Notes: generated by a model not told the origin, from the sequence alone. Numbered from the stretch's first letter, positions 1-64,000 are shown. The stretch: DNA of 64,000 bases from an uncultured delta proteobacterium (GCA_963789265.1 CAWBKB010000001.1:1376001-1440000), one strand, 5' to 3'. Translations and numbers: made by a program.

Positions 1-104
1 GAAAGCCATTCCTTAGCATCAATCCAGTCTCCGTCAAGCACAACTAAGGGCCAGTTTGGTACGCCGCTTCAAAGTTAATTCGGCTCAGTCATTTTGCATG
101 AGCA

Positions 105-208
105 TGTAGGATGTGCTGAACCCTGCCAAGGCAGGGGAAGCGCATCGGCCGCGTACGCGCTCCGTCTTACACAATCGATGCGCTTCGCTTCGCTCAGCAC
201 ATCCTACA
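105..208. repeat. REP-like inverted doublet (REPIN-like)
   Basis: TGTAGGATGTGCTGA at 105 and its reverse complement TCAGCACATCCTACA ending at 208, with inner GAAGCGCATCG/CGATGCGCTTC. Confidence 0.75.
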
Positions 209-426
209 AAATTGCTGCTTAACTTAACGCGAATGCGCGGAACGCGGGATTTCACTCCTCGCAATGACACTGTCCTATAATCTGGTTCTTTGGCAACGAC
301 ATAATTCCGAATCCTTTTTATCATAACATTCAATTCAGGGGCCGCGGCCTGCTTTTTTTGCAACGGAAAGTATATTTGAGATAGAATAGCCCCGTTCCGG
401 CGATGAATGGGGAAATAAGGAAGAGA

Positions 427-1209
427 ATGCTGGAAACGGACCTCATAACTCTGATTACCGATTTCGGGACTCAAGACGGCTTCGTCGCTCAGATGAAGGG
501 AATCATCCTGGGAATAAATCCGGCGGTCCGCCTGATCGACGCGACACATGACATTCAGCCCTTCTCTATTCTGCAAGGGGCGCTGGTGCTAAAGGGCATG
601 TATCCGTATTTCCCAAGGGGAACTATACACGTAGCCGTCGTGGATCCCGGAGTGGGAAGCGACCGGAAAGGAATTGTGCTCCGTGCTGAGGGCCAAACGT
701 TCGTGGGCCCGGACAATGGCTTATTCTCTTTGATTGTACCCGGAGATAAGTCCCGGGAAATCCGAGAGATCCAAAACCCTGCTTTCATGCTACCTGAACC
801 TCATCCAACATTTCACGGCCGAGATATATTCGCTCCGACCGCGGCGCATCTTTCGGCCGGGAAACCTTTTCATGAAGTGGGGCCGCTCGTTGACCATCCG
901 GTGAGGATTTCCATCCCTTCGGTCGAGAAGAATCCCCAAGGATTGGAAGGTGCGATAATTTATGTTGACCGATTCGGTAACCTGACCTCTAATATTAATA
1001 GCGGTATGCTGACCGGAACTGTGGGAAGCGTTTGCCTCGGTAACGTTGCCATTCAGAGGCTGAGCCGGTTCTTCGGAGAAGTTCCTCTAGGAGAGCCGTT
1101 GGCGTTGATCAACAGTTTCGGCCTGCTGGAAATAGCAGTCAATCGAGGTAATGCCTCACAGATGCTCGGAATCGGAAAAGACGAACCAGTAAGAGTTCTC
1201 TGGGCCTAG
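427..1209 (+). CDS. SAM hydroxide adenosyltransferase / chlorinase-fluorinase family (DUF62)
   Basis: Motifs ITLITDFG, VVDPGVGS, GPDNG, TFHGRDIFAP, YVDRFGN, LEIAVN; ATG 427 follows a purine-rich RBS. Confidence 0.92.
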   Translation: MLETDLITLITDFGTQDGFVAQMKGIILGINPAVRLIDATHDIQPFSILQGALVLKGMYPYFPRGTIHVAVVDPGVGSDRKGIVLRAEGQTFVGPDNGLFSLIVPGDKSREIREIQNPAFMLPEPHPTFHGRDIFAPTAAHLSAGKPFHEVGPLVDHPVRISIPSVEKNPQGLEGAIIYVDRFGNLTSNINSGMLTGTVGSVCLGNVAIQRLSRFFGEVPLGEPLALINSFGLLEIAVNRGNASQMLGIGKDEPVRVLWA

Positions 1210-1263
1210 ATTCTTAGTAGCGAATCGCCAAGTATCGGGCATACGGCCACGTAGTGTATTCAA

Positions 1264-2490
1264 ATGAAGAGCCACGCATTTGACAGACTACAGAAAAGTA
1301 ATGTGAAGAGACCGAGATTATTGGCTCTCACTACTTCCTATCCATCCGACGAGGACGACCCCTCCGGCGTGTTCATCGCTAAACTTCTCCGGGCCATTAA
1401 AGACAGAGGTTATCCCGTAAAGGTCGTGGCCCCTTCCAACGGGAGCTTCTACGGCCGGCGTTCCCTGGACGGTATTGACACGGTGCGGTTCGGATATTTC
1501 CGACCGCGATCCCTGGAGAAGTTGACGAGAGGCTCAGGCGGCATTCCCGAAAATATGGAGCGAAGCTTCCTGGCCCGGTTGCAGCTCTTACCTATGATGG
1601 CGGCTTTCCTGTATATTGCTCTACGCGAAGCCGGCGACACGGAGATCGTATACGCGAACTGGCTGGGCGCGGGGATAATCGGGGCCTTGGTGAATCTGTT
1701 TACCGGCCGGCCATTCATTGTCTCTTTCAGGGGGGACGACGGGTACCTGGCTCGAGATCGGCTTTTCTGGAGAGTGCTTACAAAGTGGGTCAGTCGGCGT
1801 TCCTCTGTTATAGCTCCTGTGAGTGGCGAAATTTTGCGAATCATGCTGGACCTCGGCCTTCCTGCCGAGAAATGTCACCTTCCCCGTTTCGGCGTGGATA
1901 CGGAAATGTTTCACCCCACCTCGAGCCCGCGTGATCCTGGGGAAGATGTGCGGCTTCTTTTCGTCGGCAGTCTTATCCTGAGGAAAGGGCTCCATGACCT
2001 TCTCGAAGCGCTCTCCGACCCCGCTCTGGACCGCGTCAGGCTTATCGTAGTCGGGGACGGGCCTCTCGCGTCCCGATATGCTGCTCTTTGCAATCGCTTC
2101 GGCCTGAGGAACCGTACCGAGTGGAAGGGCGCTGTTTCCCCTGCTGAAGTGGCCAGACTCATGCGCTCTTCCGATCTCCTTTGTCTGCCCAGTTACATGG
2201 AAGGAAGACCCAACGTGGTGAATGAGGCAATGGCATCGGCCTTGCCGGTGATCGCGACACGAATTGGAGGTATTCCCGATATGGTGGAGGAAGGAGAAAC
2301 TGCCTTCCTATACGATCCCGGCAACGTGGAGGAACTGCGCGAGCACATTCGGACTTTGGTCGCAGACGGGGAGTTGCGAAACCGGATGGGGAGGGCAGGG
2401 CACGAGTTTCTGATCAGTTCCGGCGTGAGCTGGGATTCCACCGCGGAAGAGTTCGATCTGCTCTTTTCTCGGCTGATGGAGCAAAGGTGA
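1264..2490 (+). CDS. Glycosyltransferase family 4
   Basis: GT-B motifs FVGSL..RKG, LPSYMEGRPNVVNEAMASALPVIAT. Confidence 0.9.
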   Translation: MKSHAFDRLQKSNVKRPRLLALTTSYPSDEDDPSGVFIAKLLRAIKDRGYPVKVVAPSNGSFYGRRSLDGIDTVRFGYFRPRSLEKLTRGSGGIPENMERSFLARLQLLPMMAAFLYIALREAGDTEIVYANWLGAGIIGALVNLFTGRPFIVSFRGDDGYLARDRLFWRVLTKWVSRRSSVIAPVSGEILRIMLDLGLPAEKCHLPRFGVDTEMFHPTSSPRDPGEDVRLLFVGSLILRKGLHDLLEALSDPALDRVRLIVVGDGPLASRYAALCNRFGLRNRTEWKGAVSPAEVARLMRSSDLLCLPSYMEGRPNVVNEAMASALPVIATRIGGIPDMVEEGETAFLYDPGNVEELREHIRTLVADGELRNRMGRAGHEFLISSGVSWDSTAEEFDLLFSRLMEQR

Positions 2491-2652
2491 GAAAAGAAAC
2501 AGGGGGATCACAGTCATTATCGGCCCCTGTTCGTGAAACAAAATGCGGCAGGTCAAGGATGAGGTAAGCGCTCGGAAACAACCTCGCTCCCGGTTTCGCC
2601 CCTGAAGCCGGAACGCTAGCAATGAAGCCGACTGCAACCCGACAGCCTCTAT

Positions 2653-3090
2653 CTACTTGAACCGCTTTGTCGCATCCGAGTAGGCCTTGTGCAAATCATC
2701 AACCGCCTTGCCCATTCCGGTTTTGAGCTTACCCCACACTGTACCCGAGGAGGCCCGCAGTTCTTGCAATTTTTTCTCGGCCGCGTCCTGCTGCTTCTTG
2801 AGAGTAGCGATACTCGATTGGATTTTCGTATAGGCCTCGCCTTGGGCGGTCTTTGCCTGTTCTTTCAGTTTCTCCATCATCTTGGAAGCATCAGCTAGCT
2901 TGCTTTGAATCACATTGATATAATTCTCTTTTTCCTGCGCATTAGGCGTCGCCGCTTTTTGTTGGGGCTCCGACGTTCCCTGTTTAACTCCTGGTTTAGG
3001 AGCGACACCTTTCTCCGCCGCAAAGCTCAATCCCGCTACGGCAAAGAACAGAATCAATAGAAATGTTCCGATCAGTTTAATTGTTTCCAT
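2653..3090 (-). CDS. Secreted coiled-coil protein
   Basis: Signal peptide ending SFA-A, Lys/Ala-rich helical body with W..LK.G...A motif, GAGGAG RBS. Confidence 0.7.
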   Translation of the reverse strand: METIKLIGTFLLILFFAVAGLSFAAEKGVAPKPGVKQGTSEPQQKAATPNAQEKENYINVIQSKLADASKMMEKLKEQAKTAQGEAYTKIQSSIATLKKQQDAAEKKLQELRASSGTVWGKLKTGMGKAVDDLHKAYSDATKRFK

Positions 3091-3322
3091 GTGTACTCCT
3101 CATCAATTGTAGTTAGTCATAATATACATTGTTGTTTTAGACAGGCCAAGAGAAAAAAGGTTTGCGACTCGTTTCACGGTCGCCGGCCACGTTCATTGTC
3201 TAAGATCTACCTTAACCGCGTGCATCAACATTCCCAAATTTGCTTGGCGGTCTGGGTTCTGTGGGTTCTTTTCCGGGCAGGGTCTGAAATCCAGATTCGA
3301 ATGACCAACGATGATTTTTTTG

Positions 3323-3359
3323 TTGCAAAGAGATCAAATGTTCCCTATAGTGAGAACAT
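3323..3359 (+). promoter_or_regulatory. sigma70 promoter of lexA overlapped by palindrome ATGTTC-N10-GAACAT
   Basis: TTGCAA(3323-3328)-17 bp-TATAGT(3346-3351), 6 nt before ATG 3358; palindrome arms at 3338-3343 and 3354-3359. Confidence 0.7.
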
Positions 3360-3972
3360 GGCAATCACCACGAGACAAACGGAAATTCTCCACTTCATCG
3401 CCAATTTTCAAGCCCGCGAAGGTTTTCCTCCATCCGTGAGGGAGATCTGTAAAGCATTGGGGCTTGTATCGCCGGGAAGTCTGCTCAAGCATTTGCGAGC
3501 ATTGGAACTGCAAGGACTACTTAGCGGGACTCCAGGCAGGAAGCGAGCCTGGAAACTGACCGGCCGGCCCCCGCAAGTTTCTGTCCCCTTGATCGGCCGG
3601 ATTGCCGCAGGCACTCCTATCCTTGCCGAAGAGAACAGAGAAACCGATCTGCCTGTTGACCCAAAACTGTTCGGATCTGAAAAGGTCTTTGCCCTGTGGG
3701 TCAAAGGAGATTCCATGATAGACGCCCAGATTCGCGACGGAGACTTCGCAATTATTCGACCGCAAAATGAAGCGGAAGAGGGGGAAATCGTCGCGGTCCT
3801 AGTGGAAGGAGTGGAACCTGAGGCTACTCTTAAGGCACTTCGCCGGACCAATGAAGGCCTGGAGCTTCATTCCGCGAATGACGCTTATCCTCCGCTGATC
3901 TTTAAAGGCTCGGATCAGGCCAAGGTGAGGATTCTGGGGAAATTGGTCGGGATTATACGCCCGAGACCGTAA
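3358..3972 (+). CDS. lexA: LexA repressor
   Basis: wHTH (FPPSVREI), Ala-Gly cleavage site (IAAG), catalytic Ser (GDSM) and Lys (ATLK). Confidence 0.93.
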   Translation: MAITTRQTEILHFIANFQAREGFPPSVREICKALGLVSPGSLLKHLRALELQGLLSGTPGRKRAWKLTGRPPQVSVPLIGRIAAGTPILAEENRETDLPVDPKLFGSEKVFALWVKGDSMIDAQIRDGDFAIIRPQNEAEEGEIVAVLVEGVEPEATLKALRRTNEGLELHSANDAYPPLIFKGSDQAKVRILGKLVGIIRPRP

Positions 3973-4017
3973 AGTTTTCCACGCGGATATCGAAAATTCC
4001 TACTTGAGCAGTTAGTT

Positions 4018-4116
4018 CTGGTTCCCAAGCTCTGCCGGGGAACCCATATCTCGCGGGCTCTGCCCGCAAACCGGCTTCATTTCACCATCATAGTCGAGGC
4101 AGAGCCTGGGAACGAG
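4018..4116. repeat. Palindromic intergenic repeat
   Basis: GTTCCCAAGCTCTGCC ... GGCAGAGCCTGGGAAC inverted arms. Confidence 0.6.
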
Positions 4117-4161
4117 AAAATGTAGGCGGGTATGGCGAGATGTAGGGGCGGGTTTCAAACC

Positions 4162-4336
4162 CAATGCTGTTGACTTAAGCCGGACGTCTCTTGCCCAGGA
4201 GCTTTTCCTTCGACGAGGCCTTGACCTCGTCATTCCGGCGGAGGCCGGAATCCAGGTTTTCCTAATCTCCCCTGGACCCCGGCCTTCGCCGGGGTCCAGG
4301 TGGGGTAGATGGAGGTCCCTTAATTCAACAGCATTG
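4162..4336. mobile_element. 175-bp IS4-like MITE inserted in a REP palindrome
   Basis: 18-bp TIRs CAATGCTGTTGACTTAAG / CTTAATTCAACAGCATTG (17/18 match); 11-bp TSD GGTTTCAAACC at 4151-4161 and 4337-4347. Confidence 0.85.
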
Positions 4337-4355
4337 GGTTTCAAACCCGCCCCGA

Positions 4356-5510
4356 CTATTCATAGCCGGGAGGGAGAGTCTGAGCGACTCCCAGGGCCAA
4401 AACCGGGAAAATGGTCATACTATACAACGCGGTGCCGAGGTTCCAATGGTCTGCAATAAATCCGAAGAGAGGCACAGCTACTCCCCCGAGGCCGATTGCG
4501 AGCCCCAGAGTCACACCCGATGCCACTCCGATACGGGACCGCAAATACCCCTGTCCCATGACCACCGATACCGTGGAACTTGCTGTAGTGTTTACACCCA
4601 CCAGGCCAAGACAGACCAATCCTATAATTCCCGGCTCAGCCATAAACCCCAAGAGAAGCAAAGGAATGGCCGCAAGGGTACCGACCAGGACGGATTTTAG
4701 CCCTATACGGTCCCCAATATATCCGCCTATGACTGCTCCCACTGCGCCCGACACTAACATGACCGTCAACGCGCCGTTTGCTTCAGCGATGGATGCCCCG
4801 CGCACTTTCACGTAGTAAAGAGGTATGAAGCTCATCAGCCCGAAAAACACGGACGTTCTCAGCACGATCACCGCGGTGAGTCGCGCGAAAGGGCCCCATG
4901 GAGTCCGATTCTCGGATGCTTCGGACTTCGGCCCCGGAACTGGAGGCCGAAACTTGATGAGGTGAGGCAATTCCCGCATGAGCCACAGCGCTGCAACAGT
5001 TGTAGGCAAAGCCATCCACATAGTGCCCGGAAGGCCAAAGGTTAGGATTAAAGGCGTCACCAAAATGGGTCCAAGTGCGAACCCAACTGTTCCTCCGACT
5101 GTGAAGAAACTCATCCCGGTGGCTCGTTGCCTGGACACATAATTGGCAAAACGCGACCCCTCGGGATGAAAAGCCGCAACACCAGCGCCGCTCAAGAGCA
5201 CGCTCGCCACAATGAGCCAGTATGACGGAGCTAATCCGGCAAGGGCAATGCCAAGCCCTCCTGTAAGCACACCGACGGGCATCAACCACGGGAGAGGATG
5301 ACGATCGGAGTAAAATCCCAGAAACGGCTGAATCAGAGAAGAGATGAGAGTCGCTGCGAGGACCACTCCCGCGGCAGCGGTGTATGAAAGACCGCGGGTT
5401 ACGACGAGGCTGGGGAGCAAAGCCGGGACAGCTCCTTGATTTACATCATTGAACATGTGACTGATCGCCAGAAGGACCAGTGCACGATAGTCCATGTCGT
5501 TTTCGTTCAC
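4356..5510 (-). CDS. MFS transporter, Fsr-like
   Basis: About 12 TM segments; motifs SH..ND, QP..G..SDR, AFHPEG, GG.IGDRIG. Confidence 0.88.
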   Translation of the reverse strand: MNENDMDYRALVLLAISHMFNDVNQGAVPALLPSLVVTRGLSYTAAAGVVLAATLISSLIQPFLGFYSDRHPLPWLMPVGVLTGGLGIALAGLAPSYWLIVASVLLSGAGVAAFHPEGSRFANYVSRQRATGMSFFTVGGTVGFALGPILVTPLILTFGLPGTMWMALPTTVAALWLMRELPHLIKFRPPVPGPKSEASENRTPWGPFARLTAVIVLRTSVFFGLMSFIPLYYVKVRGASIAEANGALTVMLVSGAVGAVIGGYIGDRIGLKSVLVGTLAAIPLLLLGFMAEPGIIGLVCLGLVGVNTTASSTVSVVMGQGYLRSRIGVASGVTLGLAIGLGGVAVPLFGFIADHWNLGTALYSMTIFPVLALGVAQTLPPGYE

Positions 5511-5725
5511 AAATGCTCCTCTTTCTCGCCCATCAAGCGATCGCGGATCTCAAAATTGTCGATGGACTCCGTCCGGGAACTCAGGGGCGGCCGGCCTCAG
5601 ACCGGTCATTCGGGACATCGATCATTAATTCTGAGAATCGACAAATTTCCGTAATTTGGCGGGCCACGCGGTGAGTTCCGAGTCATGCGCAGACCATATC
5701 AGTATAGGTGGACAGATATTGATGT

Positions 5726-5765
5726 CCAATATATTATTGGTACCGTATTAAGACTCTAAAGGTAT
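5726..5765. promoter_or_regulatory. Probable LysR-type operator in divergent MFS/LysR intergenic region
   Basis: AGAC-N7-GTAT at 5751-5765 resembles the ATAC-N7-GTAT LTTR box; AT-rich palindrome CCAAT..ATTGG at 5726-5740. Confidence 0.45.
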
Positions 5766-5771
5766 CAATAC

Positions 5772-6686
5772 ATGGAACTCCGCCACCTGCGCTATTTTAT
5801 AGCTGTGGCCGAAGAACTTCATTTCGGACGCGCGGCGGAAAAGGTACATATTGCTCAGCCTCCACTTAGCAGACAAATACAGCAGTTGGAGGAAGAGATA
5901 GGCGTCAAGCTATTCCATCGGACCAGGCGTAGCGTGCGTCTGACACACGCGGGAAATACATTCCTGGAAGAAGCCCGCAAAGTCATTGATCTGTCTGAAA
6001 GAGCCGTCCGTCTGGCACAAAGGGCCAAGCAAGGGGAGATCGGTCGGCTGGTCGTGAGTTTTGTGGGTTCCGCGATTTACAGCTTTGTTCCGTCGGCTTT
6101 ACGATCTTTTCGGGAACTCTTTCCGGATGTGGAACTAGTGTTGCGGGAATTTCCGACTGACCAGCAACTGGAGGCTTTCCGCGAAGGGGCTGTCCAGGTG
6201 GGCTTCCTTCGTCAGCCAATCAATGACGATGCGTTATTTATTGAGACTATTCTTCGAGAACCTTTGAGACTTGCCGTCCCGGCGGATCATCCCTTGGCCT
6301 CCACCCCACGCGCTGAGTTGGAAATGCTGGCGAAAGAGCCCTTTGTCATGTACTCGCGGCAACAGGGAACAGCCTTCTACGGAGAGATCATGAGCTTGTG
6401 CCATCGGGCGGGTTTCAGTCCGAAGGTGGTCCAGGAAGCGCTTCAGATGCCAACCGTTCTGGGGTTGGTATCTGTGGGCATAGGAGTGGCAATCGTTCCG
6501 GGATCAGTCCAAAATCTTCAGATGCCCGGTGTTGTTTACAGGGTTCTAACTGGAGTACACCAAACAACCGAGCTTGCCATGGCTTGGAGAAGAGACGATG
6601 AGTCGCCTGTCTCGCAAGCCTTCCTGAATGTGGCAAGAGGAATCGCCATGCAGTCCGGAACTCGCGGTCTGTACCAGCATGTCTGA
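5772..6686 (+). CDS. LysR family transcriptional regulator
   Basis: MELRHLRYFIAVAEELHFGRAA..QPPLSRQI HTH plus substrate-binding domain. Confidence 0.95.
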   Translation: MELRHLRYFIAVAEELHFGRAAEKVHIAQPPLSRQIQQLEEEIGVKLFHRTRRSVRLTHAGNTFLEEARKVIDLSERAVRLAQRAKQGEIGRLVVSFVGSAIYSFVPSALRSFRELFPDVELVLREFPTDQQLEAFREGAVQVGFLRQPINDDALFIETILREPLRLAVPADHPLASTPRAELEMLAKEPFVMYSRQQGTAFYGEIMSLCHRAGFSPKVVQEALQMPTVLGLVSVGIGVAIVPGSVQNLQMPGVVYRVLTGVHQTTELAMAWRRDDESPVSQAFLNVARGIAMQSGTRGLYQHV

Positions 6687-6848
6687 AGTCTCGGAGATTA
6701 GGGACGTTTCTCCGGGCAGTTCAAATGCAACGGTTCTCGAACTTAATGACCTGAATAGCGAATGGCTCTGCGGTGTCGGTGGTCTTGCCGGGCCCAGTCG
6801 AGCGGGCATCTTACCCGCCGGATATCGTGAGGCGCACCGAGTTCAATA

Positions 6849-6925
6849 GGGTAGGCATCTTGCCGACCGTCGAGAATCTGGGGGGGACGCCAATCCTACC
6901 AGTGCGGGCAGGATGCCCACCCTAC
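6849..6925. repeat. REP doublet of the GGCATCTTGCC family
   Basis: GGGTAGGCATCTTGCC ... GGCAGGATGCCCACCC; same family near 30715, 34805-34860, 40480-40540 and 52085-52140. Confidence 0.65.
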
Positions 6926-6982
6926 TGAAGCCGGAAACCCATGAGTTCTGTGCCCGAGTTTCGGAAAAGCTTCTTGGCCCTT

Positions 6983-7006
6983 TAACGAAAGGCGGGTTCC
7001 TCCGTC
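6983..7006 (+). promoter_or_regulatory. Possible ECF sigma promoter
   Basis: TAAC-16 bp-CGTC upstream of a Spy/CpxP-like gene. Confidence 0.45.
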
Positions 7007-7041
7007 AAAATTGATAAGAAATTAAAAACGGAGGAATTTCC

Positions 7042-7593
7042 ATGAACAAGCGCGTACTGTTACTGGTCTCGATGGCCGCCCTGTTGTCGATGAGCCTCGT
7101 ACCCGTTATTTACGGTGCTCAAGACAAGCCGGTAGGGCCACCTGCTTCTTCGGCCATGCGAGGCGCAGGCCCGGATTCGTTCCACCCTGGAATGGGATGC
7201 ATGATGGCCAAGTGGCATCATAAGTTTTCTCTGAAGGCAATTCTGAAGAAACTCGGTATAACCGACGAGCAGAAGTCGAAGATACGTGCTCTATACGTGG
7301 GATTTCGGGATCAAACCCGTAAGACCCGTATGGGACTGTTGTCTCTCCGGGACGAAAAAAAGACTATGATGCTCTCCGGAAAAGTCGATCAGACAAAACT
7401 CGCTCAGATGGACGATCAAATTGTCAAGCTCGTGAGCGACGTATTGAAAGAGAAGCTCAAACTGAGGAGAGATATTCTTGCTCAGTTGACGCCCGAGCAG
7501 CTAGGGCGTATCGCGGACTGGAAGGCAGGAAAGATGTTCCACCGTAGAATGGAGATGATGCACCGCTTGGGCGGGAAACGCCATGGTTTTTAA
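7042..7593 (+). CDS. Periplasmic Spy/CpxP family protein
   Basis: Signal peptide, two LTxxQ-type motifs (ITDEQ, LTPEQ), His/Met-rich ends, GGAGG RBS. Confidence 0.85.
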   Translation: MNKRVLLLVSMAALLSMSLVPVIYGAQDKPVGPPASSAMRGAGPDSFHPGMGCMMAKWHHKFSLKAILKKLGITDEQKSKIRALYVGFRDQTRKTRMGLLSLRDEKKTMMLSGKVDQTKLAQMDDQIVKLVSDVLKEKLKLRRDILAQLTPEQLGRIADWKAGKMFHRRMEMMHRLGGKRHGF

Positions 7594-8013
7594 TGCGGTG
7601 AATGGTGACTCCGGAGATTGATCCCTCCGGCAGGAGCTCCAGGGGATGTCGCGCATACGCGACTTCCCCTATAGGGGGCAAACTACTAAGATGGCGTCTT
7701 CAGTTTCATACGCGGCTCACTCTTCCACTTCCTACCCCCATCGCGGGCGGTAAGCGCAGAGCCTCAATGTCTGAGCGATAGATTACTAGAGATCTCTTGC
7801 GGCCGATAATGCATGCTGCTTTAACGCCTGTAAGGCCACTTCCCAAACGGATTTTGTGCCTTCATTTGACGCATCCGGTGCAACCGCGGCGTTAGCCTTG
7901 GGGACGGAACCAACCACTTCTAACTTGACCCCTCCACGGCGACAAATCACGGGGCTGTCATTAGTGTGTCCTTCAGGAAAACGTGTCGCGGCAAGCCATC
8001 TTTGAGGCGAGAG

Positions 8014-11000
8014 ATGAATATTGCGGAGTCATCGGTCCGATTTCCGATAACAGTGATCGTCAGAGTTCTACTGGTCATTGTTTTCGGCTACGTATGCTCC
8101 ACGTTCCTCTCTGTCGAACTCAAACCTGACACTCAGCAGCCGACACTGGTCGTATCTACTACATGGACGGGCGCGGCGCCGGAAGAGGTGGAGGGTGAGA
8201 TAACCACTCCATTTGAGGATGCTGTCGCCGGTGTCTCTAATATGCTGTGGACCCAGAGCTTTTCTACTTACGGTCAATCGTTTGTCGTTTTGTTTTACAA
8301 ACCCGGTACGAATCTTGACCTCGCCGCCTCCGAAGTCGAAAGGAACCTTGATAAGGTTACCACTCTGCCGAGTACCGTCCAGCAACCACAGATCCTGAAA
8401 GCCACCGATAGAGTCAGCCTCCCGATCTATCAGTTCGCTCTTACCGGCGACGTCGATCTCGTGACTGCATCCACTTGGGCGGACAGGGACATTGTACCGC
8501 GAATACTGAGGCTGCCGGGGGTGGGGGACTGTCAAGATGACGGCAACTTGACCCGGCAAATGACCATCACGTATGACCCGCAACGCCTCAAAGCAAGGCA
8601 TTTGACCGCCAATGACGTCAAGAAGTTCGTTGACATGGCGAATTTCAACCAGAGTGGCGGTTATTTTGTCCAAGGGACCCGTGAATGGACAATTCGGACC
8701 GTAGGCGAACTCCTCAGTGCCGCAGAATTCCGAAAGTTGATTGTTTCGAAGCCCGGGGATCCTATTGTCTATCTTTCTGACGTGGCCGATGTCCAAGACT
8801 CGTATGACCGCCCGAATTCTTACTCCCGCATAAACGGTCAACGGGGCATAATATTTAGCGTTCTCGGCCAGGCCGGCGCGAATATTCTCGACACGATTAA
8901 CTCCGTTGATAAGGAACTCGAGCATCTCCAGAGAGACTACGGCCCGCGCAGTGCAAAATTTCAAAAGATGTACGACTCAAGCGACTACATCCGGGACGCG
9001 ATCCAGGTGGTCAAGATCTCGTTGATTGAGGCAATCATACTCGTGCTTCTGGTGCTGTTCGTCTTTCTGAAGAATTGGCGGAGCATGTTCATCGTCGCCA
9101 CCTCCATTCCGGTTTCCATCATCGGCACGTTCATAGGGATGTATCTGTTCAAGTATTCCATCAATGTTCTCTCCCTGGCCGGGCTGGCCTTGTCCATTGG
9201 GATGATAGTGGATGACGCGATTGTCATCCTTGAGAATATCTACCGCCATCGTTACGAAGAAGGAAAGAATATCGTCCGGGCATGTGTCGATGGGACCAAT
9301 GAGGTGTCAACAGCGGTTTTCATGAGCACTTTAACCACCGCAGCCGTTTTCATGCCTGTCCTGTTGCTGAAGGGTGAGATTGGAACGTTGTTTGGTCCTG
9401 TAGCTTTCATCATATCCGTGGCCACTTTTTTGTCCCTGTTTGATGCCTTTACCGTAGTGCCGATGCTCGCGTCACGCTGGATGAAGGAGCAAAGTGAACC
9501 CCAAGGGCTCTGGAAGCGGATAATGTTTCCGCTGGCGCTGCTGGACAAAGCCGGAGCGAAGGTTTCGGACGGGCTTATATGGGCGCTGAGGTTTTTCCTG
9601 CACAGCGGCTGGCGCAAAGCCGCTCTGGTGGGATCGGTCCTTGCGCTTGTCGTTTTGTCCTATAGAGCCTTGCCGGGAATGGGTTATCTTCCCACGGGAG
9701 GCACGAACCTTATAAAAGTCCAGATAGCAACTGCCGAAGGAACCAACTTGGATGAGAACAGCCGACTGATGAAGATTCTCGAAGAGCGCTGGAAAAGGAT
9801 CAAAGGAGTCAAGAGTATTATTGCTGTTCCAAACCGTCAGGATTCTCGGAACGCGATTTTCATAGTCTGTGAAAAGGAAGAGGACAGTGGTGTTTCTGTG
9901 GAGAAAATAGCGCGTCGAGCAAATGACTTGACCAGGGACCTTCCCTTCAAGTTTATAAACCCCATTCAGTTTCCCTTGTTCGGAAATATCTATACACGAT
10001 CCAACATCGTGGATGTTCGTATCGCAGGTGACGGCTATCCGGTGATTCAACGGCTGACCGACCAGATTATGGATTTGGGAAACCATATTAAAGGGGTTGT
10101 TTTTCGTTATACAGATCTTTCTCTGCGGAAACCGGAAGTCCAGGTTCGCGTAGATCTTGAGCGGGCCGCAAATTTCGGATTTCAGGGTAAAGACATAGCC
10201 GACGCGGTAGAAGCAGCCGGAGGGGGGCAACAGACTGTAACGCAGTATGACGTGAACGGCAAATATTTCTATATTCAAGTCATGGGTCGGGAAAGCGATG
10301 TGAAAACCGTGAGCGATGTGGAGCGCATGATCCTTACTTCACCGGCAAATCCTGATATCCAGGTTCCGCTGACGAGCGTAGCAACCGTGGAAACTGCGTT
10401 CGGGCCACTGCAGATCAATCATTACAATTCGCAACGTGCAGCCCGGGTCCAGTTTACCATACAGGGGCGGCCTCTATCCTCAGTGTTTCGGGACGTGGTT
10501 TCCAAGATTCGATCGGACGTTCCTTTCCCCCTGGGTACAAATGGGTGCCCTTCGGCGCTATCAGATATCTCAAAACGCTCATGACGGCAATTAGTTTTGT
10601 GCTGCCGTTGTCCGTGGTGGTGGTGTACCTGCTGCTGGTCATGCAGTTCCAATCTTTCATTCGGCCTTTGGCCATCATCTTCAGCGTCCCGCTTTCCATC
10701 ATAGGAGCGAATGTTTCTGGTGAAAGTTACCGGCGTCCACTTCGATTCGTTCACCATGCTCGGATATATTCTGATGGTGGGATTGGTGGTAAAGAATGCC
10801 ATCATTCTAATAACATACGCAGTTCAGCTCATGGAAAGGGAGGGTATGGATCGGAATGAGGCTCTTGTCCTGGCGAGCAGGCGGAGGATGCGCCCGATCT
10901 TCATGACCGCCATTGCAATGGTTTCTCGGGATGCTTCCTCTGGCTGTCAAGCATGGAGCAGGTGCAGAGATTTACAACGGTCTTGCAATGGCAGTGGTGG

Positions 11001-11146
11001 GCGGGCTTTCCGTCGCAACACTCTTCACGTTGGTGTTCATCCCGGTTGTCCTTACGATCCTCGAGGATCTGAAGGCTCGCTTTTGGAAAGTTCGGCCGAT
11101 TCACTTGGATGAGGTCGACGCAGACGCACCTCCGAGAACTAGCTGA
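8014..11146 (+). CDS. RND permease (AcrB/MdtB-like), copy 1, three apparent frameshifts (~10535, ~10712, ~10922)
   Basis: IVDDAIV, VKNAI, RMRPIFMT motifs; consecutive ORF pieces align colinearly to copy 2. Confidence 0.85.
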
Positions 11147-11448
11147 CACAGTATCGGTGGGCAGATTGCAGGATTGCCCTAGGGAATGACGATATCGCTT
11201 TTAGACTTAACATTTCGGGACCAAGTGCCGTCTCAAATAGAAGAGGGATCATACGCGGCGGATCTCGGCACAGGATGGCAAGAAGTGCACGGCCGGCGCT
11301 TATGGGCCTGACGGTGGACAAGATGCCCACCCCACTGCGCTGGACAGAGCGAATACCGAACCCAGGCCCCGCGCCACAGTGTCCGCGGCTTGTCCCCGAA
11401 AGATCCCAGTGGCATGAACAAAGACGATGAATTATCTGTGAGGCTCAG

Positions 11449-14400
11449 ATGAACGTTGCCGAGTCATCGGTCCGATTTCCAATAACCGTCATTGTCAGGG
11501 TTCTCCTGGTCATTGTCTTCGGGTACGTTTCCCTTACTTTTCTTACTGTCGAGTTAAAACCCGATACGGAAGCCCCGGTACTATGGGTGACCACGAATTT
11601 CCCAGGCGCCGCGCCCGAAGAGGTCGAAGGTGAGATAACCACTCCCTTTGAGGAGGCCATAAGCGGCGTGTCGAACATGCTATATACCCAAAGCCTTTCA
11701 TTTTATGGTCAGTCGCAGCTCACAGTATTCTATAAACCCGGAACCAATCTTGACCTTGCCGCCTCGGAACTTCAGCGGAACCTCAATCGGGTGACGACTT
11801 TGCCGCGGACGGTACAGAAACCGCAGATTTTCAAAGCCAGCGATCAGGTGAGCCTTCCGATCTATCAGTTCGCTTTGACAGGGGATGTGGATCCGGTGAC
11901 CGCATCTACGTGGGCCGACAAATTCATAATCCCGCGAATACTAAGGTTGCCGGGTGTAGGCGACTGCAAGGATGACGGCAACCTCACCCGGGAGATGAGA
12001 ATCACCTACGATCCGCAACGATTGAAATCCAGGCATCTGACCGCCAATGACGTGAAAAAGTTCATCGACCAAACGAATTTCAACCAGAGTGGCGGTTATT
12101 TTGTCCAAGGGACCCGTGAATGGACTACCCGGACAGTGGGAGAGCTTCTCGATGACGACTCCTTCCGCAAGGTGATCATTTCCAAACCTGGCGATCCCGT
12201 TGTGCATCTTTCGGACGTAGCTGATGTTCAAGACATGTACGATCGCCCGGATTCGTATGCTCGCATCAACGGAAAACGCGGGATAGTATTCAGCGTGTTG
12301 GGTCAGGCGGGTGCCAATGTCCTGCAGACCATAGGCGAGATTGATAATGAACTGAAGCTACTTCAGAAAGACTATGGACCGCGTGGGGCAAAATTTACAA
12401 AAATCTACGATACCAGCGACTACATCCGGGATGCCGTCAAGACGGTAAAGTGGTCCTTAATTGAGGCCATTGTGCTGGTCCTTTTGGTGCTGTTTGTTTT
12501 CTTGAAGAATTGGAGGAGCATTTTCATCGTTGCCACTTCAATCCCGGTTTCCATAATCGGAACATTCATCGGGATGTATCTACTGGGCTATTCAATTAAT
12601 GTTCTTTCCCTCGCAGGACTTGCCTTATCCATCGGCATGATAGTCGATGACGCCATTGTCGTTCTGGAGAACATCTACCGGCATCGATACGAAGAAGGAA
12701 AAAGTATCGTCAAGGCATGCGTGGACGGCACTCGCGAAGTGGGAATGGCGGTGCTCATGAGCACTTTAACTACCGCAGCAGTTTTCATGCCGGTTTTGAT
12801 GCTCACAGGTGAGGTAGGCACTCTGTTCGGCCCTGTAGCGTTCATTATTTCAGTGGCAATTTTCTTGTCTTTGTTCGACGCATTCACTGTGGTTCCTATG
12901 CTCGCATCCCGCTGGATGAAACAGGAGAGCGAGCCGGAGGGGCTACTGAGGCGACTGATGTCCCCACTAAAACTCGTTGACCAAATCGGTGCACGGGTTT
13001 CCAACTTGCTCATAGAGTCTCTGCGATTCTTCCTGGGCGCGGGATGGCGAAAAGCGGCATTGGTCGGCACGGTCCTTACGCTTTTCGGTTTGTCATGTTG
13101 GTCGTTGCCCGGGATGGGTTACCTCCCGACCGGAGGCACAAATCTCATAAAAGTATTGATCGAAGCTCCCGAGGGGACCAGCTTGGACGAAAACAGCAGG
13201 CTGATGAAGATTCTCGAGGATCGGTGGAAACACATCAAAGGAGTCCAAAGTATTGTCGCGACTCCGAACAGAGACGTGACCCGGAATGTCATCTTCCTAA
13301 TCTGTGAGAGAGAAGAGGATAGCGGTGTCCCAATGGAGAAAATTGCTCGTAAAGCTTATGAGAAATCCCGCGATCTTCCTTTCAAGTCTGTGAACCCTAT
13401 TCAATTTCCTCTTTTCGGAAATATCAACACCCGGTCCAACATCGTGGACCTACGTGTTGCGGGAGACAGTTACAAGGTGATTGAACCACTGGTCAAACAA
13501 ATTATGGAAATCGGAAATGGCCTAAACGGAATTGTCTTCCGTCACACGGACCTTGCGCTGCGCAAACCGGAAGTCCAGGTCCGCGTCGATGAGGAAAGGG
13601 CCGCCAATTTGGGCTTTCAGTCCAAGGACATTGCCGATGCTGTGGAAGCAGCAGGTGGGGGTCAACAGACCACGACCCAGTATGACGTAGGAGGTCGATA
13701 TTTCTACGTCATGGTTATGGGCAGGGAAAGCGACGTTAAGACGGTCGGTGACGTGGACCGCATCGTCCTGACTTCACCGCTTAATGCCGACATTCAGGTC
13801 CCCCTGACAAGCGTGGCATCCGTGAAAACCGCTTTCGGACCGCTCGAGATTGGTCACTATAACTCGAAACGGGCGGCGGATATTCAGTTCACTGTGCAGG
13901 GAAAGCCGCTGTCCGAAGTGTTTCAGGAGGCTATGTCCAAAATAAAGTCAAGCGTTCCTTTGCCTATCGGGTATGACGTTGTCCCGTTTGGAGCGGTCAA
14001 CGAACTTCGAACTCTCATGCAGGCGATAAAATTTGTCTTCCCGCTTTCCGTGGTCGTGGTGTACCTTCTGCTTGTCATGCAGTTCCAGTCGTTCATGCGG
14101 CCCTTTGCGATCATCCTTAGCGTTCCGCTTTCCATAATCGGGGCAAACGTTTTGGTGAACCTCACGGGAGTCCACTTCGACTCGTTTACCATGCTGGGAT
14201 ACATCATGATGGTGGGACTAGTTGTAAAGAATGCCATCATATTGATCACGTACACAGTTCAACTGACAGAGCAAGGCATTGATCGAGAGGAGGCCCTGAT
14301 TCTTGCAAGCAAACGTAGGATGCGGCCGATCTTCATGACGGCTATCGCAATGGTTTTGGGAATGCTTCCCTTGGCTCTCAAGCACGGCGCCGGCGCGGAG

Positions 14401-14577
14401 ATCTACAACGGGCTTGCAATGGCGGTCGTGGGAGGTCTTTCTGTTGCGACACTTTTCACCCTGGTGTTCATCCCCGTGGTCTATACGATCCTCGAGGACT
14501 TGAAGACACGGTTCTGGAAGGTCAAGCCCGTCACGATTGACGACCTGATCGGAGAAACAGTTGACAAGATCGGCTGA
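11449..14577 (+). CDS. RND permease (AcrB/MdtB-like), copy 2, intact
   Basis: 1042 aa; IVDDAIV, VKNAI, RMRPIFMT motifs. Confidence 0.93.
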   Translation: MNVAESSVRFPITVIVRVLLVIVFGYVSLTFLTVELKPDTEAPVLWVTTNFPGAAPEEVEGEITTPFEEAISGVSNMLYTQSLSFYGQSQLTVFYKPGTNLDLAASELQRNLNRVTTLPRTVQKPQIFKASDQVSLPIYQFALTGDVDPVTASTWADKFIIPRILRLPGVGDCKDDGNLTREMRITYDPQRLKSRHLTANDVKKFIDQTNFNQSGGYFVQGTREWTTRTVGELLDDDSFRKVIISKPGDPVVHLSDVADVQDMYDRPDSYARINGKRGIVFSVLGQAGANVLQTIGEIDNELKLLQKDYGPRGAKFTKIYDTSDYIRDAVKTVKWSLIEAIVLVLLVLFVFLKNWRSIFIVATSIPVSIIGTFIGMYLLGYSINVLSLAGLALSIGMIVDDAIVVLENIYRHRYEEGKSIVKACVDGTREVGMAVLMSTLTTAAVFMPVLMLTGEVGTLFGPVAFIISVAIFLSLFDAFTVVPMLASRWMKQESEPEGLLRRLMSPLKLVDQIGARVSNLLIESLRFFLGAGWRKAALVGTVLTLFGLSCWSLPGMGYLPTGGTNLIKVLIEAPEGTSLDENSRLMKILEDRWKHIKGVQSIVATPNRDVTRNVIFLICEREEDSGVPMEKIARKAYEKSRDLPFKSVNPIQFPLFGNINTRSNIVDLRVAGDSYKVIEPLVKQIMEIGNGLNGIVFRHTDLALRKPEVQVRVDEERAANLGFQSKDIADAVEAAGGGQQTTTQYDVGGRYFYVMVMGRESDVKTVGDVDRIVLTSPLNADIQVPLTSVASVKTAFGPLEIGHYNSKRAADIQFTVQGKPLSEVFQEAMSKIKSSVPLPIGYDVVPFGAVNELRTLMQAIKFVFPLSVVVVYLLLVMQFQSFMRPFAIILSVPLSIIGANVLVNLTGVHFDSFTMLGYIMMVGLVVKNAIILITYTVQLTEQGIDREEALILASKRRMRPIFMTAIAMVLGMLPLALKHGAGAEIYNGLAMAVVGGLSVATLFTLVFIPVVYTILEDLKTRFWKVKPVTIDDLIGETVDKIG

Positions 14578-14699
14578 TCACAGATGCAATCAAGGTAAAA
14601 CCATGGATGTTGTGTGTGCTTGTGAGTGCCCGACAACGCGCAGAGCCCGGGCCCAAACGATACTTATCTTCAGGAACTAACTGTACTGACGGAGTTTCC

Positions 14700-15866
14700 A
14701 TGACTGCACGACTTCTCACATTCTCGTTGTTGATTTTGCTGCTGTTGGCCGGCTGTGGGACGCGACAGGACAAAGGGCTGCCCCCGCCGAAAATAAAAGT
14801 GGGTGTTGTCAGAGTTGAAAACGGCGACTTGAGGCAGAACCTTGAAGTAACGGGCAACCTTCATTTCATCGCAAATACCACTGTCTCGGCAGAGGTTTCA
14901 GCCCAGGTGAAGTCCATTGACGTACGTGACGGTCAGTTGGTGAAAAGAGGGCAAACCCTCCTTACCTTCGATGATTCCATGATTCGAGACGCGGCCGATC
15001 AGGCACAGGGTAATTTGCAGAAGGATGAAGCCACACTTGCCTTCAACAAGACCGACTGGGAGAAGAATGTCCCGCTGCTTAAAAGTGGAGCCATAAGCCG
15101 GACCACCTACGATCAAAAAGTGTCGGCCTACCAGAACGCCAAAGGCCAGGTCGAGGCCGACAAGGGGGCACTGGCAAAGGCTAAAGAGGATCTGAAGCAC
15201 ACTGTTGAAATTGCCCCCATAGACGGGGTACTTTCGAGCCGTTACGTCGAAAAAGGGGATTGGGTGTCGACAGGAGGAAAACTGTTCCAGATCAGCGAGT
15301 ACACCACCGCATATTTACAGACTTTTCTTAGCGACAAAGAGGTTGGAAAGTTGAACTTCGATCGAGTCATTCGGGAAGGAACAGGTGTAGCGGTGGAAGT
15401 GGCGGTAGACTCTATACCCGGAAAAACTTTCAAAGGGAAGGTAGGCTACATTCAGCCGGTCATGAATCAGAATCGGCTCTTTGAAGTGCGCATTTATATT
15501 GATAATCGGGACATGCAACTTCTTGAAGGGATGTATGCCCGTGGCCGGATCCTGATCAAACGCATTCCCGACGTCGTCAGGATACCAATTGATGCACTGT
15601 TGGAGCAAGTTCGCAATAACGATAGAAACGCTGTTGTAAGAGTGGGCAAACAGTCACAAGCCGAGATAGCCCGAATAAAAATAGGCGCAACAGACAAAAA
15701 AAACGCACAAGTATTGGTCGGCCTCAAGCCAGGCGATGTAGTGGTGGTCGAGGGCAAAGAAGTCCTTAGCAACGGGCAGCCTCTCGAAACTGCCGTGGCG
15801 TCGTCAACCCCGGACCGGACAGTAGCTGAGGTGCCGAAAGACTCCCGGCACAGGGGCACTGACTGA
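14700..15866 (+). CDS. RND membrane fusion protein (lipoprotein)
   Basis: Lipobox LLAGC, lipoyl-hairpin pattern (V..GQ.L, IAPIDG), GGAG RBS before ATG 14700. Confidence 0.92.
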   Translation: MTARLLTFSLLILLLLAGCGTRQDKGLPPPKIKVGVVRVENGDLRQNLEVTGNLHFIANTTVSAEVSAQVKSIDVRDGQLVKRGQTLLTFDDSMIRDAADQAQGNLQKDEATLAFNKTDWEKNVPLLKSGAISRTTYDQKVSAYQNAKGQVEADKGALAKAKEDLKHTVEIAPIDGVLSSRYVEKGDWVSTGGKLFQISEYTTAYLQTFLSDKEVGKLNFDRVIREGTGVAVEVAVDSIPGKTFKGKVGYIQPVMNQNRLFEVRIYIDNRDMQLLEGMYARGRILIKRIPDVVRIPIDALLEQVRNNDRNAVVRVGKQSQAEIARIKIGATDKKNAQVLVGLKPGDVVVVEGKEVLSNGQPLETAVASSTPDRTVAEVPKDSRHRGTD

Positions 15867-16106
15867 GCTTGACGATTGACCGGTTCATTATTCTTCTCAT
15901 GGCAAAAATCTCTCAGGCAGAAGTCCCTCCGTACCATTCGGCTTGTGGACGACAGGCACTGTTAGCCCTTACTACGACACTTGCTTTCCAGGTACACCAG
16001 TTCCTCCGGGTAACCGTTCAGTCTTGGATGGGTCAAATGTAGCGATGACTGTGGAGAGGGCTTTCCAGCTCGCCGTGAATGCAGTTCCCGAATCGACAAG
16101 GTGGAA

Positions 16107-16542
16107 GAGACTGTCTCAAAGCCATTTTGGTGCCTGGAATCGTGGCACGTTGACAACCCGGCGCTAAAGAAACTGTCCCAAAACTAATTTGATGAGCCAG
16201 AATCGTGCCACGATTCTGGCTCATTCGTATAGTCGTCGCCCTCACCCCAACCCTCTCCCAGAGGGAGAGGGAGCAGATACAGCGCAGTTTTGCACTTCCC
16301 TCGCCCTCTGGGAGAGGGACACAAGGTGAGGGATTCGTGCTACGATTCCGACCGCTTCATTGTTTTGGAGACAGTTTGTAAAGCACCGGGCTACTTACTG
16401 TCGCCCCGATTGGGCTCAAATGCAAGCGTCCCCAAGGGACCGGTGATAGCATAGCCCGGTTTCTCGCGCGAGACGCGGGATTGCCGGGGAAGGGGGCATC
16501 ATGCAAGGACTTTTTTTCACGCCTCGATTTAGAGACAGTTTC
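16107..16542. mobile_element. Nested MITEs (outer 16107-16542, inner 16169-16378)
   Basis: Outer TIR GAGACTGTCTCAAA / TTTAGAGACAGTTTC with GGAA TSD; inner TIR GAAACTGTCCCAAAAC / GTTTTGGAGACAGTTTG with TAAA TSD; internal CCCTCACCCC..GAGAGGG REP doublet. Confidence 0.75.
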
Positions 16543-16859
16543 GGAAAGCCTGCCCCCAGAGACTGAATGCTTGGTCCTCTACCTCAACGTACCCATTTGT
16601 GCTGCGCACGGAAGTGCGATAAGGTATAATTATTGCACATTACCGGACAGACGGCGGTTCGAGCCGACTGATTTCCTTCATTATCACACGAAGCGTCAGG
16701 AAGGCGGAATCACCGTTGCGGCAACATTGCAATCGAGTTGCAAAATAACTCGCTGTGGCTACAAACTTCCTGTTTGTTCATGTTGCTCTCCTTCATGACT
16801 GAACTGCCTCGATCCGGAGCGTCCCAACGCTCCGGTCGACAGAACCAAAGGGAGCGGAA

Positions 16860-18191
16860 ATGGAAAACAATCAGGTGCTTCAGGCTATTCTGAACAGTGT
16901 CTCCGAAGGGGTCATGGCCCTGGATCGGGACTGGAAGATATTCTCCTGGAACCTCGCTGCGGAGAGAATTACAGGATTTCACAAAGAAGAAGTCCTTGGA
17001 AAAGAGTGCACGAAGATATTCCGGACATCTCTGTGTCGCGAGAATTGCCCGGTGGATAAGGCGCTCTCCTGCGGCCATCCTTACCATGATATCGCAGTGG
17101 CAATTCGAAACAAGAACAACCAGATTGTACATCTTCTGGTCAATGCCACACCCTTGTACGACGCTGATGGAAGCATCATCGGAGGGCTCGAGACCTTTAG
17201 GGACGTGTCTCAGAGCCATTGGATGCAGGAGGAGCTGCAGCAACAGTACGGGTACCGCACAATTGTCGGCAGAAGCCGGGCGATTAAGAAGGTCTTCGAA
17301 CTGATGGCTGACCTCATAAAAACAGATACAACTGTTCTGATCCAAGGCGAATCAGGGACGGGTAAGGAATTGATTGCAAGGGCCCTTCACTTTTACGGGC
17401 CTCGCAGGGACAGGTCTTTCGTGGCTCTTAACTGTTCCGCGCTCTCCGAAGGAGTGCTTGAATCAGAGCTTTTCGGCCATGTGAAAGGGGCTTTCACCGG
17501 GGCGGTTAGAGATCACGTGGGAAAACTGGAATTGGCCAACGGCGGAACCCTGTTTCTTGATGAAATAGGAGAGATTAGCCAATCCCTGCAAGTGAAGCTC
17601 CTCAGAGTCCTTGAGGAACGAGAATTTCAAAGAGTCGGCGACAACAGAACCGTAAGAATTGACTCAAGAATCATCACAGCCACCAACCGGGACTTATACA
17701 AGAAGGTCCTCGACGGCTCCTTCCGTGACGATCTGTACTATCGGCTCAGTGTGTTCCCGGTGCATTTGCCTCCGTTGAGAGAGAGAATTGATGACATTCC
17801 TGTTCTGATCGGCCATTTTATTGAAAAATTCAACAAACAGATGGGCAGGAGTATTCAAGGGATAACAGATCGAGTCCTGGACATCCTGGAAAAATATTAC
17901 TGGCCGGGGAATATCCGGGAGCTGGCCAATGCCCTGGAACATGCTTTTGTCCATGCCCGAGGCGCGCTGATCTACCCTCAAGATCTTCCACAAAGCCTGC
18001 TGAATTCACCTCAGACTCCTCTCATACATAAAGCTCATGAAAGGGAAAGGGCTCTGGATCATGTTGAGCGGGAAATGATCGTTAAAGAGCTCGAGGCCGC
18101 GGGGTGGAACAAGACGGTCGCGGCGAAACGGCTTCGTATGGGCCGCTCCACTCTTTGGCGAAAGATGGAGAAATACGGGATAAGTCGATAG
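16860..18191 (+). CDS. PAS-domain sigma54-dependent activator (Fis HTH)
   Basis: GESGTGKE, GAFTGA, LFLDEIGE, WPGNIREL, C-terminal HTH; N-terminal PAS. Confidence 0.95.
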   Translation: MENNQVLQAILNSVSEGVMALDRDWKIFSWNLAAERITGFHKEEVLGKECTKIFRTSLCRENCPVDKALSCGHPYHDIAVAIRNKNNQIVHLLVNATPLYDADGSIIGGLETFRDVSQSHWMQEELQQQYGYRTIVGRSRAIKKVFELMADLIKTDTTVLIQGESGTGKELIARALHFYGPRRDRSFVALNCSALSEGVLESELFGHVKGAFTGAVRDHVGKLELANGGTLFLDEIGEISQSLQVKLLRVLEEREFQRVGDNRTVRIDSRIITATNRDLYKKVLDGSFRDDLYYRLSVFPVHLPPLRERIDDIPVLIGHFIEKFNKQMGRSIQGITDRVLDILEKYYWPGNIRELANALEHAFVHARGALIYPQDLPQSLLNSPQTPLIHKAHERERALDHVEREMIVKELEAAGWNKTVAAKRLRMGRSTLWRKMEKYGISR

Positions 18192-18226
18192 TCCCAGTTG
18201 TGAAACACTGTTTCATGGCTGGAACA
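18190..18226. promoter_or_regulatory. Tandem upstream activator sites
   Basis: AGTCCCA-N4-TGAAACA and TGTTTCA-N4-TGGAACA, about 210-245 bp upstream of the -24/-12 promoter. Confidence 0.65.
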
Positions 18227-18436
18227 TTCGGCAAAACCCCGTTTATCCGACTACTTACAAACTTCCAGTTGATTATCGTTTCATCAGTGATCCTATCCTC
18301 ACGCTTCCTTATCCCTCGACTCAGTTATCGCCGGCATTTTGATTCTGCTTTCTTTCCGACTACCCATCGAAGGATATCCTGAACCAGAGCGGGATATTAT
18401 CTGACGAGAAAAGGTTTAGTTTGGTCGGCCGCGCTT

Positions 18437-18451
18437 TGGCACGCCGCTTGC
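18437..18451 (+). promoter_or_regulatory. sigma54 -24/-12 promoter
   Basis: TGGCACGCCGCTTGC matches the consensus TGGCAC-N5-TTGC. Confidence 0.85.
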
Positions 18452-18563
18452 TTTACTAAGGATCAGAAAGACACTCGGCCAATGGCGCCGGACCAAAAAC
18501 AGAATCAGACTCCAACACCCGGCGTGCAGATCCCCAGCCTCAGAAACGAAAGGAGCGCGGGTC

Positions 18564-18956
18564 ATGCCAAAGAAAATCTTGATTATTGATGATGAGCCGG
18601 ATGTCCTCCTCTTCCTGGGGACGCTTCTCCGGAAGAACGGTTATGAGGTGTGCGAGGCGTGTAACGGCCAAGAGGGGCTGACGAAAGTCAATGAAGAAAA
18701 GCCCGACCTGGTCTGCCTGGATCTCCTGATGCCGGAGAAGACAGGCATCAAGGTGTACCACGAAATGAGGAAGGACGATCAGCTCAAGAAGGTGCCGGTG
18801 ATCATGGTTACAGGCTTTTCAACTCCGGCGATCGGGTACATGGATTTCAAGAAGTTCATTCATGAAAGGTCGATTCCCGCGCCGGAAGGCTATATCGAGA
18901 AGCCTGTCAATAAAGAAGAATTCCTGAAAGCCGTGAAGGAAGTCCTCGACAGTTGA
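18564..18956 (+). CDS. Single-domain response regulator
   Basis: IDDE, LDLLMP, TG, EKP receiver motifs; no output domain. Confidence 0.92.
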   Translation: MPKKILIIDDEPDVLLFLGTLLRKNGYEVCEACNGQEGLTKVNEEKPDLVCLDLLMPEKTGIKVYHEMRKDDQLKKVPVIMVTGFSTPAIGYMDFKKFIHERSIPAPEGYIEKPVNKEEFLKAVKEVLDS

Positions 18957-19016
18957 ACTCGGGTTCTTGCCTCCCTCTAGGGCAATCTCTTTCACGAACG
19001 GAAAGTTGAGGTCCAC

Positions 19017-21353
19017 TTGGGCCGCATTGTGGAAAAATGGACCGTCCTTTTCCGAAGCTTGGGGTTCAAAATCGGCTTGAGCGTAGGCTTGATCTTGCTC
19101 ACTTCGTATATTGTCTTCATCTTTATCCTGCTCGATATCCAGCAGGATTTCTATTTCAATCGGATGATTCGCGAAGCGGACAGGTTCAGCGCAGCGGTTA
19201 TAAGAGCAACAAGGCACAGCATGCTGAGCAACGATCCGAACGCCACAAAAACGATTGTTGCCGATCTGAGCACGCAGGAAGGAATTTCGGATATCCGGAT
19301 CTACAACCACGAAGGGATAACCAGATTTTCTGCGCAACCTTCCGAGATAGGCGCTCGGTTGGACAAGAAAGCGGAGGCATGTTTTGCATGCCATTCAGAG
19401 GACAAACCCTTCAGCGAAGTAATCACGGGCACGCGAGCGCGTATCCATTATCACGAAGGCCACAGAGTGCTGGGAATGATCACTCCCATCTATAACGAAC
19501 CAGGCTGCTACCAGGCCAAATGTCACGCGCATCCGGCGAAACATAAGGTCTTAGGCGTGCTGGATGTGGGCATGTCATTGAAGGGGTTCGACGCCCACTC
19601 CAGGACCCTTGTGACCAAGATCGTAGTACTGGGCTTCAGCACATGTGCCGCCGTTCTTATTACTATCGCCGTATATCTGATCTTTCGAGTGCATAAGCCG
19701 GTCAACCGCCTTCGGGGGGCTATCAAGAAAATCGCCGCAGGGGATTTCATGTGTAAAGTCCCGGTTGATTCCAAGGACGAGATCGGCCAGTGCGCCCTGG
19801 GATTCAACATAATGCGCGACCAGATAAGAAGGCGAACCCAGGAGCTAATCCGTAGCCGATGGGAGTTCAAGAACCTTTTCGAGCAAGTTCCCTGCTTCAT
19901 TTGCGTAATAAACAAAAATCTCGAGATAGTCCAACAAAACACTCTCATGACCGACATGTTCAAGGGTTGCGTCGGCATGCACTGCTATGAGGTTTTCAAG
20001 AAGACCCAAATAAAATGCGATGATTGCCATGCAGAAGAAACTTTGAAGAGCGGGGAAATGTCCCGAACAGAGCACTGCGGTTTGACCCCGGCCGGCGAGG
20101 AAGTGGACTACGTGAGCTACACGACTCCTGTCATGGACGAAAAGGGTCAGGTGCTTTACGCGATGATCGTTGCCGTAGACATTAGAGACCGCGTGAGATT
20201 GGCGAAGGAACTACAGGTCTCGAAAGACTTTCAGACGAACCTCATCGAAAACTCTATCCACGGCATCGTGGCTACCGATGACAACGGCCGAGTGGCGATA
20301 TTCAATCGAGCTGCGGAAAGCCTTCTTGGATACCAGGCCGCGGAAGTTATCGGAGCGGTCGATCTGGAAAAATATTTCCCCGAGCAGTTTGTTGAATTGG
20401 TTCGAGCGGCCCATAGCGGAAAACCTATTGCCAAAAAGAGGGTTGTCGCCCAAGAAAGCATGGTTTGTTCCGCAGCAGGAGAACAGATTCCCGTTCGTTT
20501 CTCCGGAATAATCCTTTTCGAGAATGGGAAGATCTTGGGAAGCGTCGGCTTTTACCAGGACCTCAGGACATTCAAGAGGCTGGAGCGGGAGAAGCAGGCG
20601 TCAGATCGTCTCGCCGTCGTTGGTCAAACCGTGGCCGGTTTGGCGCATGGCATCAAGAATATTCTTCAGGGACTTGAAGGTGGGGTCTTCGTGGTTCAGA
20701 CAGCTATCGAGGACAACGATCAGACCCTGCTGGGACGTGGCTGGAAGGTGGTTCAAAAGAACATCGCCCGTGTCTCGGAACTCGTGAAAGACTTGTTGAG
20801 CTATTCAAAAGAAAGGCCGCCCGAGTACGAGGAAACCGATCCGAATGTGTTGGCTGAAGAGGTATGTGCTCTGTTCGACATAAAGGCCCAGGAAAAATCG
20901 ATAGTAATCGAGAGGCGATTCGATCCCCAGGCCGGTAAAATGTTTAAAGTCTTCCTCGATCAACGAGGCATTCACACTTGTTTGTCCAATCTCCTCACCA
21001 ATGCCATAGACGCATGTGAAATCGATAAGTTGAAAAAAGAGCATCGCATCTGCGTTTGCACGAAACAAGACCCGGAAGGGAATCTTATCTTTGAAATATC
21101 GGACAATGGCACCGGCATGGATGAAGAAACAAAGCACAAGGTTTTTTCCGGCTTTTTCTCAACCAAAGGGAGTCGTGGCACCGGTCTTGGGCTCCTGGTT
21201 ACGAGCAAGATAGTTATGGAACATGGGGGACAGATTCTTTTTGAAAGCACGGCCGGCATTGGAACCACCTTCACTATCAAATTGCCGCCGGGCCGGGCCA
21301 CTGTTCCTCAAGAGCCGATGACTGCCTCCTTGCCGGCTAATACCGCGGCATAG
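19017..21353 (+). CDS. Sensor histidine kinase: periplasmic heme-c-motif domain, HAMP, two PAS, HisKA, HATPase
   Basis: Two TMs flanking CFACH and CYQAKCH; H-box AHGIKN, N-box NAIDA, DNGTG, GTGLGL. Confidence 0.92.
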   Translation: MGRIVEKWTVLFRSLGFKIGLSVGLILLTSYIVFIFILLDIQQDFYFNRMIREADRFSAAVIRATRHSMLSNDPNATKTIVADLSTQEGISDIRIYNHEGITRFSAQPSEIGARLDKKAEACFACHSEDKPFSEVITGTRARIHYHEGHRVLGMITPIYNEPGCYQAKCHAHPAKHKVLGVLDVGMSLKGFDAHSRTLVTKIVVLGFSTCAAVLITIAVYLIFRVHKPVNRLRGAIKKIAAGDFMCKVPVDSKDEIGQCALGFNIMRDQIRRRTQELIRSRWEFKNLFEQVPCFICVINKNLEIVQQNTLMTDMFKGCVGMHCYEVFKKTQIKCDDCHAEETLKSGEMSRTEHCGLTPAGEEVDYVSYTTPVMDEKGQVLYAMIVAVDIRDRVRLAKELQVSKDFQTNLIENSIHGIVATDDNGRVAIFNRAAESLLGYQAAEVIGAVDLEKYFPEQFVELVRAAHSGKPIAKKRVVAQESMVCSAAGEQIPVRFSGIILFENGKILGSVGFYQDLRTFKRLEREKQASDRLAVVGQTVAGLAHGIKNILQGLEGGVFVVQTAIEDNDQTLLGRGWKVVQKNIARVSELVKDLLSYSKERPPEYEETDPNVLAEEVCALFDIKAQEKSIVIERRFDPQAGKMFKVFLDQRGIHTCLSNLLTNAIDACEIDKLKKEHRICVCTKQDPEGNLIFEISDNGTGMDEETKHKVFSGFFSTKGSRGTGLGLLVTSKIVMEHGGQILFESTAGIGTTFTIKLPPGRATVPQEPMTASLPANTAA

Positions 21354-21487
21354 CCGGTGACAAAGTGACGTGTGGTTAATGAAAAAACCAGGTAAGTCAA
21401 AGACTTGAGCGGATAAATGAGTACAGTTACGCATTCGACAAGAGGCCGGCAACAGATCGAAGGCTAGCTTCTGCATTGGAGGAACCT

Positions 21488-22771
21488 ATGGAATCAGGCA
21501 AGCAGCAGGAATCGAGTAGAGAGTGTGATTGGCAGACCTCCTCTAAGCAAGTCGCAAGCCTTGATGAATGGAAGCGAGAGTTCGCTGAAGTGCAGGAGTT
21601 TGTTGCCAGCATGAACGGCGAAAGAATTGCCGCAATAGTGAAAACGGAGGACGATACCTTCGTTCCGTGCGTTAATGGAGAGACGTGGAGCAACACCTTT
21701 GAAAAGGCATGGTCCCTCAGATTTGGCCCGGACGACCGCCTGATATGCATAGGGATGAATAATGACGAATGGACGGTGATTGTTGAGGGCGAGGCCTGGG
21801 AAGAGACTTTTGATTATGTTTGGAATCTTAAATTCAGTTCGGACGGCAAAGGTATCGCCGCCAATATAAGGACTTCGGATGGGTACGGCGTGGTCCTCAA
21901 CGGTGAGCCCTGGGAAAACAAATTCATCGAAGCCAGGAGTTGCGAGATCAGCCTGGACGGGGCAAATACCGCGGCCAATGTTCAAATGGCTCCATTGTCG
22001 GAAGGGGATATTTGGGAGTTCAAGAAAGGACTGTGGAGCTTAGCGGTCAACGGCGAGGCTTGGGGTTCCAGTTTTATGAACGTATGGGGATGCTCGTTCA
22101 GCGATGACGGCTCTTCAGTGGCAGCGGAGGTGAGACTCCAGTCAGGCCGTCAGACAGTCGCTGTCAACGGAATCTCCTGGTCGGAAGATTTCAAAGCTGT
22201 TTGGCAGCCGATTTTCGCCCCGGGGAGCCGGGATGTGATTGCCCCTTGCCTGACCCCGCAGGGGTGGAAGTTAATGTCTAATGCAAAACCTCTTTGGCCA
22301 AAGTCTTTCAACCAGGTCTGGAACCAAAGATTCGGCCCGAATGGTGGGAAGTTGGCTGCCGTGGTTTGTTCGGCTCTCGGGCGCTGGACCGTAGCTGTGG
22401 ATGGAGATCCGTGGAAAAGCACCTTCAGCGATGTGGTTCTCGCTCCGGTGTTTAGTCCGGACGGCAAAAGAGTCGCGGCAGTGGTCAAGGATAACGGCAA
22501 GTGGACGATTGCAGTGGATGGGGTTCCTTGGTCCGAAAGGTTCGACATGGTCTGGGACCCTGTCTTCAGCCCCGACGGATCGAACGTCGCTGCAAAAGCT
22601 TCGAGAGGCAGCGAGTCGATGATCGTGCTCAACGGCAGAATTGCCGGTCATCAGTACCAAAATTTGTGGCAGCCCCGTTTCAGCCCGGACGGATCGAAGC
22701 TCATGATCAGGGCAATCGAGAACAACAGCTTTTACCGAAGGATTGTTCCTTTGGGCGAAATACTGCGGTAG
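21488..22771 (+). CDS. tmcD: TmcD-like Trp-rich beta-propeller protein
   Basis: Repeated (V/A)NG..W...F..VW...FSPDG units; position next to tmcC/tmcB homologs. Confidence 0.8.
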   Translation: MESGKQQESSRECDWQTSSKQVASLDEWKREFAEVQEFVASMNGERIAAIVKTEDDTFVPCVNGETWSNTFEKAWSLRFGPDDRLICIGMNNDEWTVIVEGEAWEETFDYVWNLKFSSDGKGIAANIRTSDGYGVVLNGEPWENKFIEARSCEISLDGANTAANVQMAPLSEGDIWEFKKGLWSLAVNGEAWGSSFMNVWGCSFSDDGSSVAAEVRLQSGRQTVAVNGISWSEDFKAVWQPIFAPGSRDVIAPCLTPQGWKLMSNAKPLWPKSFNQVWNQRFGPNGGKLAAVVCSALGRWTVAVDGDPWKSTFSDVVLAPVFSPDGKRVAAVVKDNGKWTIAVDGVPWSERFDMVWDPVFSPDGSNVAAKASRGSESMIVLNGRIAGHQYQNLWQPRFSPDGSKLMIRAIENNSFYRRIVPLGEILR

Positions 22772-22783
22772 TTGGAGGTCCTC

Positions 22784-23431
22784 ATGTACGGCTTTGCAAG
22801 CGGCCCGTTGGTGTGGATCGCATTCATCGTCTTCATTGGCGGAATGATATATCAGTTCGTGAGACTTCTGACCCTGGCCAAGAAAGACAAGGTGATCTAC
22901 CCGTACATGAGCTTGAAGTACAGTCTGAGATCTCTGTTTCATTGGATCGTTCCCTTTGGCTCGAAGAATATGAGGAGCAGGTATGAGGTCACGGTCATGA
23001 GCTTCGCCTTTCATATCTGCCTGGTTATGCTCCCCATATTTCTCACTGCTCATATTGTGATGTTCGCGTTCGCCTGGGGTCCGAGATGGGCGACTCTCCC
23101 GGGAAGCACAACTACCTTTATGACGATTTTGGTCATTCTCGCTGCAATATTTTTTCTCGGTCGTCGCCTGATGATGCCCGAAGTACGATTCGTCACTTTC
23201 TCTTCCGACTATATCCTGCTGGCAATCGCGGTGGCCCCCTTTATTACGGGATTCATGGCGAATATGCAGTGGTTCGATTACGAAACAATGCTTGTGATCC
23301 ATATAATCACCGGTGCGGTTATGCTGATGGCCATACCATTCACGAGATTGAGCCACATGCTCTTTTTCCCTTTCACCAGGGCATACATGGGATCAGAATT
23401 CGGCGCTGTTCGACACGTGAAAGACTGGTGA
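22784..23431 (+). CDS. tmcC: TmcC/HmcE-like membrane cytochrome b (NarI family)
   Basis: About 5 TMs with His ligands (FHI, AHI, IHI, SHM), PFTRLSH, C-terminal GSEFG. Confidence 0.82.
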   Translation: MYGFASGPLVWIAFIVFIGGMIYQFVRLLTLAKKDKVIYPYMSLKYSLRSLFHWIVPFGSKNMRSRYEVTVMSFAFHICLVMLPIFLTAHIVMFAFAWGPRWATLPGSTTTFMTILVILAAIFFLGRRLMMPEVRFVTFSSDYILLAIAVAPFITGFMANMQWFDYETMLVIHIITGAVMLMAIPFTRLSHMLFFPFTRAYMGSEFGAVRHVKDW

Positions 23432-23559
23432 GGGCGCAAAACCGGCTGAACAGAATCAGGCTGTCAGAGTTGTTCTGATGGCATGAACAAATTTTACTGC
23501 AATTGGAGCGGCTTGATTGCGATCAGGCCCTCCGCCAAAGCACCTCACGGAGGCGGCTC

Positions 23560-24891
23560 ATGAGTTTACCTGCGCTTTCCATAGCAACCGATCCCGGACT
23601 GGATCGGGCCGCGGATCTTCTCACAAGGGATCGCATAAAAGCGGAGATAGACCGTGTCATCGACAAGGAAACTGCGGCCAGGTTGCGAGCATACCTCAAC
23701 ACGTGCGTTCATTGCGGACTGTGTTCGGACGCTTGCCATTGGTTTCTCTCCAACGATCGAGATCCCAGGTTCTCACCTGTGGGCAAAGTCAAGCAGACGC
23801 TATGGGAGATGCTGAACCGAAAGGGCAATGTGGACGCTTTCTTCCTCAAGGAATGTTCTCGCATTGCACAAACGGAATGCAATGGGTGCCGAAAGTGCAG
23901 CATGTACTGTCCTTTCGGCATCGACATAGCCTATCTGCTCTTTGTAGTCAGGCGGATTTGCAATAATTGCGGCATGGTTCCCCAGTTCATGCAAGACACA
24001 GTTAACAGCCACTCCGTGACGCTGAACCAGATGTGGGTGAAACAGGACGAATGGATCGACACCCTTCAATGGCAGGAAGAGGATGCGAGATCCGAGGTAA
24101 CAACCGCACGCATACCCATCGACAAGGAAGGCGCTGACGTCTTCTACTCGATTATCGCTCCCGAACCCAAAATCCTTGCACAACTGATCGGGAACATTGC
24201 CCAGATCATGGCAGTAGCCAAGATAGACTGGACCATGCCGTCCTTTGATGGATGGGACAACAGCAACATGGCCATGTTTTCGGGCGATTACGAGATCATG
24301 GGCAGGGTGGAACGAGCACATCACGAAGCCGCTCTGAGACTCAAAGCGAGAAGGATAGTCATGGGCGAGTGCGGCCATGCTTTCCGCGGTGCCGTGTACG
24401 ACGGCCCGAAATGGCTGGGATGGAAAGATCCGCCTCTGCCGGTAATTCACGCGGTGGACTTCTACCATGAGCTCATCACTACTGGAAAGATCAAGATAGC
24501 GAAGAAGTTCCAAGATTCGGTGACCGTTCAGGAACCCTGCAATATTGTCAGGGGCAGGGGGCTCGGCCGCAAACTCAGGGAGATCATTGCAGCCACCTGC
24601 GCGGACTTCAGACCCCCGGACCCGGAACTCGAGCACAACTATTGTTGCGGAGCAGGAGGGGGCGTAATCAACTGCGGTCCATCCTGGAAAGGTTCCCGTG
24701 TGAAGGGAAATCGAGTAAAGGCCGAACAGTTGGCCGCGACAGGGGCGCATATAGTCATCACCCCCTGCCACAACTGTCACAGCGGGATCGAGGACATCAT
24801 TGGCGCATACAAGCTTGGCCAGCACGTGAAGTTCTTTAGTGAGATCCTGATGGACGTTATGGAAATTCCCGATGAGCTGAAAGCCGAATAG
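23560..24891 (+). CDS. tmcB: TmcB/HmcF-like Fe-S protein with CCG domain (DsrK/HdrD family)
   Basis: CVHCGLCSDAC, CNGCRKCSMYCP, ECGH, CCGAGGG, PCHNC. Confidence 0.85.
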   Translation: MSLPALSIATDPGLDRAADLLTRDRIKAEIDRVIDKETAARLRAYLNTCVHCGLCSDACHWFLSNDRDPRFSPVGKVKQTLWEMLNRKGNVDAFFLKECSRIAQTECNGCRKCSMYCPFGIDIAYLLFVVRRICNNCGMVPQFMQDTVNSHSVTLNQMWVKQDEWIDTLQWQEEDARSEVTTARIPIDKEGADVFYSIIAPEPKILAQLIGNIAQIMAVAKIDWTMPSFDGWDNSNMAMFSGDYEIMGRVERAHHEAALRLKARRIVMGECGHAFRGAVYDGPKWLGWKDPPLPVIHAVDFYHELITTGKIKIAKKFQDSVTVQEPCNIVRGRGLGRKLREIIAATCADFRPPDPELEHNYCCGAGGGVINCGPSWKGSRVKGNRVKAEQLAATGAHIVITPCHNCHSGIEDIIGAYKLGQHVKFFSEILMDVMEIPDELKAE

Positions 24892-24933
24892 GCACTTTGA
24901 ATCTGAAGCGTCTCTGCCGAATAGGGGTGGATC

Positions 24934-26686
24934 ATGGGAACGGTGACTAAGTTACTCGCAATAATTTGTGCATCCGCGCTTTCTCTTGCTTTCTTTGGGG
25001 AAATGGGGCCCGTCTACTGTGAAAAGTCGGGAACCCAAGCTCCTTTCAGGGTTGCCCCATTTCCCATTCTTATAGAGCACAAAGGTGGAGCTGCGACGCT
25101 GGAACGGCCGCCCGTAGCGTTCGACCATGACCGGCATACCAAGGCGTTGAAAGTGAGCAAGATACAGGATTGCGGCCTATGTCACGCGCTCAAGGAAACT
25201 GACAAACACTTGCTCAATCCTGAAGTGGGAGTATTCAAGTTTCCAAAAGGTTCGTTAGATAAGACGGACAAGACGTCGATTATGTACGCATATCACAACG
25301 AATGCGTGAGCTGCCATAGGAAGAGAGCATCTGAAGGCAAAACCGCGGGCCCTGACATCGGTCAGTGCGGCAAGTGTCACGTGAGAAAGCCTGAAGTAAA
25401 AGCGGTTACTTGGGGGTGGAATCCCATATTTAACTATGGTCGCCACGCCGAGCACGTACAGGCAGCCGAAAAGTTCCGCCCCGCCGACAAATTGAACGTA
25501 GCCCAAAAGGTGGAGATCGTCGGGAAGACCACCGATAAGAACTGTGAAACCTGCCACCACATCTACGACGCGAAGCAAAAGGCGCTAATATTCAAGAAGG
25601 ATAGCGAAAACTCTTGCCGGGCTTGTCACAAAACCACAGACGAAAATAATGCCCGCTCAATGGAGAAGGTGGCTCACGCCGCTTGCATCGGCTGCCACAT
25701 GAAGCTGGAACAGAAGGTGAAAAGGGAAGCTACCGAGCAAGGAAGGACTCAACTGACGAAACAAGATAAGAAGCTATTCGGACCGTTTGAATGTCAGGGA
25801 TGCCACGGCGAACACAAGACCCTGAAGCCCGATGAAATAGAAAAAATTCCGCGGCTCGTCCGAGGGCAGAAGGACATGATAGATATTTCGCTCCTTAAAG
25901 ATCCCAACAAGGATCCGAAATTGATCAGGATGAAGCTTGTCCCATTCGACCACAAAGTGCATGAGGCGACGGGACAGTTTTGTAGCAGTTGCCATCATCA
26001 CTCACTGGAAAAATGCGAGAATTGTCATACCGTAGGCGGAGATCTTAAAAAAGGAGGAGGAGTCTCTTTCGAACGAGCCTTCCATGAGATTTCAGCCCAA
26101 CAATCCTGCTTGGGATGCCACCACGTCGCTACAGAGGATGCAAAGTGCGCAAGTTGCCATCGACGACAGATGGTTTCACAAATGTCCTCCCGTGGGTCCT
26201 GCACGGTCTGTCACCGCGGACCTTCTGAAGGCAAGCCGATAGAAGTGGCTCCCCTTCCAGTCGAATTTGATAAGGAAAAAGTCCCGGAAAAGGTTGTCAT
26301 AAAAGGTCTGGAAAACGAGTTTAAGCCCGCTGAGATGCCGCATCAAAAGATCATAAAGAAATTGACGCTCATTTCAAACCAGAGTTCGCTCGCGCGGTTT
26401 TTTCATGCCGCGCAGGACCAGAACCCTTTGCTACGGTTGTCATCACGAGGGCCAACAGGCTGCGGCAAACAAGTTTCCTGAATGCGGCACGTGCCACACG
26501 CGACCGTTTGACCCCAAAGACCCGGGAAGACCGGGAACAATGGCCGCGTTCCATCAGCAGTGTACTGGATGCCATAGAGTTTTGGATCAAAAGCCCACAG
26601 CTCTTGACTGCGACAAGTGTCATCCTGAAAAAAAGGCTGCAAAAACCGTTGGGGTAAAAATTCCTCTTCACGGAATTCCGGAGTGA
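24934..26686 (+). CDS. hmcA: HmcA-like 16-heme cytochrome c (frameshift near 26420)
   Basis: 12 CxxCH in ORF 24934-26481 plus 4 in 26405-26686; c3-type FDH..H motifs; signal peptide. Confidence 0.85.
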
Positions 26687-26726
26687 GCCAACGGAACTGA
26701 TTTTTCGGAGAGCAAAGGAGATCAAG

Positions 26727-26849
26727 ATGCCGCATTCCATCCTCGAATTCTTGACGCTGACGAAAGGCAACGAATACTGGGCCATCCTGGTTTATCTTCT
26801 CGTGTTTATCTCCTTTTGGAGGTTCTTGACCTACAAGGAAAAGAAGTAA
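26727..26849 (+). CDS. hmcD: HmcD-like 40-aa membrane protein (absent from ORF track)
   Basis: AAGGAG RBS; MPHSILEFLTLTKGNEYWAILVYLLVFISFWRFLTYKEKK, single TM. Confidence 0.72.
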   Translation: MPHSILEFLTLTKGNEYWAILVYLLVFISFWRFLTYKEKK

Positions 26850-26934
26850 GGATGACCTTCCACAGCACGAGATGATTGAGCCCCGGCCCGTGCCAAGATA
26901 TTCGAGTCAAAGGGGTCGGCAGAGAGGTATACTC

Positions 26935-27876
26935 ATGGACGAGAAAAGAAGGGCCTTCTTGAAAAGTGTTCTCGGTGGCGGTGCAGCAACGCTCGCCTTC
27001 GGCCTCCTAGAGCAGGCAGGTGCAACGGTTCCGGCCTTGTCAGGTTATCCCGATCAATTCGGGGTACTGGTGGACACAACGCTGTGCATAGGCTGCCGAA
27101 GATGCGAGTGGGCGTGCAAGGAGGTGAACAAGTTACCTAACGAAAAGTCTCTGAAAGATTACGAAAAAGACAGATCGGTGTTCAACAGCTTACGAAGAAC
27201 CACCGCTGACACCTATATGGTAGTAAACCGTTTTGAAAACCCTCTCGATGCGTCAAAACCAATATACGTGAAAAAGCAGTGCATGCATTGTAACGAGCCC
27301 GCCTGCGCGTCGTCGTGTTTTGTTCAAGCTTTTACGAAAGAGCCCCAGGGTGCGGTATTGTACAACCCGAATGTGTGTGTGGGATGCCGCTACTGTATGG
27401 CGGCGTGTCCCTTTTACATACCGGCTTATCAGTACTACAACCCGTGGACTCCCAAGGTCACCAAGTGCACCTTCTGCTTTGACAGAACCGTTAAAGAGGG
27501 TGGTGTGCCTGCTTGTGTAGCCATGTGCCCTTTGGGAACCATGACCTTCGGCAAACGTAGCGACCTGATTGAGCTGGCCCAAAAGAAAATACGGGACGGC
27601 TCCGGCAAGTACGTCGATCACATCTACGGCCAGAATGAAGTGGGAGGCACATGCTGGATGTACCTTTCGGCCGTACCATTCGACAAGATCGGCTTCAGGA
27701 CCGATCTTGGAACCGAACCCGCACCAACACTGGCCAAAGCCTTCCTGTCTGTTGCCTCGCCGATGTACATCGTCTTCCCCGCTTTGGCCGTAGGTCTATA
27801 CAGCCTTGCAAAACGTCGAGATCAACTCGGCAAAAAAGAGATAGATGAAGCTCTCAAGAAAAAGGAGGGCAAATAA
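26935..27876 (+). CDS. hmcB: HmcB/HybA-like periplasmic 4Fe-4S protein
   Basis: Tat motif RRAFLK; CIGCRRCEWAC, CMHCNEPACASSC, CVGCRYCMAACP, KCTFC; C-terminal TM. Confidence 0.87.
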   Translation: MDEKRRAFLKSVLGGGAATLAFGLLEQAGATVPALSGYPDQFGVLVDTTLCIGCRRCEWACKEVNKLPNEKSLKDYEKDRSVFNSLRRTTADTYMVVNRFENPLDASKPIYVKKQCMHCNEPACASSCFVQAFTKEPQGAVLYNPNVCVGCRYCMAACPFYIPAYQYYNPWTPKVTKCTFCFDRTVKEGGVPACVAMCPLGTMTFGKRSDLIELAQKKIRDGSGKYVDHIYGQNEVGGTCWMYLSAVPFDKIGFRTDLGTEPAPTLAKAFLSVASPMYIVFPALAVGLYSLAKRRDQLGKKEIDEALKKKEGK

Positions 27877-29104
27877 TGGACGCTCAAGTCGATGCACTGA
27901 AACCTTCATGGATTCAGGAAAAGCTTCTTTTGGGGATGTCCTGGCAAGATTACTTAAAGAGTAATCTCACTTCGTTCAACGCAGTTATGGCCTTCATCCT
28001 TTGCATCGGTATCCCTGTGATGCTGTACCGGATCTTCTTCGGCTTGGGGCCATCGACCCACCTGTCGAACTACAACCCTGGGGCATCTGGATCGGTTTTG
28101 ACATGATGGCCGGAATTGCCGTGGCATCCGGTGGCTTCTGTATAGCCACGGCCGTTCACATCTTGGGCATGAAAGAGTACGAATCCATGGTGCGCCCAGC
28201 TCTGCTGGGAGGGACACTCGGCTATTTTTTCGCCCTTGTGGGGCTCCTGTTCGACCTTGGCCGTTACTATCGAATCTACTTTCCTTTTTTCGTGTCACCA
28301 GGCCCCAACTCCATTCTCTTCCTTGTCGTGTTGTCGGTTGCCCTGTACCTGCATTGCCAATTCTTCGAGTGGTGTCCTGCGATATTCGAGTGGCTTAACT
28401 GGAGGAAGCTTCGCAAATGGTGGGTCAAGGGGACGCTTGGCCTTACGATTTTCGGCTTAATACTGACGACCGGCCATCAAGCTGCGCTGGGATCTCTATT
28501 CCTTCTCATGCCCAGCAAGGTCCATCCGCTCTGGTATTCCGAATATATTTCCTTGCTCTTCTTTGTCTCCGCGATTTATGGTGGGATTAGCATGGTGATC
28601 ATAGAGAGCATGATATCACATCGGGTATTTGCCGATCAGATCCACGGCGAAGATCCCGCGGATTTTGACGAGTTGACTCTCGGTCTCGGTAAGGCCGCTG
28701 CTATAATTGTTTTTGCATATTTCTTTCTCAAGATGCTTGATCTCGCGCACGGAAACAAATGGAGTTACTTAATGACCCCGTACGGGTACTGGTATCTAGT
28801 AGAAGTCCTGGGATTTGTCGGTATACCGGCCCTCGTGTTGATTTACGCGGTTCAGAACCGTAGCGCCACCATGGTGAGGGGAGCGGCGATTGCCGCGGCC
28901 GTCGGTGTGCTGCTCAATCGCGTCGACCTAGCTATTGTGGCCTTCAACTGGCAACTGCCGTGGAAGTACCGGTACGTCCCGAGTTGGATGGAAGTGACAA
29001 TTACCGTGACCATTATAGCAATCGGTCTTATGACATTTCGCTTCATTGTAAATAGGATGCCTATTCTGCATGAACAGCCGGGTTTCGAGGCAGAGCACCA
29101 CTGA
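27876..29104 (+). CDS. hmcC: HmcC/NrfD-family membrane subunit (frameshift near 28080)
   Basis: PWGIWIGFD, DLGRYYR, HQ.ALG, HPLWYS, NR...Y.PSWME. Confidence 0.85.
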
Positions 29105-29127
29105 GGGCCTTACAAAAGGAGCAGACA

Positions 29128-29481
29128 ATGCCCAAGAAAATCCTGGTCGTAGATGATGAACCGCATATCGTGAAATATCTTACCTCCTTCCTTGGGGACT
29201 GTGGTTACGAGACCTGTTCCGCGGGCAACGGTGAAGAGGCATTTGAGGTGCTCAAGAAAGAAAGGCCCGATCTTGTTACGCTGGACCTTCAGATGCCCAA
29301 TGAAACGGGGACTCGTTTTTACAGGAATATGACCAAGACAAAAGAATTTAAGAACGTGCCGGTGATCGTAATCAGCGGAATCCCGGGCCGCCACCTGGCG
29401 GTTTCAAAACCTATCGCAGTATTTGAAAAACCGATCGACAGAGATGCTTTGTTGGTTGCTATCCAAGGAGCTATCGGGTAA
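29128..29481 (+). CDS. Single-domain response regulator
   Basis: VDDE, LDLQMP, SG, EKP; paralog of 18564. Confidence 0.92.
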   Translation: MPKKILVVDDEPHIVKYLTSFLGDCGYETCSAGNGEEAFEVLKKERPDLVTLDLQMPNETGTRFYRNMTKTKEFKNVPVIVISGIPGRHLAVSKPIAVFEKPIDRDALLVAIQGAIG

Positions 29482-29606
29482 GTTGCAGACGCGATGCCTC
29501 TTCCCGGAAATGATGCCGCGTATGCCTCGACTCCCGCTGTGTTTTCAAGGGCGAAGAGTTGCAGGTGTAGCGAACTGCTCCATCTTAATGTGGACGGCAC
29601 GTAACC

Positions 29607-30668
29607 ATGCTGACTTTGACGAACGAGCAACGCGAAAAGTTGCTGGACGATCTGCCCTGCTATGCACTGTTACTTGATTCAAACCGCAACGTCTTGTGGG
29701 CAAGTCGTCGAACCGTCCGAGACTTTCGAGCGGCAAAAGCAAGAAAGTGCTGGAAGGTCTACGGAATTGATAAATCTCGATGCTCGGATTGCCCTGCTCT
29801 GAAAACCCTCCAGGATGGTCAGATTCACGGCAAGGAGATGACAGCCATCACTCGCGACGGCTCCAGAATCACAGTGCTGGAACAGTCTTCTCCTGTACTC
29901 GATGGCAATGGAAAAATAGAGTCAGTTCTGGCGACCAGTGTGGACATTACCCCGATCAAGGAGATTCAAAAGCAACTGATCCTCTTGGGCGAAACTGTCG
30001 CTGGTATGGCTCACAGCATCAAGAACATCATGATGGGTCTTGAGGGAGGAATATACGTAGTCAACAAGGGCATTGAGGCCAAGAACCAAAATGAAATACA
30101 AGAAGGATGGGAGATGGTGCTGCTCAACTTCGACAAGATCTCCCAGATAGTCAAAGACATCCTCTACTGTTCGAAAGATCGCGTCCCGAACTTCCAGATT
30201 ATCAAGCCCAACGACATTGCCCGCGAAGTTCATGACCTGTTTCAAGAAACCGCCAGTAGATACCATATCGAGCTGAAATTGGACCTTGACGATGCGCTGG
30301 TGGAAGCCGTGATCGACCCCTCGGGGATGCACACCGTGCTGTCCAACCTTGTTTCCAATGCATTGGATGCCTGCAAACTGGACATCTGGAAAGATTCCCA
30401 TTTGGTGGAAATAAGAAGCCGTAAAGGCTCGGATGGATCTACAGTGATCGAAGTCGCGGACAACGGGGTGGGCATTGACAAAGACCTGAAGAACCATGTC
30501 TTCGAGGATTTTTTTTCTTCCAAGGGCGATCAGGGCACAGGGTTGGGGCTGATGGTGACCCAGAAAATTATGCGCGAACACCGGGGCAACATCACCTTCC
30601 GGTCCAGACCCGGCCAGGGAACCACCTTCGTGGCAACCTTTCCCAAGCGAGAGCCCGCAGCACAATAA
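29607..30668 (+). CDS. Cytoplasmic PAS histidine kinase
   Basis: AHSIKN, NALDA, DNGVG, GTGLGL; no TM. Confidence 0.92.
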   Translation: MLTLTNEQREKLLDDLPCYALLLDSNRNVLWASRRTVRDFRAAKARKCWKVYGIDKSRCSDCPALKTLQDGQIHGKEMTAITRDGSRITVLEQSSPVLDGNGKIESVLATSVDITPIKEIQKQLILLGETVAGMAHSIKNIMMGLEGGIYVVNKGIEAKNQNEIQEGWEMVLLNFDKISQIVKDILYCSKDRVPNFQIIKPNDIAREVHDLFQETASRYHIELKLDLDDALVEAVIDPSGMHTVLSNLVSNALDACKLDIWKDSHLVEIRSRKGSDGSTVIEVADNGVGIDKDLKNHVFEDFFSSKGDQGTGLGLMVTQKIMREHRGNITFRSRPGQGTTFVATFPKREPAAQ

Positions 30669-30967
30669 CCGAGTCAGACAGCTAGAGAGCTAAAAACGAA
30701 GCAGGAAGAGGTCAGTAGGACCGGCATCTTGCCGGTCGCTAACAGAGCGTTTTTACTGGAAATAGGCTAAAATGGCCGCTCTCCGGATGTCGTGGTTACT
30801 TCTAAGTGTTGGGGCGTCCATGCCGACCATAACTTTGATTAGTTGACATGCGAGCCCACACCCGGCTACAGTAAAACTTGAATTGTATGTAGTCTTGGCC
30901 AAAATTAATGTGTCTTTGGTCGTAAGATGCGGAAAATTCTCACGGTGCATGGTGACGGACCTTTCAC

Positions 30968-31082
30968 CGTCATTCCCGAGCACGCGGGAATCCAGACATT
31001 CTGTGGAGCAGACTTTCCAGTCTGCTTATGAATCTCATTCCCGCCGGACCGACTGGCCCCGGATCGCAGTCCGGGGTGACCC
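30968..31082. repeat. CGTCATTCCC..GGAATCCAG palindromic repeat
   Basis: Same family as the internal palindrome of the 4162-4336 MITE. Confidence 0.6.
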
Positions 31083-31402
31083 TGCGGGACGCGGGGCAAA
31101 TTGGACAAAACTCTTGGCAACTACTGTAGGACCAAACCTGAATCGAAATGTCGGGTGCTGTCGACCATGTTGGTTTGAAGCGTCACAATTGATGCTAATT
31201 GGAATCGCAATGTTATTTTATGAAGCAAACATAACATTTTCCCGATGATTTCATCGGCAAAAGCATGAGTTCACGCGAAAATGGCGGCCGGATACATTTT
31301 GTAGCATTGTGAACGAGCAGGAGGAACCGCTCTTCCGGATTATTGAATTGCGCCGCCTATGCCGTGTCAACTGAATTATCTAACGAGGTAGGGGGATACT
31401 AA

Positions 31403-31873
31403 ATGATCTCATTCAAAGTAAACGGAAAGAGGTATGAGCTGGACGTGCCTGTGGACACTCCGCTCTTGTGGGTAATTCGGGAAAACCTGGGGCTGACGGG
31501 CACGAAGTACGGCTGCGGCAAGGCCCTGTGCGGCGCATGCACGGTTCACGTGAATGGGGAGGCGGTTCGTTCCTGCGTAGCTCCTGTTTCATCCGTCATG
31601 GGCAAGGAAGTGGTCACAATAGAGGGCTTGTCGCCAAATAGCACCCATCCCGTCCAACAAGCCTGGATCGCTGAAGACGTGCCTCAGTGCGGCTTCTGCC
31701 ACTCAGGTCAGATCATGTCTGCGGTAGCGCTCCTGTCGGCAAATCCGAAACCTACCGACGAAGATATCGACCAGGCCATGGCCGGAAATATCTGCCGTTG
31801 CGGCACGTATCAGCGCATTCGCAAGGCTATCCACCGCGCGGCGGGGATGATGGACCAAGGAGGGCGAACATGA
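31403..31873 (+). CDS. iorA: 2Fe-2S subunit, isoquinoline 1-oxidoreductase alpha / CoxS family
   Basis: [29 protein letters not shown]. Confidence 0.92.
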
Positions 31874-34033
31874 ACGAGATCGTAAACTTAAGCCGTCGCT
31901 CCTTCCTGAAGGCAGCAGCAGTGGGCGGAGGATTGGTGCTCGGGTTTTATGTGCCGGGCCTGAAAGGTCGTGCATGGCTCATGGCCGCCGAGAACGTTCC
32001 TTTTAACCCCAATGCCTTCGTCCACATAGGGACCGATAATTCGGTAACCATCATAGTGAACAAATCCGAAATGGGTCAGGGGGTGTATACGTCGCTGCCC
32101 ATGCTTGTTGCCGAAGAGCTTGAGTGCGACTGGAGGAGCGTGCACGTCAAAGCCGCGCCTGTCGCTGCCATTTATAATAATCCGGAGACGCGTGTGCAAA
32201 TGACCGGCGGCAGCATGAGCGTCATGACCGAGTGGGTGCGCATGCGTCAAGTAGGCGCAGCCGCACGTGAGATGCTCATTGCCGCGGCAGCCGATCAATG
32301 GAAGGTGGATCCGGCAAGCTGCCGGGCCGAGAAGGGTAGGGTTGTTAACAAAAGTGGAAAGGCTCTCGCTTACGGACAGCTCGCAGAAAAGGCAGCGAGC
32401 ATGCCAGTCCCCAGTAAAGTCAAACTGAAAGACCCCTCGAATTTTACAATTATCGGCAAACCCACACCGCGACTCGACACACCGGCGAAGGTAGACGGCA
32501 AAGCCATTTTCGGTTCGGATGTGTCACTCCCGGGGATGCTCGTAGCCCTGGTAGCCCGTCCTCCGGTTTTCGGAGGCAAGGCCAAACGCTTTGACAGTGA
32601 AAAGGCCAAAGCTGTGCCGGGCGTAAAAGAGGTCGTTCCCGTCGAATCCGGGATCGCGGTGATAGCGGACGGCTTCTGGTCCGCGAAGAGAGGAAGGGAC
32701 GCGCTCGACATCGAGTGGGATGAAGGACCGGGCGCGGCCCTGTCAACCGAGAGCTTGCGCAACCAGTACGCTCAACTCTCCAAGAGCCCTGGTATCCCGG
32801 CAAGAAAAGAAGGTGATGCCGGTAAGGCATTGAAGAAGGCCGGAACGCGGCTGACGGCAGAGTACGAGGTCCCTTACTTAGCTCATGCTTGCATGGAGCC
32901 GCTCAATTGCGTCGTAGATCTCCGAGAGGATAGTTGTCAGATTCGGGTCGGCACGCAGGGACAGACACTTGATCGTGCGTCCACAGCCAAAATTGTCGGA
33001 TTAAAACCGGAGCAAGTCGCCATTCATACGACTTATCTTGGAGGCGGATTCGGTCGCCGTGGAAATCCGCATTCCGACTTCGTATCAGAAGCGGCACAAA
33101 TAGCGAAGGCGGTCAGAAAGCCGATCAAAGTGATCTGGACGCGGGAAGACGACATGAAAGGGGGATATTATCGGCCCTTCTGGTACGACCGAATAAGCGG
33201 CGGTCTCGACAAGAATGGTAAACTCGTCGCCTGGCATCACACGATTGTCGGGCAGTCAATTATGCAAGGAACGGTTAATGCTCAACGCATGATAAAGAAC
33301 GGCATAGATGCCTCCTCTGTGGAAGGCGCACAGCAAGTGCCTTACGAGATTCCGAACATCTTTGTCGGCCTACACAGTCCCGTAATCGGAGTGCCGGTTC
33401 AGTGGTGGCGGTCCGTCGGTCATTCCCATACCGCCTTTGTCGTGGAAGGCTTCATGGACGAATTGGCGCACGCGGCCCGCGTCGATCCATATCAGTTCCG
33501 TCGGCATTACCTCGCTAATCATCCGCGCTATCGAGCGGTCCTTGATCTCGCTGCGAAAAAGGCGGTTCTGGGGAACCCCGTTGCCCGCAGGCCACGCTCA
33601 AGGCATCGCCCTGGCTCAGTCATTCAAAAGTTTTGTCGCCCAGGTAGCGGAAGTCTCGGTAGAACCGTCCGGAACTGTCAATGTTCACAAGGTCGTCTGC
33701 GCCGTAGATTGCGGCAGAGCGGTGAATCCTTCCACTGTCGAGGCACAGATGCAGAGCGGAATTGTCTATGGTCTTTCCGCTGCCCTCTACGGAGCGATCA
33801 CCATCAAGAATGGCCGAGTGGTGCAGTCCAATTTCAACGATTACCCGGTTCTGCGTATGGATAGTATGCCGGTCATAGAGGTTCATATCATTGAGAGCAC
33901 GGAACATCCAACCGGAGTTGGAGAGCCGGGGGTGCCTCCCATAGCGCCCGCGGTTACAAACGCCATTTTTGCCGCTACCGGCAAGAGGGTCAGACGCCTG
34001 CCCATCGACACGGAACAATTAAAGAAGGTGTGA
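31870..34033 (+). CDS. iorB: Molybdopterin subunit, isoquinoline 1-oxidoreductase beta family (frameshift near 33565)
   Basis: Tat motif SRRSFLK; EMGQG, TGGS, AHACMEP, GGGFGRR, WWRSVG, GVGEPG. Confidence 0.88.
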
Positions 34034-34068
34034 TGCGTGAAAACCCGGCCGTTAGAGGAGGGATTGTC

Positions 34069-34797
34069 ATGAAATTTAAGCTGCACAAACTATATCTCGC
34101 AAGAATCGTGCTTGTAGCGGGGGCATTGGTCCTATTCACCTGTTTTGCAATACTTGCCGGTCATTTCTTCAAGGGGAAAATCGTATCCTGGCTCACTTCC
34201 CCTTTCTCTCAGATCGGGGTTGCTCATGCGGCTGGGAATGCTGATCCGGAAGCTTCGGCAAAAGCATTTCTCGCTGCCTACAAAGTGTTCCAAAGCCCTC
34301 GCTGCGTCAACTGTCACCCGTCTGGTGCCAGACCTTTGCAGGGAGACCGGGAAAGAGTTCATCTCATGCACGTGGTTCGCGGACCGGAAGGAATGGGAAA
34401 GAACGGAGTGTGGTGCAGCACATGCCACCAGGTCACAAATCTGCCGGGAAAGGATATGCCGCCGGGTGCTCCGGGATGGCAGCTACCGACGGCAGATATG
34501 CCCATGGTTTTTCAGGGAAAAACACCTCGGCAGTTGTGCAAGCATCTCTTGGACCCGGCGCAAAACGGCCATAGAAGCCCGAAAGAAATTATCGAGCACG
34601 TGCGGGACTCGCCTCTGGTCATTTGGGGCTGGCACCCGGGAGGAGGACGGACGGCCGCTCCGCTGACTCATGACGAATTCGTGAAGCTGATCGCGGAATG
34701 GGTTGAGAAGGGCCAGGCATGTCCGAAGTTGGAGCACAATCTCTCAGCTAGAGAATGCGGAAGATTGTCATTGCGAGCGGAGCGAAGCAATCCCTGA
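34069..34797 (+). CDS. Membrane-anchored diheme cytochrome c
   Basis: PRCVNCHP and CSTCHQ, PPGAPGW; N-terminal TM; follows iorB. Confidence 0.8.
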
Positions 34798-34890
34798 GTC
34801 GGTGGAGGTGGGCATCTTGCCCGCCACTAAAAATTGACAGGCAGGATGCCTGTCCCACCAGTAATCCCGATGTGAAGGGAGGAGTGGTTC

Positions 34891-37306
34891 GTGAGAAGAA
34901 GTCCTAGTCTGGCGGTTTTGTCGGCACTGATGATGGCAGGGATCATGTGCGGTGTCGGAGCGACGAACAATGCCAAACCATACGACGGAAGCCCGCCGTT
35001 CGGACTGGGCAAACTTCAACCGATTACCTTCAAGCCGGAACATGCCGGGGTAGGGGAGACCACTATCTACGGCCCGAAAAAACCATACAACATATTCATC
35101 AATTATGAACTGGGCATGCACTGCGTTGGTTTCGACATATCCTACTGCTGCATCATCCCTCCCTATAACAGCGTACAGGCTCAGGCGGTACGGTCCGCGT
35201 CCGGTTCCGACGGGAAGCCGGTTCTCCTGTCGCCAGGCAATGAGGTGCAACTTCATTATGCCATCAAGGACAACTCCTATAGCGAAGGCAATAAAATGAA
35301 GTACTGGGCTGTGCCCAAGGATGCCAGCGGAGCCGGAACCATGGCTAACCCCGACGACAACATGGCCAATTACGTGTGGAACCATCTATTCATCTATAAG
35401 GATTTGCAAGGGACCCTGCCTGACAACCCTCAGAAGGCCCAACGGCGCTATGTCGGTAAGCAAATACCGGTCAATATCGACTCGGGCCCAACAGGTAGGG
35501 GCGTTGCCGGGGGGTACATGGACTATGCAAGAGAAAAAGGAGGCAATATCGTCTTCACTGATTCCATGCTGCCCGAGCTAAAGAATGTTCCGCTGGTGTT
35601 AACCGCATCTTACCTCTGGGATGCTTTGGGCCTTCCTCGGACCGCGTTCAACGACAGCAGGCGGCGAGGGAGTATAAGAAACCATAACGGATGTCGATTT
35701 CCAGCCATTTCAATATGCATTGGTTCGACTGGTGGACAACAAGGAGCAATCCGTGCTGGGAAACGGCAAACCCGTGGAGTTTTTCGGAACCGAGCCCATA
35801 GACATTTCGATCTGTTCCACCTGCCACTCCGGCCAGGGAATTGCGGCCAATCTGGCAAGGGGTGCGGGAATGTCGCTCTTTGATAAGGAGTATCTCTATT
35901 GGAAGACGAAGTACCATGACACCAGTGAGTACATCGCACGCCAGTCATCGGCTTCGATCCTTGTTCTCGAACTCCATGACAAGCTCCACAAAACACATTT
36001 CCTAAAAGACTATGACCCGAACGCATCATCGAACCGGCTCGGAAAGGTGGGACCTGTCCACTGCGCGGACTGTCACGGTGATAACATGTCAGGAGTTTTG
36101 CAATCACCGAGACCCAGTGCAACCGGATACCCGGGACTGAGAGCCAAGCCTCTAACTGAGGCAGTCCATGCCGCGCACGCTCGATTCATATGTATGCCCG
36201 ACAAAGCCGGACGAACCCAGAGCTGCCAGGCGTGTCATCCAAGCCACTGGCAGAACCCGAAGATGAACAATTTTCGGACAAACCCATATCAGATAGCCGA
36301 TAGCCTGGGCAATCCTCGGTTTTCTTCTGTAGACCTAAGGGTAGCGGGTGGAGGCTGCTATTTGCGTAGGGATGCTCACTCCAACCCTCACGTGAAACCG
36401 CCATTTTTTCTGAATGATATAGGCAAATGGTACCTGCATGAAGTGAGCATGCGGGACGCGTCGGGCAGCAGGATCGATGAGATAAGAGGTTTGTACTGCA
36501 CGAATTGTCACAACAACCTGTCCGATGAGCTTTACAGGTACGACGATCTCAAAGACGCAGCCGCTCAGAAGGGCAAGACCCTCAGGAACAAGCCGGTAGC
36601 GGAGGTCATCCAAGCGGTTGCCCAGGGAGATGAAAAGAAGTTCAAGAACTTGTTTGCCGATCCTATCGTTGGGGTCCAGGGTGAGCCGCTCTACCGGTAC
36701 TTTGCCCGCCATAAGACAGGTCCGCTAGCCCGCACGGTAAAAGGAGCAGGTGGCAAGGTGGAACTGTTGCCCTGGAACGGGCACAAAGGGGACGTAATCA
36801 CCTATTCAGACGCAGCAGCCGGCAAGGATTGGTGGCTCTCACCCGGAGAGCCTCATTGTGCTAACTGCCACATTGCCCCATTCGTGGAAAGCGAGGGAGG
36901 CAAATATTCCCCCATAGACCAACCTGGCAAGTATTCGTTATATCGGTACTCCAAAGCCCACGGGGCGCTCGCGTGCCAAACGTGCCACCAGTCAATGCAC
37001 GGCTTGTACCCCGTCAGATATGATGGTCCGGTTAAAACCGTCGATCTAACGTCTCGCGAGCAAGCATTGCAGTTCAGCCCGGATGGCGTCTACACCGGGC
37101 CAGTTACGTGCGCAGCCTGTCACGCAGTAAATGGCAAAGGAGTGCCGACGATCCTCAAAGGGACCCATTATTATGGCGATTATTGGGCATCGGTGGTCCT
37201 TATCCATTTCATGCGAGAAAAGGACCGAAAATTGTCGACTGAGGAACTCTTAAAGAAATTCCCTTACGAAAAGGCAAACGAAATCGTGAAAGCCGGATGG
37301 AAATAG
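34891..37306 (+). CDS. Large multiheme cytochrome c, 7 CxxCH (frameshift near 35680)
   Basis: Signal peptide; ELGMHC..CCIIPPYN domain; CSTCH, CADCH, CQACH, CTNCH, CANCH, CQTCH, CAACH. Confidence 0.8.
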
Positions 37307-37342
37307 CGAAGGCACTCTCGATTTCTTTGGAGGAAAAAGGGG

Positions 37343-37404
37343 TCAAGTCTGCTCTTGACTCATATCAAGCTACGTTTCGACGTATCGCCTGCACTGATGA
37401 GTCA
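37343..37404 (+). repeat. 62-bp direct repeat, left copy
   Basis: Identical to 38917-38978. Confidence 0.95.
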
Positions 37405-37554
37405 CCCATTAAAAGGCCCTCTGTCAAGGGAAAAGACTCTCCTGTAGCAAGGAAAGAATCGTTTCCTTGCTGAGGGTACGGCCGTGTTTCGCACAGCGTC
37501 CGTCAGCGCCTGCTCTTCGCCTTTGCCGGTATTTCGCTCAGGTGGTGTCGGTAG

Positions 37555-37820
37555 TTTTCCTCACCGCACCAGTCACCCATCAGGATCAAGGCCCAAACCT
37601 TAGAGGTCCTGCCCCTTCCGCTTATTGCGGACCAGAAAATCTTCGGTTCCATGCTGTGTCCAAGAGGAATAGGACAAATCTCATGGTTTTGAACCAACCC
37701 TTTAGTGGCTCACAGCATGGGCGGCAAAGAGTCCGGCTCCCCGGATCTGTGGGGTAGGCGGCTGCCCAATCAAATCTGGTGGTTTTTCCAACCCCTACTC
37801 AGGGTCGCCGCCTACGCCAG
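37555..37820 (-). ncRNA. Candidate bridge/seek RNA
   Basis: Stem-loops 37754-37815 and 37649-37720; loop segments match the target (CAGATTTGA vs CAGACTTGA) and the element end (ATGGGTGA). Confidence 0.65.
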
Positions 37821-37824
37821 TCGT

Positions 37825-38844
37825 CTAACCAATAAGCCTCTTGTTGTCAAAGGGAACTTGGTCCCTCATGATATAATACGCCGCTCGTGCCAGTTTGTGG
37901 CCCAGCGCGGCGTGAGCGCACATACGGTTGGTCCTGGATACCTTCCGATCGAACCAGGCTCTGATTGCCGGATCAAAGCGCCGGGCGAGTTCCGAAGCTT
38001 CGGAAAAGGCCCATGCCAAGTACTTGTTGCCATTCTTCTTGTTACCTGTTCCCTTGCTCTTCCCGTTGCTGGTCCAGCGAGTCGGAACCTTTCTGCAATA
38101 GGACGCATAGTTCCCCGCAGCCTGAAAACGACTTATGGGGCCTGTTTCAAGCATGATGGTGAGCGACAGGATAACCCCCACGCCGGAGATGGTCGTCAGG
38201 CAAGCATATTCCTTCTTCAATTCGATTTTCCCTTGAACCTTCTTTTCAACCTTCTTGATTTGTCGCGTGAGGAAATCTATGCTCTGCTTGCTCACCTGGC
38301 CGGTCAGAGCCAGGTTCTCGTCCTGCTCCAAGAGCGGTGAAACAAGATCATTAGTCAGTTGTTTTATCTTGGCGGCCCCAATCTTCACGCCCATACTACG
38401 AGCGAGGATATTTTGCAGGCTGTTAATAAGTGAGGTTCTCAGCTTGACCAGATGCATCCGTTTGCGTAGCAGGTCTCTCACCGGGCGCTCTTCCCGTGGA
38501 TATATATATCCCTCAGGTAGAATGCCTAAGCGTAACATTTCCGCCAACCAAAATGCATCGCTATTGTCATCGGAATGTTTCATTCCACTGTATTTTTGTA
38601 TAGCGGTAGGATTGGCCAAATGCACTCGGTATCCCGCTTCCATCATCGCATCCACAACCCAGTACCAGTTGAAGGTGGATTCCACTGCTATGCCTTGCAT
38701 ACCTTCCTTGTAAGGTTCAAGGGCATTCAAGAGAACAGCCGAATCATTAACAAGCCTCCTGTTGAACACCCTCTTTCCTTCTCGCTCTACCACCGCCAGA
38801 TAACTGTTGCTTGCATGAAGATCAAGCGCCGCATATACTTCCAT
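37825..38844 (-). CDS. IS110 family transposase/recombinase
   Basis: ALDLH, VESTFNW, KHSDDNSDA, ISGVG, SNGK, GNKYLAWAFSE. Confidence 0.95.
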   Translation of the reverse strand: MEVYAALDLHASNSYLAVVEREGKRVFNRRLVNDSAVLLNALEPYKEGMQGIAVESTFNWYWVVDAMMEAGYRVHLANPTAIQKYSGMKHSDDNSDAFWLAEMLRLGILPEGYIYPREERPVRDLLRKRMHLVKLRTSLINSLQNILARSMGVKIGAAKIKQLTNDLVSPLLEQDENLALTGQVSKQSIDFLTRQIKKVEKKVQGKIELKKEYACLTTISGVGVILSLTIMLETGPISRFQAAGNYASYCRKVPTRWTSNGKSKGTGNKKNGNKYLAWAFSEASELARRFDPAIRAWFDRKVSRTNRMCAHAALGHKLARAAYYIMRDQVPFDNKRLIG

Positions 38845-38916
38845 CGGGCACCTCCTACGGTTAATGGCAAGTCGGGGATACCACATTCCCGACTCAGAGG
38901 TGCCTTTTTGTGATTA

Positions 38917-38998
38917 TCAAGTCTGCTCTTGACTCATATCAAGCTACGTTTCGACGTATCGCCTGCACTGATGAGTCAAGAGCAGACTTGACCCCTTT
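38917..38998. repeat. 62-bp direct repeat, right copy, completing the REP-like hairpin target
   Basis: TCAAGTCTGCTCTTGACTCAT ... ATGAGTCAAGAGCAGACTTGACCCC. Confidence 0.9.
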
Positions 38999-39029
38999 CT
39001 GACCTTTCCCTCCACTTTGACATTTTAGA

Positions 39030-40373
39030 TCATCTGGGCATTAACGACTCTATGGCACTACTCAGCCGACGATCGCTCTTCCGCAACATCCGTCGGTCCA
39101 GTCTGCCTTGTTGGTCAGCTTTCAGCAGAGCGTACATTATGCGGTAATACTGGTCCGGGTCCCAACTGACCAAAATCAAATCTACTCCCGAGTTTAATGC
39201 TTCGATGCTCCCGTCGTCCATACCATCGCGGCTGCGGTAAACTGCCATCATGCTGAAGTTGTCGGTGATCAACACGCCGTCGTACTGCCAGTCATCCCGC
39301 AAAAGGCCGGAGATCACCGCAGGAGACATGGAGGCAGGGCGTTTACTATCTATCGCAGTCAATTTTACGTGAGCCAGCATGGTGAAGGCTTTACCATCAC
39401 GCATAAGCGCCCGGAAAGGCACCCAGTCAGTTTTTGTCAGTTCAGTCAGGGAAGTCGCCAGGTTTGCAGGATGGAGATGGGTGTCGCCTGACACTCGGCC
39501 CAAGCCGGGAAAATGTTTGAGCGTGCAATGCACGCCCGCATCTTCCAGGGCGGCGCAATACCAGGCCGCGACCTGGGCCACGACCGCGGGGTCAGCCGAG
39601 ATAGCCCGCTCATAGATGCGTGTGTACCGATCGCCTGGATTCTTCACGTGATGATTGATGTCAACCACTGGCGCGAAATTCAGGTTAACTCCGACTTCGG
39701 CCAGTTCTCGCGCCTGCTCAGCAGCCAAGTCTCGAACCGCTTGTTGCAGTCGGTTCTTGTCCGAATATCGGGCCACCAGTTCCGAAAGTGCGGGAAGCCG
39801 AGTCAGCGGCGGGGACAATCTTGAGACAGGTCCGCCTTCCTGGTCCGTGGCGATCCACAGAGGCGGGAGGTTCTGTTCTTGTCGAATTTGTTGCAGGCTT
39901 TTGATTTGTCTGGCGATCTCGGCAATGCTCTTACCGCGAGCATTGCTGCCCGAAATGAAAACACCCACGACGGCGCGAAGGCTGACAAGTTTCCCAACTT
40001 CCGCGAGGCTCCGATAACCGACGATGAAATGCCGGCCCAATCTTTCCAGTCGGACGGGATTCGCGTGGAGCACCTGGTAGCGATCCCAGTGAAAGCGAGC
40101 TTCCAGAGCTAGAGTAGCTGTCAAAACCAGAGCTGCCGCGAGCAGTCCCAGCTCAGTCAACACCCTGAGAACCTGTTGCTCCGGCCGGGAAGTTATCAAA
40201 AGCCGCAATTCGGCAAGGATCACACCTAGAGGTACGACGATTAGTCCCAGGAGCGCCCAGGGTCTGACTTCCGCGAGAAAAGGGGAGCGCCAGTCCCACG
40301 CAAAAGGGACCAGAGCAAGTGCTATCAGGAGCAGCAAAGCAGCAAGCGGGAATTTCACGGTTCTAGAGGTCAT
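39030..40373 (-). CDS. GH3 N-terminal domain glycoside hydrolase (NagZ-like) with N-terminal TMs
   Basis: ATDQEGG, NFAPVVD, KHFPGLG..DTH, ITD; upstream GTG at 40436 lies inside a repeat, so 40373 is preferred. Confidence 0.85.
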   Translation of the reverse strand: MTSRTVKFPLAALLLLIALALVPFAWDWRSPFLAEVRPWALLGLIVVPLGVILAELRLLITSRPEQQVLRVLTELGLLAAALVLTATLALEARFHWDRYQVLHANPVRLERLGRHFIVGYRSLAEVGKLVSLRAVVGVFISGSNARGKSIAEIARQIKSLQQIRQEQNLPPLWIATDQEGGPVSRLSPPLTRLPALSELVARYSDKNRLQQAVRDLAAEQARELAEVGVNLNFAPVVDINHHVKNPGDRYTRIYERAISADPAVVAQVAAWYCAALEDAGVHCTLKHFPGLGRVSGDTHLHPANLATSLTELTKTDWVPFRALMRDGKAFTMLAHVKLTAIDSKRPASMSPAVISGLLRDDWQYDGVLITDNFSMMAVYRSRDGMDDGSIEALNSGVDLILVSWDPDQYYRIMYALLKADQQGRLDRRMLRKSDRRLSSAIESLMPR

Positions 40374-40429
40374 GACTTTTACTCTGCGTGCTTCCAGGAA
40401 CTCAGCCGCGAGCCTCCAATCCCGGTGAT

Positions 40430-40629
40430 CATTCACTTATGAGAGGTATTTCTGTCACCTGTCATTGCGAGGAGTTCATGGTGGGACAGGCTTCCAGGCT
40501 GTCTATTAGGGATGACGGGCAAGATGCCCGTCCCACCGGCAATCTAAACGGCGTTAAAAGGAAAAGATTACTTCGTCCCGCGAGACGCAGGACTTGCAAT
40601 GACAATCTTTTGCCGCACGCAAGTGAATG
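40430..40629 (+). mobile_element. About 200-bp composite MITE-like repeat, copy 1
   Basis: Near-identical inverted copy at ~51997-52192; ends CATTCACTT / AAGTGAATG; internal TGTCATTGCGAG..GCAATGACA and REP doublet. Confidence 0.8.
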
Positions 40630-40647
40630 CCGACTCTTGAATCGCGC

Positions 40648-41160
40648 CTATCGCGCATCGAGGAGCACTCCCATTAGTAGCGCGGGTTCAGTGCCGTAGT
40701 TGAGCCAATAGTGATTGGTACCGCGCTGCACGCCCACATCGAAAGGATTCAACTCGACCTGATCCGCGTCCAGCAAAAGAGTCACCCGGCCTTTAAGCAC
40801 CACGACATAATCGATTGTCGAGGTGGTGTGCATCATGGGATTGCGCCGTGTGTCCACACGACAATGGTTTGCTCCAACTGCTGCAAAGGCTTCAGCCGCT
40901 GCTCGTTCCGCCTCGACGGGTGACATCGAAGGATCTTGAGGCGGGATTTCAAAGAAACGAAAAATTGTCCCTCCCGGAGGCGGCTCAAGACTGAAGTGGC
41001 TCGATGACGCATCTTCGTCCGTCAAGGAAGCCGGACACTTGGTCGTTGTCCAGAAATCCGCGGACCCGAGAAGACCGGTCTCGACCTGATCGTCTTTCAC
41101 CACTACGGATTGCCCCTCCCTGTCGCGGCCTGTGACAACGCATCTGTATTTATTAGTCAT
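40648..41160 (-). CDS. Cupin domain protein
   Basis: MHTTSTIDY..VL.G, QRGTNH.W.N. Confidence 0.85.
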   Translation of the reverse strand: MTNKYRCVVTGRDREGQSVVVKDDQVETGLLGSADFWTTTKCPASLTDEDASSSHFSLEPPPGGTIFRFFEIPPQDPSMSPVEAERAAAEAFAAVGANHCRVDTRRNPMMHTTSTIDYVVVLKGRVTLLLDADQVELNPFDVGVQRGTNHYWLNYGTEPALLMGVLLDAR

Positions 41161-41264
41161 TGGGTTGTATCTCCTTTATAAGTCAATGCCTGGACGGCAG
41201 CGAAGGCCGGTTTCTCCACTTCTGATACTCGCTAACAAGTCCCTTTACGGAACTGCAAACCAGA

Positions 41265-42721
41265 TCATTTCGCGCCGTGGGCTTTGAGGAAGTCCACGAT
41301 CCTGTAATGTCCATTGGCCGAGGCCCAGTACAATGCCGTCAGGCCACGCCCGTCTATTGCATTAATGTCAGCTCCCTTTTCAAGGAGAAGCCTCACGACG
41401 TCGAGGCGACCATTCATGGAAGCTTTCATTAACTCCGTTAGGTCGTTGCTGTCCCTTGCGTTGCTGTCAGCTCCTTTATCCAGGAGTACCTTCGCCACGT
41501 CGAGATGGCCCTTATCCAAAGCCCACCACAACGCGGTCCAGCCCAATTCATTCCTCGCATTTACGTCAGCTCCCTTGTCTAGAAGCAATTTCACGATCTC
41601 TACATGACCTTTTTGGGCAGCGTTCCACAGGGCTGTACCACCACTCCTGGTCTTTGCATTGACGTCAGCGCCCTTGTCCAGAAGCAGCTTCGTCACTTCT
41701 AAATGACCCCCCAAGCGGCCGTCATAAGGGCTGTCCCACCGGCAAAGGTCTTTGCATTGACATCCGCTCCCTTTTCCAGCAACAGCCTGACTGCAACCAT
41801 ATTCCCAATCATGGAAGCTTTCATTAGCGGCGTCAGGTCACGACTATCTCTTGCGTTGATGTCAATTCCGTTGCTTAGAAACAAATCCACCACCTCGACG
41901 TGGCCGCCTAGGGCAGCTTTGGTGAGAGCCGTTTGGCCCCCCTTGGTCTCTGCGCGGACATCAGCGCCCTTCTCCAGAAGAAGTCTTGCCACCCTCACGT
42001 GACCCTTCACGGCAGGCCACATGAGGGCCGTATGCCCATCATTACTCTTTAGGTTGATGTTCGCTCCCCTTTTCAGGAGGAGTTTTGCGACTTCAAGACG
42101 GCCTTTGTCGGCGGCCCACATAAGCGCCGTCTGGCCTTTATTGTCTTCCGTATTTACATCGGCACCCTTATCCAGGAGCAGTTCTGCTATTCGCGTGTGA
42201 CCTTCCCCAGAAGACTGCATGAGAGCTGTACCACCATGCTTCCTCTCCTTTATATTGACATCAGCACCATTCTCCAGGAGCAGCTTGACCACTTTGAAGT
42301 AACCCTTCTCGGCAGCAGGCATGAGGGCGGTCCACCCACTCTTGGCCATTGAGTTGACATCGGCGCCCTTTTCCAGAAGTAATTTGGCCACTTCCAGGTG
42401 ACCTTCCACGCACGCGCCCAGCAAAGGCGTCTCCCCCCGCTTATCCTTCGAGTCGATGTCAGCTCCTCTCTCTAAAAGGAGCCTCACAGCTTCCAGATTG
42501 CCAGATGAAGCAGCCCGCATAAGTGCCGTATAGCCCTCACCGTCCTTTAAATTGACGTTAACCCCTTTGTCCAGAAGCGTCTGCACTTGTTTCGAGTCAC
42601 CTTTCGAGACCGCCTCTATCAGTGTCTCGCCCTTATCCGCGAAAACCGTCGAGGAAAGAATGATCAAAAGGACTAGTGGTACTGCTGAGATTGTGGCGAT
42701 TCGAAACCTCCGCATTATCAA
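41265..42721 (-). CDS. Secreted ankyrin-repeat protein, about 14 repeats (frameshift in C-run near 41710)
   Basis: Signal peptide; G.TAL..A...G...V.LLL.KGADVN repeats across two ORFs. Confidence 0.88.
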
Positions 42722-42976
42722 TCTTCCCCGCGACGACTGCCGGCCTAATGAGGTTGCTTACAGGATTCTCACAATTGATGGATGACGATACCAGTATCCG
42801 CCTGTGTTTCCAACGATGTCAAGAAACTTCTGTAGACACCTTGCTTGATTCTTGAATTGAGGGGGCAATCGAGTACGTGTCCCGAGAACTCCGACGCTTT
42901 CGTAATTGCTTTCCCCTCAGAAAAAGAATACTTTTGTGGCTATAAGCCAGCAGCCGGAAAAAGCAGGAGAGATCCC

Positions 42977-43282
42977 TTGAACCGAAACCGTCCCATCATT
43001 CCTAATGATTTAATCGAAGACTTCTGCCGAAAGCATCATATTAGGAAGCTATCTATCTTTGGGTCATATTTGCGAGAAGATTTCGGGCCGGAAAGCGACA
43101 TAGACTTTCTAGTAGAGTTCGATCCGGAGCACATACCTGGTTTGCTGCAGGTTGCGGGCATGGAATTTGAACTTTCCAAAATGCTGGGCAGAAAAGTGGA
43201 TTTGCGGACCGCTCAGGATCTCAGCCGGTATTTTCGCGATGAGGTCGTGGCACAGGCAGAGGTTCAGTATGCGGAAAGATGA
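42977..43282 (+). CDS. Minimal nucleotidyltransferase (MntA-like antitoxin)
   Basis: [27 protein letters not shown] start after AGGAG. Confidence 0.88.
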
Positions 43283-43310
43283 TCTCATCCGGATATGTCA
43301 CATGCTTCTA
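43269..43310 (+). pseudogene. N-terminal remnant of a DUF86/HepT-type HEPN toxin
   Basis: [13 protein letters not shown] overlaps the MNT stop, then similarity is lost; no RX4H motif. Confidence 0.5.
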
Positions 43311-43432
43311 AAGCTATTGCAAATAACTGAACAAAGGCCCTTCGTCGAAAAAAAGATATGCCGGGTAGGCCCCCGGACCTGGGAAAGCAATACACATCTG
43401 AGTTTGTTCTTTATCCTTACCGGAAGCTGAAC

Positions 43433-43768
43433 ATGGCTGAGCTTACTAACCAGGCACTTGAAGAAATGGTCCAAGTCATCGTTGATGCCGCGCATCCCGA
43501 GCAGGTTATTCTTTTTGGGTCTCGATCCCGAGGCGGTTATCTCACTGGCTCAGACGTGGACCTGCTAATAATAGAATCTGACCCCTTTGACAATAACAGA
43601 AGCCGCAAGAAAGAGATGACCAGACTTTGGAAGGCCCTATCCTCCTTTCCCTTTGCCAAGGACATTCTGGTCTATAGCCGCGATGAAGTCGAGTATTGGC
43701 GCCATTCCTTGAACAATGTGGTCGCGAGAGCATTGAGAGAAGGCAAGGTGCTCTATGAGAGACCTTAG
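43433..43768 (+). CDS. Nucleotidyltransferase domain protein
   Basis: ILFGSRSRG....SDVDLLII, EGKVLYE. Confidence 0.88.
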   Translation: MAELTNQALEEMVQVIVDAAHPEQVILFGSRSRGGYLTGSDVDLLIIESDPFDNNRSRKKEMTRLWKALSSFPFAKDILVYSRDEVEYWRHSLNNVVARALREGKVLYERP

Positions 43769-44153
43769 GCAAGCCGGCGTCCTCCTCGAGATGGCCAATA
43801 AAGAATTCAAGGCATTAAAGGGTATGATGAACGCCGAAGTTTTCGATGAAGAAATCTTTGGGTTCCATGCTCAGCAAGCAATTGAAAAATCCCTCAAGGC
43901 CTGGCTCGCGCTTCTCGGCAAAGAATATCCGTTGACTCATGACATTAGCGCACTACTAGATCTTTTGAGAGAAAGCGGAGAAAACGTCTCCCAATACTGG
44001 GATCTCATGGAATACAACGTTTATGCCGTAAGATTTCGGTATGAATCTCTTGAACTTCATGATGAATGTTTGAACCGAGAAACTGCTGTTCAAGCAGTAA
44101 GAAAACTCATAGCAAGCGTTAGGCTAATGCTGGACGGAACAACAGAAGAGTAA
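43755..44153 (+). CDS. HEPN domain protein
   Basis: FHAQQAIEKSLKA, THDI, RY; overlaps the MNT gene. Confidence 0.88.
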   Translation: MRDLRQAGVLLEMANKEFKALKGMMNAEVFDEEIFGFHAQQAIEKSLKAWLALLGKEYPLTHDISALLDLLRESGENVSQYWDLMEYNVYAVRFRYESLELHDECLNRETAVQAVRKLIASVRLMLDGTTEE

Positions 44154-44470
44154 CGAAGCGGAACAGTAAATAAGCATCCGCCCTTCATCCAATTTTTCAG
44201 ACCTCGATGCTGCTAGGCCGCACGCTCATCTCGCGAATCAATTCGTTGCGCCGTGTTCGAATTCCGCTGCGGACATGAAAAATAGTACCCGAAAGATTAT
44301 ATTATTGCCTGTGTCGGACGGAGGGACGAACCTCAAGACAACTAACATCAACAAGCTCATTGAATTGATGGGGATAAGGGCATTATCGTCTCAAGGCGGA
44401 AGAAAGCGGAGTTGTCATGGCAAAAATGTCCTGACTTTTATCCCCCGCGGCGCTGCTCTACTCCCTTGAC

Positions 44471-45556
44471 TCAGTGAAGAATTTGGTGTGATACCAGCCT
44501 GTTGTACAGTTCGTTTGGATGCCCGTCCTTGACCGCATATTTGTGCCAATCAAACCCTCCGAGTTGCTCGTGTTTGACGACCGCGTCTCGGGCCATAATG
44601 TAATCAATATGATTCCTCCGAAAGAGCTCGATCAGAAATTGCACCCGCCAGTCCGGCGGTCTAATCATTCTCTTACTCCATTCAAATATCACGAAGACGT
44701 GGGGTATCTTGCGCCTCTTCAGATCTTTCGACATTTCGAGAAGGATGGCTCTACCAATCGTTTTAATGTTGGTTCTACGTTCTTCCCTGGATTTGAACCA
44801 TGATGCGAGACATTCCGGGAGCAGCCCTCCGTGTATTGCGAGTTCCCACAAATAGCAGAAAATCGTTGGGGGATGACGGTTAAAGAATTCGTCGACGTTA
44901 GAATTGAGGTGAGCATTATGGCATTTGAGCTTGCCTTTTTTCACGGTAAAGAATGGTTTAAGCTCCCAGGTCACGGGAGTGATATTTCTGTCCAAATCAT
45001 AGTTCAAAACGCCTATTACCACGATCGGAGACTTATAATTTGCGATTGTCTTTTTGTATAACAAGTAAACCTGGTCAACTCCGTAACCTCCCACTCCGTA
45101 GTTCACCAAATAGTGTGTGTCCTTGAATTTAGTATTTCGATTTAGTACGTCCTGAAATCACCCACCCCGGCAGGTGGTGCACTCCACAAAAGAATCGCCG
45201 TAGAGCAGGACCGGGGTTCTATTCCCTATGTTTACGTCATCAATATTTGCATAAGCTCTCGAAGCCTTTATTCGTGCGTTTGTCCATCCAAGAAGCTTAT
45301 CGGAAGGTTCCCGGTACTTCCGGCCAAGAAAATGCCGTAGTTTGAAATAGTTGCTGTGCCACTCATTTGCAAAAAGTTCAGGGCGCTTTAGTGTCCGCAT
45401 AAAAGGGGCATCACTGAACAACAATGCTCTGAACAGAACCTCAGCCAACAGGACCGCCAAGAAAGTGGAGAGCACTACTGCGACAAGTGCAAAGATCCAA
45501 TGGAACTTCTTTGTGCGAGGCGGATCCGAGGTGGTCGTTGCGACATCCGATGACAT
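44471..45556 (-). CDS. Membrane-anchored SGNH hydrolase-like protein (frameshift near 45160)
   Basis: N-terminal TM, GDSF, NYGVGGYG, DGHPN distributed over two ORFs. Confidence 0.72.
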
Positions 45557-45876
45557 ATTTCAGATTTTGGCTCCTGAAAATTTCATGCCTTTCACAAGCA
45601 CCGGGGAACTCGGGGGCGTCAGCAAGCGGGCCGAAGGTCGCTGCGGCCCCGAAATCAGTCCGGGCCGCGGCCGGTTTGGCGAGTCATTTGTTGCCTGGCG
45701 TTTCAGTGGTATCAGAATTGCTGTGTGCATTCAACAGTCCAGGTCGAATAGAGGCATCCAGCGAGGCGCGGGATCGTGCGGACGCGGAAAGAAAACAGAA
45801 TTCTCTGCGTTCGTCGTGACCGACTATTGCAAGAATTCTTGGACGTTAGAGATAAGCAGTTACTTCCAGAAATCAT

Positions 45877-45906
45877 TTGACACGCTCAGTCCTTGTCGAG
45901 TAAGCT
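45877..45906 (+). promoter_or_regulatory. Possible sigma70 promoter
   Basis: TTGACA-18 bp-TAAGCT upstream of the sugar transferase. Confidence 0.4.
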
Positions 45907-45972
45907 ACCAAGAATTGAGTTCGACGTTTGAATTGTCTATCATTTTTCTTTTCATGAAGAAGGGGACCGGTT

Positions 45973-47532
45973 TTGGGGTATGTGAAGGCAATTGAAGAAC
46001 CGGAGCCTGCGGTTACCCAACTATTGGAGGGGAAGCCTAGGCTCGCATCTGAGAGGCTTTGGGGCAGCAAGCTTTGGCATCATCGCGCGATAGCGCTTTT
46101 CTTCCTTGACGCCAATATCATCTTTTGGACTTTCCTGGTTGCTTACGTGATACGGTTTCACGTGTGGGCTCCGGGGGCTACCGCTGAAACTCAGATTGTT
46201 CCTCCTCTGATTGAATACGCCAAGGCTTCGGCTTTATTCACGATGTTTTGGTGCGTGTTGTCATGGCACGGCGGTGGTTACTCGACCGGTCTCCATCAGG
46301 TCGTACCCTTTACATTTGGAATTCGTCGGCTCTTCTCCTCGGGGGTGATAGCCCTCAGCCTGTTAATGATGATCTCTTTCGCGTATAGGCCGCTGCTGCT
46401 GTCACGATTGGTCTATTGCTTCGCCTTTGCAGGGGCTGCTTTTCTGCTATCCGCCCTACGGTTCGGGCTTGGTGTTATTGAAAAGAAATTGGCAAAATTC
46501 GGGATTGGCATCCAGAGGACACTCATAGTTGGTAGTGATGGCAATGCAAGAGCTTTCCTGGACCGCTTGGAAAAGTTCGCAAAGAAACCTGGTGAAGTTG
46601 TAGGATTCGTCCATTGCCACAGCGACGAGACCCTGGGAAATCATTGGGACCCGGCGTGCAGGTGTCTTGGGATTGCTGACGAGATTCCACAGATATATGC
46701 AGCGACACCATTCGATCGGTTAGTCATCGCGTCTGAATATCTGATCAACGCGGCTGAATGTGCCCCGAATTCTAATAATAATAAGCTGGTGTCAGTATTG
46801 AATTTTTGTGAGGGGAAGGGCATAGGAGTGTACCTAATCCCCTCTTGTGCCGAAATAATTGTGTCTCGCGCAGAAGCCGGCAGCTTTTTCGGCATGCCTG
46901 TGCTTATGCTGCGTGACGCGGCAATACATCCTGTGTATCGGATCGTGAAACGTCTGATGGACATAATCATGTCGTTGGCAGTCGTTGTTTTGGGTTTGCC
47001 CGTATGGATTGCCGTTGCGATCATTATCAGACTGTCCAGCAAGGGACCGGTGCTCTACTCTCAGGAGCGAGTGGGCCTGCACAGCAAACCATTCACCATG
47101 TACAAATTTCGTTCCATGGTGCATAATGCAGACGAGAAACTCCGACAAATGGTGGACTTCGACAATATCGAGGAACCTGTCTTCAATATACGCAAAGATC
47201 CGCGGGTAACGTTGATCGGAAAGTTTCTCCGACGAACAAGCCTTGACGAGATACCTCAATTTATCAACGTCTTACTGGGATCCATGAGCGTTGTTGGGCC
47301 TCGGCCGGAACGAACCGAACTCGTCGAGAAATACAGCCCTTACCATAGTCGGCGGCTCAAGGCCAAACCCGGTATCACCGGCTATCAGCAGGTGATGAGC
47401 CGTGGAGATCCTTCTTTAGCCAAGAGAATAGAGTACGACTTGTTCTACCTGAAGTATCAAAGCCTATGGCTAGACCTGATAATTCTGTTTAGGACGGTTG
47501 TAGTGGTGTTCAGAGGCGACGGTATGAAATGA
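45973..47532 (+). CDS. Polyprenyl glycosylphosphotransferase (WcaJ/WbaP family)
   Basis: KR.MD, KFRSM, DPRVT, SLDEIPQF.NV, GPRPE, KPGITG; start uncertain. Confidence 0.92.
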   Translation: MGYVKAIEEPEPAVTQLLEGKPRLASERLWGSKLWHHRAIALFFLDANIIFWTFLVAYVIRFHVWAPGATAETQIVPPLIEYAKASALFTMFWCVLSWHGGGYSTGLHQVVPFTFGIRRLFSSGVIALSLLMMISFAYRPLLLSRLVYCFAFAGAAFLLSALRFGLGVIEKKLAKFGIGIQRTLIVGSDGNARAFLDRLEKFAKKPGEVVGFVHCHSDETLGNHWDPACRCLGIADEIPQIYAATPFDRLVIASEYLINAAECAPNSNNNKLVSVLNFCEGKGIGVYLIPSCAEIIVSRAEAGSFFGMPVLMLRDAAIHPVYRIVKRLMDIIMSLAVVVLGLPVWIAVAIIIRLSSKGPVLYSQERVGLHSKPFTMYKFRSMVHNADEKLRQMVDFDNIEEPVFNIRKDPRVTLIGKFLRRTSLDEIPQFINVLLGSMSVVGPRPERTELVEKYSPYHSRRLKAKPGITGYQQVMSRGDPSLAKRIEYDLFYLKYQSLWLDLIILFRTVVVVFRGDGMK

Positions 47533-47534
47533 TA

Positions 47535-47795
47535 CTAATGCGCGGTCAAACAAGTGACAATTTTAGACAGTATGTGGTGGGACAGTCCCGCACGGAACGC
47601 GGCACTGTCTGCCAGTCGGTAGCCCGGCCTTCGATTCGCGGGTAGCGCCGGCGTCTCTGCCGGCGACTCGCGAAGAACCGGCACAGAGGCCGGTCCTACT
47701 GGATGCCCACGTACACGGGCATGACGACATAAAATCCGGTCCATGCGGGACTGTGCCACCAGAAACACAGTGTCACTTGCTCGAAAGCGAATCGG
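47535..47795. mobile_element. TA-flanked MITE-like element carrying nested REPs
   Basis: Imperfect 25-bp TIRs ending CAAGTGACA / TGTCACTTG; TA on both sides; internal GGTGGGACAGTCCCGCA / TGCGGGACTGTGCCACC. Confidence 0.6.
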
Positions 47796-47876
47796 TACAA
47801 AAGGGCGAAAGTAGCGATCATAGAAGCTCTGTGATGAGCTACTCGCAATATTCAGTCGTATGAGTCCCGAGGCTAC

Positions 47877-48941
47877 TCAAGGCGTATCGCGGCCGCGGCA
47901 CTTGGTTAAGATATTCTTGCTTATATAATTCCCTATTTCGTCTGCGGCCAACTTGTTTCCTGCGATGTTCCAGTGAGTGTCCCTGGGTTTGTACAGACGC
48001 TTATCTACAGCAGCCCGTTTGAACGGCTCCAATAAGTCAAGTTGCTTGACATTCATTTTTTCAAGCCAGCGGGCCAGCATCTTGTTGGGCAGAGCAAAGT
48101 CGAACCGATCTTTCCCTCGATTGGACTCGGTCACAACTTCCGATTGAAGCGCAGAGTTAACTTGCACCTCATCGGGGATCATGACTACCAGCAAATCTAT
48201 TCCTCTGGCGTTGCATGTCTCCTTTATCTCGCGCAATTGTGCAATAGCCCAGTCGAATAGGGAATTAAACTTGGCGTAATTCTTGACAAAAATCCTACTT
48301 CTGCCGTTTTCGCAGTGCATAAAAACGGCATTGGTGAGGGTCGGTTTGTCATCCGGATAAACTGCTTTTCCGTGGTAAATTGTACCTTCGAAACCGCTGA
48401 ACAGGTCATAGACAAACTTTATAAACGAAGCAACGTACGAATATGTATAGGTGGGCCTGTCATTTGGCAGAAAATCGTTCCCGATAAAGAAACATACGAT
48501 CACCAGGTCGGGATTATACTCCAACCCTTCATGCACCAGAACGGAGAGATAGTCTTCCGGATCAAGCCACGGAATACCCATATTTATTACCTCCGCCTTG
48601 GTACATTGATTGAGTCGCTTTTGCAATAAGGTCAGGAAGTTGAACCGGTACGGCACAACTCCAAAGGCGAATGAATCCCCAAGCCCAAGAATTCTGTATA
48701 CGTCGGGCTCTCTCTCCTTCTTGCGCTCTACATCCTTAAACCCTTTGGAATTCAGATGAAAATCCCAATCTTCTGCAAACGGCTTGCCACGAAAACGGTT
48801 GTAGGAGTTGTCGTAAAAAATATATGTAGGGTAAATTTGGTGGCAAATTCTCAGGGCTATTTCCGCCAAAAAGAAAGTAATGATGAAAATTATCACTATA
48901 TTAAGTATGAACTTCAGCAGCTTGGAATAATTTCCTGTCAC
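47877..48941 (-). CDS. SGNH / AlgX-AlgJ-like protein
   Basis: N-terminal TM, LGDSF, GND, DTHWN..G. Confidence 0.82.
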   Translation of the reverse strand: MTGNYSKLLKFILNIVIIFIITFFLAEIALRICHQIYPTYIFYDNSYNRFRGKPFAEDWDFHLNSKGFKDVERKKEREPDVYRILGLGDSFAFGVVPYRFNFLTLLQKRLNQCTKAEVINMGIPWLDPEDYLSVLVHEGLEYNPDLVIVCFFIGNDFLPNDRPTYTYSYVASFIKFVYDLFSGFEGTIYHGKAVYPDDKPTLTNAVFMHCENGRSRIFVKNYAKFNSLFDWAIAQLREIKETCNARGIDLLVVMIPDEVQVNSALQSEVVTESNRGKDRFDFALPNKMLARWLEKMNVKQLDLLEPFKRAAVDKRLYKPRDTHWNIAGNKLAADEIGNYISKNILTKCRGRDTP

Positions 48942-49020
48942 CGGCTAGGCTCCTTCCGAATATTTTAAGGGATTTCTCGTGAGACCGAGGTTCTCCGAGA
49001 GAGCGGGGGATACAGGCGTG

Positions 49021-49611
49021 TTACGGGAAAAGTTTGTCTATGTTTTGCCTTACTTCCTCCAACCAGGCTTTGCGTTGTTCTTCAGTGCTCGTGACGATAA
49101 TATTGAACATCGTCCGGTAAGTCTTCGCGACTCCGCAGAGATCGAAAATACAATTCTTCCACAGGATGTCAAGCGGATCGCCAAAGACTTTCTTTTCTCT
49201 CTCAGTTTCGGTATTCGACGTGTTGAATATTGCCGCAACTCTTGCTTTCATCAGGCCATTGGGTATTCCTTCGCCTGCATCGTCTTCCAGAAATTCGTAG
49301 GCGCAACCGGGCCTTATGACTCTGTCAATCCAGCCTTTCAGTATTGCCGGAGGCTGTCCCCACCAGTTCGGGTGTACCACTACTATGCCTTCCGCTTCGG
49401 AAATTTCCCCGCAGTGAACCGCTACTTCTTCCGGCAACTTGGCATCCTTAGATATTTCCTCGGCGGGAAGTATGGGATCGAACTTTTCTTCGTACAAATC
49501 GTGAAAACGGACTTCGTGCGCATTCCGCTTAAGCTGCTCAATAGCGGCTTGCGCTATGGCGTGATTGAAACTCCCCTTTTGAGGATGAGCAAGAATGACC
49601 AATACCTTCAC
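49021..49611 (-). CDS. NAD(P)H:quinone oxidoreductase (flavodoxin-like fold)
   Basis: AHP..GSFN, HDLY, PNWWGQPPAILKGWIDRV. Confidence 0.9.
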   Translation of the reverse strand: MKVLVILAHPQKGSFNHAIAQAAIEQLKRNAHEVRFHDLYEEKFDPILPAEEISKDAKLPEEVAVHCGEISEAEGIVVVHPNWWGQPPAILKGWIDRVIRPGCAYEFLEDDAGEGIPNGLMKARVAAIFNTSNTETEREKKVFGDPLDILWKNCIFDLCGVAKTYRTMFNIIVTSTEEQRKAWLEEVRQNIDKLFP

Positions 49612-49666
49612 AGTGTACTGTGCCTTTCATCCGGAGTTAAATGGATTACAACCGTTCAGCGGGCGA

Positions 49667-50197
49667 TCAAACTCGCAGTATGCCTCTCACCTTTTCGGCA
49701 ATCTCCAGCAAATCGGATTCGTTCGGCCTTCCTTTAATGTTGCCCAGCCGACCGCTCTCGGAAAGGTATGCGAGCCTGCCGTGAAATTCGCCTACTATAA
49801 ACCATTCGCCCAGAATTTCGTATCCAAGATGGTCGAACAATTGGCCCATATATTTTACAGCAGGAACCGCCTCGTTCGTGCCGGTGTGGCCTCCGCCGAA
49901 TGTGCAATAAATGATAGCTTTCTTCCCGGCTCTTCTAGGAGACGCAGGTTTTATCTCACCTGAACGGTATTTCTCCCGTTGTTTTTCTATGAATTCGATT
50001 AAAGGCTTTCCAGGCATCCACGTGTAAACTCCTGACCCCATGAACACGAAATCATAGCCCAGGATTTCAACTTCCGTATCCTTGGTGACCTTGCAAGTCT
50101 CCACCTCATGACCAATCTCAAGCAAGGTATTTTCAATGCGGCTTGCGACTTTTTCGGTGTTTCCCGTGGCTGAGAAATAGAGATTAAGGATTTTCAT
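49667..50197 (-). CDS. Flavodoxin family protein
   Basis: YFSATGNTEKVA, GSGVY. Confidence 0.85.
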   Translation of the reverse strand: MKILNLYFSATGNTEKVASRIENTLLEIGHEVETCKVTKDTEVEILGYDFVFMGSGVYTWMPGKPLIEFIEKQREKYRSGEIKPASPRRAGKKAIIYCTFGGGHTGTNEAVPAVKYMGQLFDHLGYEILGEWFIVGEFHGRLAYLSESGRLGNIKGRPNESDLLEIAEKVRGILRV

Positions 50198-50322
50198 AAA
50201 GGTTTCCTCATATAGAGATTCGGATAAAGATTCCCGGAGTATTGATTGAATGCCTGCCCTATCCCATTGTTGGGTGTATCCAATCGCCGCCCACGGTCAA
50301 TCAGAATCTTCACCGCAGTTTT

Positions 50323-50845
50323 TCACTTGAGCGGCCCCATCGAGAGCTTGACATCATCGATCCAGACTGTGCCGGTTCCGTTGACGACCACGTTCAGCTT
50401 CACATTGTCCGGTTTCTGGCCGCTTTTGAGGAAGAAAGGCGTTTCTACAGTGGTCCATTTGTTGGTGCCGCTGAGGGAGTTTTGCAGTCCACACGAAAAA
50501 GAACTCTCCTTTGCCGGGAAAACTACACCACATCTCCAGATACGCCTGACCTTTGACGTTGTCTGTTCGAAGCTTCGCCTTATAGATTAACCGAGCATTA
50601 TCAACGTCCATAGGTCCGGTTTCAAATAGTCTGACGGTTCTCGGTTCATTAGCGGTTATTTTCACAGAGCCCTGCCTTGTGGTGGAAATGTCCTTGTCTA
50701 TAGTCACATCCGTTTGGGTGATTATCTCGCTTAGGTTGTCTGTAGGAAAACTCTTGAGATCCGCCAAAGGAGCTTGGCTCTTGGAGCAACCAAATATCGT
50801 GACCGCCAATATTAGAACAACTAAAGCCTTCATTCTGTTATTCAC
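50323..50845 (-). CDS. Conserved lipoprotein (frameshift near 50495)
   Basis: Lipobox IFGC; alternative frame continues ..TPFFLKSGQKPDNVKLNVVVNGTGTVWIDDVKL.. to a stop at 50323. Confidence 0.65.
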
Positions 50846-50949
50846 GTCTCGCTCCTATCCGTCCTTTCTCACACGAATCTGAATTCAGTGATGGCTCGCC
50901 GAAGTAAGTCCGACCAGGAGACAACATAGGATTGCTCTGCGTACGACGC

Positions 50950-50990
50950 AAGTTAAATGACCCTCGGCAAAACCGGGGGTCATTTAACTT
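50950..50990. terminator. 18-bp hairpin (terminator or IS200/IS605-like end)
   Basis: AAGTTAAATGACCCTCGG-CAAAA-CCGGGGGTCATTTAACTT. Confidence 0.45.
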
Positions 50991-51137
50991 GGAACCATTT
51001 AACTCCCAAGACCTCAAAAGGCCGACGCATCGTGTTGCGAAAGCTTCTCGGCCAGGTTTGACCCCTGCTCATTTCTCCGGAATTCAGACGTAGCCCAATC
51101 TCAAGACAAGCGGGATCTTTCCCCAAACCAGTACACG

Positions 51138-51671
51138 TCACTTCGCCTCAGGCTTGGCAGGTGCCTGGGGGGGATGAATCTCCTTCTCGAATTCCTTGGT
51201 CATCGTCTGGATTTTCGGCATTAGCCCAGTCATTATTTTCTGGCTCAATTCGAAGGACCGTTTCAAAATCTCCGGTTGCTTTTTTATGAAAGCCTGTCCC
51301 GAGGGCGTTTTGTAAAAGGCAATGATGTCCTTCATTTCTGGTTCGGTGTAAGTTTCCGCATAGAGAGTAATGTACTGGTCTTTCATTTTGTCCCAACTCA
51401 TCCCGTCTCTCACAATGTCCGTGATCTTTTTCATGAAATTCGCCATTTTCGCCTGCAAAGCAGGATCTTTGGACGCGGGATTCATTCTTTGGATTTGTGA
51501 GACGATCATCTGCTGAAACATTGTAAGTGCTCTCTGTTGTGTATCCTTCACGTTGAGCAATTCGAGCAATTCTCCGGCCAGCGCTTGCTTCGACTGATCT
51601 TGCGCGCTTGCCGCCAACCCCGCAGCAACAAACACAATGATAGCTGCCCCAATACATGCTGCTTTCTTCAT
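51138..51671 (-). CDS. DUF2059 family exported protein
   Basis: Signal peptide; YAETYTE.EM..I.AFYKTPSGQ. Confidence 0.85.
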   Translation of the reverse strand: MKKAACIGAAIIVFVAAGLAASAQDQSKQALAGELLELLNVKDTQQRALTMFQQMIVSQIQRMNPASKDPALQAKMANFMKKITDIVRDGMSWDKMKDQYITLYAETYTEPEMKDIIAFYKTPSGQAFIKKQPEILKRSFELSQKIMTGLMPKIQTMTKEFEKEIHPPQAPAKPEAK

Positions 51672-51996
51672 GCCATTCTCCTTTGAACGTCAGACTCAAT
51701 GATCCGATGATTTACCAGGCCCATATAAACGCTCACATTTTAATACGCGGTGGCCTGGATGTGTCCACATTTACGCCGGAATTATGCCGCAATCTTGGTA
51801 TCTTGGACATCCTGGAGACCGGTAAACGGGCGAGAGATTCGCATCTCCAATTCTAATGCCGCTCCCACTATAGCCCAAAAGACGGCAAGAAAACCGTCAC
51901 GTTTCTCAGAAATACACTTTCCGAGATGTTGAGCATATCTCACTGAATACTCGTGGTCAATTAGAATCTTGCGAACGTTTGTGGTCCGTAATCCCT

Positions 51997-52192
51997 CAAT
52001 TACGAGCGGCAAAAGATTGTCATTGCGAGTCCCGCGGGACGCGGGAAAGCAATCTTTTCCTTTTAACGCCGTTTAGATTGCCGGTGGGACGGGCATCTTG
52101 CCCGTCATCCCTAATAGACAGGCTGGAAGCCTGTCCCACCATGAACTCCTCGCAATGACAGGGTGCCAACAACTCTCTCTCGTAACCGAATG
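51997..52192 (-). mobile_element. About 200-bp composite MITE-like repeat, copy 2
   Basis: Reverse complement of 40430-40629 with few differences in the core. Confidence 0.8.
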
Positions 52193-52213
52193 CTTACTGT
52201 GGTCCAATAATTA

Positions 52214-52783
52214 CTATTGACGGAGACTCCCGCCGACCGTTTCCGATAAGTCCTCTAACCATGATATGACGGCTTCAATCGTAACCAATTTGAACTCCAG
52301 AGAACGAGCTTCTATCTGTGTCTTGCACAAATTCTTGGACCTTTTCAACTTTCCGACCTTTTCTCGGCACAAGTGCAATTGTTCGTTGATCAGATTCTTT
52401 TCCGATTCGGGACCGAGTTTTTGGGCAAACCAAAGTTTGGTCAGGAACTCCAGCCTCATATCTCTCGTATGCCGTACCGGGGTGTTTGCCCACTGCTCGA
52501 ACGCCTCATGACCCTCCGGAGTAAGGGAAAAGATGTTCTTTGCGGGCAGGTTTTCTTGCCCAACTCGTTCGTGCAAGACTAGCCCTTCGCGTTCAAGTTT
52601 GGCTAAGAGGGCGTACACCTGACTCTTGCCCAGCCGCCAGATCGACCCTATCCCCTCGCCCAGTCGGCGGCACATGTCGTATCCGTGAAGCGGGCCTCCC
52701 AAGAGAATGCCCAGGACCGGATATTCAGCCGGGTTACGACTTACCGGTGTGGCGGTCTTAGCTTTGTGCAGGCTAGGCATCAT
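52214..52783 (-). CDS. PadR family regulator
   Basis: LG.L...PLHGYD, SQVY.LL.KLE.EGL, LT.EG. Confidence 0.9.
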   Translation of the reverse strand: MMPSLHKAKTATPVSRNPAEYPVLGILLGGPLHGYDMCRRLGEGIGSIWRLGKSQVYALLAKLEREGLVLHERVGQENLPAKNIFSLTPEGHEAFEQWANTPVRHTRDMRLEFLTKLWFAQKLGPESEKNLINEQLHLCREKVGKLKRSKNLCKTQIEARSLEFKLVTIEAVISWLEDLSETVGGSLRQ

Positions 52784-53519
52784 CTAACGAGATACCACAA
52801 TATCTCTTTGTGCGGCAACTCCTAAAACGTTCCTGTCAGTTTGAAAGATCGCCGGAAAAGCTGACCCTTCACCGCACAAGTTGCGAGGGCAGCGCTCATC
52901 GCCAAGCCCACAGAGTTGGCGAGGACGCCAATGCCTCTCTCATTCTGTCACCCAAGGAGGCACTTGTTAGGAGTTCATTTTGTGCACCCGGGCCGTACGG
53001 TAAATGTGACTTCGATATGTCCCTAAGCCACTTGGCGGCGCATCAGATCCTGTCTCCATTGGGCAGGAGATTTGAAGGCAATGGCTGCGGGGCCGCCACT
53101 CTTTCAATCAGTTTCCTTCGCTCACATTTAGTCCCTCTCTGGACAAAACAATAATGTTGAGCCCAGAAATTCTTGGACCCAGGATCGCGAAATCTCGTGA
53201 ACATGGCCATACATGCTTCGAGGTGCTCACAAGTTTCCTCCATCCTCTCCTCCCATCTCCCATCAAAGTCCTGGAGCACGGCAAGATGCATTCCGTTAGG
53301 CAGAAGCGCTCTATCAACACGAACGGCAATGCCTTTGATGTCTGGATGAACCCGCAAAGGGAAGAACTTGCTCATGTAAGGGAAGGCGCCCTATTCAGAG
53401 CAGGTCTCACTGCATATACTTTCCACCTTTGGAATTACTCAGCGGGGCATCACACCGACGTCTCCGGCGCTGAGACCGGGATGGTATACATCGGACCGGA
53501 AACTTATCGGATGCCGCTC

Positions 53520-56500
53520 TCAGCCGACTTGAGTGCTTTCCTCATTGAGAACTTGTGGCGGCTCTCTCTCACCGATCTCTCGGATAATTTGCAATATGTT
53601 TCCTAAATTGACGGGCTTCTCGACAACGACATCTACACCGCTTCCGCTTATTTTCTCTGTTTCGGTTCTCAGACCTCCCCACCCCGTGAGGAGTATGAAC
53701 GGGGTTTTGGAGAGACTCCGTTCCTCACATGTTGATTTGATGCTCTTTCCCACCTCCCATCCATTCATTTGCGGCATCCCCAGATCACAGATCACAAGGT
53801 CAATCGGATTCTCCTTGAATATATCCAGTCCCTGTTCACCCGAAGACGCAGTGACAACCACGTGACCGGATAGTGTCAGTCCTGCTTTCAGAAACGTCCA
53901 AAACGGCTTCCATATCATCTATCAGGAGGATGGTCATTCGACGGCCAGAGATGTGGGCTGGAGGGCTCGCTGGCTCAGCCGCCTGTTTCGAGAGAGGCAA
54001 GAGAATCGTAAAAGTAGTTGCTCTTCCCTCTGTGCTTTCCACGAGGATCTCTCCCCTGGAGTCTTCAATTATCTTGCGGCTGGACGCTAACCCCAAACCT
54101 GATCCGGTACTCGCTTTTGTAGTGAAGAAGGGATTGAAAATCCTATTGAGATTTTGTTCGCTTATGCCGACGCCCGTGTCTCGAATTTTCAGCACTACCC
54201 GGTCACCCTCAACATGAGTCTTTACGGCTATTGCTCCGTCTTGAAGTAATGCCTCGGTAGCATTCTTAACAAGGTTCACCACCACCTCGAATAATTCGTT
54301 CTTTTCACCCCGGACGAGACAGCCATCTTGCAGTTCCATGTCCAGAGACACTTTTCTACCTTGTCTCTCAGGAATGGTTTTCCACCAGGTCTTGCTCATT
54401 TCAACGGCTTGCCTCACGATATCGGTTAAATCAAAGACTCCCTTCTCCGGACGCCGGCTGTGGTCACGAATACCGGCAAAACTCTGGAGGCGCCGTACCG
54501 TTTCAGCCCCGAACCTGGAACTTTGCAAAACCTTTTCCAGAGAATCTTTGACGCCGTTAAAGTCACCCGTCTCCAGATCCATAAGAGCCAATTCCAGGTT
54601 GCCGATGACGATCTGGAGCAGGTTGTTAAAATTGTGGGCTACGCCTCCAGCCAGGTCGGCCGCGGCCCTGAAACGTTCGGATTGTCTCCGTTCCTCCTGA
54701 GTTTTCTTGAGGTTGGAAATGTCATGCCAAAATGTCTGATACAGGATACTTCCGTCCTTTGCCCGCTGCTGAGTAGAGCTAAGTACACAATCGATGACCG
54801 TGCCGTCCTTCTTGCGGGCTTTCCACTCATAGTCCATAACAAAGCCCGTTCTGGCCATCTCCTCCTGCCATTTCACTCTATCAGCCGGATTCGCCCAGAT
54901 CTGCTTGGCATTCGTGGCCAGGACCTCTTCCCTGGTATAATCAAGGAGTTCCGAGAAGGAGCTGTTGACGTCAACGAAGGTGCCATCGAAACCGACGATG
55001 GCTATCCCGTCTCTAGACCGCTCAAACAGATCTCGATACTTCCTCTCAGATTGTATCAGCGATTCTTGGGCCGCTCTCAGTTCAGTCATGTCGCGCCCCA
55101 CCACGACCAGCCCTTTCCTGCTTCCGTCAGGATGGAAAAGCGGCACTTTGATCACGTCGAAAACCTTGCTGGAGCCATCAGACCGAGGAATAACCTCGTC
55201 TCCTCTAGTAACTCCACCCGCTGCCCAAGCTTTCTCGTCGGACTCCTCACATGCGAGAAATGCGTCACGATAGAAGTCGCTGAATTTCGCTAATTCCGAA
55301 TCCTTCTTTCCCCGGGTACTCAACACCCACAATCTCGAACAGCTTCAAATCGGAGTCATTCGCCTCCAGCCATCTTCCCTCTCCATTCTTGAAGCATATA
55401 ATGTCCGGCACCGCGTTGATCAGGGTTCTCATCTTCTCTTCACTTTCCCGAAGAGCATCTTCTCCTGCCTTCCACGCGGTTATGTCTGTTGCGCAAACGA
55501 GAGCGACCCTTTCCCCGTACCAGGAAATTGGGCGACTCATTATATAGAGCCACTTTACACTTCCATCGCGGGTAACAATCCTGAAAGGGTACTCATAAGG
55601 CGTATCATCGCCTGCCATTCGGCTTATGTGTTTCTGCAAAACCAATTCGCGGTCCTCAGGGTGAACGAACTCCAAAAAGAGCCTGGAAGTCAATTCATCC
55701 ACTGAATGACCTATGAACTCGACAGCCCTTGAATTGACAAACTTAATGGATCCATCCTTGACCACGAATATGCCTTCATTGAGATTCTCTATGAGTGCCC
55801 GATGTCGTTCTTCACTCTCCCGTAGCGCCTCTTCGGCCTTTTTGCGTTCCGTGACATCTATGCCGAGGTGGAATTTCGCATCACGTCCATTAGTCCATTT
55901 GATAATTCTGTCTGTTGCGAGATAATCTCTGTTGTTCGTCGGGTTGTGATATTCCCACCTATACGGCTCGCCTTGCAGACTTTTGACAATCGCCTCAGTA
56001 CCAATGGGTGCATGGTCCGTCCAGAACCGTGGAGTTCCTTGAAGCATAGGGTTCCTATCAATTCTTTTCCATATTGATCTTTCACAAATTTGTTTGTGTA
56101 TAGTATTTCATAGGTCTCAGCGTCTACAACGGAAATCACCTCGTTAATGCTGTCGAAGATCGAGAGAAGCTGTTGTCTTTCAATCCTGAGAGATTCCTCC
56201 GCCCTCTTGCGCTCGTCTATCTCCAGAAGGAGCTTTTCATTGACTCTTATTAGTTCAGCCGTTCGCTCCTGCACCTTTAGTTCAAGTTCATCATTGGCTT
56301 TCCTCAGAGTCTCTTCGGCCCGCTTGCGGTCGGTGATGTCAAGACTGGTGCCTATCAACCGCACTGGACTCCCCGTGGCATCGCGTTCGACTATCTTGGC
56401 GCGAGCCAGCACCCATATATATTCACCAGACTTGCAGCGTAGCCGGTGTTCGCACTCGTAAAAGGGAGTCTCCCCTTTAGCATGGTCGTTAAACGCCTCC

Positions 56501-56871
56501 ACAACCCGCTCCACGTCGTCGGGATGAACCATGCTACCCCAGGAACTTATATGTGGTTTAAGCTCGTCGACTGAGTATCCAACCATGTCGGCGCGTCGTT
56601 GGCTGATGAAGGCTTCTCCTGTCTGCAGATTGTAGTCCAATAAGCCCAAATCGGCTCCTCTGAGTGCGAGCTGCAATCTCTCTTCGCTGTCCGCTAGCGC
56701 GGCCTCTGCCGTTTTTCGGCCGCTGATATCGGTAGTCATACTAAGAGCGGGGGTTGCCCGGTGTTGCCCTTTGAGCATGACCAGCGAGCCCTCCAATTCG
56801 GCAATTCTTTCCCTCATTGCCACCAATTCATTGATAAGTTCCTCTTTTGACTTGTCCTGATCGGTCATCAA
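53520..56871 (-). CDS. Multi-PAS hybrid histidine kinase with receiver (frameshifts near 56020, 55310, 53900)
   Basis: Several PAS/PAC (VHPDD, DITDRK), AHNFNNLL, NA.EA, GSGLGL, DLGMP over four overlapping ORFs. Confidence 0.85.
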
Positions 56872-57997
56872 AAGGCTCCTATGCGGGGCTCATAAAGGGC
56901 GACATTTAACTTCTTACAGGATACCATATAAAGCGTGGGGGCAAAATCCCCACCCGACGAACAACAAGACTATACGGAAATAATGTTGGCGCGATAACGG
57001 TGCAGAATTTCACTTACAATCATCACACGACGGACATTACGGTTGGATTGTGAGAGTCTGCAATGCCTCTCCACTGTATCCACGACTCCGGCTGGGGGAA
57101 TTTTTTGCAGAACTGCCTCATTACCCGCGGTATATTGCAAAGAGTCCATAAGTCCCTGGTGAGACCTCCCCCGGAGTCTCCGCCTCCCATTAGTACTCTT
57201 ACTCCTCCGAGCATTTCCGGCAAACAACCTTCAAATCGACAGACTGCGGTACGCACCGCAGGAGAATCACCGCAATGCTTGAGACTCCGTAACGGATCGA
57301 CAAGATTGGGCAGCGGGGTTTGGAATATCCCCCTCAGTCCGGGGCTGTGTGTAAATTCCCATAACGCCCCCATCGGAATTCATTCAGCCCTGGATCACTT
57401 GACCAAAAAAAACGCCGAGGACACTTTTTCGATCCTCGGCGATTCCTTAGGAAAAGGGTATGTGAGGAAAAAAAGCGGTCGAGGCGGCATGCAACCAACC
57501 TAACAATTCTTGTTTAGACGATACTGTATCAATTCGGCCATACCTATCTGATGTAGGACCTCGGAGCATAACTTGCAAGATAGAAATTCTGGTCCTGCTC
57601 AGCCCTTCAACTTCAATTGTGCCGCCTCATATAACTCTAACCCTTCCATCGATTGCCAAATTAGATTACAACATCTGTGCCAAATCTAAACAACAAGAGG
57701 TTTCGGCATGTTAATGATTAAGGGAAATGATGAGAAGTCCAGGATGCGTAATTACTACCCAGAGTAATCCCGAAGCAGGGCGCGAAATACACACCGGAGC
57801 CGTGCTCAGTGTGAGGTGTACCCGGAACTGCAAAGGAAACAATGTTACTGCAAGGACTCCTATGTGATACACTGAGTCGGGATCGTCAAGGGGGCGAGAC
57901 CCGGAAATGAACTTAACGGATGACGGTACTCCAGCGCTCCACAGAAGCCATTGGCCCAATTCGTGCCGCCAGCGCACAAAAGAAGGGAGGATGCTAA

Positions 57998-58417
57998 ATG
58001 TCCAAGCAATTGATGGAGTATTTTAACAAACAGCCGCGGTTGGGGATCTTGAGCACGGCCGATAAGAATGGGAAGGTCGATTCAGGCTATTTCGGGTCAC
58101 CCCGGATGATGGATGAAAAGACCATATTCATGGGACTAGGCAAGAATCGGACACTTGCCAATCTTCAAGAAAACCCTCATGCGTGCTTCTTGATCATGGA
58201 GCCTGGCAGCAAGCTCCCTGAATGGAAAGGGGTCAGGGTATACCTGAAGATGACCGACTGCCAGACTTCGGGTGAAAAACTGGACACCGTAAGAAGTCAT
58301 ATCGCCGAGGCAGCCGGAGAGAACGCGGCCAAAATGATTCACGCGGCAATATCCTTTGAGATTGAAGAAATCAGACCGCTGGCGGATTTTGGTCAAGGCT
58401 GGGAAAAATCTATATGA
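57998..58417 (+). CDS. Pyridoxamine 5'-phosphate oxidase family FMN-binding protein
   Basis: LSTAD..G, RTLANLQENP.A, G.R.YL; GGAGG RBS. Confidence 0.85.
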   Translation: MSKQLMEYFNKQPRLGILSTADKNGKVDSGYFGSPRMMDEKTIFMGLGKNRTLANLQENPHACFLIMEPGSKLPEWKGVRVYLKMTDCQTSGEKLDTVRSHIAEAAGENAAKMIHAAISFEIEEIRPLADFGQGWEKSI

Positions 58418-58614
58418 TGTTTTGCCTTCAGGTAGAGAGTGGTTAACCAAAGCGATTCGTATTTTCTCATCTGTGGACATCTGCGCAATCTGTGGATTAG
58501 AAGAAATCCGCCGATTTCACAGATGGCCGCAGATTGAGTAGACGAGCAAGCGCATACTATCATAAGGGCTGCGACGCAGGCATTAGACCCATCTTCTACA
58601 GTTCTCATAATCCT

Positions 58615-58738
58615 GGGGACAGGTCTTGTATTTTGCGGCAGAAGATCGCAGCATATATGGACTCCATTACTCCGCCGTGAGCAGGATTGTGCAGAACGAG
58701 AGGGAAAAGGCAAAATACAAAATACAAGACCTGAGCCC
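58615..58738 (+). pseudogene. Internally deleted RAYT/REPtron remnant
   Basis: IR GGGACAGGTCTTGTATTTTG / CAAAATACAAGACCTGAGCCC enclosing HTH fragment GLHYSAVSRIV..QDLSP. Confidence 0.6.
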
Positions 58739-60941
58739 TTTTGTGACCCCGGTGGGACTGCTTCATCGCCCCCTGCTCACAATCCCGGAAAATCTCACCA
58801 CCTGCTCTTCATCCTTGCCTTGGAGGCTTTCCACGCAACTAGAGGGCAGAGATTCTTTTCACGCGACCGTAATTCTTGACTCCACTGACCCTACAGAAAC
58901 TGTATGTCATCCATTTCCTTTCTTACCGACTCTAATCGCAGTTGTGTCCCTTCAAGCAATTTAAAGGACGGCTCAATGGCGCGTTCCTTTATCGGCTGAG
59001 CAACTTCCTGAAGTGCGCGGAGATTGTGCTCGATATCACGAAAGAACGCGGACGACCGGTGCGTCATCTCATCAACGAGTTTCAGGTATTCCCGTTTGAC
59101 CTTGACGTAACCTACCGCAGCTACCTTTAATACCGAAAGAAGTTTTCCACCCTCGTCTTCCCAAATTTCATAGGGCTTATCAACTAGGCTCGCTACCCAT
59201 AACTCATAAAGGAGTTGGGAGGCTTCGTCATCGCTGAGTGACCGTCCTTCGTAATCGGTCAGTTCGCTTTCAATGATCGATTTGTACGTAGATCGCATCT
59301 TTTGCAGGTGCTGTTTCTTTGTCTCAATAACAGTCTTGGGATACTTGTCCCATAATTTCGCAATAACATAGCCTGGGCACCAGCCGATGAAATTGGCTAG
59401 CAAGCTTAGAGTTACGTTCCAGAATGCCGTATTTGGTACGACCTTTTGGTTGAAATGGGAATACCCCAAGTAACAAAGCATCGCGCATAATCCAGTCAAA
59501 ACTATAATCAGAGCAAATCGTTTAGTTCGTGCTTTTTTTAGGGTTTTCAGCCGTCCCTCATAGGCCAAGACTGAGCTTTTCAACTCAGGCTCCGCTTTCT
59601 CATGGATCTTTCCAATGACTTCGTTTACATTGTAGTCTACTCGCTTCATCAAGGTGGACTGAAGAGCTTTCTTGTCTCTTTCAAGAATTCGCACCGGAAA
59701 TTCCTCGGGTACTCTAGGGTGGCCGCTGCTGCGCCCCTGCAATGTATCCAACATTCGCTCGCACTCGCCATGAAGTTCTCTAATCCTTCCGCTGTAGGTG
59801 TCCGTAAACTCGTTTGCGCCGGGAAAAAGTGTCTGCACGGCGGAATTCTTAATCTGTTCTTTCTCTTCCTCTTGAAATTCATCCACCTCAAGATCATCCA
59901 GTTCCTTACCAATACCGAGCTTCGAGATGCGATCTTTGACCCGCCGCGAAAAAACACCGCTTCTATAAACTGATATCTTTTCGAAATAGGTGTCAAAATC
60001 GGATGCCAGCTCTTTACTGGCATTCTCGACAATTTTGTTCAATTCTTTCAGTGGCATCCCCTGTCTGAGACGGCCTTCCAGAATTCTTGAAAGCTCCACC
60101 ATCCCCTTTTCCATGGACAGGAGCCTTGCATTTGCGGCGTCAAGATGTCTTGAAGCCTTGAGGATAAGCGCCGGGGCGGGATTTATGTCAACATCCTCCG
60201 CAGACTTGGCGCTTTTTAGAAGCGTGGTCTCAACGCTGAGCTTTTCTAACTTGTCAGCTGTCGCAGAATCAATCCGTGCCTTCATGTGCTGGGCGTAGTC
60301 AGCCAAACGAAGCAGCGCTATTTTCTTACATCGCTCGAGCAAAGTTAATGTGGATTCGGCAGCTGCGTTCTTGATGCCTGACCTCAATGCATCAACTTCT
60401 TCCCCAGCCATTGCCATCTCACGAACGCTGGAAGGTAGCCTGTAAGTGTCTATTAGTTCAGCTCTGGTCGCGTTCCACAATTTTGTTATTGACTGCAAAT
60501 GCTTTCCCCACCTGTCCGTCAATTTGTTGTTAGTGACGTTGATATTGTCCTGATATCGGGTGATGTTTTCCTTTGAAGTTACAACGACCTCTCCAATCAT
60601 TGTGATCTTTTGATCGAGGAATCTGCTAAACGTGTCCTTAATAGCCCGTGCGCTCGCCTTGAAGTACATTACTTTGTGAGCGTGTATCTGGAGCCTACTG
60701 TCCAACTTTGTCTGATCCGACATGTTCAATAACAAGTCTCGTAATTCTTCGATGTTAAACCCTGTCTTGTTATCAATGAGAACAAAATCTTCGGTCTTAA
60801 AAGATGATCCTGTTAAGATGCTGTTTATCCTAGTTATTAGGTCTGTCAAGAATTGCCCGGCCATATCTTTGTCAAAATTCTCTTTGCTCAGCTTGGCATT
60901 GTCATTCTTTCTGAATTCATCTGCCCGAGTAATAATGAATT

Positions 60942-62551
60942 GGGTGCCGCTACTTTCTGTCAGGAGTTATGCGGCACACGGTAGTTCTTGATCCCGGATC
61001 TCGGGAGAGTTTGTATCTTCGATGCCGTAGAGGCGTCGCCTCTCCGATCTTCGTCTATAATTCCAAAAGAGATCCCAGTCGTTGTTGATGTGAACGGCCC
61101 TCAGGTGGATCATGCTTTCCGCTCCATGGATCGTCCAACTCATCCCCGTGAGTTCCAATCTGTCGTTGATGAGGTTGCGACATGCTCCTTCAATGACCCC
61201 GCTGCCGATGGGATAGCCTTTTGCCAAGCAGATTTCGTACCGCATGTGCTTGCGGTTTCGTTGGAGATACCCGATGACTTGTTCGATGCAATGTTTCTTG
61301 GCGCCGGAGAGTTCCTGCTTGGTTAGCATCTGCTTGAGCCCGCCGATAAGCCTGCCGGCCCTGCCGCCCAGGAGCATTCTCAATCTCTCCGTCACGAATT
61401 CTCTGGCTTGCGGGCTGCCCTCGTCATAAAAGCAAAGAGCGGCTTTCCCCAAGTGTTCCAGGACGTGAAAGATGTCCAGCACGAAAAAGGCTGCAGGAAA
61501 ATATGCGCATACCAGTGCCCAGAGAGAACGCTCTCCGTCCAGGATACAGACCAGCTCGTTACCTTTCGGCAATCGCTGTTCGACAGCCTTCTTCAGGCGG
61601 GCCACCGTCTTTTCCGAACCATCGGTGAGGCTGCCCCACGTAAGCTTGTCCTGGGGTTTGGGCCTGGAATCGAAACTACCCTCGTCCGATACCTCACGGA
61701 CAATGTCGTCCTCCGTGCGGACGTAACGTGGAGTGACGTAGGTGGAGATCACGGTTGCCATCTTCTTCTTTCCGGGCTTGTCGGGATCAACGGAGACCCT
61801 CTCGGGACCGGCCCCGCCTTCCTGGGGCTTACGAATAACCACCCCCTTCTTGTCTACGGTAGCGACCGTTACCACAGCATCCGGACAAAGATCCGGCGGG
61901 GCCTTCTCTGCGTAGTATCGATCCACCTCGTCGCAGACGTCTCCCACAATGCTCTCCAGTGAACGAATTGGCATCCTTACGGGAAAGAAGGAACGAAAAA
62001 TCTCCTCCGCATCCTCGTAGCTCATCGAAACCGCAAGCCGGGAAGAGAACTCCTGAACCAGGTATGAATAGCCTCTCTCAGGCAAGTTGATCTCTCCATC
62101 CAAAGGAAAGACTCCCGGTGAGCCGGTTGCGTGATAGTAGGCTCTCCGGATGGATATCGTTCCAAAGATGGACCGATATGCACATCCCCTGTCACGAACA
62201 TATGGCAATCGATGGCCCTGGGGTTCGATGATCTCCTTGCCGGCATATCCGGTCCCCTTTTCAGACACAAATTCTTCAAGAGCCGCTTTCCCGACCGCCA
62301 TCACCATGGGAAGAAGCTGCCTTTCTACTTCCCCGATTTCCATTCCTTGCGCTGACTCTCGCACAAAGGCGAGAATCTCATTGACCAGCGAGATTATGTT
62401 CGGTATTCCTTGTTCCATATCCGGTCCTCCCCAGCGGATACATCGTTCGCCAAACGTCATGTACCCCATAAGAGGACCGGAAACCACTCCTTTCTCCGTG
62501 CTATCTACTCGTTTTTACTTGAGCCACTCATGACAAGAAATCGCGGCACCC
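60942..62551 (-). mobile_element. ISKra4-like insertion sequence, 1610 bp
   Basis: Imperfect 25-bp TIRs starting GGGTGCCGC; 9-bp TSD TAATGAATT at 60933-60941 and 62552-62560. Confidence 0.92.
60967..62418 (-). CDS. ISKra4/ISLre2-type DDE transposase
   Basis: DGERSLW, LDIFHVLEHL, IGSGVIEGACR, W...GA; GGAGG RBS. Confidence 0.9.
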   Translation of the reverse strand: MEQGIPNIISLVNEILAFVRESAQGMEIGEVERQLLPMVMAVGKAALEEFVSEKGTGYAGKEIIEPQGHRLPYVRDRGCAYRSIFGTISIRRAYYHATGSPGVFPLDGEINLPERGYSYLVQEFSSRLAVSMSYEDAEEIFRSFFPVRMPIRSLESIVGDVCDEVDRYYAEKAPPDLCPDAVVTVATVDKKGVVIRKPQEGGAGPERVSVDPDKPGKKKMATVISTYVTPRYVRTEDDIVREVSDEGSFDSRPKPQDKLTWGSLTDGSEKTVARLKKAVEQRLPKGNELVCILDGERSLWALVCAYFPAAFFVLDIFHVLEHLGKAALCFYDEGSPQAREFVTERLRMLLGGRAGRLIGGLKQMLTKQELSGAKKHCIEQVIGYLQRNRKHMRYEICLAKGYPIGSGVIEGACRNLINDRLELTGMSWTIHGAESMIHLRAVHINNDWDLFWNYRRRSERRRLYGIEDTNSPEIRDQELPCAA

Positions 62552-63530
62552 TAATGAATTTCATTGGTATAAAACGAAGCTGGTCGTACTTCTCTTTAAG
62601 TAGTGGCACGTCTGCTGAGTCCAGAGGGCTGGCTGCCGAAAAGAAATAGAGTATCAAATCACATATAGGTAGAAAGTCTCTTGCTATCTGCTGAACCAGT
62701 AGCGGATCTCCGGTACCCGGGGTATCTGCCAGGACGATGTTCTTCAGAAATGGACTTTCCTGAGAAGTGTCCGCCCTTATGGGAACAAGGTTTTCCCTTG
62801 TAGTAATTATAACAGAGTCTTTGTTGGCTCGATGTGTAATTAAGCTAATGTCCTTGTCTGTGGGATTCAGATCTACACGTCTTTCCGAATTGATCAATGA
62901 GTTTATGGTGCTAGACTTTCCAGCCGAAAAGTGTCCCATTAATCCAACGTACAGCAGATCCTTCCCCCTTTCTGTGTATTCATTGAGGCTGTGTCTTATC
63001 CGCAGCAACAAATCCAGATTTCTCGCCGTGTGGGCATTATTTTCCAAATCTAATGCTTTTTGCGTGAGAGGTTCGTTTAAAAGCCTTTCAAGTTCCTTCA
63101 CGCCATCTAGGATATGCTGGCATTGAATATCCACTGATTCGCTGTTCATTGACCCTCCCGCATCTGATGATTGATCCACAAGACGATTATCCTCGCTATT
63201 CAGTGCCGGCCATCCCTACTTGATTCCTTTCGTAGAACCTCCGCCTCAATAGCCCCCAGTCGCGCAATTTTGAAATCTCATACTGAATTATAAGGCAATT
63301 CTGTGCCAGTTTTGGGAGATTTTCGTTGGATCACTTGTGAAACCACGGCTCTTTTGCTCCTCAAAGGGTCGTAGTGGATTCCCCAGAAGATCTTGATGCC
63401 GGAAAACGGTCCCAATATAGCCGAAAAGCCTACTCTATCAGACTTTGACCGTACCTCACCCCAGCCCCCTGGTCAAAGACAATCTCGCACTTTGACTGGT
63501 GCAGAAACACGGACTCACAATGTCTATCAG

Positions 63531-63680
63531 AATTCCGGGTACCCCCTCCTCAATTCCCCTTGACGATTCCTCTTGGTCCGGGTTTCCGCCTATGCAATAC
63601 TCTGGCAAGCCCGTTTTCCAGTCGGGTTATGAAACCTTCCATTTGTTTGTCAACGATTAAGTGCGGTGTACCCGGAACTT
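63531..63680. repeat. REP-like inverted doublet
   Basis: AATTCCGGGTACCCC ... GGTGTACCCGGAACT; a half copy also at ~57811-57829. Confidence 0.55.
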
Positions 63681-63705
63681 AGCGGAACTTCCGAATTCCT
63701 CGATT

Positions 63706-64000
63706 CTATCGGACACTTTCCTTCTTGCCTTTCAGGATTGCCATGCCCAAATCCAGCACCTTTTCAAAGGGCTCTACCTTGTCCTCCCTTTGATGCATGG
63801 TGATTGCTTGACTCTGGCAGCTTGTAGCACACAATCCGCAACCCAGGCATTTGCCCCTGTCCACATCCGCTGTATCTTGCACTGTTATGGCCCCAACCGG
63901 GCAGCGGCCGACACAATCTTCGCAACCTATACAGTCCTCTTTATCTATTACGGCTTCAAACAGTGCATTCATAAACTTTTGTTTATCAAGCCCCCATTTT
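63706..64000 (-). CDS. 4Fe-4S dicluster protein, C-terminal part (runs off window)
   Basis: CIGCEDCVGRCP and CLGCGLCATSC; frame is open to the window edge. Confidence 0.85.
   Translation of the reverse strand, partial: KWGLDKQKFMNALFEAVIDKEDCIGCEDCVGRCPVGAITVQDTADVDRGKCLGCGLCATSCQSQAITMHQREDKVEPFEKVLDLGMAILKGKKESVR

Follow-up and report, generated by a model that had tools for sequence, protein, structure and literature searches.

A candidate guide RNA 3' of an IS1111-type transposase gene carries a conserved second target-like loop and a copy of the right element end

RNA-guided bridge recombinases are under development as genome-writing tools, and the choice between insertion and excision is an active question. 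The closest described systems are the seekRNAs of the IS1111 group and the bridge RNAs of the IS110 family, which we summarize here from passages of the respective papers. In IS1111 seekRNAs the top-strand match lies 5' of the bottom-strand match (PMC11187229), and in many IS1111 bridge RNAs a multi-loop contains the donor-binding bases (Durrant et al. 2024, PMC11208160). Published seekRNAs comprise short forms of 82-96 nt and long forms of 148-172 nt (PMC13604230). In IS621, both insertion and excision are modulated by two-base handshake guides, which bind the partner DNA once strands have been exchanged (Hiraizumi et al. 2026, PMC13626964). A further point of comparison is ISPpu9, a member of the IS110 group whose extra module is a separate small-RNA gene that is dispensable for transposition (Pares-Guillen et al. 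2025, PMC12288879).

We analyzed a 64,000-nt stretch of DNA from an uncultured delta proteobacterium (the window), which contains an IS1111-type insertion sequence on the minus strand at 37402..38916. The element measures 1515 bp with one copy of the common TGA, and its limits follow from the identical ends of three copies in the same genome (left end TAATCAC..., right end ...CCTTTTAATGGGTGA). The transposase gene (339 aa, 37825..38844, minus strand) matches Pfam PF01548 (E 3e-16, 60 bits) and PF02371 (E 5e-12, 46 bits), and its ATG at 38844 is preceded by GGAGG at a spacing of 7 nt. The non-coding sequence amounts to ~420 nt on the 3' side of the gene versus 72 nt on the 5' side. The right end (37402..37427, minus strand) comprises a -35-like TTGACA (37427-37422), the subterminal repeat GCCTTTT (37417-37411) and AATGGGTGA (37410-37402), and the left end (38899..38916, minus strand) comprises TAATCAC and the subterminal repeat AAAAAGGC. 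The subterminal inverted repeats are 7 bp long (AAAAGGC within 38909-38902 versus GCCTTTT), the IS1111 range being 7-17 bp. TAATCAC is a conserved 7-nt extension beyond the left subterminal repeat, and TGATAATCATnTAAAAGGCACC is the left-end sequence kept in most relatives whose contig extends to the left end. A circle in which the right end meets the left end is predicted to create TTGACA, 18 nt and GATAAT, a candidate junction promoter; no circle junction was seen in the contigs from four DNA runs, which stop at the element ends. A DEDD transposase with PF02371, a longer 3' non-coding region, subterminal inverted repeats and site-specific insertion were all found. By these features the element is a member of the IS1111 group of the IS110 family, and by its layout the first loop of the RNA is a typical seekRNA.

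We also recorded the surroundings of the element. In the integrated state, TTGATA of the host repeat lies 18 nt 5' of a GATAAT that spans the junction of flank and left end (38913-38942, minus strand), and this promoter-like site (10 of 12 matches) could drive the transposase gene without circle formation. The element is neighbored by a multi-haem cytochrome c gene with Pfam MtrC/MtrF-like and cytochrome c7 matches (35720-37306, plus strand) and, on the other side, by a glycoside hydrolase family 3 gene (39030-40436, minus strand). The same genome holds solo right-end fragments of ~105 bp on contigs C1 and C8 (L004:1490-1610, and L005 1590-1500 on the minus strand). They contain the terminator-like hairpin, TTGAC and AATGGGTGA, followed by CCTC or CCCC, adjoin copies of the host palindromic repeat and have no transposase gene nearby.

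The locus shares several traits with ISEc11, ISPa11, ISKpn4 and ISPst6, as these are described in passages of Siddiquee et al. 2024 (PMC11187229). The RNA lies 3' of a ~339-aa transposase, and the first stem-loop after the stop codon holds the two matches in the seekRNA order, meeting at the insertion point. Natural retargeting through guide changes, palindromic-repeat targets in some members and the lack of target duplication are likewise common to both. Unlike the published seekRNAs, the conserved structure at this locus extends over ~270 nt; it also includes a second loop of the target type, another three hairpins and a copy of the right end. Three short strings from the subfamily RNA were absent from the supplement text covered for PMC11187229, with only unrelated matches there and in that covered for PMC11208160. 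In the text passages covered, the literature describes neither a second loop that matches the target nor extensions that match the flank for IS1111 RNAs; figures and full supplements may bear on the point.

A sequence-only reading of the 266-nt region 37820-37555 (minus strand) had proposed a bridge or seek RNA with three related loop units, and all the stems and matches it claimed are present at their coordinates, 3' of the IS1111-type DEDD transposase. The fold of this region has a z score of -3.2, and 0 of 200 shuffles fold as well. For comparison we used 79 loci from genome contigs that encode transposase homologues of 49-92% identity, at least 120 metagenome stretches containing a near-invariant 18-mer of the RNA, and a copy on a Paraburkholderia plasmid. 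We aligned 51 distinct non-coding regions, namely 50 regions without large insertions from the genome-contig set and that of the window. The consensus fold has 52 pairs in 10 helices, with compensatory changes at 33 pairs. Paired cells make up 95.5%, a share that falls to 33-47% if partners are displaced by 1-3 columns, and on none of five fold measures did any shuffle attain the observed value (0 of 500). Because the compared sequences are kin, neither this figure nor the permutation numbers given below are probabilities. The candidate is thereby supported as one conserved, covarying RNA fold, and its guide bases track the flanks. Among the public sequencing runs listed for the stretch, none was an RNA run. 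No Rfam family model matched the 3' region, and the only match, at chance level (E 0.85), fell inside the transposase gene. The non-coding regions of a Vibrio plasmid relative (32% identity) and an E. coli plasmid relative (28%) were unalignable by eye.

The predicted structure consists of the unit 1 stem-loop, a variable linker hairpin and a multi-helix junction closed by a long-range helix, all on the minus strand. The linker hairpin UCCGG-GGAG-CCGGA (37732..37745) appears in the folds, and its sequence varies among relatives. In the closing helix the 5' strand (37722..37728) pairs with the 3' strand placed by the consensus fold (37560..37566), and 5 of the 7 pairs show compensatory changes. 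Besides unit 2, the junction contains three hairpins (GGAACCGAAGAUUUUCUGGU, one with CCGC/GCGG and a variable one) and the single-stranded CCUGAUGGGUGACU. Hairpin GGAACCGAAGAUUUUCUGGU (37631..37650) is near-invariant, with the invariant columns TTTTCTGG, and was the anchor of the metagenome scan, and the hairpin CCGCAAUAAGCGG (37618..37630) has 6 pairs with compensatory changes at all of them. The variable hairpin (37588..37615), defined from alignment and fold, is closed by GGGGC/GCCUU, contains AAGGTTTGG, and ranges among relatives from very short to >140 nt.

Several variations on this layout were observed. At 37541-37570 (minus strand) the 3' strand of the closing helix, GGUGCGGU, can alternatively pair with the downstream ACCG..CACC, and relatives show CGG/CCG changed to CAG/CUG on both possible partners (alignment columns 309-340). 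This strand may thus have two mutually exclusive helices; the alternative one was excluded from the pair counts. In several relatives (L042, L048, L056, L057-L063, L082, L083 and L094), unit 1 is separated from the transposase stop by an additional conserved insert of ~200-330 nt (e.g., ...GACCGCTCCGGGCCGCCTCCGACGAGTCACGG...). In the distant relatives L104, L105 and L106 (49-52% identity; record names Pseudomonadales, Deltaproteobacteria and Scalindua), two tandem unit-1-like stem-loops precede unit 2, within the first ~300 nt after the stop. The left guides of the tandem loops are unlike in L105 (GACGUGA versus GACUUGA), and the first loop of L106 has quite different guide strands; this is an arrangement that could truly give two target specificities.

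Unit 1 (37754..37815, minus strand) is a stem-loop with an outer stem of 8 pairs (GTAGGCGGC at 37815-37807, GCCGCCTAC at 37762-37754), all of which show compensatory changes. Its 5' side holds the right-target guide AGGGGU (37791..37796, minus strand), which pairs with the top strand of ACCCCT and was recognized by covariation with the right flank. Its 3' side holds the left-target guide CAGAUUUGA (37778-37770) plus U (together 37769..37778, minus strand), which agrees in sense with CAGACTTGA, including one U-G wobble. The 5' guide was paired with the right flank in 212 of 264 comparisons; permutation gave a mean of 192 (sd 3.7), and none of 2000 shuffles scored as high. The 3' guide was compatible with the left flank in 241 of 270 comparisons in the first flank set (permutation mean 183), from which six loci were put aside as mis-extracted and others lacked a 10-nt flank. 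Over 64 unique triples the figure was 339 of 384 (mean 267, sd 5.9; 0 of 2000 as high). From the enlarged flank set three misparsed loci were dropped, and 12 further loci lacked a complete guide pair. The 3' guide tracks the six left-flank bases that precede the common TGA and terminates in UG-AU, where AU corresponds to the element's first two bases past TG; both sides are constant there and so lie outside the covariation.

Most relatives target ...TG-ACCCC, so GGGG is usually conserved, and lineages with other flanks show matching guide changes. L035 has guide UGUAGCGU with flank ACGCTACA, L089 has CGAAGC with GTTTCG, and L143/L227 have ACAUUCUG with CAGAATGT. L058/L061 combine AGUGCA with TG+CACT, L034 combines GGGGG with CCCCC, and L108 combines AAGGGA with TCCCTT. 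A graded series is formed by L111, L122 and L162, in which the guides CUGAAG, CCGAAG and GCGAAG face the flanks CTTCAG, CTTCGG and CTTCGC, and this stepwise compensatory series also takes in L152. These matched changes, including the changed right flanks of L035, L089 and L111/L122/L162, argue that AGGGG is a guide and not scaffold alone, and they place the crossover at TG. The proposed match of unit 1 to the target at either side of the core held: judged by the covariation that both guides show with the flanks of the insertion site, unit 1 serves as the target-binding loop, with AGGGGU 5' and CAGAUUUGA 3' as in a seekRNA.

The third unit of the sequence-only reading fared differently in its two parts, since the segment does match the right end of the element but is not part of a third loop. 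The GGTTTGG..CC motif on which that loop was based lies in the variable hairpin (37615-37588), and GGUUUGG is unconserved. The segment itself, GAUGGGUG+AC (37572..37581, minus strand), comprises a right-end copy, the crossover UG and two right-flank bases, with GAUGGGUGA at 37581-37573 corresponding to the element end AATGGGTGA. Within it CCTGATGGGTG, with the right-end copy AUGGGUG, is invariant in 51 of 51 aligned relatives, as is CCUGAUGGGUG, which has the same sense as the right end AATGGGTG. Where the two-base extension is of the AC type, the flank starts with AC in 75 of 83 unique elements. For the other extensions (CA, TC, CC, GT), both bases match the flank in 13 of 19 unique elements and the first base in 18 of 19. 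Beyond that count the extension also matches in L034 (CC), L072 (GC), L074 (CA), L108 (UC) and the CU/CTTC lineage, and it misses in L065, L089, L178, L192, L219 and L229. Because the extension tracks the right flank, the segment spells the right element-flank junction and not the circle junction. By the consensus fold, unit 3 is a single-stranded segment of the multi-helix junction. This position differs from that of the right-end guide in IS621, and it is the one noted for many IS1111 elements in passages of PMC11208160.

Unit 2 (37649..37720, minus strand) is an internal-loop module built like unit 1. Both have an outer stem and a short closure of CCA/UGG, and their 5' strand, which terminates in RGGG(N), is followed by an inner hairpin (UGG-loop-CCA) and the 3' strand. 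The 10-bp stem of unit 2 is perfect in the window (CCATGCTGTG at 37720-37711, CACAGCATGG at 37658-37649), encloses GGGUUGG..AACCA and shows compensatory changes at 7 pairs. Unit 2 was found in 51 of 51 aligned relatives. Among the metagenome matches listed (at least 120), it was recognizable in 104 of the 116 loci long enough to judge (85 by pattern, 19 by eye); in the others, four were cut by contig ends, 11 had unrelated upstream sequence and were without unit 1 too, and one (L116) was a fusion. Given this distribution, the extra middle loop is a conserved part of the RNA across the whole subfamily. In L116 (1640-1768), the common GGGTTGG...CCA hairpin connects unit 1's 5' half with unit 2's 3' half, and the intervening part is deleted.

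The claim that unit 2 is a real, related loop was upheld, and a check for invariance across targets found that it varies. Its 3' strand follows the pattern CCAy-GAGA-NN-UG-spacer across the family, and in the window it reads GAGA, UU (flank positions -5 and -4) and UG, the crossover bases (37675..37682, minus strand). The NN dinucleotide is identical to unit 1 at -4 in 107 of 116 unique elements (57 expected from composition) and at -5 in 76 of 116 (46 expected); at positions -6 to -9, identity is near the composition expectation. The dinucleotide was compatible with the left flank in 112 of 128 comparisons; shuffles averaged 90.2 (sd 2.9), and none of 2000 scored as high. For the bases from -9 to -6, agreement with this flank was not clearly above chance (178 of 256 versus 170.5; 87 of 2000 shuffles as high). 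Among the purine-containing dinucleotides, 8 of 16 match the flank exactly (AT, CA, GC, AA) and 8 of 16 mismatch it. A five-copy relative mismatches the left flank at -5 in all five insertions (GC in L057, L059, L060 and L063, AC in L067; flank CC), which indicates that the unit 2 match is not strictly required. From these comparisons unit 2 appears to share the site that unit 1 reads, at the bases adjoining the crossover, and not to specify a second address.

Two other parts of unit 2 were considered as readers. The 5' strand is CGAAG in five elements with right flank CTTC, GGGA with flank TCCC, GAGGC with GCCTC and GGGAC with GTTTC, and the match fails in L035, L207 and L213. As a general right-flank guide it was rejected, being not significant (61 of 2000 and 161 of 2000 shuffles as high). 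The spacer (UCCUAUUCCUCU, 37663..37674, minus strand) shows a family-wide left-end-like enrichment, with AATC in 13 of 40 unique spacers versus 4.5 in shuffles (maximum 11). As a left-end copy the spacer was likewise rejected, with a variable register and a poor match in the window's own spacer (5 of 8). The second loop of a two-loop bridge RNA of the IS621 type has guides complementary to both donor ends, and unit 2 does not: it has no match to the right end, and only a third of spacers resemble the left end.

We consider it fairly probable that the region is the guide-RNA gene of an IS1111-type element that inserts after ...AGACT-TG in a host palindromic repeat, and that units 2 and 3 read the element-flank junctions in a handshake-like step. 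The comparison of relatives shows the fold, and it shows that three sets of bases (those of unit 1, the two-base extension of unit 3 and the dinucleotide of unit 2) covary with the flanks. The RNA would have ~270 nt and two domains, the first being unit 1 and the second the multi-helix junction with two further reading strands. In domain 1, AGGGGU would pair with the top strand of the right flank and CAGAUUUGA with the bottom strand of the left flank. In domain 2, the unit 3 segment corresponds to the right junction sequence, made up of the right end, the crossover TG and the first two right-flank bases. Unit 2 would be an ancient duplicate of the target loop whose 3' strand represents the start of the left junction, with the two left-flank bases by the crossover and UG; in several retargeted lineages its 5' strand also matches the first 4-5 right-flank bases. 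The two junctions, which insertion produces and excision acts on, would have their bottom strands paired with the RNA, the left one with the 3' strand of unit 2 and the right one with the unit 3 segment. In the manner of the IS621 handshake dinucleotides, units 2 and 3 might stabilize strand exchange in insertion or, equivalently, recognize the junctions for excision.

In passages on the IS621 bridge RNA we find the same bispecific plan, with a target loop and a donor-reading part, and guides that read both strands around a two-base crossover. In IS621 the two-base handshake segments match the partner DNA and not the DNA held by their own loop, and units 2 and 3 of the RNA studied here show sequence patterns that may be of this kind. 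Points of difference from IS621 are the location of the RNA 3' of the gene, the reversed guide order, handshake-like bases that prolong the bottom-strand guides, and a unit 2 that sits in the donor position yet has bases matching the target and not the donor. A mirrored handshake-like arrangement is consistent with the reversed guide order. We found no segment clearly complementary to the left end in the RNA, so donor recognition is incomplete in the model, and part of it may be performed by the protein. Two candidate left-end guides, UGAUUGG in unit 1 and the GAUUUUC hairpin, were rejected; neither changes with the altered left end of L108.

A stronger form of the preferred reading, which we put forward tentatively, is a three-reader guide RNA in which the empty target is read by one loop, and the left and right junctions by a separate junction domain made of unit 2's 3' strand and the unit 3 segment. 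Against the preferred reading stands the rather unlikely alternative that unit 2 is scaffold only, left over from a duplication of the target loop, seating the second transposase dimer and never reading DNA, with a likeness to the target that is due to descent, exchange with unit 1 or intraloop pairing. Such an origin fits the build that the two units share, and the natural fusion in L116 implies that the loops can recombine. The dinucleotide also lies within three predicted intraloop pairs (RGG with yyU), one of which shows a two-sided change in 7 sequences, and this pairing could constrain the dinucleotide structurally. The active five-copy relative tolerates its mismatch at -5, and a short seekRNA alone supported ISEc11 transposition according to passages of PMC11187229. 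Yet G pairs with both C and U, so intraloop pairing leaves the choice of pyrimidine unfixed, and the base at -4 still follows unit 1 in nearly all unique elements. The purine dinucleotides AT, CA, GC and AA have changed along with the target in several lineages, and the constancy of the adjoining GAGA argues against simple copying from unit 1.

A further alternative, which we regard as improbable, holds that the end-like non-coding sequences are internal pseudo-ends acting at the DNA level and not RNA guides, and that they enable modular circles or partial elements in the manner of the A'/B' boxes of ISPpu9. Passages of PMC12288879 describe insertion of ISPpu9 into palindromic repeats, internal end-like boxes, partial modules elsewhere in the genome and several circle types made from repeated end boxes; the first three recur here, and no separable small-RNA gene of the ISPpu9 kind is evident in this element. 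In L082 (2587-2868), the internal GATGGGTGA of unit 3 directly precedes CCCCTTTCC, a typical right flank, and the element seems trimmed back to its internal right-end copy. Such trimming, the solo right-end fragments beside host repeat copies in the same genome, and the several metagenome loci that start within unit 2 would be expected of pseudo-ends. A same-sense RNA guide, though, always leaves an end-like copy in the DNA, so that pseudo-end activity can be a side effect. Pseudo-ends also give no reason for a two-base extension in unit 3 that tracks the flank and not the element, and the segments lie within a covarying RNA structure.

The last alternative concerns the 62-bp duplication around the window copy, which the sequence-only reading had tied to unit 2. 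Each of the element's three copies in this genome directly follows AGCAGACTTGA, where a palindromic host repeat has its outer edge; 29 matches to this repeat were found genome-wide. At the window copy this target has 28-nt arms that are 100% complementary (outer arm 37336..37363, partner arm 38971-38998). The C7 copy is a simple insertion, ...CAGACTTGA/element...AATGGGCGA/CCCCTCG (slashes mark junctions), with only TGA in common. Its region is 98% identical to that of the window copy, and the guides of units 1, 2 and 3 are identical. The direct repeat itself proved real: its right (37343..37404) and left (38917..38978) copies of 62 nt are 100% identical and consist of 59 bp of the host palindrome and the common TGA. 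Such a flush duplication was found in 1 of the 40 insertions having both flanks, that of the window alone. The right junction of the window copy is right-end/CTCAT, which corresponds to a crossover at the TGA of site B, CTCTTGA/CTCAT.

That unit 2 is an independent third guide loop for site B, conferring dual specificity and causing the duplication, is very improbable and already largely refuted, although the window's unit 2 contains AUGAG and CUCUUG and the right junction does reflect a crossover at site B. At the conserved scaffold position CCAyGAGA, 31 of 51 relatives, whose targets are different, have ATGAG (19 of 51) or ACGAG (12 of 51), and the TTG of CTCTTG falls on the conserved yTTGGAC. 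Unit 2 is found family-wide and tracks the same left flank as unit 1, and the C7 copy with the same guides inserted cleanly at TTGA/CCCC without duplication. Site B has CTTGA in common with the normal site (site A), and its ACTC can pair with GGGU of unit 1, so an extra loop is unnecessary to reach it. The best reading of the duplication is a separate, one-off rearrangement involving an off-target crossover at CTCTTGA/CTCAT. Plausibly, an off-target exchange between the right junction and site B would have released a circle of the element plus 59 bp, which would then have entered an intact repeat copy via the common 59 bp or the common left half-site. Unequal exchange between sister copies with insertions at both sites would give the same product. 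The contigs from the four DNA runs, ending where the element ends, speak neither for nor against the duplication; one loose end is the right flank of C7.

For this genome the locus is an ordinary three-copy mobile element in a repeat. For the family, the comparison points to a widespread natural subfamily with an extra conserved loop that carries target-matching bases by the crossover, and with a right-end guide lengthened by two flank bases. More than ten independent natural retargeting events are available to learn from, and the patterns in units 2 and 3 lead to testable design rules for IS1111-type systems. The two-loop IS621 RNA gives poor control of reaction direction. If the tentative three-reader arrangement is true, the RNA would provide dedicated recognition of the integrated state, which could control the direction between excision and insertion.
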